Virus record (IMG/VR): IMGVR_UViG_2693429662_000017
DNA from: a virus
Lineage: Duplodnaviria > Heunggongvirae > Uroviricota > Caudoviricetes
Reading direction: 5' to 3' (one strand)
DNA: 12,220 nt
The notes beneath the pieces were generated by a model, which saw nothing but the letters and a program-made list of their open reading frames with translations, was not told the DNA's origin and searched no databases. Made by a program: the position numbers and the translations under genes. Of this stretch, positions 1-12,220 are shown one piece after another; positions within the stretch are counted from its first letter, which is position 1; each line of letters begins with the position of its first letter.

Positions 1-276
1 ATTCGATGTGTTTGCGGGAAAAAAATCGGCCCAGATCCGAGAAATTTTAATCAGCGAGTCAGCTTGGGAAGAAATGACCTGCTTATTCGCACCTTCCCTA
101 AGTCACTTATTCCTCAGGTAATTGTTAATATATCCAGAATGTTCCTCAAAATATATTTTCCCTCTATCTTCTCGTTGCGCTTAATTTGACTAATTCTCAT
201 TAGCGACTAATTTTAATGAGTGTCGACACACAACACTCATATTAATGAAACAATGCAACGCAACGGGAGAAATAAC

Positions 277-456
277 ATGGCCGAACATCGTGGTGGTTCA
301 GGAAATTTCGCCGAAGACCGTGAGAAGGCATCCGACGCAGGCCGTAAAGGCGGTCAGCATAGCGGCGGTAATTTTAAAAATGATCCGCAACGCGCGTCTG
401 AAGCGGGTAAAAAAGGCGGTCAACAAAGCGGTGGTAATAAATCAGGCAAATCCTGA
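277..456 (+). CDS. yciG: YciG, KGG-repeat general stress protein (59 aa)
   Basis: Seen: ORF with repeated KGG/QxSGG motifs; ATG at 277 preceded by GGGAGA 6 nt upstream. The ORF track's longer 220 start has no comparable RBS. Established: the product from 277 (MAEHRGGSGNFAEDREK...) matches E. coli YciG as I recall it. Confidence 0.85.
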   Translation: MAEHRGGSGNFAEDREKASDAGRKGGQHSGGNFKNDPQRASEAGKKGGQQSGGNKSGKS

Positions 457-541
457 TTCACCGTTAATTATTAATATCAGCTGATAAAGATAATTGCATC
501 TGCGGGCCGTATGGCTCGCAGTGATTTCACTGGAGAAAAAT

Positions 542-1042
542 ATGAATATGAAGACCATTGAAGATGTATTTATTCACCTGCTTTCAGATACCTACAGCGC
601 AGAAAAACAATTAACCCGGGCACTGGCAAAACTCGCAAGAGCAACATCAAATGAAAAATTAAGTCAGGCTTTTCATGCGCACCTCGAGGAAACTCATGGA
701 CAGATTGAACGTATTGATCAAGTTGTGGAGTCCGAATCGAACCTGAAAATTAAGCGCATGAAATGTGTGGCAATGGAAGGTCTTATTGAAGAAGCTAATG
801 AGGTCATCGAAAGTACCGAGAAAAACGAAGTGCGTGATGCCGCACTGATTGCCGCAGCACAGAAAGTCGAGCATTATGAGATTGCCAGTTACGGGACATT
901 AGCGACGCTGGCTGAACAATTAGGTTACCGTAAAGCAGCGAAGCTTCTGAAAGAAACCCTGGAAGAAGAAAAGGCCACCGACATCAAACTGACTGATCTG
1001 GCCATTAATAACGTAAATAAGAAAGCCGAAAATAAAGCCTGA
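542..1042 (+). CDS. yciF: YciF, DUF892 ferritin-like stress protein (166 aa)
   Basis: Seen: ATG at 542 (MNMKTIEDVF...) preceded by GGAGA 5 nt upstream; the ORF track start at 494 adds 16 residues without an RBS. Established: matches recalled E. coli YciF and the conserved yciGFE gene order. Confidence 0.88.
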   Translation: MNMKTIEDVFIHLLSDTYSAEKQLTRALAKLARATSNEKLSQAFHAHLEETHGQIERIDQVVESESNLKIKRMKCVAMEGLIEEANEVIESTEKNEVRDAALIAAAQKVEHYEIASYGTLATLAEQLGYRKAAKLLKETLEEEKATDIKLTDLAINNVNKKAENKA

Positions 1043-1087
1043 AATATGAATTTTAACTTTTAGTCATTTTATAAAGAGGACATTTTC

Positions 1088-1594
1088 ATGAATCGTATTG
1101 AACATTATCATGACTGGTTACGTGACGCCCACGCAATGGAAAAGCAAGCCGAATCTATGCTTGAATCCATGGCCAGCCGTATAGATAATTATCCTGAACT
1201 ACGCGCTCGTATTGAACAACATCTTAGTGAAACCAAAAACCAGATTGTTCAACTGGAAACTATTCTTGATCGTAATGACATTTCACGTTCAGTCATTAAA
1301 GATTCCATGAGTAAAATGGCTGCGCTTGGGCAGTCAATCGGTGGTATATTCCCTTCTGATGAAATAGTCAAAGGCTCTATTAGCGGATATGTCTTCGAGC
1401 AATTTGAAATCGCCTGTTACACCTCACTATTAGCAGCAGCAAAAAATGCCGGTGATACAGCTTCAATTCCAACCATCGAAGCGATTTTAAATGAGGAAAA
1501 GCAAATGGCCGACTGGCTGATTCAGAATATTCCGCAAACAACTGAGAAATTTTTAATTCGCTCTGAAACTGATGGCGTAGAAGCGAAGAAATAA
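1088..1594 (+). CDS. yciE: YciE, DUF892 ferritin-like stress protein (168 aa)
   Basis: Seen: 168-aa ORF with AGAGGA RBS 7 nt upstream of the ATG; paralogous in architecture to the preceding gene. Established: matches recalled E. coli YciE; third gene of the yciGFE operon. Confidence 0.9.
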   Translation: MNRIEHYHDWLRDAHAMEKQAESMLESMASRIDNYPELRARIEQHLSETKNQIVQLETILDRNDISRSVIKDSMSKMAALGQSIGGIFPSDEIVKGSISGYVFEQFEIACYTSLLAAAKNAGDTASIPTIEAILNEEKQMADWLIQNIPQTTEKFLIRSETDGVEAKK

Positions 1595-1618
1595 TACCCT
1601 TTATACCATGTCCTTATT

Positions 1619-1647
1619 GACCCCGTATATTACGGGGTCGTTTTTGT
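1619..1647 (+). terminator. Intrinsic terminator downstream of yciE
   Basis: Seen: perfect 9-bp stem GACCCCGTA / TACGGGGTC with a 3-nt loop (1619-1639), followed by GTTTTTGTG. It sits between yciE and the convergent ompW remnant, so it may work in both directions. Confidence 0.6.
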
Positions 1648-1653
1648 GCGGAA

Positions 1654-1770
1654 TTAAAAACGATATCCTGCTGAGAACATAAACACCCACGGATCGAGGC
1701 GTACGCTATCGTGTTGCTGTGCACCGCCCAGCTTATAATTGGCGGTGGTATCGATATCCATGTACCACAC
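1654..1770 (-). pseudogene. ompW: ompW 3'-terminal fragment (last ~38 codons), displaced by prophage integration
   Basis: Seen: the - strand frame reads ...VWYMDIDTTANYKLGGAQQHDSVRLDPWVFMFSAGYRF then stop (stop codon 1654-1656), with an in-frame TGA at 1780-1782 cutting it off upstream and no start codon. Established: this matches the C-terminus of E. coli OmpW as recalled, and ompW lies convergent to yciE in K-12. The ORF-track call 1614..1814 is in a different frame and is not this gene. Confidence 0.55.
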
Positions 1771-2080
1771 TGGTAGGTTTCAAAAAACACAATAACCAAT
1801 TGTATTTGAAGCAAAAAACAAGACTTTGAGATGTTTTTTTGTACCTTTTTTTTATGTTTTTAACTGTCTGATTTTATTGAAATCTTTTTTAGTTTTGCAG
1901 AAGGAATTTTTTACTTGATTGTAACTTTTTCGTTTTTTTGGGGCTAATTGACGCGCAATGCTGGGCGGGGAGCGCACAGCCAAAAAAACCGAAATTGACC
2001 GCTAATTACTGCCAATCATCATCGCTCTGATTGAGCGTAAATCATTCAGGTTATTCAGTTCTTCCTTCTGCTCTCGCTGA
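1771..2080. other. AT-rich non-coding region at the prophage end, candidate attR arm
   Basis: Seen: ~300 bp with no credible ORF, multiple T/A tracts and an 8-bp A/T palindrome around 1812-1838 (AAAAAACA...TGTTTTTT). Inference: its position between the truncated ompW end and the phage cargo is where integrase arm and IHF sites would be. The exact core cannot be fixed without the other prophage end. Confidence 0.3.
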
Positions 2081-2082
2081 CG

Positions 2083-2253
2083 TCAATAAATCCCATCATT
2101 GCGATCAACCTCATCCTTAACCATTGATGCGAGCAGTTCTTCCAGTTTCTGCGCTGATAGCTTTACCTGGTGATCTTCAGCATCTTCCCGGGCTATTGTG
2201 GTTCGCGCAGTGGCTGATTTTGCTGACATCACCACAGGGGGCAGACGGACCAT
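2083..2253 (-). CDS. Hypothetical small acidic protein (56 aa from ATG 2253; 48 aa if ATG 2229)
   Basis: Seen: ORF MVRLPPVVMSAKSATARTTIAREDAEDHQVKLSAQKLEELLASMVKDEVDRNDGIY, with GGAGG 10 nt upstream of the ATG at 2253. The ORF track's longer 2364 start would read through the repeat hairpin and is unlikely. No recognisable family; coding status uncertain. Confidence 0.3.
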   Translation of the reverse strand: MVRLPPVVMSAKSATARTTIAREDAEDHQVKLSAQKLEELLASMVKDEVDRNDGIY

Positions 2254-2317
2254 TGAACCATGGCCTCCGGAACAAATAAGGGCAAAAATAACAACCACTA
2301 TCGAAAGCTCACAAACT

Positions 2318-2533
2318 AACCGCAGCACGTTCCTGCATACGACGTGTCTGCGGCATAATCCCAATGATTACTCCCTGACAGGATTTGCAGGCCACTCAAT
2401 ATCAGGTGCAGTTGATGTATCAACACGATTCAACAATACCCGATATTTATTCCATGCCTCCAGCAACGATCTTTCTTCCTCCGTTGCGATTTCCAGATCT
2501 ACAGCATCCTGCAGTGGCGCAATATACTCACTG
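2318..2533. repeat. Direct repeat copy B (~215 bp, ~90% identical to 3368-3583): tfa 3' end plus downstream hairpin
   Basis: Seen: by-eye alignment of 2318-2533 with 3368-3583, including the hairpin CCGCAGCACGT...ACGTG(T)CTGCGG at 2320-2353 and the shared CATAATCCCAATGATTACTCCCTGACAGG block. Similarity is lost on both sides. Confidence 0.65.
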
Positions 2534-2637
2534 AATTCCTGGATGTAGAACTGTGTGGTGACGGTCTTCCAGCCATTCGGCTCCTGCTGTATCGAAGCAT
2601 ACCAGGCTATTTCAATATCGCTATGCTGCGGCAGCAT
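2368..2637 (-). CDS. tfa: Short tail fibre assembly-like protein (89 aa): unique 38-aa N-terminus fused to the conserved Tfa C-terminal ~51 aa
   Basis: Seen: ATG at 2637 with AGGGG 4 nt upstream and an in-frame TAA immediately before it. The C-terminal [51 protein letters not shown] is about 90% identical to the C-terminus of the full tfa at 3417-4001. Could be a functional short chaperone or a recombination remnant. Confidence 0.5.
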
Positions 2638-2645
2638 TTAACCCC

Positions 2646-2674
2646 TTGTAATTCATCGCCATAATTGATTTAAT
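2646..2674 (+). promoter_or_regulatory. Candidate sigma70 promoter for the methyltransferase gene
   Basis: Seen: TTGTAA (2646-2651), 17-bp spacer, TTTAAT (2669-2674), about 20 bp upstream of the ORF. Inference only; the -35 overlaps the RBS of the divergent tfa-like ORF. Confidence 0.25.
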
Positions 2675-2693
2675 TCACAAACAAAACTATAAC

Positions 2694-3362
2694 ATGGTGA
2701 AATCAATGAAAAAAAACACAGATGATGGGGCTAAAATTTACACACCACTTACCCTAAAGCTTTATGACTGGTGGGTTTTGGGAGTATCAAATCGGCTTGC
2801 ATGGGGATGTCCTACAAAGGAACACCTTCTTCCACACTTTCTGGAACATGTAGGTAACAACCATCTGGATATTGGTGTTGGAACTGGGTTTTACCTTACT
2901 CACGTACCTGAGAGTAGTCTGATATCTTTAATGGATTTGAACAAAGCTAGCCTGAACGCGGCATCTACAAGGGCTGGGGAATCAAAAATTAAACATAAAA
3001 TTAGCCATGATGTTTTTGAACCTTATCCCGCGGCGTTACATGGTCAATTTGATTCCATTTCCATGTTTTACCTTCTTCACTGCCTGCCTGGAAATATATC
3101 TACAAAAAGCTGTGTAATACGCAATGCGGCGCAGGCCTTAACTGACGATGGAACTCTATACGGAGCCACAATTCTTGGCGATGGAGTTGTGCACAATAGC
3201 TTCGGTCAAAAACTGATGCGCATTTACAATCAGAAAGGCATCTTTTCAAACACAAAAGATTCCGAAGAAGGCTTAACACATATACTCTCAGAGCATTTCG
3301 AGAATGTTAAAACCAAGGTTCAAGGTACTGTAGTAATGTTTTCCGCTTCAGGGAAAAAATAG
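2694..3362 (+). CDS. Class I SAM-dependent methyltransferase, substrate unknown (222 aa; alternative start ATG 2706 gives 218 aa)
   Basis: Seen: Rossmann motif I LDIGVGTG at residues 58-65 (nt 2865-2888), acidic beta2 end LISLMDLN (D81), and FDSISMFYLLHCLPG as a motif II/III-like strand. The ORF looks AT-rich by eye compared with the flanking tail genes and is convergent with tfa. GGTGA sits 5 nt upstream of the second ATG at 2706. No (D/N)PP(Y/F) or PC motif, so not an obvious DNA methyltransferase. Confidence 0.7.
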   Translation: MVKSMKKNTDDGAKIYTPLTLKLYDWWVLGVSNRLAWGCPTKEHLLPHFLEHVGNNHLDIGVGTGFYLTHVPESSLISLMDLNKASLNAASTRAGESKIKHKISHDVFEPYPAALHGQFDSISMFYLLHCLPGNISTKSCVIRNAAQALTDDGTLYGATILGDGVVHNSFGQKLMRIYNQKGIFSNTKDSEEGLTHILSEHFENVKTKVQGTVVMFSASGKK

Positions 3363-3367
3363 CATCC

Positions 3368-3583
3368 AACCGCAGCACGTTCTTGCTTAAGACGTGCTGC
3401 GGCATAATCCCAATGATTACTCCCTGACAGGGTTCGTAGGCCACTCAATATCAGGTGCAGTTGATGTATCAACACGGTTCAGCAACACCCGATACTTTTT
3501 CCAGGCTTCCAGCAATGAGGTTTCTTCCTCCGTTGCAATTTCCAGATCTGCAGCATCCTGAAGCGGCGCAATATGCTCACTGG
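3368..3583. repeat. Direct repeat copy A (~215 bp): 3' end of the full-length tfa plus downstream hairpin
   Basis: Seen: aligns with 2318-2533 at about 90% identity. Together the two copies bracket an ~0.85 kb segment carrying the methyltransferase gene. Confidence 0.65.
3370..3402 (-). terminator. Hairpin between the convergent methyltransferase and tfa genes (probable tfa terminator, possibly bidirectional)
   Basis: Seen: perfect 11-bp stem CCGCAGCACGT / ACGTGCTGCGG with an 11-nt loop. On the - strand it is followed 8 nt later by TATTTTTT; on the + strand it lies 8 nt after the methyltransferase stop with no U-run. Confidence 0.45.
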
Positions 3584-4001
3584 CTACCTGCATCAGGTTG
3601 TTTTTTGTTTCTTCCGCCTCCCGGATCCGGAACATTTTTTCTGCTTCCGTATCCTTCACCCAGGCTGTGCCGTTCCACTTCTGAAACTCCCCTTCCGGCG
3701 ATAACCAGGTAACATTTTCCGGTAACGGACCGAGTTCAGAAATAAATAACTCGTCCCCTGACGCTACGTCATAAACCGTTTTACCCCGATGGTCTTCAAC
3801 GAGATGCCACGATGCCTCATCACTGTTGAAAACAGCCACAAAGCCAGCAGGAATATCTGGTGGTGCAATATCGGTACTGTTTGCTGGCAGACCTGTATGA
3901 GGCGGAATATATGCGTCACCTTCACCAATAAATTCATTAGTTCCGGCCAGCAGATTATAAATTTTTATGGTCCGTGCTTGTTCACTCATTCTGAATGCCA
4001 T
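3417..4001 (-). CDS. tfa: Tail fibre assembly protein Tfa (194 aa)
   Basis: Seen: ATG at 4001 overlaps the stf stop by 1 nt (TAATG), implying translational coupling. Established: the product ([24 protein letters not shown]...) is near-identical to lambda Tfa as recalled. Confidence 0.9.
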
Positions 4002-6835
4002 TATGCAAGCCTCACAATATAGTTAAATGCGATGTTTTTGACGGTGTTTTCCGCGTTACCAGCAGCGTTAACGGTGATGGTGTGTCCATGTGAACCAATC
4101 GCAACGGAGTGCGTATGCGCACCAATACCTACAGTATGTGCATGTGCGCCAGAACTTGCTGCAGTACCAGACAGCGAGTGGGTATGAGCACCTGCTGACT
4201 GTGTCTGAATACGTTGATAATACGATCTACGGGAAGAAGTCTCCGGGCTTACTTGATACTGTGAATCCTGGACATAAGTGAACCCACCGCCATCATAAAA
4301 TGCTAACGCAGAACCGCCGCCTCCTGGCCAACGAATACCATTACCATGAGTATGATCACCGGCAGCCCCCGTAGAGCCACTCAGACTGTGCGTATGCGCC
4401 CCGGTGTTATTCGTGGATTTGGTTCCGTAATCAAACGACGATGTGTTTTTCGTCCCCAAATCCGTACTGGATGCGCTGGCGCTGTGGGTGTGCGATTTAA
4501 TGCCGTCCTGTTCCTGAGACAATACGGCACGACCACTGGCGGGTTTGCCCTTAATCGTCCAGCCACGCATATCAGGGATCACGCCTGACGGATAAGCGGC
4601 TGCAAGTTTCGGGTATGCAGATTTGTCAAAAGTCTGCCCCTGCATCAGGGCATAACCAGACGGAACGGTATCTGATGGCCACGGGATTGGTGCGCCGACT
4701 GGGTAGCTTTCTGGTGGAAGATTTTTCGAGGTATAAACTTCTGCCCAGTCTTCCTCAAAACCATAACCGTCTCTTGAAGAACGGTAGAACAGACCACCAT
4801 TTCTGTAATGCGCCTTCATCTGCAAGGTCCGGCAACTTCCGACTCCGGTATAGAAGTTAACCAGAATATAGCTGTCGCCAGAGCGGGTGACATTGTAAGC
4901 GCCTGATTCGGCATTCCAGGGAACGGCTCCATCCGAATCCGCATAAGCCCCCGTCGAACGTCGGGCAAATGCACCAATATTTTCCGGCGTGAGGTTAATA
5001 TCCGCCGAGCCATCAAACTTAACACCGTTAATTTTTGGGTCTGCCGCAAGTTTCGTCGCGGTATCGGCGTTCCCCTTCAGTGCCCCGGTGATCCCATCAG
5101 TAACAGACAACGGACCTGAAATAGTCCCTCCAGTTGTTGGCAGCGCTCCAATATCTGATGGTGTAGGTTTCTGATGTGAGCTATACATCGTATAAACAAC
5201 ACCATCGGTAACGCTGGAAGGCTTACTCGCTGAATATGTTAGCGAGGTATAAATAGAAACTGACGCATTTGTAGTACAATCCCAATGGATATTTACACTC
5301 GTCGCATAATTGCCAATCTCAACGTAAATATCATATATATCGCCGGATGTGTTGATCCAGGCGAAATTCGTTAATCCGACGGCTGTACGCTTCCACAAAG
5401 CTCCGGTAATCCCTTTGGGGTTTCCATTGCCTGCTCGTAGAACCAGTTCAGATATACCTGCCTGTTGAGGTGCCCCCACGTTAAATCCAGCGCCACCAAT
5501 CAATGCGATGTAAACGATGGAACTCGCTTGTGGCATGGTAACCGTTGCCAGTTTGAACCACCCTGCCCCGCCAGAGAAAGAGATCGTTACTGAATTTAAA
5601 GTGCCAATATCTTTCGGTGTTAATGTTATATCCGCAGTCAGTGCTTTCCCGTTAACTTTTCGGTTAGATGGTACCCTGCCATTCGCATTGTCATTCGCTG
5701 CTTTAACTGCCTTCGGTGTCGCGGCAAGCGTTTCAGATGTGCTGTTGGTTGCACTGCTGAGCTGTACTATCCCCTTTTTCGTCGTGCTCGCATCCTCAAG
5801 CGCCACGGCGGATGCAATATCCTCTGCCCGTTTTGCCGCTGTCTCGGCGCGCGTTGCCGCGGATTCCGCCGTACTTTTGCTCTGAGCTGCCGCCGTCGCA
5901 CTGCCAGCTGCCTCTGTCGCCTTCGTGGATGCCGTCGTGGCGCTGCCCTTTGCTGCTGACGCCTGTCTGGTCGCCTCATCTTTTGAAGCAGACGCAGATG
6001 ATGCCGATGACGCCGCCGAACTGGCGGACGATGCGGCAGCCGTTTTTGAGGATTCTGCGCTGGTTTCCGAGGCTTTCGCGTTCGTTTCGGATGTCTTCGC
6101 TGCCTCTTTTGAGGCCGCCGCATCCCGTGCTGAAGTGGCTGCTTCTGACGCTTTCGTGGTCGCGGTGGATGCAGAAGTGGCTGCTGATTGTTGTGACGCA
6201 GCCGCATTCGTTTCTGACGTTTTCGCCGCACCGGCACTGGTAGCCACCGCGCTTTTTGAGGACTCTGCAGCGGCAGCACTTTTTGATGCTTCAGTAGCCT
6301 TTGTTGATGCCGTTCCTGCGCTGGAAGACGCTGACTGAGCCGACGTCGCGGCCTGCCCGGCTGATGTGCTGGCTGCACGTGCTGAGCCTGCAGCATCAGT
6401 CGCATGGGTTGCCGCCTCACTGGCAGATATGCTGGCATCGCTGGCTGACTTCTTCGCGGCTGCCGTGTTCTGTGCAACCGCGGAGGCGTTACGTGACACC
6501 TCTTCTACCATCTGCTCAAAGCGGCGCAGTGCCTCCGGTCGGACATCATCCTCCGTCATGGCACCGAGAAAATCATTCAGCGTACCTGGTCTGGAACCTT
6601 CATAGACGATAATGGTCCCGGCATGTGAAGGCGGAAAACCTTCAACCAGCAGGGTGACGCTGTACTGACCATGCTCAACATCCATGCTGTAACGTCCGGC
6701 TTCATCCGGATTTTCAGAGGCCACCGTGTTCACCACCACCGTGCTGCTGGTTCGTCTGGCCTTCAGCACAATGGTGCAGTTCTGTACTGGTTTTCCTGTG
6801 CCATCTTTAAGCACGCCAGAAATTTTTACTGTCAT
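4001..6835 (-). CDS. stf: Side tail fibre protein Stf (944 aa), mosaic
   Basis: Seen: GGTGGA RBS 5 nt upstream of the ATG at 6835; Ala/Ser/Thr-rich low-complexity region at residues ~120-345; C-terminal His-x-His repeats ([24 protein letters not shown]). Established: N-terminal ~120 aa and C-terminal ~230 aa match lambda Stf as recalled, and His-x-His repeats are a fibre-tip feature. Inference: the central ~330 aa differ from lambda. Confidence 0.9.
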
Positions 6836-6848
6836 ACTTTTCCACCAA

Positions 6849-6882
6849 TAAAAAAAGCCCGCAGCAGTGACGCCACGGGCTT
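6849..6882 (-). terminator. Intrinsic terminator downstream of lom
   Basis: Seen: on the - strand, stem AAGCCCG...CGGGCTT followed directly by TTTTTTTATT, about 100 nt after the lom stop and just upstream of the stf RBS. Confidence 0.55.
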
Positions 6883-6986
6883 CAGGACAGTGTAACTTTA
6901 CGTTTCCTCAAACGCAGTTCACCCCATAAGGTGGATGAACCTGCGTATCATAACAATATTTACAGAAGATAAATCGGCGTCTGTTG

Positions 6987-7586
6987 TCAGAAACGGTATC
7001 CGATACCAACAATAAATGCATCCGTTCGCCAGTCGCCACTACCGGAACCTTCATAAGCAAGGTCAATGGTCACGGATTCGGTCGGGTTAAACTGCACGCC
7101 AGCCCCCCACGCCAGAGACGTGTTGCTGTGGCGACCGTCATCACTTCCGGTCAGCACATCGTGCGTTTTCCCCTTGTTGTCAGTTACGCGAAGATAATCC
7201 CCGGAGAAAGTCGACACACGGCTGTAAGCCACTCCCGCCATCGAATACGCGCTGAACCATTCATTCACGCGTACAGACGGCCCCGCCATCACGCTGAACC
7301 AGCGGTTACGCACGGAATCTTCATGCCAGCGGGTATCGCTGTAGCGCGTTTTTTGCTCATCCTCAGCATTGGCATAACTGAAGGACGTAATCAGCCCCAG
7401 CGCGTCCGTAAACTCATAACGGTATTTCACGTTAATCCCGTTCAGATCATCACTACCGGGAACGTTCGTCGAGGCATGGAGATACCCCGCGCTCAGCGTG
7501 GACTGATGTTCTGCTGCACTCGCTGGCGTAGCAGCGGCGACCTGCCAGACTACTGCGGACAAAATAACAGCACATAATTTACGCAT
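6987..7586 (-). CDS. lom: Lom, Ail/Lom-family outer membrane beta-barrel protein (199 aa)
   Basis: Seen: signal-peptide-like N-terminus (MRKLCAVILSAVVWQVAAATPASA), C-terminal ...GIGYRF with terminal Phe typical of OMPs, and GAGAGG 5 nt upstream of the ATG. Established: homologous to lambda Lom as recalled. Confidence 0.9.
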   Translation of the reverse strand: MRKLCAVILSAVVWQVAAATPASAAEHQSTLSAGYLHASTNVPGSDDLNGINVKYRYEFTDALGLITSFSYANAEDEQKTRYSDTRWHEDSVRNRWFSVMAGPSVRVNEWFSAYSMAGVAYSRVSTFSGDYLRVTDNKGKTHDVLTGSDDGRHSNTSLAWGAGVQFNPTESVTIDLAYEGSGSGDWRTDAFIVGIGYRF

Positions 7587-7610
7587 AATTACCTCTCGCT
7601 TTTCTGCAAT

Positions 7611-7634
7611 AAAAAAGGCGCCATTTCTGGCGCC
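7611..7634 (-). terminator. Intrinsic terminator between J and lom
   Basis: Seen: on the - strand, palindromic stem GGCGCC / GGCGCC with a 6-nt loop followed by TTTTTTATT, starting about 20 nt after the J stop. Confidence 0.6.
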
Positions 7635-7653
7635 CGTATCTGGGTTATAAAAT

Positions 7654-10600
7654 TCAGCTAATCGTGATGCCTGCAGTGGCTTTCTTCATCACCACAACCA
7701 GCAAATCGCTGATACTTGCTGTGGGATACCAGTTATTTACCAGCCATGCTGACACCGAAAACTCCAGTGTCATGTGACCGTGACCGGCAGGCATATCAAT
7801 AACACCACTGTAAATCAGCGTATTATCCAGCGCGGTACGGTTATAAATTTCAGCACCGTTTTTCCGCACTATCAGACGGCATGAGGAGTAAATATCAGTA
7901 TGCTCTTTCTCATGTTTAGCGCCGCTGAATGCCACCGCCGGAATAACAATCTGCCGGTCAAACGGCTGATCGTCATAAACCCTGACGGTAATGGTTCCTG
8001 ATGGCCACCGCTCCGGTGCACGGGAGTCCCGGGGGAAAGCTTTGCCCACTGTTTTAACGAGATCGCCTTCAATCTGGTTCGCGGACAATTTTCCCAGAAC
8101 CCGACAGTTCTCGTTAATCGTGACGTTGTTGAGCGTCCCGGAGTTCGCATTCACGTTACCGCTGATATCGGCATTTTTCGCCGTCAGCCGCCCGTCCGGT
8201 GTCAGGGAAAATGCCGGAGGATTACCGCCGCTGGTAATGGTGGGAGCCGTCAGATATTTCAGGAACACTTCATTCATGAATATCTGATCGCCCTGACCAA
8301 CAAACATCGGCTTTGTGTTGCCATTCGCAGGATTAATCATCGCAATCCTGTCTGCCGCCAGCAGCACCTGACTCTGCATTCCTGCTGGCGTATTCTCAAT
8401 ACCGGCACCGATACCCGCAATATAAAGGCGTCCGTCCTGCATCTGCTGCAGTTTCACGGCCCACATGCTGTTCAGGTTATTATTTGTATCAACCTGAACT
8501 TTCTGTATCTGCTGGATTGCCGCACTCTGATTTTCCAGTTTTTTATTGACGGTCTGCGTGATTTCATTGCTGACATTCGTAATGGACGTCCTGATTTCAG
8601 CCAGGTCCGGCGCAAGCTGACCGTTATCAATCTGCGTCCACAGCTCCTGGGCCAGATGTGTTTTCCCGATTTCTCCTTTGAAAAAATCCAGGTAACCTTC
8701 CGCATCATCGCTCGCCCGACCGACAGCCTCCACGAATGCCGATTTGCCAACAGTATTCACACTGCGGATATAAAAATAATAATCATGGCCCGGTTTGATA
8801 TTGATACTGGCAGCTATCCAGTACAGCGCCGAGCCAAGATAGCGGGCTGCGGTTTCAACCTGCCTGATATCCGCAATCCGCTTTTCCGAGAACCAGAACT
8901 CAAACTGTACCGTCGGGTCATAAACGGCAAGATGTGGCGTTGCGGTTATCTGAAAATAGCCCGGCGTCAGCTCAATCCGCGACGGTGCTGCCGGTGCGGT
9001 AATCCGGAAGGTGGTGGTGGCAGGTTCACCCTGCTGGCCATAGCTGTTTATCGCCCGCACCGTCAGGGTGTATTCCCCGAGCGGCAGGCCGCTGAAACGG
9101 TGCTCCGTGTCTGCGGTGATGGCGGTGGTCACCAGTCTGGCATCCGTTCCCTTACCACTGGTCAGGCGCAGACTGAAGCGCACACCCTTCACCACCCGCG
9201 GCGTGTCCCATTTCGCCTGCGCCAGATACTGGCCGTCAGCTGCGCTCACCTCCACCGTCAGGTGCTGCACTGCCGGTGGGATGACGCTGTTCAGGGAACC
9301 TGACTGCGGCTCAAAGCGGGCACCGTTATCCACAATGGCTTCTTTTTCCGGTACGTGCTGCACCGCCGTGATGGCGAACGTGCCGTCCGTGTTTTCCCGG
9401 ATGGAGACACAGCGGAACAGGCGACGACGCAGTGACGGCAGGGAGAGTCCCCACACCCCGTATGTCTCCACACCATCCGGCAGGGTGCTGACCTGTATCC
9501 GGTCAGGCGCGGGGTGTGCGGTGATGGCCACGCTCGCCGGCTTACCGCTGCCGTTAATCAGATTAACAGTGGCCGTGCCGGTCTCCGGCAGTGTCACCTC
9601 CCGGTCCAGCGTCAGGGTACGGCTGGCGGCATCGATGGACAGGACACGTCCGCCGGTCATGGTCCCGGCATAGTCGTTATCACAGATTTCAATGATGTCA
9701 CCGGGTGTGTGACGCAGCCCCTGTGACCCAAGCGTGAAATCCACCGTCTGCGTTTCCAGCAGTTCGGTCTTTATCACCCACAGCCCGGCACGGTGGGCCT
9801 GACCGCGGCTGGTACAGCCGAACGCGTCCATCTTCAGCAGGTTGCGTCCGTAGCGCAGTATGGCTTCCGGGTCTTCCACCAGTTCCGTGGAGGTCTGCCA
9901 GCCATTCTGCGGGTCGGTGTAATTCACCTCCACTGCCGTGTGCCGGTCCTTCAGGGCACTGAAGCTGTAGCGGAAACCCACGCCGTTATCATCCACCACC
10001 ACATCGCTGTTGGTGTACGGCCACACCACATCCGACGGACGGTCCTGAACGAACGTCAGCGTCTGGCCGTTCCATACCGGCATACAGCGCATCGCAGAGC
10101 AGAAATCACTGAGAACGTCCCACGCCTTACGCTGTTGTGCCAGGTACGCATTAAAGGTCATCCGCGGCTCGGTCCCCCCGAAACCATCCGGGACCGTCTG
10201 GTCGCAGTACTGCCCGATGGCATACAGCGCCCACTTGTCCACATCCGCCGCCCCCAGACGTTTTCCCATGCCGTAGCGCGGGTGAGTCAGCATGTCCCAC
10301 AGACACCAGGCCGGGTTGTTGCTGTATGCCGGTTTCAGGCTGCCGTCCCAGATACCACTGTACGTGCGTTTTTCCGGGTCATAGTTTGACGGCACCTGGA
10401 TGATGCGACCGCGGATATGGTAGTTCACCGTCATCTGCTGGCCGCCGAACTGCTCCGCATCCACCTGCAGCCCCACAATGGCCGTGTTCGGGTAGCACTG
10501 TTTCACATCGATGATTTCGGTGTATGACGACCACAGCGTCTTATTCTGCAGCTGGTCCGTGGTGCTGTCCGCCGTCTCCCTGACCATCCGGATGTTAAAG

Positions 10601-11127
10601 GGCCGGGGAGGCAGATTATCCAGAATCACCGAGGCCAGGAACTGTGAGGTGGTCTTGCCGTTAATGGTGACGTCCTTTTCCGTCACCCAGCGGCCATTAC
10701 GCTGTAACTGAATCAGAATCCGGACAGAGGAAGGATTACGGTCGCCCTTTGACGTGGTCTGCACCAGTGACTGCACCCCGAAGGTAACCCGCAGGCGGTC
10801 AATGTTCGCGGACGTAATGGTGCGCGTCACCGGTTTTGCCTTCGTCACTTCCACGCCCAGTCCGGTTTCAGCACCGGAGGACTCAAAGCCTTCCGGTGGT
10901 GTCTGCTCCTGCTCCCCGGCGCGCCAGACCGCCGTCACACCGTGTATCACGGGATTACCGTCCGTGTCCGTCAGCGGGGTTTTGTTCACCAGGATACTCT
11001 GCAGTCCCTTCACCGGGCCTTCTATCGGTCCCTCACCAATCGCATCAATCACACTCATCATCTGCGTGGATTTGAGATTATCCTTCGCCTCACGCGGTGT
11101 GTGCCCCTTGCCGCCCCCTTTACCCAC
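7654..11127 (-). CDS. J: Host specificity / tail tip protein J (about 1157 aa from GTG 11127; frame open to TTG 11172)
   Basis: Seen: GTG at 11127 preceded by GGAGAGGGGG 5 nt upstream. Established: from (V)[19 protein letters not shown] onward the protein is collinear with lambda gpJ as recalled, with a divergent C-terminal ~150 aa. The exact start is uncertain; the TTG at 11172 cannot be excluded. Confidence 0.85.
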
Positions 11128-11333
11128 TCTGTCCCCCTCTCCTGTCTGATGTCTGAATCTGTTTATGCCCAAAAAACAACAGGCACCCCGGAGGATGCCT
11201 GTATCATGACTGAATAAAAATTCTGAATATCTTCACATTTTCACAAACTGACTGTGGTGCTAATAATTTCTCTGCGTTAATGTTTTTTGTCGTGACATAA
11301 GAATAATTCCTTACACTTAATCTTCGTAACTCT

Positions 11334-11371
11334 CCCGCAGTTCCTGTCCGCGATCACTGCGGGATTTTTTT
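11334..11371 (+). terminator. Terminator-like hairpin on the + strand (antisense to the tail operon) in the I-J spacer
   Basis: Seen: 8-bp stem CCCGCAGT / ACTGCGGG (11334-11341 and 11356-11363) with a 14-nt loop, followed by ATTTTTTTATTCTTTTT on the + strand. On the - strand it is preceded by an A-run, so it is not a canonical terminator in the sense direction. Confidence 0.35.
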
Positions 11372-11378
11372 ATTCTTT

Positions 11379-12059
11379 TTACCCCTGCCGCCCGATAACC
11401 ACGACCTTTCCGCCCCCGCCTTCATCACGGGTGCTGATGTCCTGGGAGATTCGCCGGGAGCCAACCAGCATTTCACCGTAAGGCACCGGCATCGGGTTCC
11501 CCTGGGCAATCATGTTATCCAGCGACGAAAAGTACGTGTTCTGTTTACCGTTATCCGTTGCCCTGTATTCCGGTGTTTTTGCCTTCGGGGCCAGCATCTG
11601 GGCCACACCGCCCAGAATCATACTGGCACCCAGTGAAAACAGCATCGTGGTGGCAGAAAAACCACCGGCACTCAGGGCTGTACCCCATAACGCCATCGAG
11701 CCTCCGGCAGTGAAGAAAGAGCCCACGATGGCTGCCGCCCCCAGCACAATCTGCAGTCCACCCTTTCCGGCCCCGGCCAGTCGCGGCACAATGTGGATGA
11801 CCGTTCCCTCACCCAGCTGTTCGTGAAGACGGGCGTACACCGCCTCCGGTGCCGTGTCCTCACCGCGAATACGTATCTGGTACCAGCCTTCGTTCATCTG
11901 ACGGCGGAATCCCGGCATCTGCATCGACAGGGCACGAATGGCTTCCGCTGCCGTGTTCACATACAGGCTGAGGCGGCGGCCAAATCGTTGTAAATCCCCG
12001 TGAAGGCAGATGCGTGCCAGTGGCGGTGACGCCAGGCTGAATGCGTTCGTCGTTGCCAT
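11379..12059 (-). CDS. I: Tail tip assembly protein I (226 aa)
   Basis: Seen: complete ORF ending ...VVVIGRQG; its start overlaps the end of the upstream K reading frame by about 100 nt. Established: collinear with lambda gpI as recalled (ARICLYGDLQRFGRR..., NGKQNTYFSSLDNM...). Confidence 0.9.
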   Translation of the reverse strand: MATTNAFSLASPPLARICLHGDLQRFGRRLSLYVNTAAEAIRALSMQMPGFRRQMNEGWYQIRIRGEDTAPEAVYARLHEQLGEGTVIHIVPRLAGAGKGGLQIVLGAAAIVGSFFTAGGSMALWGTALSAGGFSATTMLFSLGASMILGGVAQMLAPKAKTPEYRATDNGKQNTYFSSLDNMIAQGNPMPVPYGEMLVGSRRISQDISTRDEGGGGKVVVIGRQG

Positions 12060-12220
12060 TTTTCGGAATACCTCTCCCGTTTACTCAGTTGTTCAGGCAG
12101 ATGGTGAAGCAGCTCACCGTTGCCGCAGTATATGGCGGCATGATTGGCCACCGATGCGCCAAAGCAGCACAGCAGGATATCGCCCGCCTGTGCAGAGGAC
12201 AGGGGCACCCGGTAAAAGCC
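11957..12220 (-). CDS. K: Tail assembly protein K, C-terminal part only (5' end lies beyond the window edge)
   Basis: Seen: - strand frame with no start inside the window. Established: the C-terminus (...LLCCFG...IYCG.GELLHH...WQRRTHS.WRHR...AFTGIYNDL...) resembles the lambda gpK peptidase-like domain, and a K/I overlap of about 100 nt occurs in lambda. Confidence 0.7.
   Translation of the reverse strand, partial: GFYRVPLSSAQAGDILLCCFGASVANHAAIYCGNGELLHHLPEQLSKRERYSEKWQRRTHSAWRHRHWHASAFTGIYNDLAAASACM

What the first reader, a model, noticed from the sequence alone, without database searches (positions are those of the whole stretch)
2318..3583. Methyltransferase cargo cassette bracketed by ~215-bp direct repeats of the tfa 3' end
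A + strand, AT-rich 222-aa ORF sits between two direct repeats (2318-2533 and 3368-3583, about 90% identical). Each repeat comprises the last ~50 codons of a tfa gene plus the same downstream 11-bp-stem hairpin. The methyltransferase is convergent with the intact tfa, and its candidate -35 overlaps the RBS of the divergent short tfa-like ORF. This looks like a moron captured by homologous recombination within the conserved tfa 3' end, a position where lambdoid prophages often carry effector, virulence or defence cargo. The repeats could also mediate precise loss of the cassette.
Basis: seen in the sequence. Interest (0 to 1): 0.7.

Follow-up and report, generated by a model that had tools for sequence, protein, structure and literature searches.

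The report
ybcY methyltransferase cassette between tfa repeats
The repeat-flanked methyltransferase is real, but it is the already-annotated ybcY cargo gene of lambda-like E. coli prophages (as in K-12 DLP12), copied into this prophage by ordinary homologous recombination within the tail-fibre-assembly gene; what it methylates is still unknown.

Summary
Segments 2318-2533 and 3368-3583 are direct repeats (194/217 aligned columns, 89.4%). Each holds the last ~55 codons of a tfa gene plus a GC-rich hairpin, and they flank an intact, AT-rich (41% GC) class I SAM methyltransferase gene convergent with the full tfa.

The object is not new. It is ybcY, lying between tfa and the tfaX' remnant exactly as in K-12 DLP12. 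The gene is in 3,832 of 5,426 complete E. coli genomes and in isolated phages (PhiR26_1, 2G7b, ev243). The repeat unit is Rfam family IS009.

The recombination reading is supported. On both sides of the cassette this ompW-integrated prophage is 99-100% identical to cassette-less sibling prophages at the same site, whereas 2413-3437 is 99-100% identical to PhiR26_1/2G7b. Diagnostic sites switch cleanly at 2413-2427 and 3438-3536, so the patch is one repeat period (~1,049 bp). Twenty genomes carry the cassette-less form. Whether they never gained the cassette or lost it is unresolved.

YbcY looks like a small-molecule or lipid methyltransferase, not a DNA methyltransferase or a known defence protein. 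Its homologs elsewhere are stand-alone chromosomal genes, and the substrate is unknown. Novelty: already known. Interest is low to moderate.

The parts
1654..1779 (-). ompW 3' remnant. It marks the prophage/chromosome junction beside yciE (context only).
   Evidence: PGAP annotation of the 99.9% identical region in strain HH35, with coordinates transferred using an offset of 7401.
2002..2271 (-). DUF4376 / tail-fibre-related pseudogene, a further scar of tail-fibre gene exchange. It forms the left flank shared with the cassette-less prophages.
   Evidence: PGAP 'DUF4376 domain-containing protein, internal stop, partial'. The overlapping ORF matches PHROG 7703/1141 (tail fibre). The flank is 99-100% identical in the cassette-less loci L008, L010 and L011.
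2318..2533 (.). Left direct repeat: tfa 3' end plus hairpin. It is chimeric, with backbone-type sequence at 2318-2412 and donor (tfaX')-type sequence from 2428.
2320..2353 (.). Left hairpin: an 11-bp stem with a 1-nt bulge. It is identical to the hairpin of the cassette-less prophages and to a second hairpin in lambda's b region.
2368..2637 (-). tfa' remnant (equivalent to tfaX of DLP12), an 89-aa ORF. Only residues ~27-89 are Tfa-like. It is probably a decaying fragment.
   Evidence: Caudo_TAP match covers only profile positions 75-130. PHROG 2341. tblastn matches to other Tfa proteins begin at residues 27-39. PGAP calls it partial or pseudo, and it is variously truncated in K-12, O157, CFSAN018748 and 2G7b.
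2413..2427 (.). Crossover interval 1, where sequence switches from backbone type to cassette-donor type.
2534..2693 (.). Unique AT-rich spacer. It holds the non-homologous junction of the cassette, the candidate ybcY promoter(s) and the start of the divergent tfa' ORF.
   Evidence: No match in lambda or the cassette-less loci; 98-99% identical in every ybcY-carrying locus examined. TTAACC-16-CATAAT at 2638-2665. The K-12 homologous spacer is listed with RpoD promoters and H-NS binding (PMC3946193).
2694..3362 (+). ybcY: an intact class I SAM-dependent methyltransferase. The likely true start is ATG 2706.
   Evidence: Pfam. PHROG 2132, E=1.9e-156. 99% identical to cluster P0002, which has 6,589 members. 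All invariant family residues are present. AF2 model with pLDDT 90.9 and an MTase fold.
3368..3583 (.). Right direct repeat: hairpin plus the 3' end of the functional tfa.
3370..3402 (.). Right hairpin with a perfect 11-bp stem. It lies 7 nt after the ybcY stop codon and 14 nt after the tfa stop codon. It is a probable shared transcript end, but no adjacent U-tract follows it.
   Evidence: The terminator scan did not flag it.
3438..3536 (.). Crossover interval 2, where sequence switches from cassette-donor type back to backbone type. It includes the position equivalent to interval 1 (3462-3476).
3417..4001 (-). Full-length lambda-type tail fibre assembly gene tfa (194 aa).
   Evidence: Caudo_TAP E=1.3e-44. 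The tfa N-terminal part (3584-4001) is 95.5% identical to lambda.
3460..3658 (-). Rfam RF02111 'IS009' match inside tfa. A second, sub-threshold match lies at 2411-2614 (-).
   Evidence: 223.8 bits (gathering score 117) for the right copy and 112.5 bits for the left copy.
4001..6835 (-). Side tail fibre gene stf (944 aa). Upstream are lom (6987-7586) and J (7654-11172). These form the prophage backbone (context only).

Best explanation
The region is the ybcY accessory-gene module of lambdoid coliphages. An intact, separately transcribed class I SAM-dependent methyltransferase gene sits just past the end of the late (tail) operon. It is convergent with the functional tfa and is followed by a 5'-truncated tfa remnant (tfaX'). 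The direct repeats are simply the homologous 3' ends of these two tfa copies.

In this prophage, which is integrated in ompW next to yciE, the module arrived as a patch of about 1,049 bp (one repeat period) from a PhiR26_1/DLP12-type phage. Homologous recombination inserted it, with both exchange points in the conserved tfa 3' end, most likely in the 40-bp block of perfect identity at 2388-2427 / 3437-3476. The event was either a double crossover or Campbell-type integration of a circle excised between the donor's repeats. The same repeats allow the reverse event, precise loss.

Shown: the identity of the parts, the presence/absence polymorphism, and the two crossover intervals.

Inferred: YbcY is expressed from its own promoter in the AT-rich, probably H-NS-bound spacer. 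The shared hairpin ends or insulates the two convergent transcripts. The enzyme methylates a small molecule or lipid in the lysogen, with some conditional benefit to the host; the substrate is unknown.
For: Identity. K-12 DLP12 has the layout tfaD'-ybcY(frameshifted)-tfaX'-appY-ompT. PhiR26_1 annotates the gene as YbcY, between Tfa and a short Tfa. The gene matches PHROG 2132 over its full length. It is in 3,832 of 5,426 genomes; the left tfa'/ybcY junction is in 3,442 and the right ybcY/hairpin/tfa junction in 3,019.

Patch. In the segment table, flank 1600-2317, tfa N-part, lom and J are 99.3-99.9% identical to cassette-less strain 190693, and tfa N-part, lom and J are 99.2-99.9% identical to cassette-less strain NMBU. 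By contrast, 2413-3461 is 99-100% identical to PhiR26_1/2G7b. Diagnostic sites run 22 E then 9 D in the left copy and 10 D then 9 E in the right copy (alignments).

Empty form. The synthetic deletion product matches 20 genomes as a single piece. The four inspected are at the same trp-yciGFE-ompW' site with the same DUF4376' flank. Lambda has a single tfa plus hairpin followed by ea47.

Mechanism precedent. Lambda acquires marker cassettes from Rac and Qin by Red-beta/RecA recombination across stf-tfa homology of 88-96% identity. A foreign gene placed between tfa and ea47 does not affect phage growth (PMC3945230).

Enzyme. The GxGxG motif and acidic residues are intact. The model is confident. 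The nearest structures are PmtA, DhpI, JHAMT, phosphoethanolamine MTases, UbiG/Coq5 and natural-product MTases. Family-level dN/dS is about 0.12.

Promoter. The K-12 ybcY/tfaX spacer is listed with RpoD promoters and H-NS.
Against: The direction of the polymorphism is not resolved for the 20 cassette-less genomes. Strain 190693 shows a mixed R,R,L,R pattern at four sites, so it is neither a clean deletion product nor a clean ancestor.

Promoter-like hits are no more frequent than in shuffled sequence. Neither hairpin has an adjacent U-tract, and the right one was not called a terminator.

No expression or activity data exist for an intact ybcY. The K-12 copy is a pseudogene, and its deletion had no phenotype in the one assay found. 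The E. coli copies are too similar to each other to show selection within the species.

Confidence: 0.8

Rival explanations
1. The repeats are only a scar of tail-fibre (host-range) module replacement. An incoming stf-tfa(-ybcY) block was joined illegitimately into the middle of a resident tfa, leaving tfaX' behind. ybcY is a passive hitch-hiker, and the repeats have no continuing role in its mobility.
For: The ybcY/tfaX' junction (2534-2693) has no tfa homology, so the module's first assembly was non-homologous. A third tail-fibre remnant (DUF4376') follows directly. In 2G7b the module sits behind an unrelated fibre set, with tfa remnants on both sides. The tfa' ORF is variously truncated between strains.
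Against: In this window both ends of the donor-type patch fall inside the repeat, and the backbone is unchanged on both sides. Recombination in the repeat therefore did move the module. This rival explains the module's origin, not its arrival in this prophage; the two accounts are complementary.
Confidence: 0.35
2. ybcY is a phage defence or counter-defence gene, for example a DNA- or RNA-modifying methyltransferase that protects phage DNA or excludes superinfecting phages.
For: Its position at the end of the tail operon is a common site for lysogenic-conversion and defence cargo (general knowledge; neighbours include lom, and ompT and bor in DLP12-type phages). There is a weak PADLOC hit to mad2 (E=0.018).
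Against: No DNA-methylase Pfam family matches. The PADLOC hit is not significant. There is no partner gene, since the module is a single gene. Homologs are stand-alone chromosomal genes in non-phage contexts across Gammaproteobacteria. The closest structures are small-molecule and lipid methyltransferases.
Confidence: 0.07
3. The functional unit is the repeated element itself: the IS009 small RNA, with or without the hairpin RNA, is expressed from both tfa 3' copies, and the methyltransferase is incidental.
For: Rfam IS009 matches the right copy at 223.8 bits, above its gathering score, and the left copy at 112.5 bits. There is a weak CssrB-like match over the hairpin. The hairpin stem is kept by a compensatory change in lambda.
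Against: The IS009 match lies entirely inside the tfa coding sequence on the coding strand, and another study excluded the family for that reason (PMC5331693). The conservation is explained by the Tfa C-terminal domain, which is shared with P2, P1, Mu and lambda. No experimental characterisation was found.
Confidence: 0.05
4. The cassette is a decaying remnant with no function. ybcY is drifting towards pseudogene status, as it has in K-12.
For: The K-12 copy is frameshifted. Truncated protein clusters exist (161 aa with 445 members, 130 aa with 30 members). The region is reported as H-NS-bound. The K-12 mutant had no phenotype.
Against: The full-length 222-aa cluster has 6,589 members. The window copy keeps every invariant residue. 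The gene is carried intact by isolated, viable phages. The family is under purifying selection between genera (omega about 0.12).
Confidence: 0.12

Closest known systems
tfaD'-ybcY-tfaX' of the E. coli K-12 cryptic prophage DLP12 (with the same module in phages PhiR26_1, PhiR29/30, 2G7b and ev243)
   Same: Same gene (98.5-99.6% nucleotide identity). Same order and orientation: tfa, convergent ybcY, then a short tfa remnant. Same AT-rich spacer and same right-hand hairpin.
   Different: In K-12 the gene is frameshifted and the upstream tfa is truncated. In DLP12/PhiR26-type elements the 3' end of the left remnant is not lambda-like and has no hairpin, so the repeat there is only ~120 bp, and alpha/beta-hydrolase-ompT (or appY-ompT) follows it. 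In the window the left remnant was recombined onto a lambda-type tfa 3' end, hairpin and DUF4376' flank, giving a 216-bp repeat at an ompW-integrated prophage.
Phage morons (Hendrix/Juhala concept) and the lambda b-region gene ea47
   Same: A single extra gene with atypical base composition, inserted between genes that are adjacent in related phages and lying next to a stem-loop. Like ea47, it sits immediately after the tfa hairpin and is convergent with tfa. In lambda, ea47 is itself bracketed by two copies of the same hairpin.
   Different: Autonomous promoter and terminator activity has not been shown here. Lambda has no tfa remnant beside its second hairpin.
Recombination of lambda with defective prophages across stf-tfa homology (De Paepe et al. 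2014, PMC3945230)
   Same: Transfer of an inserted cassette between lambdoid elements by Red-beta/RecA homologous recombination in diverged (88-96%) tail-fibre-gene homology. The position after tfa tolerates foreign DNA.
   Different: That was a laboratory assay with antibiotic markers and several hundred bp of flanking homology. Here the event is natural, the homology is ~215 bp, and both exchanges fall in the same short segment, so a circular intermediate is possible.
Small-molecule and lipid class I SAM methyltransferases (bacterial PmtA 8ys9, DhpI 3ou2, insect JHAMT 7ec0, UbiG 4kdr)
   Different: Sequence identity is only 13-21%. The family-specific N-terminal motif YDWWVL..SN..AW.C.T and the invariant His/Cys residues have no assigned role. 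No substrate can be transferred from these relatives.
Invertible tail-fibre segments (Mu G/Gin, P1 C/Cin, e14 P/Pin)
   Same: Two tfa-family copies sit next to each other at the end of the tail-fibre region, and the same conserved Tfa C-terminal domain is involved.
   Different: The repeats are direct, not inverted. There is no invertase gene and no alternative fibre C-terminus. The second copy is a remnant.

Membership tests
Class I (Rossmann-fold) SAM-dependent methyltransferase | Motif I glycine-rich loop (E/DxGxGxG) with downstream acidic residues that bind SAM | tested here: met
   HLDIGVGTG (D59, G61, G63, G65), D81 and D106 are invariant across 40 family members, including the window copy.
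Class I (Rossmann-fold) SAM-dependent methyltransferase | Significant match to curated methyltransferase domain models | tested here: met
   Methyltransf_12 scores 37.1 bits (cut-off 30), Methyltransf_23 28.1 (27) and Methyltransf_11 24.4 (21.2).
Class I (Rossmann-fold) SAM-dependent methyltransferase | Alternating beta/alpha fold with a seven-stranded sheet, superposable on solved methyltransferases | tested here: met
Class I (Rossmann-fold) SAM-dependent methyltransferase | SAM binding and methyl transfer to a defined substrate | not testable with these tools
   This needs biochemistry. No published assay was found.
YbcY (PHROG 2132) of lambdoid prophages | Full-length, high-identity match to the family | tested here: met
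   PHROG 2132 E=1.9e-156, covering residues 5-222 against profile positions 1-218 of 218. 99% identity to cluster P0002. 98.5-99.7% DNA identity to the K-12, O157 and phage copies.
YbcY (PHROG 2132) of lambdoid prophages | Conserved position: convergent with tfa, followed by the tfaX' remnant | tested here: met
   The junctions are present in 3,019 and 3,442 genomes.
Moron (autonomous accessory gene of a temperate phage) | Present or absent between genes that are adjacent in closely related phages | tested here: met
   20 genomes have tfa joined directly to the DUF4376' flank. The same site and backbone are confirmed. Lambda also lacks the gene.
Moron (autonomous accessory gene of a temperate phage) | Nucleotide composition different from the surrounding phage genes | tested here: met
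   GC 41.0% and GC3 35.9%, against GC 47.9-56.9% and GC3 44-68% for tfa, stf, lom and J.
Moron (autonomous accessory gene of a temperate phage) | Own promoter and terminator, with expression from the repressed prophage | tested here: inconclusive
   A consensus promoter exists at 2638-2665, but hits are not enriched over shuffled sequence, and the hairpins lack U-tracts. The homologous K-12 spacer is listed as an RpoD-holoenzyme/H-NS site. No transcript data are available.
DNA methyltransferase / restriction-modification or other known defence system | DNA-methylase catalytic domain or a match to a defence-system model, usually with partner genes | tested here: not met
   No DNA-methylase Pfam family matches. 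The only PADLOC hit is non-significant (E=0.018). The module is a single gene. The nearest structures are small-molecule and lipid MTases.
Invertible tail-fibre (Gin/Cin/Pin) segment | Inverted repeats flanking alternative fibre and tfa genes, plus an adjacent serine invertase | tested here: not met
   The repeats are direct. No recombinase ORF or annotation lies between tfa and ompW'.
Rfam RF02111 IS009 | Covariance-model score above the gathering threshold | tested here: met
   The right copy scores 223.8 bits (gathering score 117). The left copy scores 112.5 bits, just below it.
Rfam RF02111 IS009 | Existence as a discrete non-coding RNA | not testable with these tools
   The match lies within the tfa coding sequence on the sense strand. 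Others have treated it as an in-gene element.

The most novel reading that the evidence does not exclude
The conserved tfa 3' end (the Rfam IS009 segment) may act as a portable homology arm that makes ybcY a recombination-mobilised cassette. The cassette would excise as a ~1-kb circle between its two tfa repeats and re-insert by a single crossover into the tfa of any lambda-type prophage. This would explain why the patch is exactly one repeat period and why the gene is in 70% of E. coli genomes. In this reading YbcY is a lysogenic-conversion enzyme that methylates an envelope lipid or metabolite; its closest fold match includes bacterial phosphatidylethanolamine N-methyltransferase, an activity E. 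coli is not known to possess.
Probability: 0.1. Interest if true: 0.55.

Novelty: already known. Interest (0 to 1): 0.22.

Why it matters
The window gives a clean, base-resolved natural example of how lambdoid prophages exchange accessory genes. A ~1-kb cargo patch was placed by homologous recombination inside a ~215-bp conserved stretch of the tail-fibre-assembly gene, and cassette-less siblings at the same chromosomal site serve as the comparison. It illustrates a process that is already established rather than revealing a new one. The open point is the function of YbcY, an intact, conserved, phage-borne methyltransferase found in about 70% of complete E. coli genomes and carried by viable phages. 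No substrate, phenotype or expression data exist for it.

Tried and rejected
(1) Methyltransferase/esterase pairing. Hydrolases lie near the gene in the phage, Enterobacter, Erwinia and Yersinia contexts. Clustering the neighbouring ORFs of 72 loci from many genera showed only genus-level synteny, and BLAST of the four hydrolases hit only themselves. Rejected as coincidence.

(2) Defence role. PADLOC gave only a non-significant hit.

(3) Curated family name. NCBIfam gave only far-sub-threshold hits to CpaM and RquA.

(4) Origin of the first ~26 residues of the 89-aa tfa' ORF. tblastn against phages found them only in ybcY-carrying phages, and other Tfa matches begin at residues 27-39, so this part is not recognisably Tfa.

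(5) Selection within E. coli. The copies differ by 0-3 substitutions, so dN/dS is uninformative.

(6) Polarity of the cassette-less genomes (ancestral or deletion). Site patterns are mosaic and do not decide it.

(7) AFDB fold search. The library was unavailable.

(8) Literature. Searches for tfaX/tfaD were mostly noise. No paper combined tail fiber assembly, moron, lambdoid and methyltransferase. ybcY appears only in gene lists, in one promoter/H-NS table, and as a mutant without phenotype.

(9) Intrinsic-terminator status of the hairpins. The scan did not call the right one and caught only a 5-bp partial stem of the left one.
Full report
CONTEXT. The window is E. coli chromosome. yciG (220-456), yciF (494-1042) and yciE (1088-1594) lie on the + strand. 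They are followed by a 3' remnant of ompW (about 1654-1779) and then the right end of a lambda-like prophage, all on the - strand. That end comprises a DUF4376 tail-fibre-related pseudogene (about 2002-2271), a short tfa-like ORF (2368-2637), full-length tfa (3417-4001), stf (4001-6835), lom (6987-7586) and J (7654-11172). The PGAP annotation of a 99.9% identical region in strain HH35 agrees.

One direct-repeat family dominates the window, with copies at 2318-2544 and 3368-3593 and spacing of 1050 then 1049 nt. The next longest family is 45 nt. Homology begins abruptly at AACCGCAGC and fades after CTCACTG.

The right copy is the last ~55 codons of tfa plus a perfect 11-bp-stem hairpin at 3370-3402. 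The left copy is the Tfa-like C-terminus of the 89-aa ORF plus the same hairpin with a one-base bulge at 2320-2353.

Between them lies an intact 222-aa ORF (2694-3362, + strand, convergent with tfa). It passes the Pfam thresholds for Methyltransf_12/23/11. It is more AT-rich (GC 41.0%, GC3 35.9%) than tfa, stf, lom and J (47.9-56.9%). Because 39 homologs and the PHROG profile begin at its fifth codon, the real start is probably ATG 2706.

However, such hits are no more common here than in shuffled sequence.

WHAT IT IS. The gene is ybcY. In K-12 the cryptic prophage DLP12 reads tfa fragment, frameshifted class I methyltransferase, tfa fragment, appY, ompT, envY. That is tfaD'-ybcY'-tfaX' in the K-12 gene names used by Shimada et al. 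(PMC3946193). The isolated phage PhiR26_1 labels the gene "putative uncharacterized protein YbcY" in the order J-lom-stf-tfa-[ybcY]-tfa'-alpha/beta-hydrolase-ompT. 2G7b has the same module behind an unrelated fibre set, followed by the integrase.

The gene is in 3,832 of 5,426 complete E. coli genomes at 95% identity or better. The left tfa'/ybcY junction is in 3,442 genomes and the right ybcY/hairpin/tfa junction in 3,019. The bracketed layout is therefore the norm, not a peculiarity of this window. The whole 1600-4100 arrangement is in 365 genomes.

The protein is PHROG 2132 and the 89-aa ORF is PHROG 2341; both are of unknown function. Rfam already holds the repeated tfa segment as family RF02111 IS009: the right copy scores 223.8 bits against a gathering score of 117, and the left copy 112.5 bits. 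Others have treated this element as lying inside genes on the sense strand (PMC5331693).

HOW THE CASSETTE GOT HERE. Lambda shows the empty state: one tfa, the hairpin, then ea47. I built the predicted deletion product (left flank, hybrid repeat, right flank). It matches 20 E. coli genomes as one uninterrupted piece. The four I inspected sit at the same trp-yciGFE-ompW' site, with the same DUF4376' flank running straight into a full-length tfa. This is a genuine presence/absence polymorphism.

A segment-by-segment comparison shows that the window's prophage is almost identical to cassette-less strain 190693 on both sides of the cassette: left flank 99.7%, tfa N-part 99.8%, lom 99.3% and J 99.9%. 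Strain NMBU matches equally well on the right side. In contrast, 2413-3461 is 99-100% identical to PhiR26_1 and 2G7b and only 88-92% identical to the cassette-less strains.

I then scored the sites that are fixed-different between four donor-type and four cassette-less loci. In the left copy they read 22 backbone-type (2318-2412) followed by 9 donor-type (2428-2526). In the right copy and tfa they read 10 donor-type (3363-3437) followed by 9 backbone-type (3537-3654) (alignments).

The exchange points are therefore 2413-2427 and 3438-3536. The second interval contains the position equivalent to the first (3462-3476). Both are compatible with the 40-bp block of perfect identity between the repeats. 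The inserted patch is thus one repeat period, about 1,049 bp. This is the product expected either from a double crossover or from single-crossover integration of a circle excised between the donor's two repeats. I cannot distinguish the two.

In donor-type contexts (K-12, O157, CFSAN018748, PhiR26_1, 2G7b) the left remnant is not lambda-like to the left of 2413 and has no hairpin. The 216-bp repeat with two hairpins is therefore itself a product of this recombination; the older repeat is about 120 bp. The junction between ybcY and the remnant (2534-2693) has no tfa homology, so the module was first assembled by a non-homologous event. This was most simply a tail-fibre module replacement that truncated a resident tfa.

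The mechanism has direct experimental precedent. Lambda picks up marker cassettes from Rac and Qin by Red-beta/RecA recombination across stf-tfa homology of 88-96% identity. A foreign gene placed between tfa and ea47 does not impair the phage (PMC3945230).

Whether the 20 cassette-less genomes never had the cassette or lost it is unresolved. Strain 190693 has a mixed pattern at four diagnostic sites.

WHAT THE ENZYME IS LIKELY TO DO. The window copy keeps every residue that is invariant in a 40-member alignment, including the DIGVGTG SAM loop and the acidic residues D81 and D106. The AlphaFold model is confident (pLDDT 90.9).

Homologs at 50-68% identity occur across Enterobacterales, Pasteurellaceae, Pseudomonas, Xanthomonas, Dyella and some Betaproteobacteria. 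In Salmonella, Enterobacter, Yersinia, Klebsiella, Erwinia and Aeromonas they are stand-alone genes in unrelated, non-phage neighbourhoods. Between genera the family is under purifying selection (omega about 0.12 with saturated dS).

The phage therefore carries a host-type, self-sufficient enzyme. My best guess, at roughly even odds, is that it methylates a small metabolite or lipid in the lysogen and is expressed from its own promoter. In K-12 the homologous spacer is listed as an RpoD-holoenzyme site with H-NS, which suggests silencing under laboratory conditions. A K-12 ybcY mutant had no phenotype in the only assay I found, but that allele is already a pseudogene.

RIVALS. Four alternatives were considered.

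- The repeats may be only a scar of fibre-module exchange. This explains the module's origin but not the repeat-internal crossovers seen here.
- A defence or DNA-modification role has no support.
- An IS009 small-RNA role is unsupported beyond the Rfam label.
- Pure decay is contradicted by the 6,589-member full-length protein cluster, by intact copies in viable phages, and by conservation of all invariant residues.

VERDICT. The object is an already-annotated, very common module, and the process is textbook lambdoid mosaicism. New here are the base-level mapping of the patch and the identification of cassette-less siblings. The unknown function of YbcY is the only real open question.

Noticed in passing
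L007 918-951 (lambda NC_001416, about 24162-24195), compared with window 2296-2354: Lambda carries a second copy of the tfa-downstream hairpin between ea31 and ea47. It is 100% identical to the window's left (bulged) hairpin and shares 59 nt (89.8%) with the window's hairpin plus its DUF4376-side flank. Lambda's ea47, convergent with tfa like ybcY, is therefore bracketed by two direct hairpin copies, with no tfa remnant. The hairpin immediately after lambda tfa differs by a compensatory stem change. This suggests the hairpin is a recurrent module-boundary element of the b region.
   Followed up: partly
L003 7534-9747 (E. coli O157:H7 F8492): A second, diverged yciG-yciF-yciE-like cluster plus a manganese catalase lies as prophage cargo immediately beside, and convergent with, another tfa. 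It is 73.9% identical in DNA to the window's chromosomal yciGFE. The layout mirrors the window (yciGFE facing a prophage tfa end). That would fit pick-up of host genes by imprecise excision of a prophage integrated at the ompW site in another species.
   Followed up: partly
window 3371-3433 (-): There is a weak, sub-threshold Rfam match of the right hairpin region to CssrB, a chromosome-encoded Shigella sRNA (32.6 bits, gathering score 76, E=3e-4).
   Followed up: no
window 3307-3444 (-): A 45-aa ORF overlaps the ybcY 3' end, the hairpin and the tfa 3' end. PGAP annotates it as 'hypothetical protein', and in K-12 AG100 as 'nucleocapsid protein'. It has no family match and is probably a spurious call.
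   Followed up: partly
window 2694-2706: The annotated start of ybcY (ATG 2694) is probably four codons too early. The homologs and PHROG 2132 start at the second Met (ATG 2706), which is preceded by GGTGA at a suitable distance.
   Followed up: partly
window 2002-2271 (-): A third tail-fibre-related remnant (DUF4376, with an internal stop) follows the tfa' remnant. The prophage end therefore carries a series of fibre-gene scars.
   Followed up: partly
window about 5400-6600, within stf: stf has a long Ala/Ser/Thr-rich low-complexity stretch in a ~60% GC region. The protein length varies between otherwise close prophages: 944 aa here, against 1035, 1056, 1008 and 1035 aa in HH35, 190693, NMBU and PigCaeca_2.
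   Followed up: no
L027, L036: Contigs binned as 'Bacillus sp.' and 'Planococcaceae' metagenome-assembled genomes carry ybcY at 99% identity to E. coli. This is almost certainly E. coli DNA that was mis-binned.
   Followed up: no
L011 6803-11247 (strain Evo1): In one cassette-less sibling prophage, stf is split into an N-terminal and a C-terminal pseudogene. Between them lie an SGNH/GDSL-hydrolase-family gene and two small ORFs, which is another fibre-module rearrangement at the same site.
   Followed up: no

Follow-up and report, generated by a model that had tools for sequence, protein, structure and literature searches.

Invertible tail-fibre cassettes are known from phage Mu (the G segment with Gin), phage P1 (the C segment with Cin) and e14 (Pin). 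The locus described here lies in a 12,220-nt stretch of Caudoviricetes DNA (IMG/VR record IMGVR_UViG_2693429662_000017; hereafter the window) and resembles these cassettes in having two nearby tfa-related sequences downstream of a fibre gene. Unlike in the cassettes, the two copies are direct repeats, no invertase was seen, and the second copy is partial and continues into a different gene. It has relatives in two protein families.

One of these is the tail fibre assembly protein (Tfa) of the lambda type (Caudo_TAP, PF02413; Mu gpU, PDB 5YVQ). Tfa is modular, with a variable N-terminal beta-sandwich that binds the fibre and a conserved C-terminal helical domain that trimerises (PMC9608196, summarising the Mu Tfa structure). 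The C-terminal ∼53 residues of the 89-aa ORF analysed here are 80–90% identical to lambda-type Tfa, and a putative terminator hairpin is common to tfa and to this ORF; by contrast, Caudo_TAP profile positions 1–74 are absent, and there is no adjacent or co-transcribed fibre gene. The other relative is the phrog_3893 family from enterobacterial siphophages (HK225 gp29, Erwinia phage 59 gp23), which matches the ORF in residues 1–36, in the position of the ribosome-binding site (RBS) and in the start codon. Residues 37–79 of that family (helix H3 and the beta-hairpin) are missing from the ORF, which also has no LexA-box-like sites and neither dinI nor a umuD-like gene as neighbour.

The closest described locus is in the DLP12 prophage of Escherichia coli K-12 MG1655, where tfaD and tfaX likewise flank ybcY, a methyltransferase pseudogene of opposite orientation. 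The first 38 residues of K-12 TfaX (b0563, formerly ylcE; UniProt TFAX_ECOLI) are identical to those of the window ORF, and K-12 tfaX DNA (NC_000913) is near-identical to the window from the spacer to codon 61, with the same RBS and junction. K-12 tfaX differs in that codon 62 is changed from TGG to TGA, leaving 61 aa, in that its ybcY is a pseudogene, and in its 3' region. In the window, by contrast, all 89 codons are uninterrupted, the adjoining ybcY is intact and the prophage is located at ompW; the order of tfa, opposite-strand ybcY methyltransferase and short ORF is shared. The ORF also matches phrog_2341, a family of unknown function, from end to end (positions 1–88 of 88, hmmscan E = 4.1e-61); no difference from the family was detected, and the ORF is a typical member. 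The entity is thus already known as K-12 tfaX and as phrog_2341, and it is widespread: the exact 89-aa protein occurs on at least 1000 public contigs, usually under the name "tail fiber assembly protein", and 3423 of 5426 complete E. coli genomes contain at least 80% of window positions 2250–3450. What the present analysis adds is the chimeric origin of tfaX and the identity of the donor family.

The window is the end part of a lambdoid prophage inserted in ompW and adjoining yciG-yciF-yciE. Its minus-strand genes follow in the order I, J, lom, stf (4001–6835) and tfa (3417–4001), after which come a plus-strand methyltransferase gene (2694–3362), the 89-aa ORF, a DUF4376 pseudogene fragment and the ompW remnant. 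E. coli ATCC 11775 carries a copy that is 99.8% identical over 2250–3450 and is annotated in exactly this layout. The features used below are as follows.

2002–2271, minus strand: DUF4376 pseudogene remnant downstream of the chimera (PGAP annotation of the 99.8%-identical ATCC 11775 copy, coordinates converted)
2318–2544, no strand: direct-repeat copy 2, with the tfa 3' end and a hairpin; partner of 3368–3593 (repeat families D1 and D2)
2320–2353, no strand: degraded copy of the tfa 3' hairpin, downstream of the chimera (repeat D2; folding of 2296–2367)
2368–2637, minus strand: 89-codon chimeric ORF, the intact allele of K-12 tfaX/ylcE, phrog_2341 (ORF list, K-12 comparison, PHROG)
2368–2529, minus strand: Tfa-derived part of the ORF, codons 37–89 and the stop, equivalent to residues 142–194 of the full Tfa (BLASTP, Caudo_TAP, Mu Tfa 5YVQ_B, DNA alignments)
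2530–2637, minus strand: donor-derived part of the ORF, codons 1–36, the 5' end of a phrog_3893 gene (profile, amino acid and DNA identity)
2638–2693, no strand: divergent 56-bp spacer between chimera and methyltransferase, holding the AGGGG RBS and a TAA (sequence)
2694–3362, plus strand: class I SAM-dependent methyltransferase, an intact ybcY homologue, cargo between the two tfa copies (Pfam Methyltransf_12/23/25/11; PGAP)
3370–3402, no strand: strong hairpin between the convergent tfa and methyltransferase genes (folding of the 72-nt stretch 3345–3416)
3417–4001, minus strand: full-length Tfa, 194 aa, including direct-repeat copy 1 at 3368–3593 (Caudo_TAP; tail fiber assembly protein annotation)
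4001–6835, minus strand: side tail fibre gene stf, 944 aa, client of the full-length Tfa (ORF list; PGAP)

PGAP annotates the methyltransferase gene in the identical copy, and its K-12 counterpart in the same position is the ybcY pseudogene. The 944-aa stf product is named by PGAP "prophage tail fiber N-terminal domain-containing protein".

The short ORF had been noticed in a preliminary description made from the sequence, which reported an ATG, an AGGGG RBS and an in-frame stop directly upstream at 2368–2637; the sequence agrees on all these points. The start context on the minus strand is AAGGGGTTAAATG, with AGGGG at 2646–2642, a 4-nt spacer and the ATG at 2637–2635. The in-frame TAA (2640–2638) abuts the ATG, and a TGA lies four codons further upstream. 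This is not a chance ORF, since the same start, RBS and junction recur in all 78 evaluable related loci and in K-12.

The 3' part of the ORF comes from tfa. In a BLASTP comparison with the full-length Tfa, residues 27–89 align with 51 identities in 63 positions, and real identity is confined to residue ∼36 onward. The Caudo_TAP profile matches residues 31–86 of the ORF with 88.3 bits (gathering cutoff 22.1), covering only profile positions 75–130 of 131, while the full-length Tfa matches positions 1–130 (E = 1.3e-44). Codons 37–89 correspond to the conserved C-terminal helical domain of Tfa. Residues 1–36 belong to phrog_3893, and with no match to Caudo_TAP positions 1–74 the N-terminal fibre-binding domain is absent. 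The preliminary description had placed 38 unrelated residues before the conserved Tfa end. The join to Tfa is confirmed, with the unrelated part shortened to 36 residues, as Ser36-Glu37 already align with the SEH of Tfa.

Those 36 residues had been taken for a novel N-terminus, which they are not. A tblastn search of phage genomes with the 38 N-terminal residues returned identical copies and, additionally, weaker matches at 35–75% identity to the starts of short ORFs in Ayreon, Klebsiella phage Kp4882-3, HK225, HK140, mEp390 and Erwinia phage 59. HK225 gp29, Erwinia phage 59 gp23 and the Klebsiella ORF are intact genes of 79–99 aa, and the first two match phrog_3893 with E = 2e-42 and E = 1e-29, respectively. 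The 38-residue peptide alone matches the same family, with residues 3–37 on positions 2–36 of 79 (E = 5.7e-8). The closest intact donors (P0128, P0106 and P0098) are 73–78% identical to residues 1–36 at the amino acid level, in a colinear and ungapped alignment. In a large protein collection the family was found in Klebsiella, Raoultella, Enterobacter, Citrobacter, Salmonella, Erwinia and Pantoea. Pfam yielded nothing above threshold for the donor proteins, and NCBIfam had no family either for them or for the chimera.

The DNA alignments fix the breakpoint. ORF nucleotides 1–87 are ∼92% identical to the donor genes in three loci (L087–L089), nucleotides 97–108 (CAGGAATTCAGT) are still donor-like (donor: CAGGAACTGAGY), and tfa sequence starts at nucleotide 109 (GAGTATATTGCGCC...). 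The breakpoint therefore lies at ORF nucleotides 108/109, window ∼2530/2529, and the switch occurs at a Ser codon common to both parents, within a short patch of microhomology (CAGG...AGT). Thus the second tfa copy is not a simple truncation, as the preliminary description had rightly held, but 36 codons of a phrog_3893 gene fused to the Tfa C-terminus. The statement that the ORF has its own RBS needs to be qualified: the RBS and the ATG are real, but they were inherited from the donor gene, as each of the donor genes has its Shine-Dalgarno sequence at this position.

Natively, the donor genes come directly after tail-fibre or tail-spike genes; dinI is divergent to them, and a Peptidase_S24/UmuD-like gene lies downstream. 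The order dinI (minus), donor (plus), Peptidase_S24 (plus) is seen in five loci (L088, L089, L087, L006 and L004), and LexA-box-like sequences, e.g., TACTGTATGGATGTACAGTA, precede the donor genes. The ∼79-aa family carries the NCBI name "DNA polymerase V". This name is unsupported: what we see is a small winged-helix-like protein co-located with dinI and a UmuD-like peptidase. The dinI gene, the UmuD-like peptidase and the LexA-box-like operator, present at the donor loci, are all missing near the 89-aa ORF in the window. A search of the window for LexA boxes gave six one-mismatch matches (3.9 expected), none of them near the ORF, and therefore the SOS control seen at donor genes has not been carried over.

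Of the 56-nt spacer that separates the chimera from the methyltransferase gene, 54 nt are identical in a copy from a P2-type prophage, and its last ∼30 nt recur upstream of a donor-type gene in phage Ayreon. There, the same spacer is joined to a donor-type gene and ybcY is mostly deleted. Since donor homology in Ayreon extends to nucleotide ∼133, past the fusion point, this phage is a candidate for the pre-fusion state.

The two tfa-derived copies form a direct repeat (2318–2544 and 3368–3593) with about 89–90% identity and a 1-nt indel. The repeat extends ∼50 nt beyond the stop codon and includes a strong hairpin, the one located where tfa and the methyltransferase gene converge. The lambda tfa 3' end and downstream region match window positions 2314–2533, and the repeat boundary coincides with the limit of homology to the lambda tfa 3' region. 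Folding of the 72-nt stretch 3345–3416 gave −28.6 kcal/mol (z = −4.6) on the minus strand and −25.4 kcal/mol (z = −4.2) on the plus strand, and the hairpin at 3370–3402 is probably a bidirectional terminator. The equivalent stretch downstream of the chimera (72 nt, 2296–2367), whose stem has a 1-nt bulge, gave −24.2 kcal/mol (z = −2.1). The repeat analysis and inspection of the ORF list bear out what the earlier description said about direct repeats and the absence of an invertase gene. No invertase was found among the window ORFs by inspection of the list (four of them were scanned against Pfam), and no relevant inverted repeat was found in 1600–4300. An invertible-cassette reading was considered and rejected, as the tfa repeats are direct and the ORF list contains no invertase.

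Whether the fusion sits in a lambda-like prophage, a P2-like prophage or a stand-alone remnant, divergent ybcY always accompanies it. In particular, the methyltransferase–chimera pair is found in P2-like myovirus prophages at smpB/ssrA, where it follows a P2-type fibre gene and tfa, and also as a stand-alone remnant beside yciG. Two remnants (L090 and L094) carry the short ORF without any fibre gene.

To characterize variation, we used 80 related IMG/VR loci that are the best matches to the intact query, a non-random sample that favours intact copies; 78 of them were evaluable. Relatives without the conserved start would have spoken for a disrupted full-length tfa, and none were seen: the ATG and RBS are invariant in 78/78 loci. 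The body of the ORF is less stable. It is disrupted in 16 of the 78 loci by five kinds of lesion, namely premature stops at three different codons (12, 29 and 62), a frameshift and a truncation, so that about 80% of the sampled copies are intact; the codon 62 stop occurs on at least two sequence backgrounds. As controls in the same loci, the methyltransferase gene, which is 2.5 times longer, is disrupted in 3/75 and the full tfa in 1/29. Of 61 observed variant types, 4 (6.6%) create a stop; under neutrality 5.4% would be expected to, which is the share of stop-creating changes among all possible single substitutions. The per-site ratio of non-synonymous to synonymous polymorphism is 0.60 for the N-terminal part, 0.31 for the methyltransferase and 0.14–0.19 for the full tfa, and a pairwise comparison of the N-terminal part with the diverged P2-type copy yields 0.54 (two synonymous and five non-synonymous changes). 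The ratios of 0.54–0.60 lean to relaxed constraint, and with 2–4 synonymous changes neutrality and weak constraint are inseparable.

The 3' end varies as well. In very common alleles the sequence is broken after codon 76 and continues into unrelated DNA; one such allele, for which the contig collection lists 2441 blocks, ends at an IS66 element. The ends of the short copies and the DNA downstream of them differ from locus to locus (…ANPVRE, …TSPAE, …EEPDTM, …TGPIIE, …SQP), a variation that is independent of the full tfa upstream, whose usual ending is …TNPVRE. Intact copies may also be diverged: two of them (P0204 and P0214) differ by 17–19% at the protein level, and diverged intact copies have non-conservative changes at conserved Tfa positions (P41L, R66W, and DIEWP to DIVWP).

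Expression data come from K-12. Genomic SELEX has placed an RpoD-holoenzyme site in the ybcY/tfaX spacer in vitro, overlapped by H-NS (PMC3946193). The tfaX hexamers printed there (ATGGCA-15-TTAAAT) do not support translation from this ATG, because, in our reading of the sequence, the −10 element would cover it. Our own scan of the spacer for sigma-70 consensus detected no promoter that would serve the ORF, and the total number of matches was like that in shuffled sequence. The ylcE transcript was up 2.55-fold in mixed biofilm, and a ylcE deletion mutant was like the wild type in growth and biofilm (PMC3646849). The literature found under tfaX/ylcE holds transcription and promoter data and no protein-level evidence; under b0563 only unrelated items were found.

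As to the possible product, the sole solved relative, Mu gpU (PDB 5YVQ), aligns with exactly the Tfa region that the short ORF keeps. The chimera is thus predicted to have the trimerisation helices and no fibre-binding domain. The donor family was modelled with AlphaFold2 (pLDDT 91.5, pTM 0.81) as a winged-helix-like fold with the topology H1-b1-H2-H3-b2-b3, of which the chimera retains H1, b1 and most of H2, the cut falling within H2. A Foldseek search of the PDB with the donor model found nothing significant (best E = 0.15); the top entries were mostly winged-helix DNA-binding domains, and the winged-helix reading is a hint from topology. The model of the chimera has a pLDDT of 70 (47–70 over five models) and contains a single helix, residues 29–47, that spans the junction. 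A folded product is conceivable on this model; neither parental function is plausibly retained.

The reading we favour, with a probability of about 75%, is that the 89-aa ORF is a decaying fusion relic at a recombination joint, carried along with methyltransferase cargo, and not a dedicated fibre chaperone. The ancestral arrangement would have been a tfa followed by a pair of ybcY and donor gene. Illegitimate recombination within the microhomology would then have joined donor codon 36 to tfa codon ∼141. This would have left tfa-derived homology on either side of ybcY, through which homologous recombination could splice the cassette onto varied prophage right arms; such splicing would explain the locus-to-locus differences in the end of the short copy and in the DNA downstream of it. 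The ORF itself would be drifting, and may persist through its youth and its linkage to ybcY. No locus was found in which ybcY adjoins a full-length donor gene, and the order of events is inferred. The conserved start is explained by inheritance from the donor and is therefore no proof of selection on the fusion. Of the options offered in the preliminary description, a relic of an alternative fibre module comes closest, in that the ORF does look like a relic of module exchange.

The other two options were a minimal fibre chaperone and a decoy interacting with Stf. For a self-sufficient chaperone of Stf or of an alternative fibre one could cite the Caudo_TAP match above threshold and the name given in public records, but the proposal conflicts with the architecture of Tfa, as the whole N-terminal domain that binds the fibre (profile positions 1–74) is absent (PMC9608196 for its role). 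Moreover, a complete Tfa directly follows stf. The short ORF is neither directly downstream of its fibre gene nor co-oriented with it in one unit, being separated from stf by the full tfa (3417–4001) and the opposite-strand methyltransferase gene, and copies are found in the fibre-less remnants. We regard this proposal as hardly tenable; any product is unlikely to chaperone Stf, because it would have no Tfa fibre-binding domain and only part of the donor fold. A functional small protein of another kind is unlikely but has more to be said for it. Consisting of the Tfa trimerisation domain only, it would form mixed oligomers with Tfa and modulate or poison fibre assembly, e.g., as a prophage-encoded decoy directed at co-resident or superinfecting phages. 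It would fit the retention of the conserved C-terminal helical domain with its proposed role in trimerisation, the good RBS and ATG in all copies, most of which are intact, the continuous helix predicted across the junction, transcription of the K-12 allele, and the cargo position of the ORF beside a cargo gene. Yet the start signals are accounted for by inheritance from the donor gene, the ORF is broken in five ways among 78 loci with stop-creating variants near the neutral rate, and diverged copies have non-conservative changes at conserved Tfa positions. Very common alleles lack the C-terminal DIEWP end, and the K-12 allele stops at codon 62. In addition, PADLOC assigned neither the chimera nor the methyltransferase, a donor protein or the 93-aa ORF downstream to a defence system, and the K-12 deletion had no growth or biofilm phenotype. 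The disruptions, the variable and truncated 3' ends, the K-12 truncation and the lack of a deletion phenotype likewise argue against a decoy for Stf. Still more speculative is a specific form of this idea, to which we give little credence: the intact fusion would be an expressed cargo protein, created in a manner like exon shuffling on the start signals of an SOS-cassette gene, that co-assembles with the Tfa of lambdoid or P2-like phages and acts as a dominant-negative "anti-fibre" factor.

Two further explanations dispense with a functional protein. The DNA itself could matter, the duplicated tfa 3' block being kept as homology arms for transfer or pop-out of the cassette. The occurrence of the cassette in lambda-like, P2-like and remnant contexts, the variable tails and downstream DNA, as expected from crossovers inside the block, and the end of the repeat at the limit of homology to the lambda tfa region are all consistent with this. 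However, it is mostly the mechanism proposed above with selection added, the repeat may be a by-product, and truncated alleles that miss much of the block persist at high frequency; we consider it slightly less probable than a functional small protein. Finally, the ORF could be a plain 5'-truncated tfa pseudogene, its ATG and upstream codons a chance read-through into junk. This is in effect the view of PGAP, which restricts its annotation to the 59 tfa-like codons and calls them a pseudogene "missing N-terminus". It is very improbable, as protein and DNA comparisons alike show homology of the 36 codons, with their RBS and ATG, to a genuine gene family, which makes them a fragment of a second gene.

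The main consequence is for annotation: names based on Tfa, be it as an assembly protein or as a pseudogene, miss that the ORF consists of two gene fragments, and functional inference from the name is unsafe. The tfaX region is also a clean and datable example of how the DNA behind phage tail-fibre genes evolves. Bracketed by tfa homology, the ybcY cargo has been spliced into lambda-like and P2-like prophages in well over half of the complete E. coli genomes, and the cassette has left stacked relics behind it: the 5' end of a donor gene, the 3' end of tfa and a DUF4376 fragment.

Genes of the donor family, phrog_3893 (~79 aa), were located at several of the compared loci (L-numbers), and a related region was found in phage Ayreon (L005):

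L088:5055-5297, plus strand, donor gene (phrog_3893 member)
L089:5031-5273, plus strand, donor gene (phrog_3893 member)
L006:2504-2743, plus strand, donor gene (phrog_3893 member)
L004:2501-2743, plus strand, donor gene (phrog_3893 member)
L003:2501-2800, plus strand, donor gene (phrog_3893 member)
L005:2239-2633, tfa/ybcY/donor-type region of Ayreon

The window retains only a fragment of the donor gene (2530-2637). The gene order around donor genes is always the same, comprising a tail fibre gene, dinI (minus strand), LexA-box-like sites, the phrog_3893 gene and a gene for a UmuD-like S24 peptidase (both plus strand). NCBI names the family "DNA polymerase V", which looks like a misnomer. We found no Pfam domain in the family; a high-confidence structure prediction for its product gives a small winged-helix-like protein.

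In Ayreon, the hairpin still follows the 3' end of tfa. After it come the final ~37 nt of ybcY, the same spacer as at the chimera, and then a donor-type gene. A stop interrupts this gene at codon 33, but homology to the donor continues beyond the position of the chimera junction. This arrangement is a candidate for the pre-fusion state, with ybcY deleted.

The chimera and its neighbours lie among the following features of the window:

~1654-1779, minus strand, 3' remnant of ompW
~2002-2271, minus strand, DUF4376 pseudogene fragment, as annotated by PGAP in a copy that shares 99.8% identity over window 2250-3450
2083-2364, minus strand, ORF overlapping the DUF4376 fragment
2694-3362, plus strand, intact class I SAM-dependent methyltransferase gene, homologue of the K-12 pseudogene ybcY
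3307-3444, minus strand, 45-aa "hypothetical protein" WP_001309429.1 (RefSeq annotation)
4001-6835, minus strand, side tail fibre gene stf

The prophage interrupts ompW just downstream of yciG-yciF-yciE (277-1594). The DUF4376 fragment, which directly follows the chimera, is a third gene relic in the stack at the prophage end; in some alleles (P0034), chimera codons 1-16 are joined straight to its frame.

Proteins P0236 and P0237 are further tfa fusions. A 155-aa fusion protein consists of the N-terminus of Nu1, the terminase small subunit, and the C-terminal two-thirds of Tfa; a possible origin is a terminase-to-tfa deletion resembling that of the K-12 DLP12 nohD-aaaD-tfaD region (L002:2835-4098).

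The WP_001309429.1 ORF runs through the terminator hairpin and into the ends of the genes on either side, the methyltransferase gene and tfa, and is therefore probably an annotation artefact. Residues ~110-370 of Stf form a long low-complexity stretch rich in Ala, Ser and Thr, which yields long spurious ORFs in other frames, e.g. 5767-6477 and 5925-6338.

A PADLOC search with the methyltransferase gave no match. Lambda-like and P2-like prophages carry its gene, as do stand-alone remnants, and disruption of the gene is rare (3 of 75 loci). Well over half of the complete E. coli genomes contain both this gene and the chimera.
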